Positions 1 through 64,000 of a stretch of DNA of 64,000 bases are shown here, piece after piece. Each line of letters opens with the position of its first letter. Within the stretch, counting starts at the first letter, position 1. The notes under the pieces were generated by a model. That model was given only the letters and a program-made list of their open reading frames with translations, searched no databases and was not told the DNA's origin. This DNA comes from an uncultured Planctomycetota bacterium (GTDB taxonomy: Bacteria; Planctomycetota; Planctomycetia; Isosphaerales; Isosphaeraceae): NCBI GenBank assembly GCA_963823665.1, contig CAWGMQ010000012.1, positions 64,001 to 128,000 of the forward strand, written 5' to 3'. Position numbers and translations under genes: made by a program.

Positions 1-2
1 CG

Positions 3-134
3 AAGAGCGGTGCACCGGCGCTGGAGGCGGCGTACGCCCGGCACTACGTGGCGACGGACCGGCTGAAGAAAGGCGACGGCGATCAAGCTCGTGGCGAGCA
101 TCTTCGCGTCGAACGTGGTCCAGGATCGCTCTGA
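3..134 (+). CDS. 3' end of a hypothetical protein entering from the left edge (KSGAPALEAAYARHYVATDRLKK...)
   Basis: Frame 3 is open from the window edge to TGA at 132-134 with GC-rich coding-like codons. It is too short to assign. Confidence 0.3.
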   Translation, partial: KSGAPALEAAYARHYVATDRLKKGDGDQARGEHLRVERGPGSL

Positions 135-400
135 CCCAAGGCACCCATCGCGAAGCCGAGGTGGTGAAGAGCGCCGGCGTGGAGATCGGTGATTGACAAT
201 GAGGTCAGGCGTCCGCCGAGGTTCGACGAGTTCCTGTCATCACGAGAAACCAACAACGCGGCCGCCCTCGCCGAAGCGGCGCATCTCGTTTCCATGATTA
301 AAATTCCGGGAATGTTGGAAGAAAAGGCCGTCCGGACGACATGATAAGGACGAGCCTTGTACGCGAGGATGAGATTGGACGCCGGTAAAGGATCATCACA

Positions 401-2611
401 ATGTCGATGCTAAGAAGATGCGCGGGCGACGCCAGCCTTGCAATGCTGTTCCGCTTCGGCGCAACCGGTGCCCTCAGCGACCTTGAGCTGCTGGCGCGGT
501 TTACCGCCAAGAACGACCGCGACGTATCCGAGGCGGCCTTTGCCGCGCTCGTCGCGCGACATGGCCGGATGGTCCAAGGGGTCTGCCGGCGGATCCTCGG
601 TGACGATCACGACACGGATGACGCTTTCCAGGCGACGTTTCTGATCCTGGCTCGCAAGGCCACGTCGGTGCGAGTGGAGGATTCGCTGGGACGCTGGCTG
701 CACGGGGTCAGCGTGCGAGTCGCTCGCCGCGCAAGGGCGATTGCCATCGCGCACCGTCGCCGTGCCCAGCCGCTCGACCGGATCGATCCGTCCGATGTTC
801 CCAGCGCGTCGAACGCCATGGAACGCGAAGAGTTCCGGTCGGTAATCGATGACGAGATCGCGCGGTTGCCGGCGCGATATCGTTCGGTCATCGTCCTTTG
901 CTGCTTGGAAGGGGCTAGCGACGAGATGGCGGCGCACCGGCTCCGTTGCCCGGTCGGAACGATCCACAGCCGGCTGCACCGTGCCCGTGAACGATTGCGC
1001 ATCCGGCTCAAAAGTCGCGGGCTTACCCTCGGCGTCGGCACGCTCGCGGCGCTCGCCGATCGATCGTCTCCCGCGGCGGCCATTTCTCGAGGACTGGTGT
1101 CATCCACGGCCAATGCCGCGGTGGGTCTTGTATCTGGCAAATCAACTGCCGGGATTGTTCCGGCCACCGCCCTCGCGCTGGCGGATTCTGCACACAACAG
1201 CATGTTCTTGATGCGTGCGGCACTCGTGGCTGCGTCGGCCCTCATTGTCTTCGAACTCGCCGCGCCTGGTCTGGGCGCTCGAGCGCTGCAGAATCAAGTT
1301 CCAACGCCCGAGACCGGCACGTCGCCAAGGGCGAACGGCGATTCATCGAGCCGTAAGCCCGCGCCGAAAACCGCGACTCTCGAAGAACGCTATCATGCAC
1401 TTGAGAAGGAATTCGAGGCGAAGAATAACGCTTACACGAATGAATATCGACGGTTGACAGCGAGCGCCACGAGTATCGACGACCACCGCAAGGCCGCCCA
1501 GCAGATCAAGTTTCCCCCTCCGGACTACCTCGCCTACACCATGCGGTTCCTGGCGCTGGCGCGGGAACAACCCGATCATCCGGCCGCGGGTGATGCCGCG
1601 TATTATGCCCACCAGATTGTTTTCAAGGTGGAGCAGTTGCACCCTCTCCCGGAAGATCGAGACAGCAAAGCCTACTGGGCCAAATACTGGCAACCCTACG
1701 TCCTTGCTCTCACTCTGCTGCGCGAGCATCACGCTGCCAGCCCCAAGATGGCGGGGTACCTCCAGCAGATCGGTCTTTTTGCGGGCCCTGAGACCGAGGC
1801 TCTGTTTCGAGCCGTCCTGGCCAAGAACCCGTCGCAGACGGCGAGAGGACACGCCCTGCAAGGGCTGGCGCACGCCCTTGCCGTCAAGTCCCAGACCGCC
1901 CAGTCGCTGCTGGAACACCCTGAAACGAAGAAGGAGCTGGAGGTCCGTGGTGGCGATCGAGTCATCCGTTGGGCCGTCGGGCAAGACGCAGCCGCTCTGA
2001 TGGTCGAGGCAACGGCGTTGCACGAGCGAGTTCTCAAGGAGTTTTCGGACGTTCGCTTGTTTCCCGATTATCCCAATGACAAGAAAACCATCGCCCGGAC
2101 GTCTCAAGATTGGCTGGCGAACCATCGCCAATCCGTCGTTGGCACTCCGGCCCCGGAGATCGACGGGACCGACCTTGACGGCAAACGTTTCAAGCTGAGC
2201 GACTTCCGCGGCAAGACCGTCGTCCTCGTCTTCTGGGCAAGCTGGTGTGGCCCATGCTTGCAAGAAATCCCCCACGAGAAAGAGCTGGCCAGGCGATTTG
2301 AAGGCAAGCCGTTCGTGATCCTCGGAGTCAACCGCGACTACACCAAGGAAAGAGCCAGGGCCGTGGTGGAGAAGGTGCAGATTACGTGGCCCAACTGGTA
2401 TGACGGCGACGACAGTGGTCAGGATGGGATCGCCGCCTCGTACCATATCCAGGAAATCCCGGCGGTTTACGTGCTTGATGGAGACGGGATCATCCGATTC
2501 AAGGACGTGCGGGGCGAGGCACTGGATCGAGCGGTCGAGGAAGTCTTGAAGAGACCGGCAGCGCCGACACGGGATGCGCGGAACGCGATTCGGGGGCCGC
2601 GATCGCGTTGA
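401..2611 (+). CDS. ECF sigma-70 factor with a membrane-anchored C-terminal extension ending in a TlpA/redoxin thioredoxin domain
   Basis: Region 2 (AFAALVARHGRMV...DDAFQATFLIL) and region 4 (LPARYRSVIVLCCLEG...GTIHSRLHRAR). A hydrophobic segment lies near aa 270-292. The C-terminus has APEIDGTDLDGK...VLVFWASWCGPC. Confidence 0.92.
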   Translation: MSMLRRCAGDASLAMLFRFGATGALSDLELLARFTAKNDRDVSEAAFAALVARHGRMVQGVCRRILGDDHDTDDAFQATFLILARKATSVRVEDSLGRWLHGVSVRVARRARAIAIAHRRRAQPLDRIDPSDVPSASNAMEREEFRSVIDDEIARLPARYRSVIVLCCLEGASDEMAAHRLRCPVGTIHSRLHRARERLRIRLKSRGLTLGVGTLAALADRSSPAAAISRGLVSSTANAAVGLVSGKSTAGIVPATALALADSAHNSMFLMRAALVAASALIVFELAAPGLGARALQNQVPTPETGTSPRANGDSSSRKPAPKTATLEERYHALEKEFEAKNNAYTNEYRRLTASATSIDDHRKAAQQIKFPPPDYLAYTMRFLALAREQPDHPAAGDAAYYAHQIVFKVEQLHPLPEDRDSKAYWAKYWQPYVLALTLLREHHAASPKMAGYLQQIGLFAGPETEALFRAVLAKNPSQTARGHALQGLAHALAVKSQTAQSLLEHPETKKELEVRGGDRVIRWAVGQDAAALMVEATALHERVLKEFSDVRLFPDYPNDKKTIARTSQDWLANHRQSVVGTPAPEIDGTDLDGKRFKLSDFRGKTVVLVFWASWCGPCLQEIPHEKELARRFEGKPFVILGVNRDYTKERARAVVEKVQITWPNWYDGDDSGQDGIAASYHIQEIPAVYVLDGDGIIRFKDVRGEALDRAVEEVLKRPAAPTRDARNAIRGPRSR

Positions 2612-2823
2612 TCGTTGCATCCGTTGCAAGCCGGATAAAAATCCCAGGTTTTCTGGTCGACGAAATGGCCGAAACAGGAAAGTGGATCCATAATATACAT
2701 AGCTCAGTCTCGATCGCTGACACCGGAGTCGGCGTGAGGCACCACCCATGTCTCTGGAACCGGGAATGACTGCTTCGTTTGCTCGAGCGCGTGCTCGAAG
2801 GACTCGGCTCGGCCTGGCCACGC

Positions 2824-2943
2824 CTGTGCAGTGGGCAAAACGCGGCCGGACTGCGCTTGTAAACGGGTGGCGAGTCGTGGGTGGCGGGTGGCGGGAGGCT
2901 GTGCAGTGGGAAAAACGGGGCCGGACTGCGTGTGTAAAGGGGG
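2824..2943 (+). repeat. Two imperfect ~44 bp direct repeats (CTGTGCAGTGGG.AAAACG.GGCCGGACTGCG..TGTAAA.GGG) separated by GGTGGCG-type short repeats
   Basis: Copies start at 2824 and 2899. Each has internal GCAGT/ACTGC inverted arms. Confidence 0.75.
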
Positions 2944-3237
2944 ATTGGTGCGCGACGAAATCCCCCCGAATTCTGAGCTGTGCCGGGCGTGGACAGGTCT
3001 GGACCACGGCCCGGGTGAGTTTTCACCTGTTGGGCCGCGGGATCACGGAGCGGGATTGGTGGCGTTATCCTCTTTGGCTATCAGGATTTCCGTGCTGGTC
3101 CAGGGCGTTCCGGCCAGCCATCGGACGGGGCTCAAGAAATCAAGCCAGATGAGACTTTTTCAGGGTCAAGAGTCCCATCTAGTTCCATTTAGGGCGCTCG
3201 ATGGAGAGCGGATCGCAGTGACCGGCGCTGCCGGGCG

Positions 3238-3396
3238 CTGTTCCCGTAATCCTTGTGGCGTAAGGGTGCGCGGCGAATGTACAAAACGACGTCCGGCCTG
3301 GTTCAAGCGCCGCTACCAGTCAGACCGGCACAAACCGGAGCTGTTCCCTTAATCCTTGTGGCGTAAAGACACGCGACAAATCTACAAAACGAACTC
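3238..3396 (+). repeat. Two imperfect ~56 bp direct repeats (CTGTTCCC.TAATCCTTGTGGCGTAA...TACAAAACGA); a third copy is on the minus strand at ~29249-29304
   Basis: Direct comparison of 3238-3294, 3341-3396 and the reverse complement of 29249-29304. Confidence 0.75.
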
Positions 3397-3508
3397 GCCC
3401 CGGGGCGGAGGCCGAAAGAAGGACGCTCATGCCGGCACTGTCGGGCTGGGGTGGTCAGGCTCAAGCCTGACCTACACATACGAGCTTGCTCCGGTCGCGG
3501 TCGTCGCG

Positions 3509-3580
3509 TTCCAGGGGCTGACGCACCGTGGCTACGTGCTCTCGCCCCCTCCGGGGGCCGAAAACGTAAGGTCGCGGGTT
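3509..3580 (-). repeat. REP-like palindromic element, family A (GCCCCCGGAGGGGGCGA...GTAGCCA.GGTGCGTCAGCCCCTGGAA)
   Basis: The reverse complement closely matches 28900-28972. It contains two hairpins and a GTAG tetranucleotide. Confidence 0.8.
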
Positions 3581-3779
3581 TGTCGAAGCGATCGTTCTCG
3601 TCACGCCTCGACACGCTCTCGACACGCCATCGACACGCACTTAACCTCTGTTTTGAGAAGCGGTTCTGGCGAAAAACGGGCGAAAATCGTGAACATTGTG
3701 AAACATCCTCGACACGCGTAAGTCTTTGCGCAGGAAGGATATGACGAGAATGCGGCGATTTTCGTGGTTTGGTTCTTTT

Positions 3780-5408
3780 TTATACGCCCTTTTGTTCGTC
3801 ATTCATGGACGTGGTGCCCAGGATTTCCATTGCGGCATTGCGGCCGTTGATGGCGATCACACTGCCGCCGGGGTAGGTGCAGGCGCCGCACAGGAAGAGG
3901 CCAGGCATCGGGGTGCGCGGGGCGAAGCGGCGGTCCCACATGTTGCCGGGGAGGCATTCGCCCTGGAAGATGTGGCCGCCCGAAAGGCCTACTTCACGCT
4001 CGATATCGGGCGGGCCCAGGACCTGGGCGTCGATCACGGCTTCCGGGATGTTCTCGCAGAAACGAGCGATCGAGCGGATGGCCAGGTCGCGCACTTCATC
4101 CCGGTGAGTGTTCCAATCGCCGAGGGCAAACGTGTGGGGGACGTACTGGGCGAAGACGCTCATGGTGTGGATGCCGGGCGGGGCCACGGTCGAGTCGTGG
4201 GCGGTTTGAAAATAAAGCTCGCACCAGAGCCGCTCGGGCAGGCGGCCGGCGCGGGCGGCCTCGTAGCCGGATTGCCATTGGGCCTTCGAGAGGGGCGTGT
4301 TGATTTGCCCGAGGTGGTGCGGCATGCGGGTTCCGGGGCGAGCCTTGAAGCTGGGCAGCTCCTTGAGCGCCAGGTTCAGCTTCACGGTGCAGCCGGTTTG
4401 GGGGATTTCCAGCACGCGGTCTCGCCATTTCTGGTCGGCGGCGTCGCCGAGCATTGCGAGGGTCGTCCGCGGATCGGCATTCGAGACGACGCACGATGCC
4501 GAAACTCGCTCGCCGCCGGCGAGCTCGACGCCGGCGCCAGGGATGATGCGGGCGACCGGGATGCCGGTGTGCACAACGGCGCCCGAGTTGCGCGCGATGT
4601 CGCAGAGAATGAAAGAAACCATACCCATCCCGCCCTGGACGTAGCCCCACATTCCGGGGGTTCCCCCCTGCCGGCCCGACTGGTGGTGAAAGTGGATCGA
4701 GGCCGTCCCGGGATCGTGGGGGCTGGCGAAAGTGCCGATGACGCCCTGGCCCAGATAGGCTGACTGGAGGCGGAGGTCTGAGAGGAAATGCTCCACGTAT
4801 TCGACCATCGACCAATTGAAGAGCACGTTGCGAGCTTCGTCGTCGTTTCCCAGCCGGCGCTCGAGCTCGGCGCGGCTGGGGGCGCGGCCGATCCAGAGAT
4901 CGTCTCGACCGGAGGGGCGAAGGGCGTCGCGGAGCCGGCGCTTGACGTCGCTGAAGGCTCGCCAGCCTTTCAGGTCGCCGGGCGCGAGCTTTGCGACTTC
5001 AGCATCGCAGAGGGCGTCGTCGTCCCAGAGCTGGATGCTCGAGCCGTCATCAAAGGGAACGAACATGCCGGCAGTGGCCGGGGTCCAGCGGAAGCCGTAG
5101 TCGGCCATCGCGAGCTCGTCGATCACCAGCGGGTGCAACAGCCCGGCCAGATAGGCGCAGGGGGAGATCCGATGGCCTGGCCAGACTTCATGCAAGGTGC
5201 AGGCGCCGCCGACTCGCTCACGGGCTTCGAGGACGAGCACTGATTTGCCGGCGCGGGCCAGGTAGGCGGCGCACGCCAATCCGTTGTGACCGGCGCCAAT
5301 AACGAGCACATCCCATTTCTTCTGGAGGGTTTCCCTGACCGTGCCGGTTGGCTCGAGCTTTCCCAGATTCGCCGCTGCGGGGATGTGACCGTTCTTCGTC
5401 GTCTGCAT
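3780..5408 (-). CDS. Phytoene dehydrogenase-like NAD(P)/FAD-dependent oxidoreductase (PYROXD2-like)
   Basis: WDVLVIGAGHNGLACAAYLARAG..VLVLEARERVGGA Rossmann motif; WGYVQGGMG; C-terminal TPMPGLFLCGACTYPGGSVIAINGRNAA. Confidence 0.92.
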   Translation of the reverse strand: MQTTKNGHIPAAANLGKLEPTGTVRETLQKKWDVLVIGAGHNGLACAAYLARAGKSVLVLEARERVGGACTLHEVWPGHRISPCAYLAGLLHPLVIDELAMADYGFRWTPATAGMFVPFDDGSSIQLWDDDALCDAEVAKLAPGDLKGWRAFSDVKRRLRDALRPSGRDDLWIGRAPSRAELERRLGNDDEARNVLFNWSMVEYVEHFLSDLRLQSAYLGQGVIGTFASPHDPGTASIHFHHQSGRQGGTPGMWGYVQGGMGMVSFILCDIARNSGAVVHTGIPVARIIPGAGVELAGGERVSASCVVSNADPRTTLAMLGDAADQKWRDRVLEIPQTGCTVKLNLALKELPSFKARPGTRMPHHLGQINTPLSKAQWQSGYEAARAGRLPERLWCELYFQTAHDSTVAPPGIHTMSVFAQYVPHTFALGDWNTHRDEVRDLAIRSIARFCENIPEAVIDAQVLGPPDIEREVGLSGGHIFQGECLPGNMWDRRFAPRTPMPGLFLCGACTYPGGSVIAINGRNAAMEILGTTSMNDEQKGV

Positions 5409-5539
5409 CGTGGCTGCTCCGTTCTTCCGCAGTGCTTCGCGCCAACGCGGCGGGCGTTGATTGTATCTTGCCGCATGGGGACGTCATAATCGAGTTTGCG
5501 GGTCGCGGCCGATCCACGTGAATCAAGAGGCGCAGAGCG

Positions 5540-6578
5540 ATGGCGATAGCCGGTGCGGTGGTGAGTCGAGTATCCGACCTGGTCGACGGCCAGGAGGCGG
5601 TCTGCTTCGCGGCGCTGGTGCGGAAGTCGCGAGGGGTGACGAAGTCGAACAAGCCTTACCTCAAGTGTGTCTTTCGCGACAAGCGGGCCGAGGTGGAAGC
5701 GGCACTCTGGCACGACAGCCGGTGCTATCAGGACGCGGATTCATGGGTCGAGGGCAACGCGTACCGGCTGCATGTGCAATGCCGGCACGACGTGCGATTC
5801 GGTCTCCAGCTCGACATCCTGTCGGCCCGTCCGGCGACCGATGCCGACGCGGCCGACGGCTACGACTTTTTCGACCTGGTGCCCAGCAGCAAGATTCCGC
5901 CGGAAGAGCTTCTGGAGAAGCTCGACGTGCTGATCGATCGCTCGATCGACAGAAGGGCCGCTCAAGACCATGGTGCGCAACATCCTTGCGGAGAACCACG
6001 CGCTCTTCGTGCGGATGCCGGCAGCCCAGAACATGCACCATTCATACACGTCGGGCCTGCTCGAGCACGTCTGGAGCATGACGAGGATCGCCAGCTTCCT
6101 GGCGGACCATTACGCCAAGTACTATGACGGTCTCGATCCGCCGCTGAACCGCGGCTTGATTGTCGCGGCCGCGATTCTGCACGATATCGGCAAGCTGCGC
6201 GAGCTGGAGTATCATCCGGTCGAGGCGAAGTACACCAAGGAAGGGACATTGATCGGGCACGTGCTGATGGGCCGCGACATGGTGCGAGAAGCGGCGGCGA
6301 AGATCGACGGGTTTCCGGAAGAGCTGCTGCTGTGCCTGGAGCACGCGATCCTGGCACATCACGGCAAGCGGGAATTCGGTGCTCCGGTACCCCCGGCCAC
6401 GCTGGAGGCGCTGATTGTTTCGTTCGTCGACGATCTGGATGCCAAGGTCAATATGGTGGCGCAGAAGCTGATGGATCCGCAGAATGGCGAGGCGTTCACG
6501 GACAAGATCTTTGCGCTCGATAATCGCAAGTTTTACCGCGGGATATCCGAGGACGGACCGGGCGAAGCGGTGCGCTAA
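5540..6578 (+). CDS. yhaM: YhaM/Cbf1-family 3'-5' exonuclease (OB fold + HD domain), with a frameshift near 5951
   Basis: The OB-fold part (TKSNKPYLKCVFRD) is in ORF 5540 and the HD part (PAAQNMHHSYTSGLLEH, ILHDIGK, HHG, DDLDAK) is in ORF 5970. Removing one A at ~5951 joins them. Confidence 0.82.
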
Positions 6579-6698
6579 GCGGCTTTCCTCCAAACGGGTT
6601 CCAAGCAGCCTTGGCGGCTCGGACGTGGGGTGGGTAGAATTGGGGTCGCCGTTGGGAGAGCGTTTTTGTTTGCTTAAACATTTCGCGAGCGACCTGCG

Positions 6699-7235
6699 AT
6701 GAACATCAAGACGAAATCATTCGGTGCGATTGTGATACTGGGTTCCCTGGTGGGATGTGCCGGCGACGAAGGCACGTCACCGTCAGCGGCCGAGCCGAGC
6801 CCGGGGCAGAGTCCGGTCCGGAAGCCGGGCCCGATGGTCAAGAAGAATGACGAACCGGCCGCAAAGCCGGGCGATGGCAAGATGGAGGCACCGAGCGCGG
6901 TCCCGACTGCTGCTCCGGCCCCCAAGGCGAACGAGGCCCCGAAGATCGAGGGGCCGAGCAAGACCGATACCTCCAAGCCGGCCGGCTCGGGCGTGAAGCT
7001 CTGCGCCAAGGAACTTGCGGACATCAAGGAACTGCCCCAAGCTGATCAGGACGCGGCTATCGCGCAGGCTGTTTGCCCGGTGAGCACCCACCACCTGGGG
7101 TCGATGGGCAAGCCGATGAAGGTCACGGCGGAGGGCCGAACATTCTACATCTGCTGTGACGGTTGCGAGGAAGATGTCAAGACAAAGGGCAAGGAGATTG
7201 TGGCCAAGCTCGACAAGCAGAAGGCAGGCGACTGA
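6699..7235 (+). CDS. Lipoprotein with a C-terminal YHS/TRASH-like metal-binding domain
   Basis: Lipobox LVGC, a Pro/Ala/Lys-rich linker, then QAVCPVS..LGSMGKP.KV...GRTFYICCDGC. Confidence 0.8.
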   Translation: MNIKTKSFGAIVILGSLVGCAGDEGTSPSAAEPSPGQSPVRKPGPMVKKNDEPAAKPGDGKMEAPSAVPTAAPAPKANEAPKIEGPSKTDTSKPAGSGVKLCAKELADIKELPQADQDAAIAQAVCPVSTHHLGSMGKPMKVTAEGRTFYICCDGCEEDVKTKGKEIVAKLDKQKAGD

Positions 7236-7263
7236 CCACAGTTTTGCGAGGCTGATAAGATAT

Positions 7264-7296
7264 GCGGCCCCCGAGACGATGTCTCGCCGGGGCCGC
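7264..7296 (+). terminator. GC-rich hairpin after the lipoprotein gene (weak U-tract)
   Basis: GCGGCCCC-CGAGAC-gat-GTCTCG-cc-GGGGCCGC. Confidence 0.4.
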
Positions 7297-7520
7297 TCGT
7301 ATTTAGCCGGCTGCCCAGCCCTGGAAGATCCGTTCTTCACACGATATACTTTTCCCCAACGTGAACCGGGAAGGATCGTGCACCCCCAAGGATTCCCGGG
7401 GCACCGGCCTGCGGCCAATCCAGGATCGGCGTCTCTCCCACGCTACGTCCAGATCGAATCTGCATTCCGTGTGTGAAGCTTGAACTACTCATCCGTCGTT
7501 GCGTGCATTGGAGAATCCTC

Positions 7521-9707
<2,187 letters not shown>

Positions 9708-9750
9708 AGCGATTGCGCTCGGATGAAGTTCGGGGCAGCAGATGCCGGGA

Positions 9751-9779
9751 CGCACTTTCGCGGAGCGAAAGGCGACTAT
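9751..9779 (-). repeat. REP-like hairpin, family C (ATAG-TCGC-CTTTCGC-TCC-GCGAAAG)
   Basis: Perfect 7-bp stem with a TCC loop, the same geometry as family B. Only one copy is seen in the window. Confidence 0.5.
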
Positions 9780-10764
9780 GAGAACGCCGCCTGTGGATTC
9801 TCGGCCAAGCTGCTGCCCCAATCGATTCCTGGCGATCTTGCTTGAGGCACGGGCGCATCCGGTCATCATTGCCCATCGCGGCGATTCGTTCCGGGCGCCT
9901 GAGAACACTCTCGAGGCCGCAGAACTGGGCTTTCAATCCGGCGCAGCGGCGTGGGAGCTTGACGTTCAGCTCACGCGCGACGGCGTGCCGGTTGTTCTGC
10001 ATGATGAGTCGCTGCTGCGAACGACCGACGTTGCCGAACGGTTCGCCGGTGATCCCCGGGCCGGCGATGGCTTTCGAGTTTCGGATTTCGATTTCGACGA
10101 GGTTCGATCGCTCGACGCGGGCTCATGGTTTATTTCCGCGCGGGGCGGTCCGCGGTCCGCTCGCGAGTTCGGCAGCTTGGGGCAGATCAAGCCTTCCCAC
10201 CTGAGTCGATACGTCTCGGGAGGAGTCAAGATCCCCACGCTTGCCGAGGCATTGGCGTTCACGCGAGAACACGATTGGCTTGTCAACGTGGAGATCAAGT
10301 CGTTTCCGGAACGGCCGCGGTCGTCGGTCGAGCCGATCTTGCGGGTCATCGCCGAGACCGAAACTGCCTCTCGCGTGTTGATTTCTTCGTTTGATCATCG
10401 CGACGTCGCCGCTGCGAACGTGGCAGGACGAGCATATGCTCTCGGCATCCTGGCCATGACTCCGCTCCATCAGGTCTTGCGTTACACCCGCGAGCTCGTC
10501 GGTGCCGAGACGGTCCACGTGTCGACGGATGTCGTCGGTTGCGAGACGGTTGAGTATCGAACGCGTCGCTCGCCGGTTTCGCTCGAGGGGGAGCTGGTCG
10601 CAGAGCTCTCTCGCGGCGGGGTGCCGACTCTGGTGTATACCGTGAACGATAAGGGACCGGGGAGCCTTGCGGAAGACCTCGCGGCCATCGGCGTTGCGGG
10701 GCTTTTCACGGATGATCCTATGGGGCTGGCCACGAGCTTTTCATCGCGGCTGCCGACGGCGTGA
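9778..10764 (+). CDS. Glycerophosphodiester phosphodiesterase (GDPD); the start could be 9742
   Basis: IIAHRG...PENT...ELDVQLTRDG.PVVLHD..L.RTTD; NVEIK; ISSFD; GLFTDDP. Confidence 0.92.
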   Translation: MRTPPVDSRPSCCPNRFLAILLEARAHPVIIAHRGDSFRAPENTLEAAELGFQSGAAAWELDVQLTRDGVPVVLHDESLLRTTDVAERFAGDPRAGDGFRVSDFDFDEVRSLDAGSWFISARGGPRSAREFGSLGQIKPSHLSRYVSGGVKIPTLAEALAFTREHDWLVNVEIKSFPERPRSSVEPILRVIAETETASRVLISSFDHRDVAAANVAGRAYALGILAMTPLHQVLRYTRELVGAETVHVSTDVVGCETVEYRTRRSPVSLEGELVAELSRGGVPTLVYTVNDKGPGSLAEDLAAIGVAGLFTDDPMGLATSFSSRLPTA

Positions 10765-11734
10765 TCGGCCTCGGGGCGGACGAAGCGGCCGGCTCGATCA
10801 CTCGTGGCAGTCCAAGGGCGTCGGAAATGGCGTTCATCTGGCTCCTCACCGGACGCCACTTCGCCTCAAGGCCAGCATGCCGTGGCAGATTCAGCAGCCG
10901 GCCTTCGGCTCGCCACAGGTTGCGCCGGGCATCGCGAAATGAAATCCGAGTTTCTTCGACCGACGGGTCGAGGGAAAGCAGCCGGCAGAATCTCTGGAGG
11001 CGTTCGAGCGTGCCGGCGAGATCCGCGATCAGGGCATCGTGCTCGGGGCGGCCGTGGCCGGCAGCACCGAGTGTGGCGATCAGGTCGACCAGCAGGTTGG
11101 CGGCGATTTGCGCCTGGCGACGGAGGGAAGCGGGGCTGGCCAAAGCCTGGGCAGGCGGAGCCTGGCTCGAGGCGTTCGATTCCAGTGTTTCCACGAGCGA
11201 ATCGACGTGTCCGAGGAGCCGCGAGAAAGACTGGAGATCGGATGCCGCGCGACCGGAAAGGCCCGGGAGGACGCCGAGGGTCGACTGGACGCGGCGATGG
11301 CCGGCGCTCACGGCGGCGAGCAGGTCGCGCACTCGCTCGAGGCTCTCGAAGTCGTCCAGCGGAGCATTATTCACGTAATCGTAAAACGCCTGAGAATCGT
11401 TCCAGAGCGCCGTGATCTCTTGATCGAGCTCTTCGCCGCCCTGGCTGTCGGGCAGGTCGGCGCGCACGTTGACCAGCATCGAGATCGCGTTGAGGACGGC
11501 CAGACGTGCAAGTCGTGGAAGGTCGTCGGGGAGATATTCACCGGTTTGTGCGAGCCTGCTCAGCACGTTGGTTTCGACCGAGTCGCTGGCCGGCGCCTGC
11601 AAGGCCGGGAGGCGGTGCTGCATACCATCCTGAGCACGGGACGCGGGCGAGCCCGCGAGCACGATTAGCACCGCAATCGCCGGGATGAGGGTCCGGCGCT
11701 TTCTGCCCATGGAATTCGCGCGGGTCGTGGTCAT
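10718..11734 (-). CDS. Hypothetical secreted alpha-helical protein
   Basis: Signal-peptide-like N-terminus (RKRRTLIPAIAVLIVLAGSPASRA). It follows the M28 peptidase gene directly and overlaps the GDPD 3' end. Confidence 0.65.
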   Translation of the reverse strand: MTTTRANSMGRKRRTLIPAIAVLIVLAGSPASRAQDGMQHRLPALQAPASDSVETNVLSRLAQTGEYLPDDLPRLARLAVLNAISMLVNVRADLPDSQGGEELDQEITALWNDSQAFYDYVNNAPLDDFESLERVRDLLAAVSAGHRRVQSTLGVLPGLSGRAASDLQSFSRLLGHVDSLVETLESNASSQAPPAQALASPASLRRQAQIAANLLVDLIATLGAAGHGRPEHDALIADLAGTLERLQRFCRLLSLDPSVEETRISFRDARRNLWRAEGRLLNLPRHAGLEAKWRPVRSQMNAISDALGLPRVIEPAASSAPRPITPSAAAMKSSWPAP

Positions 11735-11744
11735 GTCCGTCAAT

Positions 11745-13361
11745 TCATCGGCTATCTGCCGTCTTGGCTTCGTCACCGGCTTTGATTTTTTTGGGCGTGT
11801 CTTTCTCCTGGGCGACCTGCCAACCCAGGCGGTAAGCAGTGCGGGCGACTCGGGCGGCCTTTTCGAAGTCGGCCTTGGCGACATCGTCGGTCGCGCGGTG
11901 GTAGTCTTCGTGCACACCGCAGAAGAAGAATATCACCGGGATGCCCTTGCGGGCGAAGTTGTAGCTGTCGGTCCGGAAGTAGAAGGCATCGGCGTCAAAC
12001 TTGGTGGTGAGCCCCTCTTCCTTGGCGGCGGCGCGGCGGCGGGGATCAACGTTGAATAGTCGGCGTGCCTGTCCGACGGAGTGATTCCGATGGTTTTGCC
12101 GTCGTTGCGGCTGACCATGTCGAGGTTGATATCGGCCACGATCTTGTAGCCGTCGGGCAAGGTCATGTGATCGGAGAACCACTGGCTGCCAAGCAGGCCT
12201 TTCTCTTCGCCGGAGACCCAGAGGAAGGCGACGCTGCGGGCCGGGCGTGGGCCGTCGCCGAAGGCCTCGGCGATTTCAAGGAGCGCGCTTGTGCCGGACG
12301 CGTTGTCGTCAGACCCGTTGAAGATCTCGCCTTTCTCGTCGACGCCAACGTGGTCGTAGTGGGCGCTGTAGATCACCACTTCCTTGGCCTTTTCGGGATC
12401 GGTGCCCGGGAAGAGGCCGATGACGTTGCGGTCTTCCTTCGACACTTTCTTGGCGGCATAATTGAATTTGACGCGCAATTCATTGAGGAGCCTGGGCTTT
12501 GATTCGGCCGTCAAACCGGTTGCCTTGAGGATCACGTCGCGGATCGGGTCGCTGAACGACAGGGTTGGCAGCCGGGTGGGCGCGTGGCCGAGCGTCATCG
12601 ATGGCTGGCCGAAGCCGAAGAGCGCCATGGGCGTTGCGGGATTAGGGGACGCCTGGCCGCCGGCGGCCGGTGCGGCTATCACGATCGTGCCGAGCGCACC
12701 GCGTTCGAGGGCCTTGTCCGATCCGCCCAGACCTCGGGCGAACATCCGCCTGCCGCGCCGCGGGGGGCGGTGCGTCGGCTGTTTTTGTGGCCGTTGTTGA
12801 TGTCTTTCCGGGCCGCTCTCCGGAGAAGATGAGGATGAAGTGGCCCTTGGCGTCGATGCCGTCGAAGTCGTCGATCTTCTCGGCCGGGTTCACCTGGCCG
12901 AAGCTGGCGAAAACAACGGGCGCATCGATCTCACCGGCGGTGAGCCCCATGGGGAAGAACGAGACATCCACACCCAGCTCGCAAGGGACGACTCGCTTGG
13001 AGCCGTTCTGCTCGATCGAGAGCGAGACCGAGGTTCCCTCGAGCTGCGGCGTGACGACTTCAAGCGGGAATCGCTGAAAGTACGTCTTGCCACCGAAGCC
13101 CGATTCACCCGCCGGTTGAGCGCCTGCGGCGGACAGCCGGCTGGCGATGTATTCGGCGGCAATGCGAATTTCCGGGCTTGCCGTGTCCCTGCCGCGCATG
13201 AGGTCTGATGCGAGGAACTTCATATGCCCGCCAAGCTCACGGCCGGTGATCCCCTTGACCACATCCGGCACCGCCTGAGGCGAGTGCGAATCATCCGCAT
13301 GTGCGGCGCTGAGGCATGGGAATAGGTTGAGAACGAAGGTAACGATGAGCATTCGTTTCAT
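11745..13361 (-). CDS. M28 family metallopeptidase with PA domain, with frameshifts near 12765 and 12035
   Basis: Signal peptide; FLASDLMRGRDT; SAHYDHVG, NGSDDNASG, SGEEKGLLGS, NLDMV, RTDSYNF, HEDYH..TDD spread over three frames. The first shift lies in a G6 run. Confidence 0.88.
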
Positions 13362-13622
13362 AGGTATGCCTGTCGCCAGGAGCGGAGCCTGCGGGCTTCT
13401 TCCGGAGGTGCCCGAAAACCGTATGGTCACTGGTCTCCGATTGTATCAGGCTGGCGCGCCTGAAAGTATCATCAAATGACCAGGATGTTCGGTTTTGTGT
13501 GATCGCGCCTCGGCTGCGGTCGTGGGCTCAGGAATCAGGGCCCAGGCGGCAGAAGAGAAAGCCTCGAAAATCGACAGCGATGCGAAACGCCGCACCGCTG
13601 CCCTTTGACCGCCGCCGGCGAA

Positions 13623-14222
13623 TCACCAGCCCAGGCCGTCAACCTCGCGCTGGATTTCTTCGACCCGCCTGGAGATGATCTCCGAGCGGCTCTCCTGGCG
13701 TTTTCGCACAAGCTCTTTGAGCTTCGCGACCTGGCGTTCGAGAGTATCGATCTCCGCGTTGTGCCGCTTCTGCCTGAGGTCGAATTGATCGGCCAGCGTC
13801 TTGGAAAGCTTGGTCCGGATCTCGGCTCGCTGGTTATCGCCGTTGGCTCGCTCGAGCATCTTCTTCAGCTCATCCGCCTTTTGTGAAAGCGCAGATTCAG
13901 CCTGTGACATTTCGTGTTGCAGGCCGTCGGAAGCGGTGTACCATGACGCCTGAGGGCGGAACATGTTTTGCCTCGGGCCGTAAGGCAAGTCGTCATTCAC
14001 GTACGCGGTTTTACTCGGGATACGATCCCCGTCCGCAGTCTTTGCCACTGCATCCGGGTTTCCTTGATCCGCGTCCGCACTCTTTCGCACCTTCTGCGGA
14101 TAGGGTTCGTCAAAGGGCGCCTTGGCTGTTTCCCTCGGCCGGATATCCTGCTGTGCGTAGACAGCGGCGACCGTCACGAGTCCCAGGCAAGTCAACAGCG
14201 CGACGATGTACTTCAATTTCAT
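13623..14222 (-). CDS. Hypothetical secreted coiled-coil protein
   Basis: Signal peptide MKLKYIVALLTCLGLVTVAAVYA, a coiled-coil C-terminus ending GLGW; third gene of the ECF-kinase operon. Confidence 0.75.
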   Translation of the reverse strand: MKLKYIVALLTCLGLVTVAAVYAQQDIRPRETAKAPFDEPYPQKVRKSADADQGNPDAVAKTADGDRIPSKTAYVNDDLPYGPRQNMFRPQASWYTASDGLQHEMSQAESALSQKADELKKMLERANGDNQRAEIRTKLSKTLADQFDLRQKRHNAEIDTLERQVAKLKELVRKRQESRSEIISRRVEEIQREVDGLGW

Positions 14223-14270
14223 GATCTGCTCCGTACAACGAACGAAAGGGGTCATCTGAACAACTCTTGA

Positions 14271-15764
14271 CTAGTTTCGTGCCTGTTCACGCGAGAGGAT
14301 TTCGCGTTCGAGAGTTTGAGCGCGATTGAACAAAATCATGCCGCGGGTTGAGATCGGATCGATTGCCGGGCCCGTCTCGCGGCGCAACAAATCGTTTTCC
14401 GTCTGGGCGGCCCGTTGACGGCTTTCTCCGATGAGCTGCTCGACCTTGTCGGCTGCGGGGCTCGCCGGCCACGATTCGTTCCGGACCAGATCGGCGGACG
14501 TCGAGGAACTCGTACTCGCAATCGGGTCGGGGCCGCGCTTGCTCCAAGCGGAAGTCAGAGCGATTACCGCGCCGGCACAGACGATTGATGCCAGCACGGC
14601 GACCGGCTTCCAGGCTTTCTTGATCGCCGCCCGCTTCCAGTGGGCGCCGAGCCCCGCCGGCAGCGGCGAGGAGAGCGGTTGCTGGACGTGGGCAAGGCAT
14701 TTCTTGAGCACATCAAATGCCTCATCGGCCGTCTGATATCGTTTCGAAGGATCCTTGGCCATCAGCCGCGCGATCAGGGACTCGAGCCAGGGCGGTATGT
14801 CCGGATTGACTTCGCGGAGCGGGCGAGGCGAGTCATCACACACCCGGCGAAGCACGGCGAGCGGAGTCTCGGCCCGAAAGGGAGGGTGGCCCGCACAGAT
14901 CGCATAGAGTGTGCTGCCGAGGCTGAAGAGGTCGGCGCGGTGATCGGTGGTTTCTCCGCGTGCTTGCTCCGGCGACATGAAGTACGGCGTGCCGGCCACG
15001 ACCCCGCTGTGAGAAATACCGGCGTCGGCAACGGCCTTCGCCAGCCCGAAGTCACTCAGCCGCACTCGTTCGACACTGTTCTCCAGGAGGATATTGGCAG
15101 GCTTGACATCGCGGTGGACGAGCCCCTGGGCATGGGCAGCGGCGAGGCCGGCGGCCGTCTGCATGCCGATTCGAAGGATCTCGGTGACGGCAAGGGGGCC
15201 GTCACGGTCCAGACGGTCCTGGAGCGAGCGCCCGGAGACGTACTCCATGACGAGGAAAGGCAATCCCGCCGCCTCGGCCACGGCGAAGACGCCCACGACG
15301 TGCTCGTGCACGACCGCGGCGGCGGCCCTCGCCTCGCGCAGGAACCGTGCCCGGGCTGCACCCGTTGCGGCCAGCGAAGCGGACAGGACCTTGACGGCGA
15401 CGTTCCGGTTCAACGCGGGGTCAAACGCCTTGAGCACGATGCCCATGCCGCCGCGGCCCAGAATGCCCTTGACCTCGTATGTTCCCAGCCTTCCCATCGA
15501 GTCGGGCCAATCGCTGGGAGCGAGGAAATGGAGTGATTCAATTGTGTGCGGCGGCTGCTTGAAGACGCTGGGCGACTCGTCGTCGAGGAACACGCGCACG
15601 GCCTGCAGGCACTGGTCGCTGCCGAACAGGTTGTCAAGCGTGTTGCGGCAGGGTGGGCATTCCTCAAGGTGCTGTTCCAGGCCGAACGTGTCCTCGGGCG
15701 AGAGCCGATCGTCGACCAGGAGCTTCAGCCTGTCCGGGTCACACTCGGTCGAGCCCCGCGCCAT
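14271..15764 (-). CDS. Ser/Thr protein kinase with an N-terminal zinc-finger (anti-sigma-like HxxxCxxC) and one TM helix
   Basis: HLEECPPC; LGRGGMGIV, VAVK, HRDVKPANIL, DFGLA, GTPYFMSPEQ; TM PVAVLASIVCAGAVIAL. Confidence 0.95.
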   Translation of the reverse strand: MARGSTECDPDRLKLLVDDRLSPEDTFGLEQHLEECPPCRNTLDNLFGSDQCLQAVRVFLDDESPSVFKQPPHTIESLHFLAPSDWPDSMGRLGTYEVKGILGRGGMGIVLKAFDPALNRNVAVKVLSASLAATGAARARFLREARAAAAVVHEHVVGVFAVAEAAGLPFLVMEYVSGRSLQDRLDRDGPLAVTEILRIGMQTAAGLAAAHAQGLVHRDVKPANILLENSVERVRLSDFGLAKAVADAGISHSGVVAGTPYFMSPEQARGETTDHRADLFSLGSTLYAICAGHPPFRAETPLAVLRRVCDDSPRPLREVNPDIPPWLESLIARLMAKDPSKRYQTADEAFDVLKKCLAHVQQPLSSPLPAGLGAHWKRAAIKKAWKPVAVLASIVCAGAVIALTSAWSKRGPDPIASTSSSTSADLVRNESWPASPAADKVEQLIGESRQRAAQTENDLLRRETGPAIDPISTRGMILFNRAQTLEREILSREQARN

Positions 15765-16381
15765 GATTCACCTCGCTCAAATCGTCCAAAGAGTCCTGGG
15801 CAAGAGTTTCTACGCGGCGCCGGATCCGTGCCAGGACCCGGCTGCGGGCGACGTACACCGAACCGAGGGAAAGCCCGAGCTCGAGCGCGACGGCCGCGGG
15901 CGGGCGATTCTCGATGGCCGTTTGCCAGAACGCCTGCCAGGTTGCCGGTGCGAACTCTGCTTTCACGGTCGCTGCTGCCGACTGAAAGAGCTGCCTCTTG
16001 TACTCATGCATCGAACACCGCCGTCGCCGATTCGTCGCGAGCCGGATGGGCCTCGAGGAGATCCTGAACGCTGGTGGCCCCGCTGCCGCGCACGTGATTG
16101 CCTCTTCGGGTCAGAAAGTTGATCATCAAGTTGCGTGCGATTCGAGAGATCCATCCGCGGAAGCTGCCGCGGTCCGGGTCCCATCGATCGACTGCCCCGG
16201 CGACAGCCCGAAACACTTCCTGGACAAGGTCTCTCGAGTCGGCGTCCTGCAAGCCCTTGCGCCGTGCCAGCCGGTAAACAAGCGGCTCGTAAAGCTCTAC
16301 GAACTCGCTCCATGCGGCGGAATCAGCCGGGTCGCGAAGCTTGACGATCAGGGAATGTCGGGTCGCGGGCGAATCGTTCAT
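15739..16381 (-). CDS. ECF sigma-70 factor (kinase-associated planctomycete type), with a frameshift near 16006
   Basis: TRHSLIVKLRDPADSAAWSEFVELY...GSFRGW in one frame and TWQAFW...LGSVYVARSRVLAR in another; one extra T joins them. GGAGG RBS; overlaps the kinase start. Confidence 0.88.
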
Positions 16382-16569
16382 CCATCCTCCCCACTTCAAG
16401 GTATACACGAGAGGCGACGATTCCTTACACGCATTTTGTCCGCGGCCAGTCCGAGAACGGAATTTCGGTCGCTAGGTCGGGCGCCGGATCATGTATAGTG
16501 GCGGGGCCCTCGCTGGTGCTCAATTGCGCGAGGAGAGAGACCTGGCTACAACGGTGAGGCCCATTCGGC

Positions 16570-17736
16570 ATGCCAAGAAATCTCGTGATCTGCTGTGACG
16601 GTACGAACAATCAGTTTGGCACGAACAACACGAATGTGGTCCGGCTGGTTCAGGTGCTTGACCGCGATCCGACGAAGCAGTCGCTGTATTACGACCCCGG
16701 CGTCGGAACGCTGCCGGAGCCGAACGCGTTCACCGCATCTCAAAAGTGGTTGTCCAAAGTGATGGGCCTGGCGTTTGGTGCCGGCTTGCAAAGCAAGGTC
16801 GGCCAAGCTTATGGCTACTTGATGGAAGAGTGGGAGCCTGGCGACCGTGTGTATCTCTTCGGCTTCAGCCGCGGAGCTTACGCCGCACGCGTGCTGGCGG
16901 GCTTGCTCCATTCGCTCGGACTCTTGCCGCGCGGCAACACGAATCTCGTCCCGTACGTGCTTCGTCTGTACGCGTCTCTTCGAGACGGTGGTCCAGGCGG
17001 CCCAGGCGGCGGCACGAGCTACTGGGATCTCTGCGATTCATTCCGTGAAACGTTTGCACGTGAAGCTATCCCGGGCGATCCCGAGCGGCGGTTTCCGGTG
17101 CACTTCCTCGGCGTCTGGGACACGGTCTCCTCGTACGGCTGGGTGTACAACCCAAAGGCGTTCCCGTTCACGCGCACCAATCCGAGTGTGCAGACGGTGC
17201 GCCATGCGGTCTCGATCGACGAGCGGCGCTGCTTCTTCCGCCAGAATCTGTTGGATGCAGAACCCGGTCAAACCTTCGATCAGCAGTGGTTTCCGGGCGT
17301 GCACTGTGATGTCGGGGGCGGGTATCCCGAGGCAGAAGGCGGGCTGTGGCGCGAACCGTTCGCGTGGATGCTCGAGGGTGCGGAAGGGGCATTGCTCGCG
17401 GTCGAGAAGGCTCGCCTGAAGGAGCTGCTCGATCGGCCCCCGGTCTCCGGAATGCCTTGGAGTGATCCGATGCATGACTCGCTGACCTGGCTCTGGAAGC
17501 CCGTCGAATATCTGCCGAAAAAGGTCTGGCAGTCCGCAGCGCGCCGGTGGCGGCTGAAGCTCGGACTCGGGCGGCCGCGTGTGATCGAGGACGGAGCGAT
17601 CCTGCACCGATCGGCACTCAAGCGGATCCAGCTCACGCACGGCTATGAGCCTCTGAACGTGTCCGCGGATTTTCGCAGCCGGGTTCGGGCCATCAGCAGT
17701 ACGGATCTGCCCGACGCGATGGCGTACACTCCTTGA
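16570..17736 (+). CDS. DUF2235 / Tle1-like alpha/beta hydrolase
   Basis: RNLVICCDGT, YYDPGVGT, GFSRGAY, FLGVWDTV, RHAVSIDERR, WFPGVHCDVGGG. Confidence 0.92.
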   Translation: MPRNLVICCDGTNNQFGTNNTNVVRLVQVLDRDPTKQSLYYDPGVGTLPEPNAFTASQKWLSKVMGLAFGAGLQSKVGQAYGYLMEEWEPGDRVYLFGFSRGAYAARVLAGLLHSLGLLPRGNTNLVPYVLRLYASLRDGGPGGPGGGTSYWDLCDSFRETFAREAIPGDPERRFPVHFLGVWDTVSSYGWVYNPKAFPFTRTNPSVQTVRHAVSIDERRCFFRQNLLDAEPGQTFDQQWFPGVHCDVGGGYPEAEGGLWREPFAWMLEGAEGALLAVEKARLKELLDRPPVSGMPWSDPMHDSLTWLWKPVEYLPKKVWQSAARRWRLKLGLGRPRVIEDGAILHRSALKRIQLTHGYEPLNVSADFRSRVRAISSTDLPDAMAYTP

Positions 17737-18074
17737 TAGAAAACGAGACACTCCTGATTCTCTCTCTCGGTGCGGCCCGTCTGGCACGTGCTTGGACGTT
17801 CCGCGGACGTCGGACGTGGCCGGACGCCCTGTAACGGCAACCGCGACTCCTCCCGCCCCATCACGAAACGTGTGCGCCCACCCCAGGCCCCCAAAATCGC
17901 CGTCACCGCTGTCATGTGCTTACGTGCTTTGTACTTAGAAACGACGGCCGCATAATCGGACCAAATTCTTCAGCCAATACCCAAGATGGCCACTGATGTT
18001 GCGTAATGCCGGCTGAATAATCGGACCTTCGCCAAATCGGCCGGGCTCAAATGCAGCAGCGATCCGGACGGTTG

Positions 18075-19961
18075 TCAGTCCGTTCCGATCTTGGCCACAT
18101 CCCACACGAGCGTCGTCCCGTCATCGCTCGCCGATGCCAGCAGCTTGCCGTCCGGCGAAACGGCGATCGACTCAACGTCGCCGACGTGGCCTTCGAGCCG
18201 ACGGCGAAGCTGACCGGTCGAGCAATCCCAGATCTGCACGGAAGAGTCACCCAGCGTCGCCGCCGCGAGGCTTTTGCCGTCCGGCAGAAAGGCGAGCGTT
18301 GTTCCATTCGGCGCATCCTCCCCCGGCCGGCGGTCTGATCGGAAGTCGCGCAGTCTTCGTCCGGTCTCGACATTCCACACGCCGAAGCCGCCAACCGAGT
18401 CGATCGTCGCCAGGTTCTTGCCGTCCTGGCTGAACGCCACGGCTTGAACAACCTCGAGATGGTCGAGCTTGTGCCTCTCACGTCCAGTCGACACCTCCCA
18501 GAGAAAGACCCCGTGTCCATACACCGCGGCCAGGGTCTTACCGTCCGGCGCGAAGGCGAGGCAGCGAATGCTCCGATTGAACCGCGGAAAGCGAAGGATC
18601 TCCCGCCCCGTCAATATGTCCCGGAGGCTCGTGCCGCGGTTGACCGAGGCCGCAAAAGTCTTTTCGAGTGGCGCAAAGGCGATCGTGGGGATCTCCTCCA
18701 GCTCAACCCCCGGGCGGGACGCCCCGACGCGAGCCGGGTCTTGGACGCGGCGAAGCTCACGGCCAGTACTCAATTCCCAGAGGATGACTGTTCCGTCGAT
18801 GTCTCCCGACGCGATGAACTTGCCGTCCGACGCAACGGCCACCTCGAACACCGCGGCTCGATGTCCTTTGAACTGGACGGCCTCTCGGCCCGTGGAGGAT
18901 TCCCAAAGGCGCACGGTCGTGCCGTCCGCCGTGACCAGGGTCGATCCCGTGGGCCCGAAGGCGACGGATTGCACCGGTTGCTGCTGGGGAAACCGCCGGA
19001 TCTCCTGACCACTGGCAATGTCCCGGTGGCGGAAGTACCTTCCTCCTGTGATCAGCCGCTTGCCGTCGGGCGTAAAGACGACCCCGTGACCTGCATCCTG
19101 ATGCGCGAACCGCCGGAAAGCCTGCCCCGTCTCCACGCTCCAGAGGCAAAGGCTCTCGGGAGTGTCGCCGGCAGCCAGCAGCTTGCCGTCCGGGGAGAAC
19201 ACGATGTGAGTTTCCGATGTCTCGTCAACCAGGTCACGCGAGCGCTGCAAGTAGGGGAATCGACGAATCTCCCGGCCCGTCGCCAGGTCACGAAGAATCA
19301 ACCGGTCGCCATCACCGCTGAATTGAACCCGGAGCTTGCCGTTTGGGGAGAGGAAGCGAGTCCAGATTTGATCAAGGCCGTCCGGGAGTCGATCGCCGCG
19401 GGCGAAGCTGCGGATACGTTCTCCCGTGGCGATGTCATGAAACCGGGTGTTTCCTCCTACATATTGCACAGCCAGCATCTTGCCATCGGGCAAGAACCGC
19501 AGGCCGGAGACCGGATCACTACCCTGGATCTCGAGCACTTTCTGACCGGTATCCGTCCGGCCGATCCTCACGGTCCCGTCGGCGTCGCCTGCGGCCAGTA
19601 GGTTGCCGTCGAGGGAGAACGCGGCGCTCAAGATGCACACGGCCACCCCGGTCGGCGGACCCAGCTGCTTGAGCTCGAGAGTCACCCGCCCGGTGGAGAC
19701 GTCCCACAGCCGGAGCGGGATATAAAAATACCCTGAAGTCGCAGTCAGCAGCTTTCCGTCCGGCGAGAGCACGATATCGCCGCTCTCGAACCCGATGTAA
19801 TCGCGCAGCGAGCCCAGCCGCGCGACTGCGCCCGAAGGCAGCGGGTCGCCATAGAGGTCGAGATGCGCAGCACGCGCCTCCCCGCCATTCGCCTGCTCCG
19901 CCGCGGCTGCGCCGGCCACCAATCCGCCAACCACGAGAGTTAGAACAGCAACGATTCCCAT
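18075..19961 (-). CDS. Secreted WD40-repeat beta-propeller protein
   Basis: Signal peptide, DLYGDPLPSGAVARLG motif, and many FSPDGK.LA...LWD/E repeats. Confidence 0.92.
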   Translation of the reverse strand: MGIVAVLTLVVGGLVAGAAAAEQANGGEARAAHLDLYGDPLPSGAVARLGSLRDYIGFESGDIVLSPDGKLLTATSGYFYIPLRLWDVSTGRVTLELKQLGPPTGVAVCILSAAFSLDGNLLAAGDADGTVRIGRTDTGQKVLEIQGSDPVSGLRFLPDGKMLAVQYVGGNTRFHDIATGERIRSFARGDRLPDGLDQIWTRFLSPNGKLRVQFSGDGDRLILRDLATGREIRRFPYLQRSRDLVDETSETHIVFSPDGKLLAAGDTPESLCLWSVETGQAFRRFAHQDAGHGVVFTPDGKRLITGGRYFRHRDIASGQEIRRFPQQQPVQSVAFGPTGSTLVTADGTTVRLWESSTGREAVQFKGHRAAVFEVAVASDGKFIASGDIDGTVILWELSTGRELRRVQDPARVGASRPGVELEEIPTIAFAPLEKTFAASVNRGTSLRDILTGREILRFPRFNRSIRCLAFAPDGKTLAAVYGHGVFLWEVSTGRERHKLDHLEVVQAVAFSQDGKNLATIDSVGGFGVWNVETGRRLRDFRSDRRPGEDAPNGTTLAFLPDGKSLAAATLGDSSVQIWDCSTGQLRRRLEGHVGDVESIAVSPDGKLLASASDDGTTLVWDVAKIGTD

Positions 19962-19970
19962 GGTCGCCTT

Positions 19971-21443
19971 CTACACAAACGGTCGCGAATTGCACCCATG
20001 CGCCAGCGGCGCGGGAAGGTCCGATGTACCCATCAAAAATTCATCAATTCCACGGGCAGCCTGGCGGCCTTCGGCGATGGCCCACACAATCAAGCTCTGG
20101 CCGCGCGTCATATCTCCGGCCGTGAAGACCTTGGGAATATTTGTAGACTTGGATTCATTCGCCTTGACGTTAAGAGCCCTGTCCAGCTCCACGCCAAGTT
20201 GCTCGAGCAGTCCGCGTTTCTCAGGCCCTACGAAACCCATCGCCAGCAACACGAGGCTCGCCGGATAAACCCGCTCGGTCCCCGGGATCTCGACGAAATC
20301 CATCCGGCCGTTATTCGACTTCAGTTCGACCTGCACCGTCTCAAGTGCGCACACGTGTCCGTTCTCGCCCCGGAACCGCTTGGTGCTGATCGAGAATTCG
20401 CGGTCTCCCCCCTCCTCATGCGCTGATGAAACGCGAAGGATGTTCGACCATTGCGGCCAGGGATTCGACGGCGATCGCTCATCGGGCGGCCGAGGAACTA
20501 TCTCGAACTGATGCACACTCTTGCATCCCTGGCGGTGCACCGTGCCGAGGCAGTCCGCCCCCGTGTCGCCCCCGCCGATGATGATCACGTCCTTACCGTG
20601 GGCCGAGATAAAAAGCGTATCATCAACCGCGTCGCCTGCACCCCGACGGTTCTGAAGCGTCAGGTAATCCATCGCGAAGACGATCCCGCTGAAGTTGCGC
20701 CCTTCGATCGGCAAGTCCCGCGGCCGGATCGAGCCGCCGCAGAGGCAAACAGCGTCAAACTGATCAAGTAGTTGTTGAGCAGGAATATCAACACCAACAT
20801 TCGCATTGACGACGAACGTGACCCCCTCGGCCTTCATCTGCTCGACGCGCCGGTCGAGGTGTCGCTTCTCCATCTTGAAGTCCGGAATCCCATAGCGCAG
20901 CAGGCCGCCGATCCGGTCCGCCCGCTCATACACCGTCACTGCGTGGCCGGCCCGCGCAAGCTGCTGGGCGCAGGCGAGCCCCGCCGGGCCCGAGCCGACG
21001 ATCGCCACCTTCTTGCCGGTCTTTTCAACCGCCGGCTCTGGTGTGATCCAGCCTTCTTTCCAGGCCATCTCGACGATGCTCGCCTCGATCTGCTTGATCG
21101 TCACCGGGTCGTTGTTGATGCCGAGCACGCACGAGGCCTCGCAAGGCGCCGGGCACAACTTGCCGGTGAACTCAGGGAAGTTGTTGGTCGCGTGCAACCG
21201 CTCGATCGCGGCCTTCCACTGGTTCTTGTAAACCAGGTCGTTCCAGTCGGGAATCAGATTTCCCAGCGGGCATCCTTGATGGCAGAACGGAATCCCGCAG
21301 TCCATGCAGCGAGCGCCCTGGGCCCGCAGCTTCTCGACCGAGAACGGCTGGTAGACTTCGAGGTAGTCGGAGACCCGCTCCGCGACCGGCCGCCGCGAGG
21401 GCAGCTCCCGGCGATGTTCGAGAAAGCCCGTCGGCTTACCCAC
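19971..21443 (-). CDS. gltD: Glutamate synthase small subunit
   Basis: [72 protein letters not shown]. Confidence 0.97.
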
Positions 21444-24400
21444 GGCTCACCTCCAGCATCATCGGCCGCTCGGTCACCGATTGGGTGTGGCCGTTTGTTC
21501 GCAAATGGCCCGGGTAACGCTCTTGCCACCACGCTTCGAGCGAGATCGGGTCCGGCCGCGCCGCAACGGCTGGATTCTGCTCCGCGAGCACCCGGCGGTA
21601 ATCAAGCGGCATGACCTTGACGAAGGCTCTCACCGCAAGCTCCCAGTCCTTGAGCAGCCGCATGGCGACCGTGCTCCCGGTGCACACGGCATGCTGGGTC
21701 AGCAGGTCGCGCACCAGCTCGATGTCGTCCGCCTTGGCCAGCGGCTCGAGATCGACCATTTCCAGATTGCAGCGCCGGGGGAAGTCGTGCGATTCATCGA
21801 GCACGAACGCTCGGCCGCCGCTCATCCCCGCCGCGAAATTGCGGCCCGTCGGTCCGATCACCAGAACCACGCCACCGGTCATGTACTCACAGCAGTGGTC
21901 GCCCGCGCCTTCAACAACAGCCAGGATTCCGCTATTCCGCACTGCGAACCGCTCGCCGGCCCGGCCGCGGAAAAAGGCCCGGCCTGCCGTCCCGCCATAG
22001 AGCGCCACGTTGCCGATCAACACGTTCTTCTCCGGGACAAACCGCGAGCACTTGGGCGGATACACAATGATCCTCCCGCCCGAGAGCCCCTTGCCGATGT
22101 AGTCATTCGCGTCACCCTCCAGCGTCAGCGTGATCCCTCGCGGCAAGAACGCGCCAAAGCTCTGACCGGCTGTGCCGTTGAACTTGAGCGAGATCGTGCC
22201 GTCCGGAAGCCCCTCGCCACCGTGCCGGCGCGTCAACTCGCTTCCCAGGATCGTGCCGACCGTGCGGTGGATGTTCCGGATCGGATACTCGCGTACCACC
22301 GGCTCGCCCCGCTCCAGGGCCGGCATGCAGTCGGGCACCAAAGTGGTCCGGTCGAGCGTTGACTCAAGCCCGTGGTCCTGTGCAATCATTCGCCGGCATG
22401 CAGCTCCGGGCACATCGGGACGAAGCAAGATCTTGCTGAAGTCGAGCCCCTTGGCCTTGTAATGGTCCAGCGCCCGCCGCATCTCCAGCAAGTCGCAGCG
22501 CCCCACCAGCTCGTCGAACTTGCGGAAGCCCAGCCGCGCCATCAGCTCGCGCACTTCCTGGGCGATGAACTCGAAGAAGCGGACGACATGCTCGGCCTTG
22601 CCGCGGAATTTCTCACGCAGCTCCGGGTTCTGGGTGGCGATTCCCACCGGGCACGTATCGAGGTGGCACACTCGCATCAGGATGCACCCCATCACGACCA
22701 GCGGCGCGGTCGCGAACCCGAACTCCTCGGCACCCAGGAGCCCGGCGATCACCACGTCGCGTCCTGTCTTCAACTGGCCGTCGGTCTGCACGATGATCCG
22801 GTCGCGCAATTTGTTGAGCATCAGCGTTTGCTGTGTTTCGGCCAGCCCCAGCTCCCAGGGAATTCCGGCATGCTTGAGCGAGGTTAGCGGGCTGGCGCCA
22901 GTGCCGCCGTCGTGGCCGCTGATCAGCACCACGTCGCTGTGCGCCTTGGCCACCCCCGCCGCCACCGTTCCCACACCCGTCTCGGCCACCAGCTTCACGC
23001 TGATTCGCGCCTGCGGATTGCTGTTCTTCAGGTCGAAAATCAACTGCGCCAGGTCTTCGATCGAGTAAATATCATGGTGCGGCGGCGGGCTGATCAGGCC
23101 CACGCCCGGTGTCGAGTAGCGCACCTTGGCGATCCACGGCCACACCTTCTTGCCGGGAAGCTGGCCCCCTTCCCCGGGCTTGGCCCCTTGCGCCATTTTG
23201 ATCTGAAGTTCGTCGGCGCTCACCAGATACGCACTCGTCACGCCGAACCGCCCTGATGCCACTTGCTTGATCTTGCTGCGGCGATTGTCGAGATACCGCG
23301 CAGGGTCTTCGCCCCCCTCGCCCGTATTCGACTTGCCGCCGATCTGGTTCATGGCGATCGCCAGAGTCTCGTGCGCCTCGGCCGAGATCGAGCCGTAGCT
23401 CATGGCGCCGGTGGCGAACCGCTTCATGATCTCCCGTGCGTCTTCCACCTCCGCGATCGGCACTGGTAGGGCTTTGTCGAGGTTGAACGCAAAGAGCCCC
23501 CGCAGCGTGCAGAGCCGCTCATTCTGTTCGTCAATCAGCGTCGTGTACTTCTTGAAGATGTCATACCGGCCCGCGGCAGTCGCGTGCTGCAGCCGGAAGA
23601 CCGTCTCGGGGTTGAACAGGTGATATTCGCCGTCGCGGCGCCACTGATACTGCCCGCCGTCGAGGAGCCCGGGCACCCGGGCTTCGCGATTCGCGAACGC
23701 GCGGTGGTGGTGATAAAGCGTCTCCTCGGCGATCTCATTGATGCCGGCGCCTCCCACTCGCGTGGCGGTCTTGTCGAAATAGCGCCGGACGAAATCCTCG
23801 TTGAGACCGATCGCCTCGAAGATCTGACCGCCGCGATAACAGTGAATGGTGCTGATGCCCATCTTGGACATCACCTTCACCACGCCTTTCTTGATCGCCT
23901 TGCGGTAGCGGTAGACGGCCTCGTCGTGGTCGATGCCGCTGATCTGCCCCTGCCGGATCATGTCGTCGAGCGTCTCGAACGCGACGTACGGATTGATCGT
24001 GCCCGCGCCATAACCCAGAAGGAGTGCGAAATGATGGACCTCGCGCACATCGCCGCATTCAATCACCAGCCCGGCCTTGGCGCGCAGCCCGCGGCGCACC
24101 ATCTCGTGATGCAGGCCCGAGCACGCCAGCAGCGATGGAATCGGTGCCATGTCCACAGTCACGCCGCGGTCCGAAAGCACGATCAGGCTGGCCCCCTGCT
24201 CGATCGCCTCGCAGGCCTGCTCGATCAGCGATTGCAAGGCCGAGGCCATTCCGGCGGCTCGCTCCGCCACCGGGAAAAGCATCTGGAGCGTCCGCGTCGT
24301 GAAGCCGCGCCAGTTCTTGAGCTGCTTCAGCCGCGCCAGCTCGTCATTGTCGAGGATCGGCGTCTCGAGCGCGATCTGCCGGCAGTTCTCCGGGCCGGGA

Positions 24401-26075
24401 TCGAGCAGGTTCGCTTCGGCACCGGCGCCGGTGAAGACCGAGGTCACCAGCTCTTCGCGAATCGCATCCAGCGGCGGGTTCGTCACCTGCGCGAAAAGCT
24501 GCTTGAAGTAGTTGAAAAGAGGCTGCGCCCGCTCGGAAAGAACCGCCAGCGGCGTATCCGTTCCCATCGAGCCGATCGCCTCTTCGCCATTCTCGCCCAT
24601 CGGGCCGACGATGTACTTGAGGTCTTCAATCGTGTATCCGAAGGCGATCTGGCGGTTCAGGAGCGTGTCGTGATCGGGCCCGGGCCCCCGTGGCGCCGCC
24701 GGCAGATCGGCCAGCGAGACCATGTTCTCCTTGAGCCACTGGCCGTACGGCTTGGCACCGCGCCACCCGGAGCTTGAGCTCCTCGTCGTCGATGATCCGC
24801 CCTTCCTCGAGATCGACCAGGAACATCTTGCCGGGCTCGAGCCGTCCCTTGGAGACGATCGATTCCGGCGCGATGTCGAGCGCTCCGACCTCCGAGGCCA
24901 TGATCACCCGGTCGTCGTCGGTCACGACATAGCGGCTGGGCCGCAGCCCGTTGCGGTCGAGCACGGCGCCGATCGAGCGGCCGTCGGTGAAGGCCACCGA
25001 GGCCGGCCCGTCCCACGGCTCCATCAGGCAGCTATGATAGCGGTAGAAGTCGCGCCTCTCCTGCGCCATCGTGTGGTTGTTTTCCCAGGCTTCGGGAATG
25101 AGCATCATCATCGCGTGCGCCAGGCTGTAGCCGGACCGCACCAGCAGCTCGACGGCATTGTCGAGGCAGGCCGAATCGGAAAGCCCCTCGCGGATGATCG
25201 GCTTGATCTTCTTCAAGTCGCCCGGCTCGTACAGGTCCGAGGCGAAGAGCGCCTCCCGGGCCCGCATCCAGTTGATGTTGCCCCGCAGCGTGTTGATTTC
25301 TCCGTTGTGCGAGATCATCCGGTAGGGATGCGCAAGCTGCCAGCTCGGAAACGTGTTGGTGGAGAAACCGCGAGTGAACCATGCACATCGCGCTGGAGAG
25401 CAGCGGGTCGCCCAGGTCGTCGGCGAAGTAATGGCCGAGCTGGGCGCTCGTGAGCATTCCCTTGTAGACCAGGGTCCGGCACGAAAGGCTGGAGAAATAA
25501 AAATACTTGTGATCGTCGAGCCCGGCCTTGCGCGACCTCGCTCTCGAATCGCTTGCGGATGACGTAGAGCTTGCGCTCGAACCTCTCGGCATGGTCGAAC
25601 CGCGGCCCGCGGCCCACGAAGGCATGCCACATCCGCGGCTCGACCGTCCGGGCGCTCTCTCCCAGGGATGATGAATCGGTCTCGATCCGCCGCCATCCCA
25701 GGAAGCTTTGCCCTTCCTGGGCCACCAGCTCCTGGAACAGCTCCTGCCCGCGCCGCTCGGCCGCCGGGTCACGCGAGCTGAAGAATGCGCCCACGCCGTA
25801 GCTTGCCGGGCTCCGGCAGCGCGATCGAGCAGCTGCTGACACCGCGAAACGAGGAAGTCGTGCGGAATCTGGATCAAGAGACCGGCGCCATCGCCCGTAT
25901 TATTTTCACATCCACATGCACCGCGGTGACTCATGTTCTCGAGCGCGGTGATGCCGTCACGCACGATCTGGTGCGATTTCCGCCCTTTCAAATTGACGAT
26001 GAACCCCACGGCGCAGCTGTCGTGTTCGTTGTTCGGGTCGTAGAGACCCTGGGCTGCGGGTAGGCCTGCATGCAT
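21436..26075 (-). CDS. gltB: Glutamate synthase large subunit, with about five frameshifts between ~24760 and ~25830
   Basis: [79 protein letters not shown] and GXGXG repeats. The N-terminal pieces alternate between frames. Confidence 0.93.
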
Positions 26076-26183
26076 GTCTTGGGGTCCTGCTTACCGGCAA
26101 AAATGGCCCGTGAGGAGGGTTTCGCACCCTGGCGCGGCTATCCACCGGAAGAAGAGCCGGCCACCGGTGCTTTTGATCGCGAC

Positions 26184-27107
26184 CTAGGTCGCCGTCACGC
26201 CGTTTGCCGTGACGTCTTGTCCGATCAAGAGTTCAAGAAACTTGGCGGCGGGGCGCTCGAGGCACGCCTGCCGCCGGTGGATGATGGCCAGCGGCCGCGT
26301 CAGGCGATCGCTCGGATCGAGCCCCTCGATCACGATCGCCTTGAGCGTCCCCGCCTTGACTTCGTGTGCCAGGGAGGGTTCCGGCAAGATGGAGATTCCG
26401 GTGGGCACTTCAATCGCACGTTTGATGGTTTCAATATTGTCGAATTCAAGAACAACGTTGACCGCCACATCGTGCCTGCGCAGGAAGCGGTCGATGGCCC
26501 TTCTGATCCCGAGCTCGGTGTCGAACGCGATGAACGGCTCGCCGTCAAGCTCGGACACGGGCACGCTCGTGCGGTTCGCCAGGCGATGTGCCGGGTCGAC
26601 CGCCAGGACCATCGTCTCTTCCCGCCACGTCCGCACCGTCAGCTCGGGCCACTTCTTGGGGTAGGAAAGCAAGCCCAGCTCGGCCTCGCCGGAGGTCACC
26701 CGCTCGACCACTCGCTTGGGATGAAGGTATTCCAGCCGCACACTGGCGTGGTTGTACCGCTCCTCGAAAGCCTTGACGTACTGGCTCATGCTGTGCAGAC
26801 CGGAGTAAATCGCGGCCACCCCCACCGTGCCGGCCACCGTTTCCAGATCGTCGAGCGCCTGCACCCGGTGCTCGAGCTCCTGGTACCGCTCGACCAGATC
26901 GCGGCAGCCGTCGTAGTACACCCTCCCCGCCTGTGTCAGAACCAGCGGGCGCTTCGAGCGATCGATCAGCTTCAGCCCCAGCCGCTCCTCTAGATGCTGG
27001 ACCGCCTGGCTCGCCGACGACTGAGAAATATCGTTCTCGACCGCCCCGCGCGAAAAGCTCGCCGTGCGCACCACATCGCAGAAGATTTTGAGGGATTCAA
27101 ACTGCAT
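26184..27107 (-). CDS. LysR family transcriptional regulator
   Basis: MQFESLKIFCDVVRTASFSRGA...SQSSASQAVQHLEERLGLKLIDRS HTH; substrate-binding domain (EFDNIETIKRAIE). It lies directly upstream of gltB. Confidence 0.93.
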   Translation of the reverse strand: MQFESLKIFCDVVRTASFSRGAVENDISQSSASQAVQHLEERLGLKLIDRSKRPLVLTQAGRVYYDGCRDLVERYQELEHRVQALDDLETVAGTVGVAAIYSGLHSMSQYVKAFEERYNHASVRLEYLHPKRVVERVTSGEAELGLLSYPKKWPELTVRTWREETMVLAVDPAHRLANRTSVPVSELDGEPFIAFDTELGIRRAIDRFLRRHDVAVNVVLEFDNIETIKRAIEVPTGISILPEPSLAHEVKAGTLKAIVIEGLDPSDRLTRPLAIIHRRQACLERPAAKFLELLIGQDVTANGVTAT

Positions 27108-27483
27108 CGGACTCTCAGTGCACGCCCATTGAGGCCCTTCGCTCCGCCAAGGGATTCGCCTTGCGCGGAGCGACACGACACAGCAATTATCGGCGTTTAT
27201 TTGATACTGCGCACAACCTCTTATCAAGAAAGCTAATACTAGTGACGGCCGGTTCGATGAGTCAAGAGGTTGCCCCGTAAAACTTTGCATAGGCCAAGTA
27301 CTCGCCGTCTCGTCGAGTCCGCCCAACTCTCGCCGCGGGAGATCAGATGATGATAAGGGCGCCCCCATCGCTTTGTTCGCGCCGGTCCGCTCGCGCAACT
27401 TGTCCGTTTTTTCCAGAAAGTTGTATGCCAACGCTACAATTCGCGCAGTAGTGAGATGGTACGAGGTTTCGGGAGGCTGACGG

Positions 27484-28893
27484 ATGAATCGAACATGCGG
27501 CGCCGCGGTCGCCCGGGGACTTGAGCGGCTCGTCGACCCGGGGACGGTCGCCGGGCTCTCCGAGCGCCAGGTGCTCGCGCGATTTGTCGAGCGGCGTGAC
27601 CCGGTCGCGTTCGAGGCGATCGTTGCCCGGCATGGCCCGATGGTCCTCTCCGTCTGCCGCCAGACTCTCCGCGACCCCAATGACATGGACGATGCGTTCC
27701 AGGCGACGTTTCTGGTCCTGGTCCAGAAAGCCGGCGGCCTCAAGCAGCCTGAGAGGCTCGCGGCCTGGCTCTACGGAGTAGCGCATCGGGTCGCGTCCCG
27801 AACGCGGAGGCGACGGCGGGCCGAAGGTCTCCCCGGCGAGCTCGAAGGAAGGCGTGTCGGGGAAGATCCGGCGCAAGCCGAAGACCTGGCGGTCGTCCAC
27901 GACGAGATCCAGCGCCTGCCCGAGAAATACCGGCTGCCGATCGTGTTGTGCTGCGTGAACGAGGAATCGCACGATGCAGCCGCTCAACAACTCGGCTGGC
28001 CACTTGGAACCGTGCACGGTCGCCTGGCGCGGGGCCGAGACCTTCTTCGCGGCAGACTCCTCCGCCGCGGAATGGTCATTCCCGAGGCGATCTCCCGCCA
28101 AGACGTCGCGGCGCGTCCAGCGCGAGAAAAAGCCGTGCCTGGCCCGTTGTTGCGGTCCACGCTCGCTCTCCTGGCCGGTCCAATCCCCAATCAACTTCAC
28201 CATCTCGTGAACGGAGCCCTTTCTACCATGTTCATCGAAAAACTGAGAACGGCCGGTCTGGTGCTCGCCGTTACAACTCTCGGCGTGGCGTCCGCGGCAA
28301 CGGCCCTGATGGCAGTCCAGGAGCCGGCGAAGAAAGCGGCCCAGCCAGCGGGCGACGTTGGTGCCCAGGCGCCGAACGCCGCGACGAAGATAGCTCGGCG
28401 CCAGCCCGCAAGTGATCCCTTCGCCGGCACCGCCGGTGCCGTTTTCACAGCCCCCGCCGCCACCGCCGTCGAAGAGGAACGCGCCGCCGAGGAAGCCGGC
28501 ACCTTGCGAGCGAAGGTCGAGCTTCTCGAGCTTGAAAACGACGGCCTCCGGACGCGAATCCAGCGAGGGTTGGCCTGGCTCGACGAGGTTGAACACCCCT
28601 TGCTGGGAGAGAGGCCTGCCCTCACCGAGGAGCAGTTCATAGAGGAGAGGAAAAGGGTGGAAGAAATGCGTGCACGCAAAACGGAACAGGTCGAAGGCTG
28701 GAACCGACTCTACTTGAAAAACGGCGTAGAAATCGCCCGGCTGAATTATTGGATCGCCAGGATCCCGCGATCGCTGGCGGAGGCGGAGCGTGATGATTCT
28801 GGCAAGACGCTCCACGATCTCATTCGCCGCATGGATCGACTGGAAGCCAAGGTGGATCGGCTCGCCGATTTGATTCGCACCGCCCGGCCGTGA
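27484..28893 (+). CDS. ECF sigma-70 factor with a TM helix and a coiled-coil C-terminal extension
   Basis: AFEAIVARHGPMVLSVCR...DDAFQATFLVL; LPEKYRLPIVLC...GTVHGRLARGR; TM AGLVLAVTTLGVASAATALMAV. Confidence 0.92.
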   Translation: MNRTCGAAVARGLERLVDPGTVAGLSERQVLARFVERRDPVAFEAIVARHGPMVLSVCRQTLRDPNDMDDAFQATFLVLVQKAGGLKQPERLAAWLYGVAHRVASRTRRRRRAEGLPGELEGRRVGEDPAQAEDLAVVHDEIQRLPEKYRLPIVLCCVNEESHDAAAQQLGWPLGTVHGRLARGRDLLRGRLLRRGMVIPEAISRQDVAARPAREKAVPGPLLRSTLALLAGPIPNQLHHLVNGALSTMFIEKLRTAGLVLAVTTLGVASAATALMAVQEPAKKAAQPAGDVGAQAPNAATKIARRQPASDPFAGTAGAVFTAPAATAVEEERAAEEAGTLRAKVELLELENDGLRTRIQRGLAWLDEVEHPLLGERPALTEEQFIEERKRVEEMRARKTEQVEGWNRLYLKNGVEIARLNYWIARIPRSLAEAERDDSGKTLHDLIRRMDRLEAKVDRLADLIRTARP

Positions 28894-28899
28894 AAGTCA

Positions 28900-28972
28900 G
28901 ACCCTCGACCTTACGTTTTCAGCCCCCGGAGGGGGGCGACCGCACGTAGCCAGGGTGCGTCAGCCCCTGGAA
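28900..28972 (+). repeat. REP-like palindromic element, family A (second copy)
   Basis: Near-identical to the reverse complement of 3509-3580. It sits between convergent genes. Confidence 0.8.
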
Positions 28973-30817
28973 CGATTCGCCCACCGAAACATCGGGTTCG
29001 TTCGGAAACACCCCGCGCCGGCGCTCAAACTCGTTCCTCGCCATGTCCCGTCGCCGCCGCCGTCTCTCCCGCCTGGAAACCGGCTCCGGCGCCCGAGGCG
29101 GCAAAACACAACCCTCTTCGCCCGAAGGCGCCCGTAGATCATCACCGCCGGCGTCCTCCTGGCAGTCTGTCTCGCCCCCTTCGTGTCGACCGGCCGCCAA
29201 AGCTTCGATCGGTGCGTTGCCCGCAGCCTCGCTTCGTTCGTCGTCCACGATTTCGTTTTGTATTTTTGTCGCGGGCTCTTTCTCTGTAAGGGTTAAGGGA
29301 ACGGAATCGCTCCGCCCAACCTGTCCGGATTCGGTGCCCGCGTCCTCGATTTCCGCCTTCGTGAGGCTCTGGCTCTGCACGGTGTGGCCCGGGCTCTGCT
29401 CCGCGTGGCACTGGCCCTGCCACTGGTCAGGTGTAGCAGGCACACTCCGTGTGCCGTCCGCCGAAGTTGCGGGTAGGGTGGCACTGTCTCCGCAAGTGCG
29501 GCTTGGATGGCCCTGGCTCTGCAAGTGTTCTGGCTTCGCGCCCGCACCATTCGGAATGCCATGGCTGTAGCTCCCGCCGCCAGCGCCCTGCGCACGAAAA
29601 TAAGGATCCTCACAAGGCTGCCGCCCGTTCCTCGCCTCCCAGCGAGCCAGTCCTGCCTCAAGGTCGCCGTCATAGCCCTGAGCATCGTGAATGGTCCCAT
29701 GCTCGTCGATCACAAACCGCTCATCGATCATACGCCCGCGTCGTGCTTGCTCTTTCAGTTTCTCGCGTTCCCGCCGGGCCTTCCCCCACCCTTCCGCCTC
29801 ATACCGTCGCGCCCTTTCAATCACCTCAATGTTCCGCACCACCAGTCGATTGGCATTCTCCCGATGGCGCTGAATCTGTGCCATCGTCTTGCGCTCCTCG
29901 TGGCTCGGGAGATTGCACTGAACCTCCTCGAGGAAGTCGGCGACTTCCCTCCGCTCGGCTTGGAGCCTCAGCAACCGGTCAATCGCTTTGTCGACGATCT
30001 CCAAGAGCGCCTTCCGCCCGGCCGCGGTATCGGCCGGAGTGATTGCCAGCCACTCGTCCCGGTCGAGCTCGCCCTCAAAATTCTCAACCTGATCATAATG
30101 GATCTCGCACCGAAGCTCGTGAAAAGCCGTCGCAAAATTCGGACTGATGGCGTGGCTCGCGAGGAACACCATGGCCACCTCGGGATCACAAATGGCATCG
30201 AGCGGCTGCTTGCCGAGCAGGCGAATGGCTGTGAGTTTCTGACACGAAAGCCAGCCCGATCCATCCTCGCTCTCGTTCTCGATCGGCTTCCTCAGCTCGA
30301 ATCACCAATCCAGCAGCCAGCCGCAGCCCTCGGGGGTTGATTCAAGCTCGCGCACGATCACCGCCGGCTGATCGGGGTCAACAGGCTCCCCCGAATCCGA
30401 GGTCCGCGGCTGCTTGTGCTCATAGTCTCGGGACGGAAAAAGCTGCCAGGGCCCGCGGCGGTCGAACAACAAGCGACGACCGAGCCCCGCGACTTCATTC
30501 CCCGTGCGAAGCGCATCGGCATCCGGGCGCGTCACAATATCGCACGTCAGCCGGACGGTCTCCAATCGGTTGGCCCGTTTGGCCTGTCAGCACGCCATCG
30601 CCGCCATCTCGGCCAGGCCTCCCTCGACCTCGTCTCGCGTCTGATACTTGGCTTTATAAGCATCGATCTTCGCCTGAAGCTCCGCCGGATCTTCCCCCGG
30701 CAAAACCGGCGTCTTCGCCGTGAGCCCATGCTTGATCGCGTTGAATCGCGAACCGTTGCGGGTCGAAGCTCGCTCATCGTTCATTCCAACAACCGCCGCA
30801 CCCTGCTGCTCACTCAT
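28919..30817 (-). pseudogene. Hypothetical protein of the RFNAxKHGL.A...LPGED type; one continuous frame interrupted by two in-frame TGA codons
   Basis: ORFs 30587-30964, 30302-30565 and 28919-30178 share one frame, broken only by TGA at 30589-30587 and 30304-30302. Confidence 0.7.
29405..29489 (+). repeat. REP-like element, family B (GTAG-CA-GGCACAC-TCC-GTGTGCC-GTCCGC) flanked by GTGGCACTG motifs
   Basis: The same core occurs at 51345 and 60751. Here it lies in frame inside a coding sequence (SADGTRSVPAT). Confidence 0.85.
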
Positions 30818-31651
30818 CGCATTACCATGACCCTCTCCGTCGCCCGAGCGTCCAGAAACCCCGCCCGCGATCGACCACGTAGTTAAAGAACGAGAGATAA
30901 ATATGTGCGGGCAGACCGTCGTCTTGGTAACCCCGGTGGCTCGCGCCGTTTTGCCGCCGGCCAAGCCCTGGACAATTCAAAGCGCGAGTCGCGTCCGCGT
31001 GCTCATTCTCTGTTCTTCTGTTCTCTAGTTTTGGCACGAATTGGTACCCAGTGGTACGAAAAACCAAGAACACCTCGCGCGCTTGCCATCCCCGGCCCAC
31101 GCCCCGACGCTATCCCTGATACGCAATCGACGGTCGACGGAACCGCACGACCCGCGGCCTGGTTCAAACGTAGCAAGGGCACGATCACACCCGCGACGGT
31201 TCGCCACACAAACGAGCCAAAAAACCGGCATGGACAAGTCATTGCAGTCCGCCACAACAGGGAATCGATCGACACCCGGACGCCCCAGCACGGACGACCG
31301 TCCTGGCTGACGCACGGTGCCCAATTTGCCCTGTCAATCTAATATATGGGACATTTCTACTGGAATAGCAAGATAACTCCATTTTTTAAGAAAATAATCC
31401 CGCGTTAGAACCGGCTCAATCCTCGCAATCCCACCAACTGTCAAATTCGCCAAGGCCTTCGCCCTGACTCCCGAGTAGCTCACGCGTCTAGCCCGACGCG
31501 AGCCACCCCCATCGCGTGAGACTCCGCCCGGCGCAAACCAAAAACGCCCCGCGACCGGTCCGCTACCGGACCATCCCCGGGGCGTAGCTCAAGAATCCCT
31601 GTCGTCGTCTAAACCAATCGCGACTCGGCCAGATCTGATCAGATCAACTCA

Positions 31652-31925
31652 TCTGCTCCGAAAACTTAGCGGCAGGGGTGCGGTGATGCCAAGGGAGTCT
31701 CCGTTCCCACCAAAAGATGGGAGAAGGGACAAATGACCGCTGGCCCCTCGCGATTTCCGCGGCTTCTTCTCGCCGCTAGGCTGTGTGGTCCTTCGGCTCG
31801 AGCGTGACGACGTAGCCCAAACTTTCCAGGCGCTTGACCAGATAGCGCCGAAACTGCTCGGCCTTGAGCTTGAGCTTGTCAAAGTAGTCAGGGCCCAAGT
31901 CGGTGTAGTGGACCTCCTTGAACCT
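31652..31925 (-). mobile_element. IS110-family remnant: transposase C-terminal tail plus downstream end
   Basis: The minus strand 31922-31776 reads FKEVHYTDLGPDYFDKLKLKAEQFRRYLVKRLESLGYVVTLEPKDHTA*, matching the Y.DLG.DYFD...LVKRLE.LGY.VTLEP tail of IS110 transposases. No catalytic domain remains. Confidence 0.75.
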
Positions 31926-34900
31926 CAAGGCTGATTCCGATTGATGGGATTTCCGCGCCAGAAGCGGATCGACCGATCCACGCTCGCGGAGATCAGCGTG
32001 CGGCCGTCGGGAAAGAACTTGACGTCGTTGACGCGCATCGTGTGCCCGGACAGGTTGCCGACCTGGCGCCGGGTCGCGACGTCCCAGAGGAAAATCGCAC
32101 CGTCGCGGCTGGCCGAGGCCAACCGCGCGCCATTCGGCGTGAAGGCGACCGAATGAACCGCCCCAACATGCCCACGCAGGGTCGCGACCTCCCCACCGCG
32201 CCCCATGTCCCAGAGCCGGACCGTGTCATCATCGGATCCGGAAGCGAGCAATTCACCCGTCGGGTTGAAGGCAAGGCAAAAGACTTGACCCTGATGGCCC
32301 TCGAATGATGCCCGTTCTGACCCTGCCGCGAGGTCCCAGATCTTGATCGTCTCGTCGCCGCTCGCGGTGGCGAGGATGTCGCCCTCGGGCGAGACGGCCA
32401 CGGCACGGACGTAGTCGGCGTGGCCTCGGAGGACAGACTGAATCTGCCCGGTCGAAAGGTCCCAGGTGACCACTCGCCCCGGCTCTCCCTGCATGCCTTT
32501 TCCTGCGATCATGAACCGCGTGTCCGGTGTGAGCGCGAGGGACCAGCAGACCCGCGGAGGTTGGTCGGTTTGGGCAAGGACAAGCCGCTCGCGTCCGGTC
32601 ATCGCGTCGTACAATCGGATCGACTCTTGATTGAAGGCCACCGCGAGCGTAAGACCGTCGGGAAAAAAGACCAGCGATTGGATCGGGTGGCCTTTGCGGC
32701 GGGGCAGTCGAATCCGAACGGCACCCGACCGTGCATCAAAGATCTCGACCGAGCCGTCGCTGCTCCCCGCCGCGAACGAACGCCCGTCGGGCGCGACCGA
32801 AACGCAAAAGGGCATATCCTGGGATTCAGCGAAACTGATGGAATCCGGCCCAGGCCCCTCGGCGATCGTTGTGCCAACTCGATGATTCCTCCAGGCCGCC
32901 ACGGGTCGCCGACTCTTGGTGTCCCATAGGCGCACTGTGCCGTCTTCTCCTCCGCTGGCGAGTATCCTCCCGTCACGTGAATAAGCCAGCGAACGTGCTG
33001 GACCCAGATGAGCGGTGGGGATCTTCTGCACGTCACCCGTGGCAAGCTCCCATAGCCGGATCTCGTCGTCGCATGTGAACGCAAGAATCCGGCCATCGGG
33101 CGAGAACGCGGGAACGACGTTCGCCGGCAAGCTCGATTGACGGGCCAGCTCCCGGCCCGCGGCCGTGTCCCAGAGCCGAAGTGTCCCGTCCAGGCTCGAG
33201 GTCGCGAGACGATGATCCACCGGCGAAAAACACAGTTTCCTGTTCCACCGGCTGTGACCCGCGAGGACACGCTCGACCCGAAGCTCGGCTGCGTCCCAGA
33301 TTCGGACCCCGAAATCTGGCCCGCCGGCTTCCGCCAGAGTCTTGCCGTCGGGGGCGTACGCGAGCGACCAGATCGCGGCGGCTGACGGTGAATCGCTGGC
33401 TTCGACCGAGTTGGTCACGAGATCGAGGGTACGCATCTGGGCGGTCTGAGTTTTCGGGTGAGCGGCGCCTGAGAAGAACGCCAGAGTCCGGCCGTCCGGC
33501 GCGAGTGCCAGAGACAGTATCGCCCCTTGATCCCGCCATAAGATCCCCTTGGCGCGATGAGCCCGCACGTCCCAGCGCCGAAGCGAGCCGTCGAAGCTGC
33601 CGCTGCAAAGCTCGCGGCCATCGGGCGAGAACGCCAGATCGGACACCGCGCGCTCGTGGCCTCGCAGCGTAGCCTCCTCGCTCCAGTCCGCTACCGACCA
33701 GAGTTTGATCGTATGGTCATCGCTGGCTGTTGCCAGTACCAGGCCGTCCGGCGAGAACGCCAGGTTCATGATCTTTCCGTGGTGGCCGCGCAGCGTGAGA
33801 TCGCGGTCGCAGAGTTTCCACAAGTAGTCCCATTCAAACCCCCGCAGGTCCGAGTCTCCCGGTCGCGGCGTTTGTTCAATCAGGAATTGCCGCGCCTGCT
33901 CGACGTGGGACGATTGCCAGGCATCGTAAGCACGCCCGACCCCGACGGCATAAAGGTGCCGCCGCATACTCTCGGCCTCACGTCGGAGTACTTCCGCGTG
34001 TTGACGGGATACGAGCACCGACACTCGTGCGTGTCGCCTCTCCCGCTCGACCTGCCAGACCCAGCTCGCGGCCAGCCCGAGCGCCGAAGCCGTGCACAAG
34101 GCCAAGAGCGCGGCCGTCGCCGGCCGCCGCCGCACCCATCGGGCCACCCGCTCCCGCGTTGAGATCGGTCGTGCCAGGATCGGCTCACCCGCAAGGTATC
34201 TTCTGAGGTCAAGAGCCAGCGCGGCGGCCCCGGCGTATCGCTCCGTGGGAGATTTCCGCAGACACTTCAGGCAGATCGTCTCCAGGTCGCGCGGAATGGT
34301 GTCGTCGAGCCGCCGCGGCGGACGCGGGTCTTCGTCCACTATGCGCACCAGCAGCATCTGCGGCGCACCGACGAAAGGTCGCGTGCCGGTCAACATTTCG
34401 TAAAGGATGACCCCCAGCGCGTAGACATCGGCCCGCGCATCGACTTTTTTCGTCTGCCCCTGCGCCTGCTCGGGAGCCATGTAGGCCGGCGTTCCGAGTA
34501 ACTGGCCCTCGATCGTCAGGGTGGCCGCGCCGGCATCGTTCCTGGCCAGACCGAAGTCCGTCAGAAAGGCTCGCCCGTCGCCGTCGATCAGGACGTTCGA
34601 AGGTTTCACGTCGCGGTGGATCACGCCGAGACCATGGGCATGCTCGAGCGCCTCGGCCAGCGACGCGACCAACCCGGCGGCCTGGCGAAACGGGAAGCGT
34701 CGCTCCGCCAGCACCTCGGCGAGGTTTTGCCCCTCCACCAGCGAGCTGACCAGGAATGGCACTCCATCGACCTGGCCGACGTCGTGCACCGACACGATGT
34801 GCGGGTGCTTGAGCCCGGCCGCGCTGCGGGCTTCGCGCAGGAATCGATCGACCGCCCCAGCCCCTTCGAGCGCCCCGGCCCGAGGCCGCTTAAGAGCCAC

Positions 34901-35368
34901 CACGCGCAACAGCTCGGTGTCCCACGCACGGTAGACCAGGCCGAAGGCCCCTTGTCCGATCACGTCCTGAAGCTCGTACCGGCCGATACGGCCCGGCGAC
35001 TCCGCGGGAGGGCCGTTTTTCCCGGGGTTGCTTGAGCCTTCCGGCAGCTCCGGCGCCATGCGCCGGCGCAACGCCGACTCGGCCGCCGCCAGCTCGTCGA
35101 GGGCGCGGGGATCATCGGCGATCTCGGGAAAGCGCTCGAGGTACGCAGCCAGGCTGAAGGACTCGCCGGTCTTGATCCGGAATTCCATCTCCTCGTGGAT
35201 CAGCTCACAGAGAGCGGCTCCGCGGTTTCCATTCGCCCGGGCCACAAACGCTTCGAGCGCGGGCTGCTCGTCACGGTCGACGGCTTGCCTGTAGGCGCGG
35301 ACGATCTCCTGCACTCCTTCCCAATCGGCGCTCTCCAGTTCGCGTGCGGTCCGTTCCTGCGAAGGCAT
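31925..35368 (-). CDS. Ser/Thr protein kinase with a TM helix and ~14 WD40 repeats
   Basis: IGQGAFGLVY, HRDVKPSNVL, DFGLA, GTPAYMAPEQ; DLRGFEWDYLW linker; repeated LRGH...FSPDG..LAS.S.D.T.RLWD. Confidence 0.96.
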   Translation of the reverse strand: MPSQERTARELESADWEGVQEIVRAYRQAVDRDEQPALEAFVARANGNRGAALCELIHEEMEFRIKTGESFSLAAYLERFPEIADDPRALDELAAAESALRRRMAPELPEGSSNPGKNGPPAESPGRIGRYELQDVIGQGAFGLVYRAWDTELLRVVALKRPRAGALEGAGAVDRFLREARSAAGLKHPHIVSVHDVGQVDGVPFLVSSLVEGQNLAEVLAERRFPFRQAAGLVASLAEALEHAHGLGVIHRDVKPSNVLIDGDGRAFLTDFGLARNDAGAATLTIEGQLLGTPAYMAPEQAQGQTKKVDARADVYALGVILYEMLTGTRPFVGAPQMLLVRIVDEDPRPPRRLDDTIPRDLETICLKCLRKSPTERYAGAAALALDLRRYLAGEPILARPISTRERVARWVRRRPATAALLALCTASALGLAASWVWQVERERRHARVSVLVSRQHAEVLRREAESMRRHLYAVGVGRAYDAWQSSHVEQARQFLIEQTPRPGDSDLRGFEWDYLWKLCDRDLTLRGHHGKIMNLAFSPDGLVLATASDDHTIKLWSVADWSEEATLRGHERAVSDLAFSPDGRELCSGSFDGSLRRWDVRAHRAKGILWRDQGAILSLALAPDGRTLAFFSGAAHPKTQTAQMRTLDLVTNSVEASDSPSAAAIWSLAYAPDGKTLAEAGGPDFGVRIWDAAELRVERVLAGHSRWNRKLCFSPVDHRLATSSLDGTLRLWDTAAGRELARQSSLPANVVPAFSPDGRILAFTCDDEIRLWELATGDVQKIPTAHLGPARSLAYSRDGRILASGGEDGTVRLWDTKSRRPVAAWRNHRVGTTIAEGPGPDSISFAESQDMPFCVSVAPDGRSFAAGSSDGSVEIFDARSGAVRIRLPRRKGHPIQSLVFFPDGLTLAVAFNQESIRLYDAMTGRERLVLAQTDQPPRVCWSLALTPDTRFMIAGKGMQGEPGRVVTWDLSTGQIQSVLRGHADYVRAVAVSPEGDILATASGDETIKIWDLAAGSERASFEGHQGQVFCLAFNPTGELLASGSDDDTVRLWDMGRGGEVATLRGHVGAVHSVAFTPNGARLASASRDGAIFLWDVATRRQVGNLSGHTMRVNDVKFFPDGRTLISASVDRSIRFWRGNPINRNQP

Positions 35369-35456
35369 CGCGCGGTCCTCTTACGTTGCACAGCTCGGTC
35401 GCGGCCTACGTCGAGCCCGGTTTTTTTCGGCGCGGCCCCGGGGGTGAAGACGCGAT

Positions 35457-36073
35457 CTAATCCGCTGTTCTCGTTCCTTGCCAGCCGGTCTCCTGGGAAT
35501 CGCCCAATCGTTCGAGTCGGCGCTGCGCCGCTGGCGCACGCGGCGGACTGTACGCTCCGAGCAGCCGAGCTGCGCCGCCACCTCCTGGGCCGTGTAGCCC
35601 ATCAGGATTTGCTCGACGATGGGCCGGTCATCCGGCGACATGGCCTGGAACAACGTCACGACGGTGTCGTTGAGGATCGCCGCTTCGTCCGGCGTCGGGG
35701 TCCGATCAAGAAGGTAGGACGGGTCGTCATCGCCGCCCGGCCAGCCGACGTCGCGGCCGGCGTCGCGCCGGGCCGCGCGGAGATGCCTGAGCCGCTTGGC
35801 GCATTTACGCAACGTGATCATGGCCAGCACCGACCAGAGTTCGCTCCAGTCGTCCACCTGGAACTCCCCACGCCGGTTGCGAAGGAAGAAGCTCTTGCAG
35901 GCCGAGAGGACGACGAGCTCGACGTCCGCCCGGTCGCGCAGGCTCGCGTCGAACTGGCGGGCGGCCAGGGCGATCAGACGGCGAACGTACTGCTCGAACA
36001 ATGCCGTCTCGGCCGCGCCGTCACCTGCTCGCACTCGCCGCATTACCTCGTCGAACGTTGCGTCGAAATCCAT
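35457..36073 (-). CDS. ECF-type sigma factor (Sigma70_ECF-like, kinase-associated), with a probable frameshift near 35525
   Basis: RVRAGDGAAETALFEQYVRRLIALA, SACKSFF, LWSVLAMITLRK, GYTAQEVAAQLGCSERTVRR. A one-base shift gives ...RAQRRLERL...* at 35457; unshifted it ends at 35381. Confidence 0.85.
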
Positions 36074-36305
36074 GACTGGCTCATCCACATCGATCGTCGC
36101 CCAACCGGTCACGCACATCCATCCACCAAGAGGGACATTCTCGGCGACATCGCGAGTGATTTCAAGCATGGATCGGAGCCGATCTGCACAATCCTTGCGC
36201 CTGAGGCGATTCGCCAACTTTTTTGGCCGTCGCTGGAGACGTTTGGGGAGCTACCAGATAGGGGATGTCAGATTCTCAGGCCAATTCGACCAGGAGCCCG
36301 CAACA

Positions 36306-39300
36306 ATGACGCACCGCACTCGCGCCACGCGACCGAAGAGGCGGATGCCGACGAAGCGAGGGCCCTCCCTTGAGATACTGGAGCAGCGCGAGCTTCTCGC
36401 TTCCATGATTTATGACCTGGGCACACTCGGCGGAAGCACGAGTCAGGCCAACGCCATCAACGACCTCGGACAGGTAGTCGGTACTTCGCAAACAGCAACT
36501 GGATCGGAAGATGCGTTCATATGGAACAACAGCGTACAGGGAATACAGCCGCTCGCGGTCCCGTCTAGCTTCCTCGAAAGTACGGCCACGGGAATAAACA
36601 ACTCGGGCCAGGTGGCCGTGACTGTTTACACAAATACGCCCGGGGATGGGAACGCCTACCTGGATAGCTCGGGTATGTGGACCAACCTCGGCACCTTCCA
36701 GGGCGGAACGACCGCTGGGGCCAACGCAATCAACAACTCCGGACAGGTGGTCGGCGAAGCCGCTGTCGGAGCCGTCGCGCAGGCTTTCCTGTACAGCGGC
36801 GGTTCCTTGATGGGCCTCGGCACACTACCTGGCAGTATCTCCGTAGCCACAGGCATCAACAATAATGGACAGGTGGTCGGCGACTCGGGCACGAGCGCTT
36901 TCAGCGGTGGCACGATGAACACGCTGAAGTCGTTTCTCGCGACCGTCGCCAGGACTACGGCTTTGGGCATCAACGACTCCGGAGAGATTGTCGGACAAAC
37001 AGTCGGTCTAGGACCCAGCGGCGGGATCCAGAATGTTCTTCAAGAAGACGCCTTTCTCTACTCCGACGGGGGGATGACCAACCTCGGGCCCGGCGTTGCC
37101 GATGGCATCAACAACATGGGGCAGGTGGTCGGCACAAATGGTTCTTATCCGGTACTCTGGGAGAATGGAGATCCGATCGCCCTCGGTACGTTCCTGCCGC
37201 CGAATTCGGGTTGGACCCTGAGCACGGCGACGGCCATCAATAATGAGGGGCAGGTCGTCGGTGTCGGTACGATCAACGGTCAAACCCACGCGTACTTGCT
37301 CGACATCGACCAGACTTCCCAGGCGTTCACGGTCTCGAATTTGAACGATTCAGGCCCCGGATCGTTGCGCGACGCGATCGACCAGGCCAATGATTTTGTG
37401 TCATCTATTGGAAGAGCTCTCATCACGTTTTCGACCAGCATTGACTTTGGCACGATCTCGCTTCAATCTCCGCTGCCGGCGATCACTCGCGATGATGTCA
37501 CGATCGACGGCCCGCTCACCCTGGACGCCGTCTCGGGGGACGGTCTCGACCTCGACGCGCCTGGAGACATCGTCCAGGGCTTGACCATCACCGGGTTCAG
37601 CGGTTCGGGGATCGTTGTCAATGGTGGCGACGCACTCATCACGGGTAACACCATCACCGGCAACGGAGAATATGGCATCGACGTTGAGTCGTCGGGAAAC
37701 ACCATTGGCGCCGCCTCGACTCAGGGCATCGGTCCGTCCTTCGGAGGCAACCTGCTCTCCGGCAACGGCTACTCGGGAATCCTGGTCTTCAGTTCGGCCG
37801 GAAACGTCATTGAAGGCAACCTGATCGGCACCGACGCTACCGGCACGGTCGCGCAGGGCAACACCGACGGGGGAGTGTACCTTTGGAACGCCGCTGGCAA
37901 CACCATCGGGGGCACCTCCCCGGCGGCGAGAAATATCATCTCCGGCAACGCCTCCGCCGCCTACGCCGGAGTTAATGTCTACGAGTCGCTGGGCAACGTT
38001 GTTGAAGGCAATTATATCGGCACCGATATCAGCGGTTCCGTTGCGCTGGGCAACCTGAACGGCGTTGATATCTCCAACGGTTCCGCGGCAAACACGATCG
38101 GCGGCGCGACGAGCGGATCCGGCAATATGATCTCGGGTAATGCCGGCTACGGCGTCTTCATTACGGGGGTATCCGAGAACCTCGTCGCGGGGAACCTGAT
38201 CGGCACCGATGCCACGGGGAAGTTGGCCCTGGGCAACGCAAGCGGAGGAGTTTACATCACTGGTTCCGGCGGCAATACCGTCGGGGGCACGGCGGCGACA
38301 GCCAGGAACGTGATCGCGGCCAGCAGCGCAGCTCCTGCGGCGGACAATGATGGGCTCGGCGACGCGGGTGTCCTGATTTCCGGGTCAACCAGCAATGTCG
38401 TCGCCGGCAACTATATCGGCACCGATGTCACCGGTTCGGTCGCGCTTGGCAACTGGGTCGGCGTCGAGATCGATTCCGGATCCGGCACGGTCGGCGGCGC
38501 GAATATCGTCGCCGGGAACCTCATCTCGGGCAACAACTCGACCGGGTTGGTAATGGGTTCCAACGACGACCTCGCGCAGGGCAACTTGATTGGCACCGAT
38601 GCCACCGGTGAAAAAGGACTGGGCAACGCCTTGGACGGCATCGACGCTGGGGGCCAGTCCAACACGATCGGGGGCACGAGCGCAGGCGCAGGCAACATCG
38701 TCTCCGCCAATCAGGGTTATGGCATTGAGCTATCCGCGACAGACGATCTCGTCGCGGGGAATTTCATCGGCACCGATGCCACCGGCGAATCCGCGCTGGG
38801 CAACGCTGATGGCATCTTGGACTACGGCGTGTCCAACACGCTCGGGGGCACGGTTGCCGGCGCACGAAACATCATATCGGGGAATCTCAATTATGGCATA
38901 GAACTCGATGCGACTGACGAACTCGTCGAGGGGAATTACATCGGAACCGATGGCACGGGTGAAACCGCTGTGATGAATGGGTCAATAATTATTACAGATG
39001 TGAATAATAGTGTTAGCGTTATTGAAAATGATGGCACGGGAGTGTTTATCGGTTTCGCTTCAACGGACTGCACGGTCGGAGGTACGACAGCCGGCGCTCG
39101 CAATCTCATCTCGGGCAACATGATCGCCGGCGTGGTCATGGAGGAAGACTCGAGTGATCTGATCGAGGGGAATTACATCGGCACCGATGTTACTGGTACC
39201 GTGGCGCTGGGTAACGGTTCCTTCTCCTTCCCGAACTTCAACGAGTACGTCAACGATCCCCGGGAGCTGGACTTTGCCCACGTAGCGGGCGGTGTCGTTG

Positions 39301-42300
39301 TCTGCAGCGGCGTCACGTCGGACACGATCGGCGGCACGACCGCCGGCGCCGGCAATCTCATCTCGGGCAACGCCGGCGATGGCGTCAACATCTCCGATGG
39401 AGGCACTTTCTTTTCGGAACTTACGAGTCAGATCGTCGTCGAGGGCAACTTGATCGGCACCGATGCCAACGGTACGGCTCCCCTTCCAAATACAGGATCT
39501 GGCGTTGACATCGTGGATGGTTCCCAATCCAACACAATCGGCGGCACGACGTCAGGCGCCGGAAATATCATTGCGTTCAACATGCTTAACGGTGTCACAG
39601 TCGGTAACTCTTCCTTTTTCGATCCCACCCCTGACATGACCGCTGGCAACTCCATCCTGGAAAACTCGATCTTCTCCAACGGAGTACCCTCCGCCGATCA
39701 GGGACCCTTTGACATGCAGGGGATCGGGATCGACCTGGGCGGCAACGGCGTTACGCAAAATGGTTCAATGGGCGACGTCGGCCCGAATCTTTACCAGGTC
39801 TTCCCCGACCTGGGCAGCGTCTTCACTTCCGACGGAGTCACGACAATCACCGGGTCACTATACGCGAACCCCAACACCACGTACCGAATCGAGTTCTTCA
39901 GCAACCCCACGGCGGACCCATCGGGCTACGGCCAGGGTAAGACCTTCCTGATGGCTACCTACGTGACAACCGATTTTTCCGGTGAAGCGGACTTTGATCT
40001 TGATACACCAAGTGGGCTACCCATCGGGCAGTTCATCACGGCGACGGCGACCGACCCCGCCGGCAATACATCCGAGTTCTCGGCCGACGTCGAGAATTTT
40101 GGACTCGATATCACCGGCATCGCAGCCATCTCCCCCAATCCACGGAACACGCCGGTGTCCGCTGTGGACGTCACCCTCGACGAATACGTCGGCCAAAGTT
40201 TCACCATCGGGGCTTTGAGCCTGACCGACAACGGCGGGCCAAACCTTATCACCAGCGCGGTGACCATCAGTATTGTATCGGGCGCGGACTCGACGTACCA
40301 GATCGGCGGAATTGCCGGCTTGACCACCGCCGAGGGGACTTACAGTCTGACAGTCGACGCGACTCAAATTGACTCTTTTGGGGATTTCGGCAACGGTTCC
40401 GTGTCCACCTCATGGCTGATGGACACCACGCCGCCGACCAGCACCGTGAACGCGCTGCCTTCGACGACTACAGCCACGACTTTCACGGTCTCAGCCACCG
40501 GCAGCGACCCGACAGGATCGAACGGGAGCACGCCCTCGGGAATTGCGTCGTTCGCCATCTACACCTCGACCGACAACAGTGCTTTCACGCTCTGGACGAC
40601 CGTTACGCCCTCCAGTCCTTCGGCAATCTTCACTGGGCAGGCGGACCACACCTACGGCTTCTACAGCGTGGCGACCGATAACGCAGGGAACGTCCAGGCA
40701 ACTCCGGTCACTGCCCAGGCGACCGTTGAGATCCTCCCAGGCTACATCGTCAACGACTCGGGCGACGCGCCGCTCGACACAGCCATCGGTCCGGGCGAGA
40801 CCGCCACCGGCACGATCACCCTCCGTTCAGCGATCGAACAAGTCAACATCGACGGCGGCGGATCGATCACCTTTGCCAAGGCAATGACGATCTCGATCGG
40901 CTCGCAGCTCGAGCCCATCACGGCGAACGGAGTGACGATCAACGGCGGCACGGTCGGCTCGGTGATCCTGCAGGGTGGTCCTGGATACAGCGGCCTCGTG
41001 ATCCAGGGCGGCGGTGCCACGATTGAAAACCTGGTCGTCGACGACTTTCAAGTTCTGGGGATCAACACCCAGATCGCGGGGATCTACCTCGAATCGGCCA
41101 ACAATGTGATCGAATCCGATTACATTGGGACCGACGCCTCGGGCTCCCTGGCCGCCGGCAACTACAATGGGATCCTTGACGTAACCGGCAATAACACAAT
41201 CGAAAAGGATGTCATTTCCGGCAACACGAATACGGGGATCCTGCTCAACGGTGGTTCCGGCGATCAGGTGCACGGCAACCTGATTGGCACGGATGCCAGC
41301 GGTCTCAAACGCGTGGGCAACCCGGTCGGCGTGGCGATTCAAGGCGGTTCCGCGTCGAACACGATCGACGGCAACGTCATCTCGGGCAATAACACCTACG
41401 GCATCGACATCGACGGTACAGGGACGAGCCAGAACGTCGTCGTGAGTAATTGGATCGGCATTGAAGCCAACGGTGCCACAGCCCTGTCCAATGGAATCGG
41501 CATCACGATTTCCGGCGGTTCCACGGCGAACACGATCGGCGCCACGATCGCCGGTGTCGGCAACGTCATCTCGGGAAATGCCACCGTTGGCGTCGAAATC
41601 AGCGATCAAGGGACGAGCCAGAACCTCGTCGCGGGTAATTTCATCGGCACGGATACCAGCGGTCTCAAACGCCTGGGCAACCAGGTCGGCGTGGCGATTC
41701 AAAGCGGTTCCGCGTCGAACACAATTGGGGGCGCGAATGCGGGCGCTGCCAACGTCATTTCGGGGAACTCTGGCACCGGCATTCAGATTTCCGGCGCGTC
41801 GAGCAACCTCGTCGAGGGCAATTTCATCGGCACCGGCGTCGGGGGTGAAACCGCGGTGGGCAACCAAGTTGGCGTGGCGATCTCGAACGGTTCCGTGTCG
41901 AACTCGATCGGCGGCGCGATCAACGTCATCTCGGGCAATAGCAAGGACGGCGTCGACATCGACGGAACAGGAACGAGCCAGAACGTCGTCGTGTCGGCTT
42001 GGATCGGCATTGATCGCAAGGGTACCACAGCCCTGCCCAATGGAATCGGAGTCGCGGTATTCGGTGGCGCCACGGCGAACACAATTGGCGCCACGATCTC
42101 CGGCGTCGGCAACGTCATCTCGGGCAATGCCAGCGTTGGCGTCGAAATCAGCGATCAAGGGACGAGCCAGAACCTCGTCGCGGGTAATTTCATCGGCACG
42201 GACACCAGCGGTCTCAAACGCCTGGGCAACCAGGTCGGCGTGGCGATTCAAAGCGGTTCCGCGTCGAACACGATCGAAGGCAATGTCATCTCGGGCAATA

Positions 42301-45300
42301 CCACCTACGGCATCGACATCGACGGTAAAGGGACCAGCCAGAACGTCGTGGCGAGTAGTTGGATTGGCATTGAAGCCAACGGTACCACAGCCCTCTCCAA
42401 TGGTATCGGCATCGCGGTTTTCGGCGGTTCCACGGCGAACACGATCGGCGCCACGATTGCCGGCACCGGCAACGTCATCTCGGGAAATGCCACCGTTGGT
42501 ATCGAAATCAGCGATCAAGGGACGAGCCAGAACCTCGTTGCGGGCAACTACATCGGCACAGATACCGGCGGCGAGACCGCGCGGGGCAACCAAATTGGCG
42601 TGGCGATTCAAAGCGGTTCCGCGTCGAACACGATCGGCGGAACGATCACGGGCGCCCGCAACGTGATCTCGGGCAACAGCATGGACGGCATCGACATCGA
42701 CGGTACAGGGACGAGCCAGAACGTCGTCTCGGGTAATTTCATCGGCACTGGCGTCAACGGTACCACAGCCTCGACCAATCAAACCGGCATCGCGCTTACC
42801 GGCGGTTCCACGGCGAACACGATCGGCGGATCCGCCTCGGCCGCGCGCAACATCATTTCGGGTGATGCGTTCGCGGGCGTCTGGATCGATGGCCAGGGTA
42901 CGGATAGCAACGTCGTCGCGGGAAACTGGATCGGCGTCACGGTCAGCGGCGACACTGCCCTTCCCGATGGCAAATCCTCTGAATACGAGTACTTCGGGAC
43001 GATCTCCGGCGGCGTAGTGATCGACAGCGGCGCTTCAGGCAACCGCATCGGTACCGACGGCACCAGCGAGGACTCCGGCGAGGGAAACGTCATCTCGGGC
43101 AATGCCGACGACGGCATTGACATCTGGGGGAACGGGACGAGCGGAAACCTCGTCGCAGGCAATGAGATCGGCACCAATGCGGCGGGCACCATCTCCCTCG
43201 GAAATCTGGGAGAAGGCGTCTTCCTCGTGGGAGGCGCCACTGGCAACACGATTGGCGGAACAGCGGCGGGCGCCCGCAACGTCATCTCGGGCAATGGTGA
43301 CCACGGCGTTGTGATTGGCGAAGCATCGAGCAACCTCGTCGAGGGCAATTACATCGGCACCGATGTCAAGGGTTCCAACCCTCTGGGCAACCCGATCGGG
43401 GTCTTCATTTCGAGCAACTCCATGTCGAACACCATAGGCGGTGCGGTCGCCGGCGCCGGCAACGTGATCGCCTTCAACGCGGGTGCCGGGGTCATCGTGG
43501 GGAGCAGCAGCACGGATCAGGACTCCGGGAACGCTATTCTGGGGAACTCGATCTTCTCGAACACCGATCTCGGCATCGACCTGGGCGATAACGGCGTGAC
43601 GACCAATGGTGCCAGCGGCCACACTGGGCCCAACCTGTTCCAGGACTTCCCTGTGCTCACCTCCGTGGTGACGACTGACGGCATCACGACGATCATCGGG
43701 ACGCTCTCCGCGTCGGCCAGCACGACGTACCGGGTCGAGTTCTTCAGCAACCCCGCCGCCGATCCGTCGGGATACGGACAGGGGGAGAGCTATCTGACTT
43801 TTGCCAACGTGACGACCAATTCCAGCGGCACGGTGAACTTCTCCGTCCCAACGCCCAGCCCCGTGCCGGTCGGACAGTTCATCTCCGCGACGGCCACCGA
43901 CCCGGCCGGCAACACGTCCGAGTTCTCGGCCGACATCGTCGTGAGTTCTCCATCGCTCGTTCCCACCTCCATCACAGCCGTCTCCCCCAACCCGCGGAAC
44001 ACGGCTGTTTCCAGCGTGGACGTCACGTTCAGCGAGCCGGTCAATCTGAGTTCCTTCACCACCAGCACTCTCACGCTCACCGACGACGGCGGCACCAACT
44101 TAATAACCAGCGCGGTCTCCATCAGCCTAGTCTCCGGCGCGACGTATCAGATCGGCGGCTTGAACGGCCTGACCTCCGCCGAGGGGGCTTACACGCTGAC
44201 GGTGAACGCCGCCGATATCGACGACCAGTCCGGCAACCCGGGCAGCGGTTCGCTGTCGACCTCATGGCTGATGGACACGACGCCACCGACAAGCACCGTT
44301 AATGCCCTGCCGGCGCAGACAACCTCCACGAGCTTCACCGTGTCAGCAACCAGCAGCGACCCAACCGGGTCGAACGGCAGCACACCCTCAGGCGTCGCTT
44401 CAATCGCACTCTACGACTCCAAGGACGGCGGGTCCTACACACAATTCGCCAGCGTAACACCAGCAAGTCCCTCCGCCCTCTTCACCGGCCAGGCCGGTTC
44501 TCACCTACGGCTTCTACAGCATCGCAACCGACAACGCCGGCAACGTCCAGGCCACGCCCACCGCCCCCCAGCAAACCGCGCAGATCATCTCTCCTGCATC
44601 CGTGACTTCGATTGCCGCGGTCATGCCGAACCCTCGAAACACGCCAGTCTCGACCATCGCTGTCACGTTTAGCATCCCGGTCAACCCGAGCACGTTCGGC
44701 TCGAGCACGCTCACTCTGACCGACAACGGCAACCCGGTCGCGATCACCGGCGCCGTCTCTCTTAGCCTTGTCTCGGGCAGCACGTATGACATCAACGGCC
44801 TCGCTGGGCTGACCACCGCCGAAGGAACCTACAGCCTCACCGTGAACGCGGCCAGCATTTCCGACTCCTACGGCAACCCGGGCACCGGCTCGCTGTCCAC
44901 CTCCTGGCTGATGGACACGACCCGACCGACGAGTACCGTGAGCGCACTGCCGGCGCAGACAACCTCCACGAGCTTCACCGTGTCGGCGACCAGCAGCGAC
45001 CCAACCGGGTCGAACGGCAGCACACCGTCAGGGGTCGCTTCGATCGCACTCTACGACTCCAAGGACGGCGGGTCCTACACACAATTCGCCAGCGTAACAC
45101 CAGCAAGTCCCTCCGCCCTCTTCACCGGCCAGGCCGGTCACACCTACGGCTTCTACAGCATCGCAACCGACAACGCCGGCAACGTCCAGGCCACGCCCAC
45201 CGCCCCCCAGCAAACCGCGCAGATCATCTCTCCTGCATCCGTGACTTCGATTGCCGCGGTCATGCCGAACCCTCGAAACACGCCAGTCTCGACCATCGCT

Positions 45301-47433
45301 GTCACGTTTAGCATCCCGGTCAACCCGAGCACGTTCGGCTCGAGCACGCTCACTCTGACCGACAACGGCAACCCGGTCGCGATCACCGGCGCCGTCTCTC
45401 TTAGCCTTGTCTCGGGCAGCACGTATGACATCAACGGCCTCGCTGGGCTGACCACCGCCGAAGGAACCTACAGCCTCACCGTGAACGCGGCCAGCATTTC
45501 CGACTCCTACGGCAACCCGGGCACCGGCTCGCTGTCCACCTCCTGGCTGATGGACACGACCCGACCGACGAGTACCGTGAGCGCACTGCCGGCGCAGACA
45601 ACCTCCACGAGCTTCACCGTGTCGGCGACCAGCAGCGACCCAACCGGGTCGAACGGCAGCACACCGTCAGGGGTCGCTTCGATCGCACTCTACGACTCCA
45701 AGGACGGCGGGTCCTACACACAATTCGCCAGCGTAACACCAGCAAGTCCCTCCGCCCTCTTCACCGGCCAGGCCGGTCACACCTACGGCTTCTACAGCAT
45801 CGCAACCGACAACGCCGGCAATGTCCAGGCCACGCCCACCGCCCCCCAGCAAACCGCGCAGATCATCTCTCCTGCATCCGTGACTTCGATCGCCGCGGTC
45901 TCACCCAATCCCCGGAACACGGCCGTGTCCAGCATCGACGTCACCTTCAGCATCCCGATCAATCTGAGCACATTCACCGACTCGAGCGTCAACCTCACCG
46001 ATAACGGCGGCGCGAACCTCGTCACGAACGCGGTCACCTTCGCGGCCGTCTCTGGGTCGACCTATCAAATCAACGGCCTCACCGGGCTGACCAAGAACAA
46101 CGGCAATTACACGCTGACTGTGAACGCCGCCGCGATCCTCGACACATACGGCAACCCCGGCTCGGGAACCGCGTCGACGTCGTGGCTGATGGACACAGCC
46201 CCCCCCACAAGCAAGGTCAACCCGCTCGCGGCACGCGGCACCAGCCTCACGTTCCCTGTCTCGGTCTCTGGCTCCGACGGCGGCTCACCCGCCTCAGGCG
46301 TGAGGTCCTACACGATCTACTCAAGCACCAACGGCGGAGCCTGGTCGCTCTGGACCACCGTTTCGGCCGCCAACTCAACAGCCAACTTCACCGGCCAGAG
46401 CAACACGACCTACGCCTTCTACAGCACGGCGACAGACAACGCCGGAAATACCCAGGCCTACAGCCCGCAAATTGAGGCCAGCACGTATCTGCCCGACCTG
46501 ACCCCGACCCTCACGACGGTCGACAGTACGACCGGCACCAACCCGAGCACCGTCAACACCACGACCGGTACGTTCACGCTCAATCTGACCGGCAATGATC
46601 CCGGCGGTGGTATCGTGACCTACTTCGAGGTCTACGTCTCAGTCGATTCCGGCGCCTATAGGATGGTCAACAGCGCGGCGATCCCAGCCAGCCCGCCCAA
46701 CAGCCAGGGGCTCACATCCGCGACAATCCCTTACCAGGGCCTGACCGACGGAAACAGCCATACCTACCAGTTCTACAGCATCGGCATCGACAGCGCGGGC
46801 AACGTGCAGTCGGCGCCTTCGACCCCGAACCTGAGCCTGACCGAGACCTTCGCCCAGCCCTCGGCGCTCCAGGTGACGAACCTCATCGTCGAAGACGGCG
46901 CCGTCGAGCGTTCCTACATCCGCTACCTGCAAGTCGACTTCAACGAATCCGACACCCAGTCCGGCAGCGAGCTCACCCAGATCGTCAATTCACTCAAGAC
47001 CACAGCACCCGAGATCCAGCTCTACCAGTACGACTTGAACGACGACGAATCGAGCAAGACGCCCGTCTCGCTCGCCAACGTCAACGTCTCGCTGATTGAC
47101 CACGCCATCGAGCTCGACTTCGGCGCGAACGGCCTGGGCGGCAGCCCCAACACGACAACCGCCGATGGCTACTACGAGCTCGATATCAAGCTCCCGAGCG
47201 GATCGACCGCCGTGCACCACTTCTACCGCCTGCTCGGCGACGTCACGGGAGACGGCACGGTCGACAGCAACGACCTGAACGAAATCGCCGCCGAAATCAA
47301 TCTGTCCAACCCGCCAGGCCTTGCACCCCTGGGCGCCGACGTGAACGGCGACGGCACCGTATCCGCCCTCGACCTCACCCTAGCAACCCGCGCGAAGGGC
47401 CACAAGCTGAAGTCCGGTCTTTCCCTGGGATGA
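36306..47433 (+). CDS. Giant (~3700 aa) secreted adhesin-like protein: LEPR-XLL leader, HAF repeats, parallel beta-helix repeats, Ig/FN3-like repeats and a C-terminal dockerin-like motif; frameshift at ~44500
   Basis: ATG 36306 follows AGGAG; LEILEQRELLA; DLGTLGG...A.AIN..GQVVG; dozens of GN.IGTD..G repeats; GDVTGDGTVDSNDL...ADVNGDGTVSALDL. The extra base at ~44500 is clear from comparison with the intact repeat copies. Confidence 0.9.
41260..42830 (+). repeat. Nucleotide-level internal repeats of beta-helix units
   Basis: For example GTCGAAATCAGCGATCAAGGGACGAGCCAGAACCTCGTCGCGGGTAATTTCATCGGCACGGA at ~41592 and ~42141, with a variant at ~42502. Confidence 0.85.
44231..45900 (+). repeat. Tandem 639-bp (213 aa) repeat, ~2.6 copies
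   Basis: GTGACTTCGAT recurs at 44602, 45241 and 45880. 44602-45240 and 45241-45879 are nearly identical. Confidence 0.95.
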
Positions 47434-47776
47434 TCTCCCTCAGGATTCCAGACACCCATCCAGGTGTCACGGTACCCGCATCCATTCATTCGCGGCTCCC
47501 ACGTCCCGCGCAAAACCACGGTCTCTGGTCATCTCGAACACGCCAGAAGGCGCGTGCCCGACGTTCGGCAAGCGCTGGGTGTCTGACATCCTTCTGACAT
47601 CCTCGGTGCCAGGAGAAGAGAAAGCGTGATCGCCTTGACCGCGGGGTACGATGAGGTTGTCGGGACGGTAGGGGATCCTCGTGTAACGCACTAACGTTAA
47701 TCCCTACGGGCCTGGTTCGTCCGCTGCAATAGTTGCTCGCCGAACCGTGGCACGCACTTTTCAACGGGGTGGTTCC

Positions 47777-48775
47777 ATGACACGTTCAGACGCGATCGTC
47801 AGGCGGCAGCTCCTGAAGGCCGGGCTCATCGTTGCGGGTGTGCCGTTCTGCCCCGAGGCACTGTTCGACAAGCGCGCCGCCGCGGACGACGAGAAACCCG
47901 CGGGAGACGCCCCGATCGGGCCGCGCGAGATCATCAAGGGGCTCGACGGCATGAGCCGGGTCGCCGACAAGAGGATCACATTCGCCGGCGGGCACAACGC
48001 GGCCGCCGTTATCTCCTCTGCGTTCTTCTGCCGCGAACAGAAGCTCGACGCCGGCACGCAGAGAGAGATCCTGGCCTACCTTGATGCCCGGCTGTTCAAA
48101 AACCCGATCTACGCGGTGGCCCGGCCGAGGGAGGCCGCCGATCCGAGGCTCGTCGAGGGTCTGCTCGAAGACCTCGATGCTGGCATCGCCACACTGCGTG
48201 GGAAAGGCCACAACATCATCTTCGCGGTCACGTCCCTCAAGGCCCTCCGCGCCGTGCCCGAGGCCGCGACGCCCGAGCGGATCGACGGCTTGCGGAAGAT
48301 GGTCCAGAGCTTCGGGAAGACGAGGGGCACCGCCGCGAACGATTCCGAACCGCTCGTCGGCCTCGATGACGTGCAGAAGTTCGTCCACTTCGTTTTCGAG
48401 GAGTTCTTGAAGGCGAAGGGCGACGGGTTCGACGGACACGTGGTGACGATCGGGCACGCCCTGGTGGAGTTGTCCCGCATGGGGCACGAGGAACTGGCCC
48501 GCAAGGGAGTTCCGGCCTACTGGCAGTGGGTCCGGGAGGCACGCGCAGGTGATGACGAGGGCGGGGGCGAAGTTGTGCCGGCCCCGCCTCAGGAGCCAAC
48601 CCCGCTCACCCGCGAGTACTGGGCCGCTCAGGCGAAGCACCGCATCGGCGAGATCGTCAGTAGCCACACGGTCAAGTACCCGTATAGCTTCTACGCTCTG
48701 GCAAAGGACGTGAAGGACGAGGACCTGAAGAAGCGGATTCTGGCGAAAGTCTACCGCTTGACCGCGACCAACTGA
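47777..48775 (+). CDS. Hypothetical Tat-exported helical protein with repeated His motifs
   Basis: IVRRQLLKAG twin-arginine-like signal; GHNAAA, GHNIIF, GHVVTIGH, SHTVKY. Confidence 0.8.
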   Translation: MTRSDAIVRRQLLKAGLIVAGVPFCPEALFDKRAAADDEKPAGDAPIGPREIIKGLDGMSRVADKRITFAGGHNAAAVISSAFFCREQKLDAGTQREILAYLDARLFKNPIYAVARPREAADPRLVEGLLEDLDAGIATLRGKGHNIIFAVTSLKALRAVPEAATPERIDGLRKMVQSFGKTRGTAANDSEPLVGLDDVQKFVHFVFEEFLKAKGDGFDGHVVTIGHALVELSRMGHEELARKGVPAYWQWVREARAGDDEGGGEVVPAPPQEPTPLTREYWAAQAKHRIGEIVSSHTVKYPYSFYALAKDVKDEDLKKRILAKVYRLTATN

Positions 48776-48830
48776 CCTCGAACGCTCCACTCGTCGCCCC
48801 CGGCTCCCAACTATAAACTCTCGATGAAGC

Positions 48831-49883
48831 TCATCTCGCCGCCTTATCAAGCGGGATAACGCCCCGCATCACCGTTCGCTCACTCGGCACGAGAATCCGC
48901 GCCGGCAGGTAACCGTCGGCGCTGATTTGAAATTGATATGGGCCTCTCTCAGCCTCCAGCAAGATCTGAAATCCCTTCGGGGGAGACCGCCCCATGCGCG
49001 GGCCCCAGCGCCAGTCGTTCGTCCCGGAGTCATGAGTGCCGATCTGGATCCGGAACCTCGGTATGGCCTCCCGAGTCTGCGCATCGATCGCGACGATCTG
49101 AACGTCAACCGCAGGCCGCAGAGTGATCTCGGCCACACCGTCGCTAGCCGTGAGCGGATGAGCCCTATCGTCGTCGATATAGCCTGGCGCCGCGAACCGG
49201 AAGTTCACAGCCTCGGCGGGAGCATCCGCCCATTCGAACTGGCCGTCTTCGTTGGTCCACCCATGGAAAGGCAGGGGCGTCGTCACCAGCAACATCTCGC
49301 CGTAAACCCGGGCCCCCTCGATGGGATGGCCCGCTGGATCAACGACACGACCGCGGAGCCGTTCGGCCTCGGCCACGACAATGCCGCCCATCGTGGTGCC
49401 GCGCCGGAGCCGGAAGGTGCACGACTCGGGCGGACCCGGACTGCCCTCGAATCCCCAACCTTGTCCGACCGGCACGTAGCCGTCTTTCCGGACCTCGACG
49501 CTGAGCAACGGCTTTCCGTGCAGCGATGGATACTCAAGGCGGAGACGACCGCGCGGCCCCGTTCGAAACACATGAGTCCGAAAGTCGACCTGATTGCTGA
49601 TTCTCACGTCGGCGTCTGCTATCGCCCGACTTGTCTCGTCATCCACCACGGTTAATTCGACTGACCCGCGCTCGGCGACGCGCGGTACGACGGCCGGATC
49701 ATACGCGCGGGCCAACTCCTCCTCCGTCGGCGAGCGCCCTTGCGGTTCCGAAAGCGGGCGCCGGATCGGAGGTGCGCCCTGCGCGCAAGCCGGCTCTATG
49801 CCGATCGAAAGCGACCCAAGCCCGATCAACACGACGCCGATCGCCTTCATGGCGCGCCGAGCACCGAACCGATCGAGGATCAT
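48831..49883 (-). CDS. Secreted protein with carboxypeptidase-regulatory-like (transthyretin-like beta) repeats
   Basis: Signal peptide; VELTVVDDETSRAIADADV, GRVVDPAGHPIEGARV, TNEDGQFEW, FAAPGY, ISADGYLP. Confidence 0.75.
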   Translation of the reverse strand: MILDRFGARRAMKAIGVVLIGLGSLSIGIEPACAQGAPPIRRPLSEPQGRSPTEEELARAYDPAVVPRVAERGSVELTVVDDETSRAIADADVRISNQVDFRTHVFRTGPRGRLRLEYPSLHGKPLLSVEVRKDGYVPVGQGWGFEGSPGPPESCTFRLRRGTTMGGIVVAEAERLRGRVVDPAGHPIEGARVYGEMLLVTTPLPFHGWTNEDGQFEWADAPAEAVNFRFAAPGYIDDDRAHPLTASDGVAEITLRPAVDVQIVAIDAQTREAIPRFRIQIGTHDSGTNDWRWGPRMGRSPPKGFQILLEAERGPYQFQISADGYLPARILVPSERTVMRGVIPLDKAAR

Positions 49884-50006
49884 TCTGGTGACTCCGCCAA
49901 GGCACATCTCTCCACCACGGCGTGAACTGCGTGATCCAGTCATAACGCCATCCGTGTTGAGACTTTCGCAATGCAACGACCGCTGACCGCACCCGGCGGT
50001 CTCGGA

Positions 50007-51197
50007 TCACCGCGCTTTTGCAGGCTCCAATGGACTAGCACCGCTGCGACGACTGATATTCTCAAAGTTCATGGAGGCCAACCTTCCATCCAAGTCCCCC
50101 AGAACCAATGCGCTTCCGTTCGGCTCGAAAGCCAATGCAGTGATCATTGAGAAATCCCGAAGTACGCGCGACCGCACAAGGCTCCCATCATCGACATTCC
50201 ATATTTCAACGCCACCTAAAATTTTGCGCTCACTTGCATTCATGACTCTTTGCGAGAAGAGATATCTCGACTGAGCTACCCGCTCCATCACCCCATGCTC
50301 GCCGTGCGCCCGCCGGCCGTCACGAAGAAACGACCGTCCGGGGAAAAGGCGCTCGCAAAGCAGCCCTCACTCAACCTGGACGACAATTGCGACAACTTGC
50401 GATCCGTAAAGCGAAATAAAAAGATGCGCTTATCGAGGGTCAACTGCGCGAGAGAATCTGCGTGCGGCGAGAACTTGCTACGGGATAACTCTGCGGAAGG
50501 CGTTTTGAACGAGTCGTGCACCGTCGAAGAATCAACCTTCACCACCACATATGTCCCGTGTGGATCTCTCATGCGCGAGGTTTGCACCGCGAGCAGCTTT
50601 CCGTCGGCAGAGAACGCGAGATCGCGAGCGTAACCGGTGTCCGTCTTGAAACTGCATTTTGGTTCGTTCCCGGGCAATGAATGGACACGCACGAGAACCC
50701 GACTTGCAGCCCCACGCGACCAGCCCGCGCACCGCCGACAACGCGACGTCGAAGTCGAATCCTTCGGGCGGAAGGATCGTCGCAACGACGTTCCCGGAGT
50801 CAATGTTTCTCACCTCGACGAACCGCCGCACGGCACTTGTTTCAACAATCAAGCAACACGTGTTCTCCGTGAAAAAAACAACCTCGTACGCTCTCTTCCT
50901 GAATTGTTTGGTGCAAGTGATGGGATCCAGGGCGACGCCCGAACGCGGCCCAGGGCTGCCAGGCACTTCATACACGTCAAAATCGGAATCCTTGGCTGCG
51001 ATCCCCTGCGGCACCGGGCCTTCGTGGTACGTTAGCGGAACCGAACTCATTGCCAATCGCCGGCCCGAAGGCGTGTACGCAATGGACACCACACTCCACG
51101 CACGCTCTTCGCTCGTTGCGTCGTGAATGGATTGAATCCGGAAGAGATCCGACCTGTCACCCTGGACGAGCAAAGCGCACAAGAGCGTCGCGATCAT
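50007..51197 (-). CDS. WD40-like beta-propeller protein split by frameshifts near 50690 and 50290 (possible pseudogene)
   Basis: Consecutive minus-strand ORFs contain SIAYTPSGRRLA, LAFSADGKLLA, AFSPDGRFFVTAG and ITALAFEPNGSALVLGDLDG. Confidence 0.6.
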
Positions 51198-51289
51198 GCC
51201 CAGAATCTCCTGCGTAGAGGCTTGCAACGCGAGTTCAGCCGTCAATCGCCGCCACGCGGGTCCGCGTTGCTCCGTTCGACTCTAAATAG

Positions 51290-51460
51290 CATTGCGCAAT
51301 CATGTGACTGAGGTGGGTAGCACTGGCTTTGCCAGTCCTCTGGTGTAGCAGGCACACTCCGTGTGCCGCCCGCTGAAAGTTCCGCATGGGTGTCACCGCC
51401 TTTGCGATTGCTCCATGCTCGAACGAATCGCCGTCCTGGAATCGCGAAAAGCCATTTGGA
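51290..51460 (+). repeat. ~170 bp composite repeat containing the family B GTAG REP
   Basis: Shares the upstream AGGTGGGT.GC.CT, the REP core and the downstream CTCCATGCTCG..CGAATCGCCGTCC.GGAATCGCGAAAAGCCATTT with 60700-60864. Confidence 0.85.
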
Positions 51461-51685
51461 TCCTGCGCATCGTGACGAGCCGCGGCCGAGAACTTGGAGA
51501 ACCTACCGAATCCGAACACTTGCCACAATGTCAGTCGGCACCCGCTCTGATCGACCCGACGAGCGGTTGGTGCGACCTCGCTGTCGGGGTCCATCGCCAT
51601 CGTATCGTGGGCCAGCCAGATCCGGGCTGCGGCACTCTGGGCACCCTCTGCAAGATCGATTCGCCAGATTAACCCGGCGAAGCAA

Positions 51686-52729
51686 TCATAGGCCCAGGCG
51701 GAATACCCTGTTGCTTGTCTCCCAGAACACCTGTTGGCGCTCAGCCGGGTTCGGAAGCACGTCCTCGACGATCCGGATATGTTCCTCGATTCCGTAAGGC
51801 ACCGGACCGTAATCGGAGCCGAACATCACTCGGTCCGCACCGCACATTTCAATCGCGGCTCGCACTCCAATCGGGTTGAACCCCATGGTGTCGACCAGGA
51901 TGTTGGTCTTGAAGTAGTCGGATGGCGGCCGCTGGTTCCTGTAAGGCCGGCCAGCCGGCGGGTTGCGCACCCCCTTGTAGTTGAGGCGCCAGGTGAACTC
52001 AAGGCGTCCAAGGATCGACGGGAGTTCGCCGCCCATGTGGACGATCAGTACCTGTAGCTTTGGGTGGCGGTCAAACACGCCGGAGCCGATCATCCGGGCA
52101 CCGTTGACGGTCGAATCGAAGGGACGGCCGACTGCCTCGTTGAGGCGGTACTGCATGAGCACTTCATGCCCGACCGACAGCATCGGTGGATGAATGTGGA
52201 CCACGATGTCATTCGCTTCCGCAAACTCCCATAACCATTCAGCCTTGGGACTGTCGAGGAAAGCCCGATCCGCGCCGTCTCCGTAGCTGGACGCCACCGC
52301 AATCGCCTTGGCGCCGCCTTGGCTGATCATCTTCTCGACGATCGGCCGACAGCCCTCTTCGAGCGCGTGTGCGTTGGCCATCAGTGCGAACTCGCCGGGA
52401 TAGCGATCCCTGATCTCCAGGTATTCGTCGTTCAAGAACTTGAGGGCATCACCCGTGCTGACTTCTAGCATATCCCGCGCAAACCACTCCACCTCGCCGC
52501 CATTGCTGGCAAGGCTGAGGGTGACGCCGCCCTCGCGCTGCTTGGGCATGGCGTATTCCAGATCGAAAAACTCGCGATAGCAGATCAAGTCCTGAGCGTT
52601 AGTCTGCGGGAATTCTTTTTTCGGGTCGTACAAGCCGCGCTCCGCCATCTTGGCTGCGAGCTTGGGTCCGATCGGGTGCCGGTGGGTATCGACGATTGCC
52701 CAATATTTCGTTTTGTTCGGCGGTGTCAT
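51686..52729 (-). CDS. Amidohydrolase_2 family protein (ACMSD/decarboxylase-like)
   Basis: VDTHRH, VHIHP, VFDRHPKL...HMGGELP, GADRVMFGSDY. ATG 52729 has an AGGAGG RBS. Confidence 0.9.
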   Translation of the reverse strand: MTPPNKTKYWAIVDTHRHPIGPKLAAKMAERGLYDPKKEFPQTNAQDLICYREFFDLEYAMPKQREGGVTLSLASNGGEVEWFARDMLEVSTGDALKFLNDEYLEIRDRYPGEFALMANAHALEEGCRPIVEKMISQGGAKAIAVASSYGDGADRAFLDSPKAEWLWEFAEANDIVVHIHPPMLSVGHEVLMQYRLNEAVGRPFDSTVNGARMIGSGVFDRHPKLQVLIVHMGGELPSILGRLEFTWRLNYKGVRNPPAGRPYRNQRPPSDYFKTNILVDTMGFNPIGVRAAIEMCGADRVMFGSDYGPVPYGIEEHIRIVEDVLPNPAERQQVFWETSNRVFRLGL

Positions 52730-52885
52730 GGTAGCCTCCTCAACGGTTGGTTTACGGTCGATCGAGGTCCACCTCATGGGATCGGGGCTCGGACACCGTT
52801 TCCTCGGGACGAGTGCCGGGCAACTCCCAGAAGCGACACATGTGCGGTTCATTTCAAGTTAAGGTCGAGCCACGTTGACACGCGC

Positions 52886-52938
52886 AAAAAAAAGCCGGCG
52901 TGGTCGAGAACCCCTGAGGTCCGTGGCCACGCCGGCTT
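52886..52938 (-). terminator. Intrinsic terminator in the amidohydrolase leader
   Basis: Minus strand AAGCCGGCGTGG...CCACGCCGGC followed by T8, about 160 nt upstream of the start codon. Confidence 0.75.
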
Positions 52939-52993
52939 ACTCTGCGACGGACCACCCGGTTTAGCCGGGCTGCCCTTCGTCTAGTCGTCCGAG
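52886..52993 (-). ncRNA. Candidate riboswitch or attenuator leader RNA
   Basis: A CCCGG/CCGGG hairpin and alternative pairings of GGTCCGT lie immediately 5' of the terminator. The family is not identified. Confidence 0.5.
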
Positions 52994-53173
52994 CATATTC
53001 AAATCTGATCCGGGAGCCAAAGTGCGACTCTCGTGTCGACTTCCCCGAACATCTTCGTCATGCTACGTATCGCGTCAATAGAAAAGCAAGTCCATTGCTG
53101 TTACCGGCGTCAAGATGTTAAGCCTGCATCGCGATATCACCACGGTGACCGGCGCACACCCGGAGACTCAACC

Positions 53174-53370
53174 ATGGCGATCGCTCGCGCCATCTCGTCG
53201 ACCCCTCGATCACTCGCTGGTATCACTGCATCACCCGATGCGTTCGACGCGCGTGCCTGCTCGGTGAAGAACCACAAAGACGTGAAGAATGGCTCGAGCA
53301 CCGACTTGAAGAACGTTCGGAAATCTTCGCCATCTCACTCTGCGGTTTCTCAGTCATAGACAGCCGTTGA
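53174..53370 (+). pseudogene. Truncated Y1 (IS200-like / RAYT) transposase N-terminus
   Basis: GGAG RBS, then MAIARA/HLVDPSITRWYHCITRCVRRACLLGEE...REEWLEHRLEE.SEIFAISLCGFSVID*. It has one frameshift and stops just before the expected HUH (NHLH) motif. Confidence 0.8.
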
Positions 53371-53637
53371 TCCGAACGCGGTTAGAACTGGCGCACGTGC
53401 CCGGCGCGATAAGCCACACTTGCCAGCAGCCGCTTGAAGGGCGCGTCGCCCGCGGTACGCGCTGAATTGACTTCCGCGCTCGTCAACGACATCCTTCCAT
53501 GCGACGGTCTCCGCATGAACGTGGATTATCCGGCCAGCTCCCCCCACCGCCGTTCCGTTCGGCTTGACGATTCCGCAGGCATTCCTGATCTACATGCTCG
53601 TCGGTTACGATAGAGAACTTCAAAGGGAGCGATTGTA

Positions 53638-54228
53638 ATGGCAGAGCCAGCAGCCGAGCCCGTCGGTTGGGAAAGGGCACTCATGGCAGCGGAAAAGGTC
53701 AAGGATCGCCTGCGCAGGGCAACCCGCGCGCTCGACTCGGCCGGCGTGCCTTACGCGGTGGTCGGTGGCAACGCCGTCGCCGAGTGGGTCGCCCGGGTTG
53801 ACGAGGACGCCGTCCGCAACACGCGCGATGTCGATCTCCTGATCCGGCGTCCTGACTTTGCCGCGGCAAGAACCTGTCTTGAAGCAGTCGGGTTTGTTTA
53901 TCACCAGCTCCTCGACATCGATACGTTCATCGATGGGCGGCAAGGCAAGCCGAGCGGTCGAATCCATCTCCTCTATGCCGGTGAAAAAGCTCGAAGAGAC
54001 GACGATCACAGTTTGCCCGAAATCGACGAATCGGAGCGAGCCGTCGAATTCCAGGTCGCCAATCTCGAAGCGCTCGTGCGAATGAATTTGACCTCATATC
54101 GATTAAAGGACAAACTTCACATCCTCGATTTGATCGGTGTCGGCCTGATCGATGCGACTTGGCCGGCCCGATTTCCGCCTCTGCTCGGGGATCGTTTGCA
54201 GCAATTACTCGATGATCCGAACGGCTGA
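53638..54228 (+). CDS. Pol-beta superfamily nucleotidyltransferase (AbiEii-like / NTP_transf_5-like)
   Basis: PYAVVGGNAV...RNTRDVDLLI and the C-terminal R.KD..HILDL motif. Confidence 0.8.
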   Translation: MAEPAAEPVGWERALMAAEKVKDRLRRATRALDSAGVPYAVVGGNAVAEWVARVDEDAVRNTRDVDLLIRRPDFAAARTCLEAVGFVYHQLLDIDTFIDGRQGKPSGRIHLLYAGEKARRDDDHSLPEIDESERAVEFQVANLEALVRMNLTSYRLKDKLHILDLIGVGLIDATWPARFPPLLGDRLQQLLDDPNG

Positions 54229-54302
54229 TCGGCGCTCCGTTCGAAATACGGACAGCGAGACGCCCAATCTCTGGATTGGAGGGAGAACTCTCGACTTCGC
54301 GA

Positions 54303-56222
54303 TTAGCCGACCGAATCCGTCGCTCTGGTGGTGACCACTTTGTTCAAACGAGCCGTCAACTTCTCGGGCACCTGAAAAAAGTGCTTGCCTTCACGATAGA
54401 TTTCGACGTCCTTCAGCCACTGAAATGTTCTTGATGAAAGCCTCCAGCAGAAAACCAATCCCGCCCCAGTCTCCAGGTCCAGTCGGACTACGTTGAAAGC
54501 CTTTTCGTAGTGCTCCGCAGCGTACAATGCGCCGGCGGAAATATGACAGTATTCGCGGCCGGCGAAAAAGGACGCCTGAACGTGCGGGTCGTGCTCGTGC
54601 CCGCGAAGAACGAAGTCAAAATACGGGAACGTCTTTCGCTGGTAACGCATGTCGTCGAGGATATACCAGTCGGTCTCTGGAGGATGATGCACGAGGGCAA
54701 GGCGGATCTGTGCCTCCTGTAATCCCTCCACTGCGTCATCAATCTGTGGGACGCCCAGAACCAGTCGCCCACGGTCCGCGTCCGAACTGGAGCGCCAAGC
54801 GGAATTGAGCCCAGCGATTCCGACGTTGACACCCTTGATTGCTTGAATCGTGATAAACGAGCCGTATCGATTGAGTAGCGGTTGTCCAAACCGTCCGCAT
54901 CGCGCCGCAAATGTCTGGAAGTTCTCCAGCCTACGAAAAACTCGCGCACGGTCGTCCTCGTAATTATGCGATTTCAGATACTCCATTGTCGCCTGATACG
55001 AGGTGAGGAACGCAAGAGCGGCAGTCTCTTCCCGTTGGTACCGTTCAACTAGCGGACGATACACGTCGTGATTGCCTGGTACCACCATGATCGGCGCATC
55101 GGGCTCGGGTAGGCACGCATGCAGTTGCTCGAGAAACATTAAAGCAATATCATATTCCTTGTCGTCACCCGAAAACGCGACATCTCCAGTCAGGAAAACG
55201 AAGTCCGGACTGAGATCCTCCTCACCGAGTAACTTGGGTAAGTCTGCGATGAACGACTCCTTCACCTTGTCTCCCGCCCAGTCGTTCTGCCGCACTTCCG
55301 AGCCGTCTGCCTTGAATTGAAGATCTGAAATGTGAAGCCACGTTAAGGTCTGGCCTGAAACACGACGGGGCGATTTTCCGGACAACGAAATCACAGCAGG
55401 TGCATTGACATTCACTTTCAAGACATTGGGCTTGCGAAGGAAGCTGTCGACCGCAACCGACGGGACCTCCGAAGCATGAAGATCCTGCTTTTGGGTCGAG
55501 ATTGAGTCCGCTGCGCTGGCCCCCGAGCTTTGAACCGTCAAGATTCCCGCCCAACGCGTCAGGGCATCGCGAAAACGGCCTAACTCTGGACGCACGTTCA
55601 ACGCCTGCAGCACGGGCAACGCGGGCGAGTCGCCGTTCGCAACCGCACGCGCCAGATCCCGGAAAAGTCCCGAACGCAAGCAAATCGTCATCGCGTCGCG
55701 GCATTCGTAAGCTCCGCCGAACAACTGTTGAGGCAACGCATCCCAGGCCTGGCGGACTGCGCGGATGGACGGCTGCTCGGCGTCCAGACGCCGCAGAAAC
55801 GGAAGGACGGACTGTCCTTGGTACTGGGCACAGTGCAAGGCTCCCGGCAGATCAGCCATCTCCGGGAGAGGCGCGGCGTAGAGTATGGCTTCCAACGAAT
55901 CGAGCGTCCGCGTCGCGGCGAGGCATTCGTCCAGCTCCTCCGCCGCTTGAGCGCGAACCTCGTCGGAGTGGCTCGGATCGAGCAATAGCAGGCTTACATC
56001 GAGCGCCTCCTCACGCCATACCGCCAGTTCCAACCGCTGCCGAACAGCCGTGGGATCGCAGTCTTCCAGGAACTCGAGATCTGCCCCTTCCCCGATCAGC
56101 AGGTGATACTCGTCGTGTCGCCGCGGAATCAGTTCATCGGGCTCGTCGACGTCCAGGGAGAAGAGTTGGTCGCCATGCACGATTAACGCCACACCGGCCC
56201 GGCCGGAAATAACCGCATTCAT
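54303..56222 (-). CDS. Unknown N-terminal domain fused to a calcineurin-like metallophosphoesterase
   Basis: LTWLHISDLQF, FLTGDVAFSG, VPGNHDV, GLNSAW, LVHHP, LRGHEH. The N-terminal ~230 aa is mostly helical and unassigned. Confidence 0.88.
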   Translation of the reverse strand: MNAVISGRAGVALIVHGDQLFSLDVDEPDELIPRRHDEYHLLIGEGADLEFLEDCDPTAVRQRLELAVWREEALDVSLLLLDPSHSDEVRAQAAEELDECLAATRTLDSLEAILYAAPLPEMADLPGALHCAQYQGQSVLPFLRRLDAEQPSIRAVRQAWDALPQQLFGGAYECRDAMTICLRSGLFRDLARAVANGDSPALPVLQALNVRPELGRFRDALTRWAGILTVQSSGASAADSISTQKQDLHASEVPSVAVDSFLRKPNVLKVNVNAPAVISLSGKSPRRVSGQTLTWLHISDLQFKADGSEVRQNDWAGDKVKESFIADLPKLLGEEDLSPDFVFLTGDVAFSGDDKEYDIALMFLEQLHACLPEPDAPIMVVPGNHDVYRPLVERYQREETAALAFLTSYQATMEYLKSHNYEDDRARVFRRLENFQTFAARCGRFGQPLLNRYGSFITIQAIKGVNVGIAGLNSAWRSSSDADRGRLVLGVPQIDDAVEGLQEAQIRLALVHHPPETDWYILDDMRYQRKTFPYFDFVLRGHEHDPHVQASFFAGREYCHISAGALYAAEHYEKAFNVVRLDLETGAGLVFCWRLSSRTFQWLKDVEIYREGKHFFQVPEKLTARLNKVVTTRATDSVG

Positions 56223-57073
56223 TTGCGCACCTCGAATGCGATGTCGGCCCGGCCAAGCTCAACTTCCACAGCCTGTCGAACGCTTTTCTTCGGCTGGCGC
56301 CCCTTGAGTCGAACGATTACCCGCGCGAACATGCGCAATGTCAGCGAGCCAAAGATATGGACCTCTACGAATTCGTCGGTTGCGGGCGCACCGGGCTTGA
56401 GCAGCACTTTCGGAAATTCGGCGGCCGTTGTGTCGCTTTTTAGTCGGTTCGCCAGCTTTGCCGCCGAGATTCGATGCCGATCATTCCAGGCAGCGCGATA
56501 ACCGCGAGGTAACTCCGGAGCGTCCCATATCTTGATATCGTGTTTTTTCATGAACATCACGCTGTTCTCATCGAATACCGATGCGCGGTGAGCGATCATC
56601 TCCTCCTTCATCACGACGGAACAGTTGCCATAGTTGGTCAACCCTTCTCCATCCAGTGTCAAGGCGGCAAAACGAATCTCCGATTTGACACGGTCGCCAA
56701 AAAGGGCCGTGTCGGCCAAGCTCCGTAGAACATCCCAGTTGTCGCCGGCGGGGATACGGAGTTGAGTCAACTGATAGTAGGTAGCGTACAACTCTTTGTC
56801 GCTCCTGGCCAGCCGAGCGACCTCCGCAATCGGTCGAGCAATAACGGCTTCCGATCCTTGAACGGCGGTTTCAAATTCCTCAAGAATCTGTTGTACTCCG
56901 CGAGCGATGGCGTTCTGGCGGGCGCCTTGGTACCGAATCTCAAGAGCTTGAAGTTCTTCTGGCTCTTCCGCGAGAAGCACATTCGGAAACCGCGATGGCC
57001 GCGCGCAATGGGGGCAGGCGGTCCAATCCAGCGGAACCGCAAACTGGCAATACGGGCACGGAGCGCTCTGCAT
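56219..57073 (-). CDS. Zinc-ribbon protein with a putative enzymatic (ADP-ribosyltransferase-like?) domain
   Basis: CPYC-x10-CPHC; RFAALTL..NYG.C...RASVFDENS...DEFVEVHIFG. Its stop overlaps the next start (ATGA at 56222-56219). Confidence 0.8.
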   Translation of the reverse strand: MQSAPCPYCQFAVPLDWTACPHCARPSRFPNVLLAEEPEELQALEIRYQGARQNAIARGVQQILEEFETAVQGSEAVIARPIAEVARLARSDKELYATYYQLTQLRIPAGDNWDVLRSLADTALFGDRVKSEIRFAALTLDGEGLTNYGNCSVVMKEEMIAHRASVFDENSVMFMKKHDIKIWDAPELPRGYRAAWNDRHRISAAKLANRLKSDTTAAEFPKVLLKPGAPATDEFVEVHIFGSLTLRMFARVIVRLKGRQPKKSVRQAVEVELGRADIAFEVRK

Positions 57074-57361
57074 CGCACACCTATGAGGTAACCGACCGAG
57101 TAATCAGAACTGGCTAAATCTTGAAGACATATTGGTCTAACGCTGCTAACACTTTGCTGGCCCTCCCGTTGCAAGAACCGCACATCGCAAACATATTGAA
57201 CCAACATCCCGCTCACAGGGGCAATATACTTGCCAGCGCGATTGATAGCGAAAGAGGCGCAACGCGCTTGAATTCCGCGGCCTCTAGCCCCATCTTCGTG
57301 GGATGCTCTGTGGTAGACTTCTCGTGACCCCACCCCCGCTCTCACTGAGGATCGAACGCCC

Positions 57362-58399
57362 ATGCGCACCGTCCGAATGACAAGCTTCTTCGCTTTCGGC
57401 CTGATCCTGCTCTCAACCAAAGGCCCCAGCGCGGCCGAGCCCAGCGATCGTCCCGCTGATAGCAAGAAATACCTGATCATCCACGCCGACGACGGCGGCA
57501 TGTGCCACTCCGTGAACCGAGCGACCGTCGAGGCATTGGAGAAAGGAATCGTCTCCTCGTGCAGCATCATGATCCCCTGCCCTTGGGTCACCGAGTTCGC
57601 CAACTATGCGAAGGCTCACCCGGAAAAAGACTATGGCGTTCATCTGACACTGAACTCCGAGTGGTCGGTCTACCGCTGGGGCCCGGTCGCCGGCCGGAAC
57701 GTGGTTCCGAGCCTGGTCGACGCCGACGGCTACCTCTACCGCGACGTCCCCAGCGTGGCCAAGAACGCCAAAGCCGACGAGGTCGAGATCGAGCTGACAG
57801 CGCAGATCGAGCGAGCCAAGGCCCTCGGCATCCCGCTCAGCCACATCGATACGCACATGGGCGCCGTCGTGAGCCGGCCCGACCTGGTCGAGATCTATGT
57901 TAAGCTCGGGCTGAAGTACGACCTGCCCATGCTCTTCCTGCGCAAGATTGAAGGCCCGGTCGTCGAGGCGTATCCGGCGTTGCGCGAGCGCGGCAAAGAG
58001 CTGCTCGCAGCCCTCGACGCGCGGCGGTTTCCCGTTCTGGATAACCTGGCCCAATTCTACGGCGGCAATTCGCACGACCAGCGCGTCGAGAGCTATTTGA
58101 AAACGCTACGAACTCTACCAACAGGCACGAGCCAGCTCATCATCCACTGCGGTGTCTTGGACGACGAACTCCGCGCTGTGACCAACAGCGCCTCGAATCG
58201 CGACGGCGACCGCCGTATCTTCACGGATCCCGCGATCGCCGCCGAGATCAAGCGCTTGGAAATCGAGGTGATCTCATGGAAACAGTTCCGAGCCATGACC
58301 GAAGGAGCGCCAGCAGCCAAAGGCGACCGCACCGGCACAAAGGAACAGCCCATGACACCGTCCTCAACGACCTACTCGTTAAGGATGCCCGCGCTGTAG
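57362..58399 (+). CDS. YdjC/ChbG-family carbohydrate deacetylase, secreted
   Basis: Signal peptide; [34 protein letters not shown]. Confidence 0.9.
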
Positions 58400-60184
58400 A
58401 GGGTGCTCTCGAAGTACGAGCGATACTCATATTCGCTCATTTGCTGCACATAAACCCTGGTGCCGTTCGGGAGCACCTCGATCGACTGCCCGGCCGGATC
58501 GCTCGCCGAGCCCGAGACCCCCGGACGTGAAGGCCAGGTTGCCGTTGGGGAGCAGCTCCGAGCTCCCGAGGAAGGCCGAGTAGTTGCCCATGTCGGCATT
58601 CACCACCAGCGTCGCCGTCATGTTCTGCTCGTTGAGGACCCATTCCTGCCCGCGGCTATCCGCCTTCGGGTTGTACGCGTGGCGGGTGTTCCCGTCATCG
58701 AAGACCAGCATGGTGTTGTCGTTGATGTAGCGCACGTCGTGCTGGTGGGAGAACCACGGGTTGGGGCGTGTTGGCGATGGCCTTGAAATTGCCGCCCGGC
58801 CCCCAGCTTCCAGACGATGTGGCCGTTGCCGGTCCCGTTGGCGTAATCGATCTTGATCACCCAGTCCTGGGCGCGCAGCGAGACGATCAGGTCCCCGTCC
58901 TCGGGCGACCAGCTCACGGAGTTGGCGTGCAGCCAGTCGGTCGGGTCCCGGTCATCCGTGCCGAGGCGGTTGGTGTTGAGCCAGTGGAAGGAGTTCCAGA
59001 CCCACGACACCTGGAAGTTCTGATTCAGGACGAGGACCATGTCGCCGTTGAACTTGGTGGGCCTCCCCTTGTAATTGACGATCTTCGGCGTGCTGGCGAT
59101 GACGACCGTGTCGCCGTTGGGCAGGAGCTTGGCCTCGTGGTCGAAGTCGAGGATCTGCGGCTGGTGCATCGCGGCCAGCTCGGCGTTGACGGCATGGATG
59201 TTCGTCTGGCGCAGGGTGTCGCCGGCCAGGTCGACCTGCCGCAACGTGTTATAGCCCGCGGCGACGCCGACGACGTTGCCGCCCAGCATCATCACCGTGC
59301 CGCCCGGCTCGAGGTTCTGGGCATAGCCGGGGAAGTTGTTGGCCACCGAGTCATAGTACCAGATGACGTTGCCGCTCAAGTCGGTCGCCACGGTGTTGAC
59401 CGCGTTCTTGGCGGTCGTCTTGTTGACCCCGGCGTGGAAGATCATGCTCTGGCTCAGGTCCGTCCCGGCGGCCGGCGGCTGCACCACGGTGAAGGTGGGG
59501 AAATTGCAGGTTGGCCGGCAGGCTCCCGGTGGTGAACGCGAGCGGGGCGGAGACCGTCCCGTCATCCAGGACGTCCCGCATGAGGTAGGTCGTGTTGGGC
59601 AGCATGCCGGCCACGATGAAGTTGGTGCTCTCGCCCGGGACGATGGGCAGCGGGGAGGTATTCTGCCAGGACAGGGTGGGGCCCTGCTCGGCGAACTGGA
59701 CGTACATCGAGGCGCCGGGCGAGGGAGGCGCGCTGTACAGGGCGACCAGGGGGTTGGCCATGGGGCTGACCACGGCGCTGTCCCCCACAACACGCGTCTG
59801 CGCCGTATACGTCGCGGTCGCGGATTCGCTCTTCCGGGCGCCGAATCCGTACTTGACGTCCACCTGGATCTCGTAGGTCCCCTGCTGCATGGGGTTCCAG
59901 GTGAAGCTGTTGCTGAGGCTGAAGTCGCTCACGACCTGGAGGGCACCGCCCTGCTGCTCGACGCTGAACTGGTAGACGGCGTTTTGCCCGTCGCCGCTGG
60001 ACGTCGCCGTCCAGATGACCGGCGATCCGACGTAGGGGACAGCCGGGGCGATGTCGGTCAGGGAGACGGACAGGAGGCAGCGATCCTCCAGTGGCGTGCA
60101 GTCGGGCCGATGCCGCCGGGGGCGACGATTCAGGGCGCGCCGGGCCGCGGCTCGCGTGCAAAATAACATGAGAGGTCGCCACAT
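58372..60184 (-). CDS. Arylsulfotransferase (ASST)-family secreted protein with an LEPR-XLL leader, with ~3 frameshifts (~59510, ~58790, ~58520)
   Basis: [84 protein letters not shown]. Confidence 0.85.
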
Positions 60185-60699
60185 GATAAGAACTCCGGAT
60201 AGAAAATAATCGCAGCGCGAGCCCTGCCTCCGGGGCCTCAACTGCAAAGTTTTGTTAGTGCGCTGCAATCCTTGGGGGCGCACGGGGCGAGGACTGTGAC
60301 CGACTAACGCCGCGCGTCGCTGTTGCACGGCTGGGTCGGTCGCATGGGCCAGGGGGTGTGGGCGCGTGTAGCTTCGGGGCTGGTTACAGCCCACAACACC
60401 CGTCGGTGCCGATCGTCGTCTCTCCTCGCCAGTCGGGCCGATGGGTCGATCTAAGCCCGTCTATTAGAAACACACCGTGACCAGATCGCAACAAAGAAGA
60501 CAGAAAAAAGTGCGCAAAGCGCCATCCATCGCTAATCCGTACAGATTCGTGAATATATGTAAAGTGGCAAACTGCGAGCGCACACGATGAACATTGCCCG
60601 GTACGGAGACGAGCGCCGGGCTCATGGTCAATAGAATTGCATTTATGAAATTATTTGGATGTTAATAGTTTTTATATATTGAAATGACTAAATATACTT

Positions 60700-60864
60700 G
60701 TACGGTCATGCGATTCAGGTGGGTGGCGCTAGCGTCACCGGTATTCCGGTGTAGCAGGCACACTCCGTGTGCCGTCCGCCGAAGTTGCCGGTGAGTGGCA
60801 CTGGCCAGGTCAGTCCTCCATGCTCGGGCGAATCGCCGTCCCGGAATCGCGAAAAGCCATTTAG
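60700..60864 (+). repeat. Second copy of the ~170 bp composite repeat with the family B GTAG REP
   Basis: Same orientation as 51290-51460; GTAGCAGGCACACTCCGTGTGCCGTCCGCCGAAGTTGC starts at 60751. Confidence 0.85.
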
Positions 60865-60879
60865 CGACGCGTCTGCAAT

Positions 60880-60995
60880 CGCTTCGCACGATCCGGACAG
60901 GCGTCAGTCAGCTCTCATCCATTGCGGCGTCCTCGCCGACGAGCTCTGCGTGATGACAGGTCACAGCTTTCGCGGAGGCCGAAACTCTGTCTATG
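60880..60995 (+). pseudogene. Degenerate fragment of a YdjC-like gene
   Basis: GVSQL/IHCGVLADELCVMT aligns with [20 protein letters not shown] at ~58123-58185. Confidence 0.6.
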
Positions 60996-61099
60996 GTCTG
61001 ACCAGGGAAGGCTTCGAGCGGAAGACCGAGCCTCTGGCTTGGGCGAAGGAAGCGGGCTGATATTATTCCTCCAGGCTCACCCGCACGCCTGACGCTCCC

Positions 61100-63586
61100 T
61101 CAATCCGCCCGAACCCTCGCCCCTTCTTTCTTGGCTTGCTCAAAGAATGCCGGTCCGTTGAAGATATCCTTCGGAAAATCCTCGGCCTGCAAGGTTTTGA
61201 TATTCACCCACATGTACCTGGTCCGATCCGGCTTCTTGGTCGTCGGCTTTTCCCGCTCCAGCCCGGAGGTTTCCGACTTCTCCCACAGCGAGACGTACCA
61301 CGACCCATTCGCAAGCTGCTGGAACGCCTTCGCCCGCACGTCCTGCAGATCCCATGTCTCTCGCCCGTACGTCTTTTGCCACGTGACGTGCCGCATCGCA
61401 ATCCAGTCATGGGCTGGGTCGAGCGTGTAAATCTGCGGATACGGCTCGTGACGATCGCCAACTTGAATCGTGCCATTCGTCTTGATGACGATCATTCCCG
61501 GCGGCGTTCCGGCTTCCGGGGTCAGCACCTCGAGGCCGAGTGCCCTCGACCTGGCCACGGCCCAGTGCTGCTCCACGAACGTGGGTAACCCGTCGAATCC
61601 ATGGTCCATCACGTGAACTTCGATGTCGCGCGGCCGGTCCGGCTCGACCGAAAATCGCGTGAGGTGGTACGTCATCCTTCCGTCCGCGAGGCCCACATTC
61701 ACCGACTTCTTGAACGGGAACCAAAGAGCGACGCGATCAGCGTCGAACGCGCCCGTCGGGGCATCACTGATCTTTGGAAAGAGTCCGTCGGGCCGATTGC
61801 CGTAGTCCTGATTATCAGCTTTGAAGTAGCGGGTCAGCTCGTCGTCGAGAGATCGATGCACGTCGCTCATCATGTTCTTGCAAAAGCCGTCAATGAACGC
61901 TTCCTTCACGGACCAGTATTCCAGGTGAATCTCGCCGCGGTAGCCCTTGCTCACCACGCGCAGGTCGCGCGGAAACTTGCGGATCGCCTCAACCTGTCCG
62001 GCGATCGCCTTGCGAACCTCGGGCATCTGATCGGCCCATTTGGAAGACCGCCGTGTTGCTTCGCGATCGACAATCGGCGCCTCGCGCGGCACCCCCAGCG
62101 CCGCCAGGTCGGCCGGGCCGGTCTCCGGATAGTCGTAATCAATCGTCTCGAATTCCTTGCCGTATCGATCCTGATCGGCGGCCTGATAACGCTTCTTCGA
62201 TCGCAATCGCCGCCGGGTTTCGGCGTCGTACCACACTTGCTCTTGCAACCGCATCGCGCCCAGCGCGTCGTGCTCGTAATCATCGCAGCGAATCGTCTTC
62301 TTGCCGTCGAGCGTGTCGAACGCGTACTCCGAGGCGATGACCGCCCGGAACAGCCGCAGTAACGGAGGCGTGCGCGAAGGCACCTTCCGGTTCGGATCGT
62401 CTTGAATGTCGTGGGCTGCCGGGGTGATCAATCGCCCCAATCTGTCCTTCATGTCGTGATACGGAGTCGGCTTGGATTTTTCGATCGCCCCACTTCCCCT
62501 GTAGGTCAGCCACTCTCGCGTCGAGGCATCGAGCATCGACACGGTCTTCCCCTCGCGCTTGAACTCGATCGCGGTGTCGAGATTCGCCCAGTACTCCGCG
62601 CCTCGGTCACTCTTGAGATGAACCCAGCGCACCGGAACGAGTTCGACCTTCTGCGCGGGCTCGGCTCGCGTTTTGGGAACGACCTTCGGCTCATCCTCGA
62701 CGGTATTGACCGGTACCGGGGCTGCCTTGGCCGCCGGCGGCCGGGGATCGTCCGCTCGCGTGAATGCATACGCCGCCGCCGCGGCCGAGAGCAGGCCCGC
62801 GACGAACATGACCTTCACGCCTTTCGCAAACACGCTCGCACGAGCCGCGCTCCCGGCGAGTCGAGTCGCCAGCACCGAGGCCTCGCGCGTGCCCAGCGCG
62901 ACGCGCGCGGTCTGCTCGACGAAGCCGGCCGGCAAGGCGCCTTGCGCGATCAAACCAAGAGCGCCCAGGCGCCCCAGCACCAAGGGTGGCACACCCCGGG
63001 CCGCCAGGCGATTGCGCAGCCGATCTCTCGCACCGGCGAGCCTGCGGCGGAGGGTCGCCTCGCCGCAATCAAGCACCCGGGCCGCTTCGAGCTGCGGCAT
63101 GCCTTCCAGGTCGCAAAGCACAAGCGGCCGGCGATAGCGCTCGGGCAGCCGCGCAATCGCGTCATGAAGCTCGGCGGCTTGTTGGTCGTCGTCGCTACGT
63201 GCGGGAAGTGCGGCGAGATCGATTCCGCCCTGTTCTCTCGTCCGCCGGCGCGACGCCTCGCGATTGGCCCGGATCGCCACGTGATAAGCGACGCGATAGA
63301 GCCAGCCCCCCAGCGATTCATCGACCCAGAGCGACCCCGCACGCCTCACCAGAATAAGGAACGTGGCCTGAAACGCATCTTCGACTTCGTGCGAATCGCG
63401 CAGCACATCGCGGCAGACCGAGCACACCATGGGCCCATGTCGCGCCACCAGAGCACCGAACGCGTCCTCATCACGGCTCGCGACAAATCGCCGCAAAAGC
63501 GCCGCATCCGACTGTCCCACGACCGACTGGCCGGAAAACAGCAGTTGAATCGACCGTAGTGTCTCTCCCAACCGCGTGCTCGCCAT
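61100..63586 (-). CDS. ECF sigma-70 factor with a TM helix and a large unassigned extracytoplasmic extension
   Basis: AFGALVARHGPMV...EDAFQATFLIL; LPERYRRPLVLCDLEG; TM VMFVAGLLSAAAAAYAF; ~530 aa beta-rich tail. Confidence 0.92.
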   Translation of the reverse strand: MASTRLGETLRSIQLLFSGQSVVGQSDAALLRRFVASRDEDAFGALVARHGPMVCSVCRDVLRDSHEVEDAFQATFLILVRRAGSLWVDESLGGWLYRVAYHVAIRANREASRRRTREQGGIDLAALPARSDDDQQAAELHDAIARLPERYRRPLVLCDLEGMPQLEAARVLDCGEATLRRRLAGARDRLRNRLAARGVPPLVLGRLGALGLIAQGALPAGFVEQTARVALGTREASVLATRLAGSAARASVFAKGVKVMFVAGLLSAAAAAYAFTRADDPRPPAAKAAPVPVNTVEDEPKVVPKTRAEPAQKVELVPVRWVHLKSDRGAEYWANLDTAIEFKREGKTVSMLDASTREWLTYRGSGAIEKSKPTPYHDMKDRLGRLITPAAHDIQDDPNRKVPSRTPPLLRLFRAVIASEYAFDTLDGKKTIRCDDYEHDALGAMRLQEQVWYDAETRRRLRSKKRYQAADQDRYGKEFETIDYDYPETGPADLAALGVPREAPIVDREATRRSSKWADQMPEVRKAIAGQVEAIRKFPRDLRVVSKGYRGEIHLEYWSVKEAFIDGFCKNMMSDVHRSLDDELTRYFKADNQDYGNRPDGLFPKISDAPTGAFDADRVALWFPFKKSVNVGLADGRMTYHLTRFSVEPDRPRDIEVHVMDHGFDGLPTFVEQHWAVARSRALGLEVLTPEAGTPPGMIVIKTNGTIQVGDRHEPYPQIYTLDPAHDWIAMRHVTWQKTYGRETWDLQDVRAKAFQQLANGSWYVSLWEKSETSGLEREKPTTKKPDRTRYMWVNIKTLQAEDFPKDIFNGPAFFEQAKKEGARVRAD

Positions 63587-63784
63587 GGCGCTTCGGCTCC
63601 CCTGCTCTCTCGATCGATTGGTCCTGTCGACTATATCTAAGAGCGCGGGTTCCTGAGTCCGATCATCTTTTTTTTTCCGGCCCGCCGTTTCTTTTGCAAC
63701 CGCCGGCTACTCAAGGCGAAGGGATTGCATTCCGTCTCAATGTGCAGTAAGATCTGCACGTAATACGAAATCAGAGAGACTGCC

Positions 63785-64000
63785 ATGCCGCGATTCACAC
63801 CGGGCGAGCTGAAGGTCATGCGACTGCTTTGGGAGCACGGCGAGCTGAAGCCGGCCGAGCTTCAGACGCGCTTCCCGGAGCCGATCAAGAACCCCGCGCT
63901 GCGGTCGTACTTGACGACCCTGGTCGAAAAGGGGCACCTCACCCGCCGCCGGGTGGGCAAGGCCTATTACTACAAGGCGGCCACCCGGTCGCGTTCCGCG
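63785..64000 (+). CDS. BlaI/MecI/CopY family transcriptional regulator (partial, runs off the window)
   Basis: MPRFTPGELKVMRLLWEHGELKPAEL...ALRSYLTTLVEKGHLTRRRVGKAYYY. Confidence 0.9.
   Translation, partial: MPRFTPGELKVMRLLWEHGELKPAELQTRFPEPIKNPALRSYLTTLVEKGHLTRRRVGKAYYYKAATRSRSA

Follow-up and report, generated by a model that had tools for sequence, protein, structure and literature searches.

We describe here a bacterial gene pair in which a protein with an ADP-ribosyltransferase (ART) fold is encoded next to a conserved partner domain (NTD), and in which the tail behind this domain is exchangeable and has repeatedly been replaced by copies of host genes. To the extent of the literature found, the pair is undescribed, although a description may stand in the supplements to PMC7159879 or to the DefensePredictor preprint. 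The window analyzed is a stretch of 64,000 nucleotides from an uncultured Planctomycetota bacterium and carries the pair on the minus strand. Gene 1 (56219..57073) encodes a 284-aa zinc-ribbon ART-fold protein, and gene 2 (54303..56222) a 639-aa protein composed of the NTD, a linker and a calcineurin-like phosphoesterase tail.

The gene coordinates bear out an earlier, sequence-only reading of two minus-strand genes joined by an ATGA stop/start overlap (56219..56222), an arrangement of translational coupling. One 427-nt sequencing-run contig spans this overlap with zero differences; the NTD-tail junction is covered by none of the sparse sequencing-run contigs examined. The same reading called both genes A/T-rich, which is correct for the genes as a whole (GC 56.6% and 57.7% in genes 1 and 2, compared with 62.3% for the whole window) and incorrect for one part of gene 2: the low GC is confined to the linker and phosphoesterase (54.5–55.7%), and the NTD has 63.0%. 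GC3 is 62–65% in the pair and 71–84% in the other measured genes except a convergent nucleotidyltransferase-like gene (53638..54228, plus strand; 64.5%). This neighbor, noted earlier as a nucleotidyltransferase, matches Pfam NTP_transf_5 only below the cut-off (E 5e-6), lies outside the system and is not among the recurrent neighbor clusters listed for the loci of the pair. Beyond it, at about 53174-53370 (plus strand), is a broken transposase-like remnant. Its frameshift and stop agree with the dead Y1 transposase of the earlier reading; it has no NCBIfam match, and we take it to be of the Y1 type by motif. A promoter/terminator scan remained at chance level.

The expectation that gene 1 has an ART-like fold is supported by its AF2 model (pLDDT 94). 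SopF is the best structural match (7dn9; Z 14.4, rmsd 3.8, 230 aligned residues; Foldseek E 7e-7), further matches are to OspC3 (Z 10.7), CopC (Z 9.5) and DarT (Z 9.0), and the top 11 rows of the structure comparison are all entries with the split beta-sheet NAD-binding fold of ARTs. The proposed kinship to DUF3626 stands as a remote one, seen by hhalign against one DUF3626 protein (E 7e-4) and in an Atlas search (rank 8, score 0.86), but not by Pfam: PF12294 gave no match to the gene 1 product (P0001) at E up to 1 and is absent among the 25 of 38 Pfam families listed for 116 members. Pfam returned nothing above the cut-off for gene 1, with a DZR match below threshold, and PDB sequence searches with the ART returned nothing significant. 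All of the motifs first read from the translation are present (C6xxC9-x10-C20xxC23, VIAR, FAALTL, NYG, RASVFDENS and DEFVEVHIFG). The N-terminal zinc ribbon (57005..57058, minus strand) has C6, C9, C20 and C23 conserved at 96–100% in 116 homologs, and in the predicted catalytic motif E237-V-H239 (56357..56365, minus strand) E237 is invariant (100%) and H239 is 99% conserved. E237 sits on a late strand (237-241), as expected of the conserved catalytic glutamate of the ART superfamily, and in an alignment with a DUF3626 protein the motif falls on EAQ; at its third position 88 motif matches have H and 3 have Q (91 loci, some duplicates). The ExH spacing is identical to that of E326/H328 in OspC3 and E325/H327 in CopC as given in the available text of PMC9239266, and we infer that E237 and H239 are the counterparts of these residues. 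The first-strand His of the OspC/CopC H-F-E triad is absent, the corresponding strand AVIAR of gene 1 ending in an invariant Arg, and no ankyrin repeats were matched in the 284-aa product. Gene 1 is likely to be an ADP-ribose-transferring enzyme of the SopF/OspC/DUF3626 branch.

That the two genes belong together was borne out by their linkage. Of 76 genome loci, 75 have the NTD downstream of the ART, and in 70 of these 75 at most 13 nt separate the ART stop from the partner start; reciprocally, the ART precedes the NTD in 26 of 26 loci, 16 of them new. The constant partner of the ART is the 232-aa NTD, not the phosphoesterase. Co-folding, suggested earlier for gene 1 and residues 1-230 of gene 2, predicts that ART and NTD bind, with a score of 0.68 compared with 0.00 for the best of three controls; the score mark is reached by 116 of 157 solved pairs and by 2 of 215 mismatched pairs. 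These two counts hold only roughly when own alignments and NAD are used. Contacts agree by at least 76% between runs, with a partner pLDDT of at least 85. The predicted interface is built on conserved residues (R80, Y96, T98, Y100 and Y148 of the ART; L78, D82 and R90 of the NTD). As in type II toxin-antitoxin systems, coupled genes thus encode products that bind each other, here according to a model, and the model predicts binding rather than its direction, i.e., block or activation. The NTD (aa 1-232; 55527..56222, minus strand) is modeled as a small beta domain and a helical domain (AF2, pLDDT 96.6) and comprises 1706 clusters at 50% identity. The genome of the window has a single copy of it, as do 24 of the 25 genomes of another class that are positive. 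It belongs to no family: Pfam across 72 members found none common to more than two, a PDB sequence search found nothing significant, and fold searches gave a best Z of 5.6, no Foldseek match at E 0.001 and no usable Atlas match, low-scoring results that are no proof of a new fold. No macrodomain, NADAR or other eraser was matched by Pfam or PADLOC in the 72 NTDs, nor among the tail families listed. Four near-invariant residues, S6, D82, R90 and Q150, are possible acceptors.

Behind the NTD the pair is highly variable. Among the tails of 76 loci, 45 are TPR arrays, the commonest and most widespread type, 18 consist of a different domain, 8 are short and 5 are unscorable. A tree of 80 labeled rows requires at least 12 changes between TPR and non-TPR tails and at least 23 changes of tail type. 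Closest relatives share the motif W-[AG]-[GEK]-[IL]-L-[ST]-V-Q and diverge beyond it, the tails switching shortly past the conserved W224; in the window, the variable linker lies at 55347..55526 (minus strand). The same flanking genes enclose different tails at fixed loci. A cassette inserting before random genes was rejected, since it is the tail that varies while its flanks are conserved, and the native gene is still present at another place. Assembly chimeras were also dismissed as the source of the fusions, since tails differ from the native genes by 6–36% of bases, mostly synonymous, and since one fusion stands on a complete isolate plasmid.

Nine of 15 tested tails match a free-standing gene of their own genome best (57–92% identical), which shows an origin local to the lineage but does not extend to copying within one cell, as the control genomes are of unknown relatedness; two donors are weak, and four tails, including that of the window, have no close donor. 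By analogy, the 9 of 15 clear cases resemble the repeatedly acquired host-protein copies on sensors with integrated decoys. The captured genes include those for ribosomal protein S2, Hsp70, Fis, sigma factors and phasin, and the captured or other tail types extend to RecA, sigma-54 activators, bactofilin, a WcaJ-type transferase, NRPS, ornithine monooxygenase, TIR, CHAT protease and kinase. Some of the tails are incomplete, such as those with just region 2 or region 4 of a sigma factor or with a cut sigma-54 ATPase. Phasin was captured twice independently, as was S2, once in an acidobacterial MAG and once on a plasmid of a Rhizobium leguminosarum isolate (NZ_CP050098.1). The S2 tail is joined at the native start codon, which may hint that genes are captured by a dedicated route and not by chance duplication. 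The dN/dS of tails relative to native genes is 0.06–0.40 in eight pairs, stop-free survival under neutrality has a probability of at most 0.04 in six of these, and long in-frame domains make up 18 of the 26 non-TPR tails, compared with about 15% expected at a random junction (binomial 7e-10; the loci are not independent). Judged by these substitution patterns, the copies are under purifying selection and kept as folded proteins. At the same time, otherwise invariant sites are changed more often in tail than in native gene for S2 (9 against 0, of 149 sites), Fis (7 against 0, of 38) and Hsp70 (60 against 23, of 371), an erosion that is not seen in the ECF tail (15 against 11, of 95) or the monooxygenase tail (7 against 6, of 165).

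Presence of the pair is patchy (1 of 121 genomes in the family of the window, 25 of 401 in another class). The ART-bearing loci are found in soil and water bacteria, and no secretion context was seen at them. Searches of IMG/VR, of annotated phages and, using an alignment of the close clade, of JGI metagenomes confirmed no relative of the ART; a plasmid search found one. As had been anticipated, PADLOC and NCBIfam do not already name the pair, with one marginal match in 116 ARTs in one search and 0 of 116 in another, 0 of 72 NTDs by PADLOC, and no NCBIfam match for the NTD of the window. Its association with defense islands appears weak. Thirteen of 150 neighboring ORFs match PADLOC, counted without a background control, and six of these are generic (kinase, radical-SAM-like or small-nuclease-like). 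Sixteen loci adjoin prfA and six a thiC-like gene, which are positions of a housekeeping kind and not defense islands. A conserved third gene was sought in the neighborhood clusters of the loci, and none was found.

One reading that would combine these observations, and to which we give somewhat less than an even chance, is a two-component guard system in which the ART is held in check by the NTD and the tail acts as sensor or decoy. The ART, with its conserved predicted active site, would be the executor; always paired with the NTD and predicted to bind it, it would be kept inactive in the manner of a toxin by its antitoxin. TPR tails would sense by binding a phage product, and the in-frame host-gene copies that replaced them many times and were then kept folded would be decoys for phage factors aimed at ribosomes, RNA polymerase, chaperones, nucleoid proteins or other defense enzymes. 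Once a tail is bound, modified or degraded, the freed ART could ADP-ribosylate a cellular target and stop infection. The phosphoesterase of the window would then be a decoy, or a hijacked effector, from another defense protein family. The more specific proposal, that bacteria have an immune system with integrated decoys in which a dedicated partner gates the ART as executor and has a tail prone to capturing host genes, is possible and held more loosely. Several observations speak against the guard reading: phasin, the WcaJ-type transferase, NRPS and ornithine monooxygenase are no obvious phage targets, the ECF and monooxygenase tails lack site erosion, four tails are without a close donor and two have weak ones, and the loci lie at prfA and the thiC-like gene with few PADLOC neighbors. 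The ART is unbroken in seven of the eight short-tail loci, and the sensor would thus be dispensable.

Alternatively, the NTD could be an activating cofactor, with the tail as an address label that brings the ART to its target by entering the complex of the native protein, such as a ribosome, RNA polymerase, Fis dimer, granule or filament. The available text of PMC9239266 offers a precedent that also counts against the guard reading, in that CopC is activated by its binding partner calmodulin and the ankyrin repeats of OspC and CopC recruit substrate; the nearest folds to gene 1 are such cofactor-bound protein ARTs. Many tails derive from proteins that oligomerize or form part of a complex, TPR arrays serve for binding, and the tails keep their fold. 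This explanation is nonetheless unlikely: it requires a further, unseen switch against self-poisoning and useful action of one ART family on very unlike targets, and short-tail pairs persist. Distinctly unlikely is the explanation nearest to the sequence-only reading, that the ART is a writer modifying the NTD or linker and that this activates the tail, the actual effector being the phosphoesterase, TIR, CHAT protease, kinase or sigma factor fused there. It agrees with the many tails that are regulators or conflict effectors, with the four possible acceptor residues of the NTD, with the requirement of the DS-8 and DS-9 phosphoesterases for defense (bioRxiv 2025.01.08.631726, available part) and with the recurrence of variable effectors in conflict systems (PMC7159879, in the portion covered), but several tails are partial or altered at conserved sites, as in D-L-Q of the window, S2, phasin and bactofilin are unlikely outputs, and the native gene is kept.

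A selfish addiction module of ART toxin and NTD antitoxin, with a tail free to vary, would explain the housekeeping locations, the short-tail forms, the weak defense context and the relaxed constraint in tails. Captured copies would be kept only for antitoxin stability through an in-frame fold, or for a minor second-copy benefit. The excess of long in-frame domains, the low probability of stop-free survival under neutrality and the repeated capture of the same genes make this improbable as well.

The phosphoesterase tail of the window (aa about 293-639; 54303..55346, minus strand) is one of many exchangeable tails. Pfam Metallophos spans aa 296-546 of gene 2 (E 5e-12), and the motifs WLHISDLQF, GNHD and GLNSAW are present as first read. 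The relative P0126 carries the same NTD-phosphoesterase fusion (64% identity overall) with D-V-H in the first metal motif (DxH), which is D-L-Q in the window; three other close relatives have a sigma factor, a receiver-containing tail and a small hypothetical protein in this position. Paralogs in the same genome are 32–33% identical, and no close donor was found there or among 121 family genomes. Compared with DS-8, DS-9 and PDC-S60, the tail gives partial matches far below cut-off (107 vs 790; 52 vs 420). The earlier view of the phosphoesterase as the defining eraser or effector is not supported, as no Metallophos is among the best five families per protein in 75 of 75 partner genes, and only the gene 2 product (P0002) and P0126 have it among 10 proteins scanned. 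Removal of the mark or product of the ART by the phosphoesterase is very improbable: it is supported only by the occurrence of both domains together in the window and in the protein P0126, and the first metal His is replaced by Gln in the window.

The guard systems known from bacteria each monitor a single, unchanging complex of the host or of its defense. If the decoy reading is true, the pair would be the bacterial counterpart of integrated decoys in plants, with host genes grafted repeatedly onto one enzyme-binding partner, and the catalog of captured tails would list host proteins attacked by phages of uncultured soil bacteria, so that candidate phage targets could be read from sequence alone. 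Even if it fails, a widespread SopF/OspC-branch ART working inside bacteria, a 232-aa domain of no family and the repeated, selected capture of rpsB and other genes need explanation. The version on the Rhizobium leguminosarum 9B plasmid, an ART with NTD-S2, makes the system testable in a cultured, non-pathogenic host.

In comparison with known systems, gene 1 shares the strand-5 E-x-H/Q motif with SopF (which contains DUF3626), OspC3 and CopC, and the pair resembles them in having an enzyme bound, here by prediction, to a partner protein. Identity is only 7–15%, and gene 1 differs in its N-terminal zinc ribbon, in lacking fused ankyrin repeats and in having its partner encoded next door. DarTG and other ART toxin-antitoxin pairs likewise consist of two coupled genes with the ART-fold gene first and form a complex, as predicted here, but the DarTG antitoxin is an eraser (macrodomain/NADAR), whereas the NTD has no such match and bears a hypervariable tail. 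DS-8, DS-9 and PDC-S60 have the phosphoesterase subtype of the window with a NACHT or HAD partner; here, as first noted, Pfam, PADLOC and NCBIfam searches found no NTPase in either gene, so that the NACHT/STAND fusion of DS-8 is absent, and the phosphoesterase is C-terminal and exchangeable. Conflict systems of the ternary NTPase type, which combine EAD adaptors and variable effectors, overlap with the pair in their effector palette (calcineurin-like, TIR and others), and decoy interactions have been proposed for some of their effectors; the pair differs in having no conserved NTPase, vWA or third gene and a single-copy NTD, and the part of that survey covered contains no ART-centered system (PMC7159879). 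In its presumed working the pair resembles the plant NLR pairs with integrated decoys (RGA4/RGA5, RRS1/RPS4), in which, according to the available text of PMC9528084, a sensor bearing host-protein copies is combined with an executor. The bacterial pair has no NLR/STAND ATPase and no homology to these, and its captured domains take the place of a TPR tail.

The sequence-only reading had centred the system on gene 1 and a phosphoesterase. The system is real and differs from that picture: it comprises an ADP-ribosyltransferase-fold (ART) protein and a partner that repeatedly captures host genes, which is well supported as a comparative pattern; its mechanism is a proposal. The pair is present as described, gene 1 (57073-56219, minus strand, 284 aa) being joined to gene 2 (56222-54303, minus strand, 639 aa) by an ATGA overlap of stop and start. 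The reported A/T-richness holds for gene 1 (56.6% GC; window 62.3%) and, within gene 2 (57.7%), for the linker and phosphoesterase only, whereas the first 230 codons have 63.0% GC. The phosphoesterase (gene 2 aa 296-546) gives the only Pfam match within the pair. It matches DS-8, DS-9 and PDC-S60 partially and far below threshold, and its motif reads D-L-Q here and D-V-H in P0126, a relative with the same fusion. Elsewhere in the window (57362-58399 and 60767-61060), a degenerate short piece like the last part of the YdjC-like gene (IIHCGVLD...) repeats near 60930, which suggests a trace of local duplication around 58400-60400. A very large repeat-rich surface-type protein (35796-47433) is present as two ORFs broken near 44600; ~210 aa of it are duplicated internally.

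Gene 1 has 456 homologs at E <= 0.001 out of 5786 candidates, and its AlphaFold2 model, built from 116 homologs (pLDDT 94), identifies it as a predicted ART-fold protein, as had been suspected. The best structural match is SopF (Z 14.4, rmsd 3.8, 230 aligned; Foldseek concurs, E 7e-7), followed by OspC3 (Z 10.7), Tpt1 (10.2), CopC (9.5) and DarT (9.0). DUF3626 is part of SopF (PMC6682159). The proposed kinship with DUF3626 found support in a motif-by-motif profile alignment to a single DUF3626 protein (probability 26, E 7e-4), pairing RFAAL/RYGGL, YGNC/FGSC and DEFVEVHIFG/DDYVEAQIHG; the Pfam DUF3626 model gave no match to gene 1. Across the homolog alignment E237 never varies and conservation of H239 reaches 99%; OspC3 and CopC have an essential E/H pair with this spacing (PMC9239266).

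The ART's constant partner is aa 1-232 of gene 2, an N-terminal domain (NTD). Homologs of the two genes do co-occur: among 76 genome loci retrieved by searching for the ART, the NTD lies directly downstream in 75, starting <=13 nt from the ART stop in 70 of these, and in the remaining locus the contig runs out 137 nt past the ART. Conversely, searching one class (401 genomes) with the NTD recovered 26 loci from 25 genomes, all 26 with an upstream ART; 10 of them already belonged to the ART-found set, and very distant orphan NTDs could escape because the profile was made from ART-linked NTDs. Between loci, ART identity rises with NTD identity (Spearman 0.83 over 63 loci, related loci not being independent). 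Clustered at 50% identity, the NTD falls into 1706 groups, and in each of the 150 listed it occupies the N-terminus. Its model is confident (pLDDT 96.6), and the family and structure searches returned no family and no clear structural match. Co-folding of ART, NTD and NAD predicts a complex (score 0.68; best control 0.00); 116 of 157 solved pairs attain this score, against 2 of 215 mismatched ones, counts that are only roughly valid for the present job. The runs share at least 76% of contacts with partner pLDDT of at least 85, and the predicted interface (ART 79-108, 148 and 258-271; NTD including L78, D82 and R90) coincides with conserved residues. One genome (G124; L154, L177) carries two distinct ART-NTD-TPR copies, and frameshifts that may be sequencing error or decay split the ART or NTD at L042, L056, L074, L075, L169, L174 and L028.

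The phosphoesterase of the window, in contrast, is a passenger tail. What follows the NTD is exchangeable across the 76 loci. The tail consists of a charged linker, a helical module and TPRs in 45, of another domain in 18 (4 labelled by eye), is short in 8 and cut or broken in 5; an unbroken ART frame with the motif is found in 42/45 TPR, 17/18 other-domain and 7/8 short-tail loci. The best 150 cluster representatives comprise 47 of TPR type and 103 non-TPR, a share inflated because clustering favours unusual tails. A domain scan of 80 of the 103, plus 3 close relatives, found regulators (sigma factors, single sigma regions, sigma-54 activators, receivers, Fis/LuxR/MarR HTHs) as well as CHAT, TIR, kinase, FHA, HEAT, RecA, bactofilin, phasin, WcaJ-type transferases and ornithine monooxygenase. 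On a quick-mode NTD tree (81 rows, 4 broken or partial loci excluded, many open branches), the 80 labelled rows require at least 12 TPR/non-TPR and at least 23 tail-type changes, counted without direction; the TPR tail is probably ancestral because of its spread. The window's gene 2 and its four closest relatives have four different tails among them. Tails also change in place: between shared flanks, at 16 loci behind prfA and a histidine-phosphatase-like gene and 6 behind a thiC-like gene (names read from the sequences), TPR, Fis, short, CHAT, phasin, ECF or monooxygenase tails are found. At the thiC-adjacent site of two genomes (L077, L051 vs L136, L134), ART and NTD have dS of ~2.1 and ~2.8 (~49% aa), the native monooxygenase genes 0.43; either the pair evolves far faster than its host or it was replaced in place.

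Many tails are gene copies taken from the host lineage. When 15 tails were compared with their own and other genomes, nine had their best non-self match in a stand-alone gene of their own genome (% identity, own vs best other: Fis 67 vs 62; two phasins, each 69 vs 53; Hsp70 83 vs 74; ECF sigma 75 vs 70; WcaJ-type 57 vs 39; monooxygenase 92 vs 88; DUF1571 70 vs 41; ribosomal S2 89 vs 83), and two weak cases point the same way (44 vs 35, 42 vs 37). With few controls of unknown relatedness, these matches indicate that the tails arose within the lineage; they do not extend to copying inside a single cell. A close donor was not found for four: CHAT (36 vs 41), a Fis-type HTH, a FAD-type tail and the window's phosphoesterase, which has own-genome paralogs at 32-33% and no match at E 1e-30 among 120 family genomes. 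Two further phosphoesterases of its subtype in the window's genome are N-terminal (L081 = G000:C4, L082 = G000:C10); by eye, one precedes a SIR2-like region with an adjoining transposase, the other TPRs in a BREX/restriction-like context. Similarity between the two phasin tails is only 35-39%, and each is nearer to its own host's phasin. On a Rhizobium leguminosarum isolate plasmid, an ART is accompanied by an NTD that lacks annotation and is fused in frame to a rhizobial S2. This is probably a second S2 capture, because the tail is nearer S. meliloti S2 (209/251 identical) than the acidobacterial S2 tail (110/219). RefSeq-derived annotation of NZ_CP050098.1 447222-449598 (L205) reads 'rpsB' only, the NTD half of the fusion being unlisted; housekeeping names may conceal further fusions. 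Tail-native DNA similarity is limited to coding sequence, beginning at the native start codon for S2 (88% identity) and about ten codons in for the monooxygenase. A short basic motif just behind GVHFGH is altered in both independent S2 tails (L167:2287-3126, L205:10589-11347). The 130 kb conjugative plasmid pAtS4b (NC_011991.1, L207:2447-3400) has an extra stand-alone rpsB with a long C-terminal extension, whose neighbours are a TA pair and a gene for a TPR protein; the 5.7 kb inspected contain neither ART nor NTD.

The captured copies are under selection. Tail-native dN/dS is 0.06-0.40 in 8 pairs, simulated neutral decay gives a stop-free probability <=0.04 in 6 of them, and 18 of 26 non-TPR tails are long in-frame domains, vs roughly 15% for a random junction by our own estimate. 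Constraint is relaxed in some tails. At sites invariant in the natives of other genomes, S2 differs at 9 (own native 0) of 149, Fis at 7 (0) of 38, helix-turn-helix included, and Hsp70 at 60 (23) of 371; for ECF (15 vs 11 of 95) and monooxygenase (7 vs 6 of 165) the excess over the native is small.

The most likely reading, to which we give slightly less than an even chance, is a guarded executor, in which the NTD would restrain the ART, the tail would act as sensor and captured host proteins would serve as decoys. It fits because a toxin-fold enzyme is tightly coupled to a partner without evident catalytic residues, because presence is patchy (1/121 genomes in the window's family, 25/401 in another class) and because the tail is hypervariable. 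Copies that keep their fold and are partly eroded suit decoys better than working enzymes. It is weakened by housekeeping locations, by the existence of short-tail pairs and by tails that would be odd phage targets. Counted against it, too, are the neighbours: 13 of 150 ORFs match PADLOC, about half generically and with no background rate (150 of 191 mechanically chosen ORFs, 56 loci, 16 prfA loci excluded). It is unlikely that the NTD is instead an activator and the tail an address tag. The ART as a writer that switches on a fused output, close to one earlier proposal, is less probable still. An addiction module that tolerates its tail ranks a shade lower, and the toxin with eraser of the sequence-only reading is very improbable.

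The ART-NTD system is apparently undescribed. As that reading had supposed, it is not an already named system as far as PADLOC goes: it falls outside DarTG, OspC, DS-8 and every PADLOC or NCBIfam family tested. The literature searches brought up no account of the pair, and the main text of PMC9503650 mentions neither SopF nor OspC. Decoy roles have been proposed for variable effectors of NTPase-based systems (PMC7159879), and bacterial guard and decoy sensing has been reviewed (PMC12409349); the accessible portions of both describe neither the ART-NTD pair nor capture of host-gene copies. By analogy, the ART-NTD pair may work like ART toxin-antitoxin pairs, and ART, NTD and tail together like the integrated-decoy NLR pairs of plants (PMC9528084).
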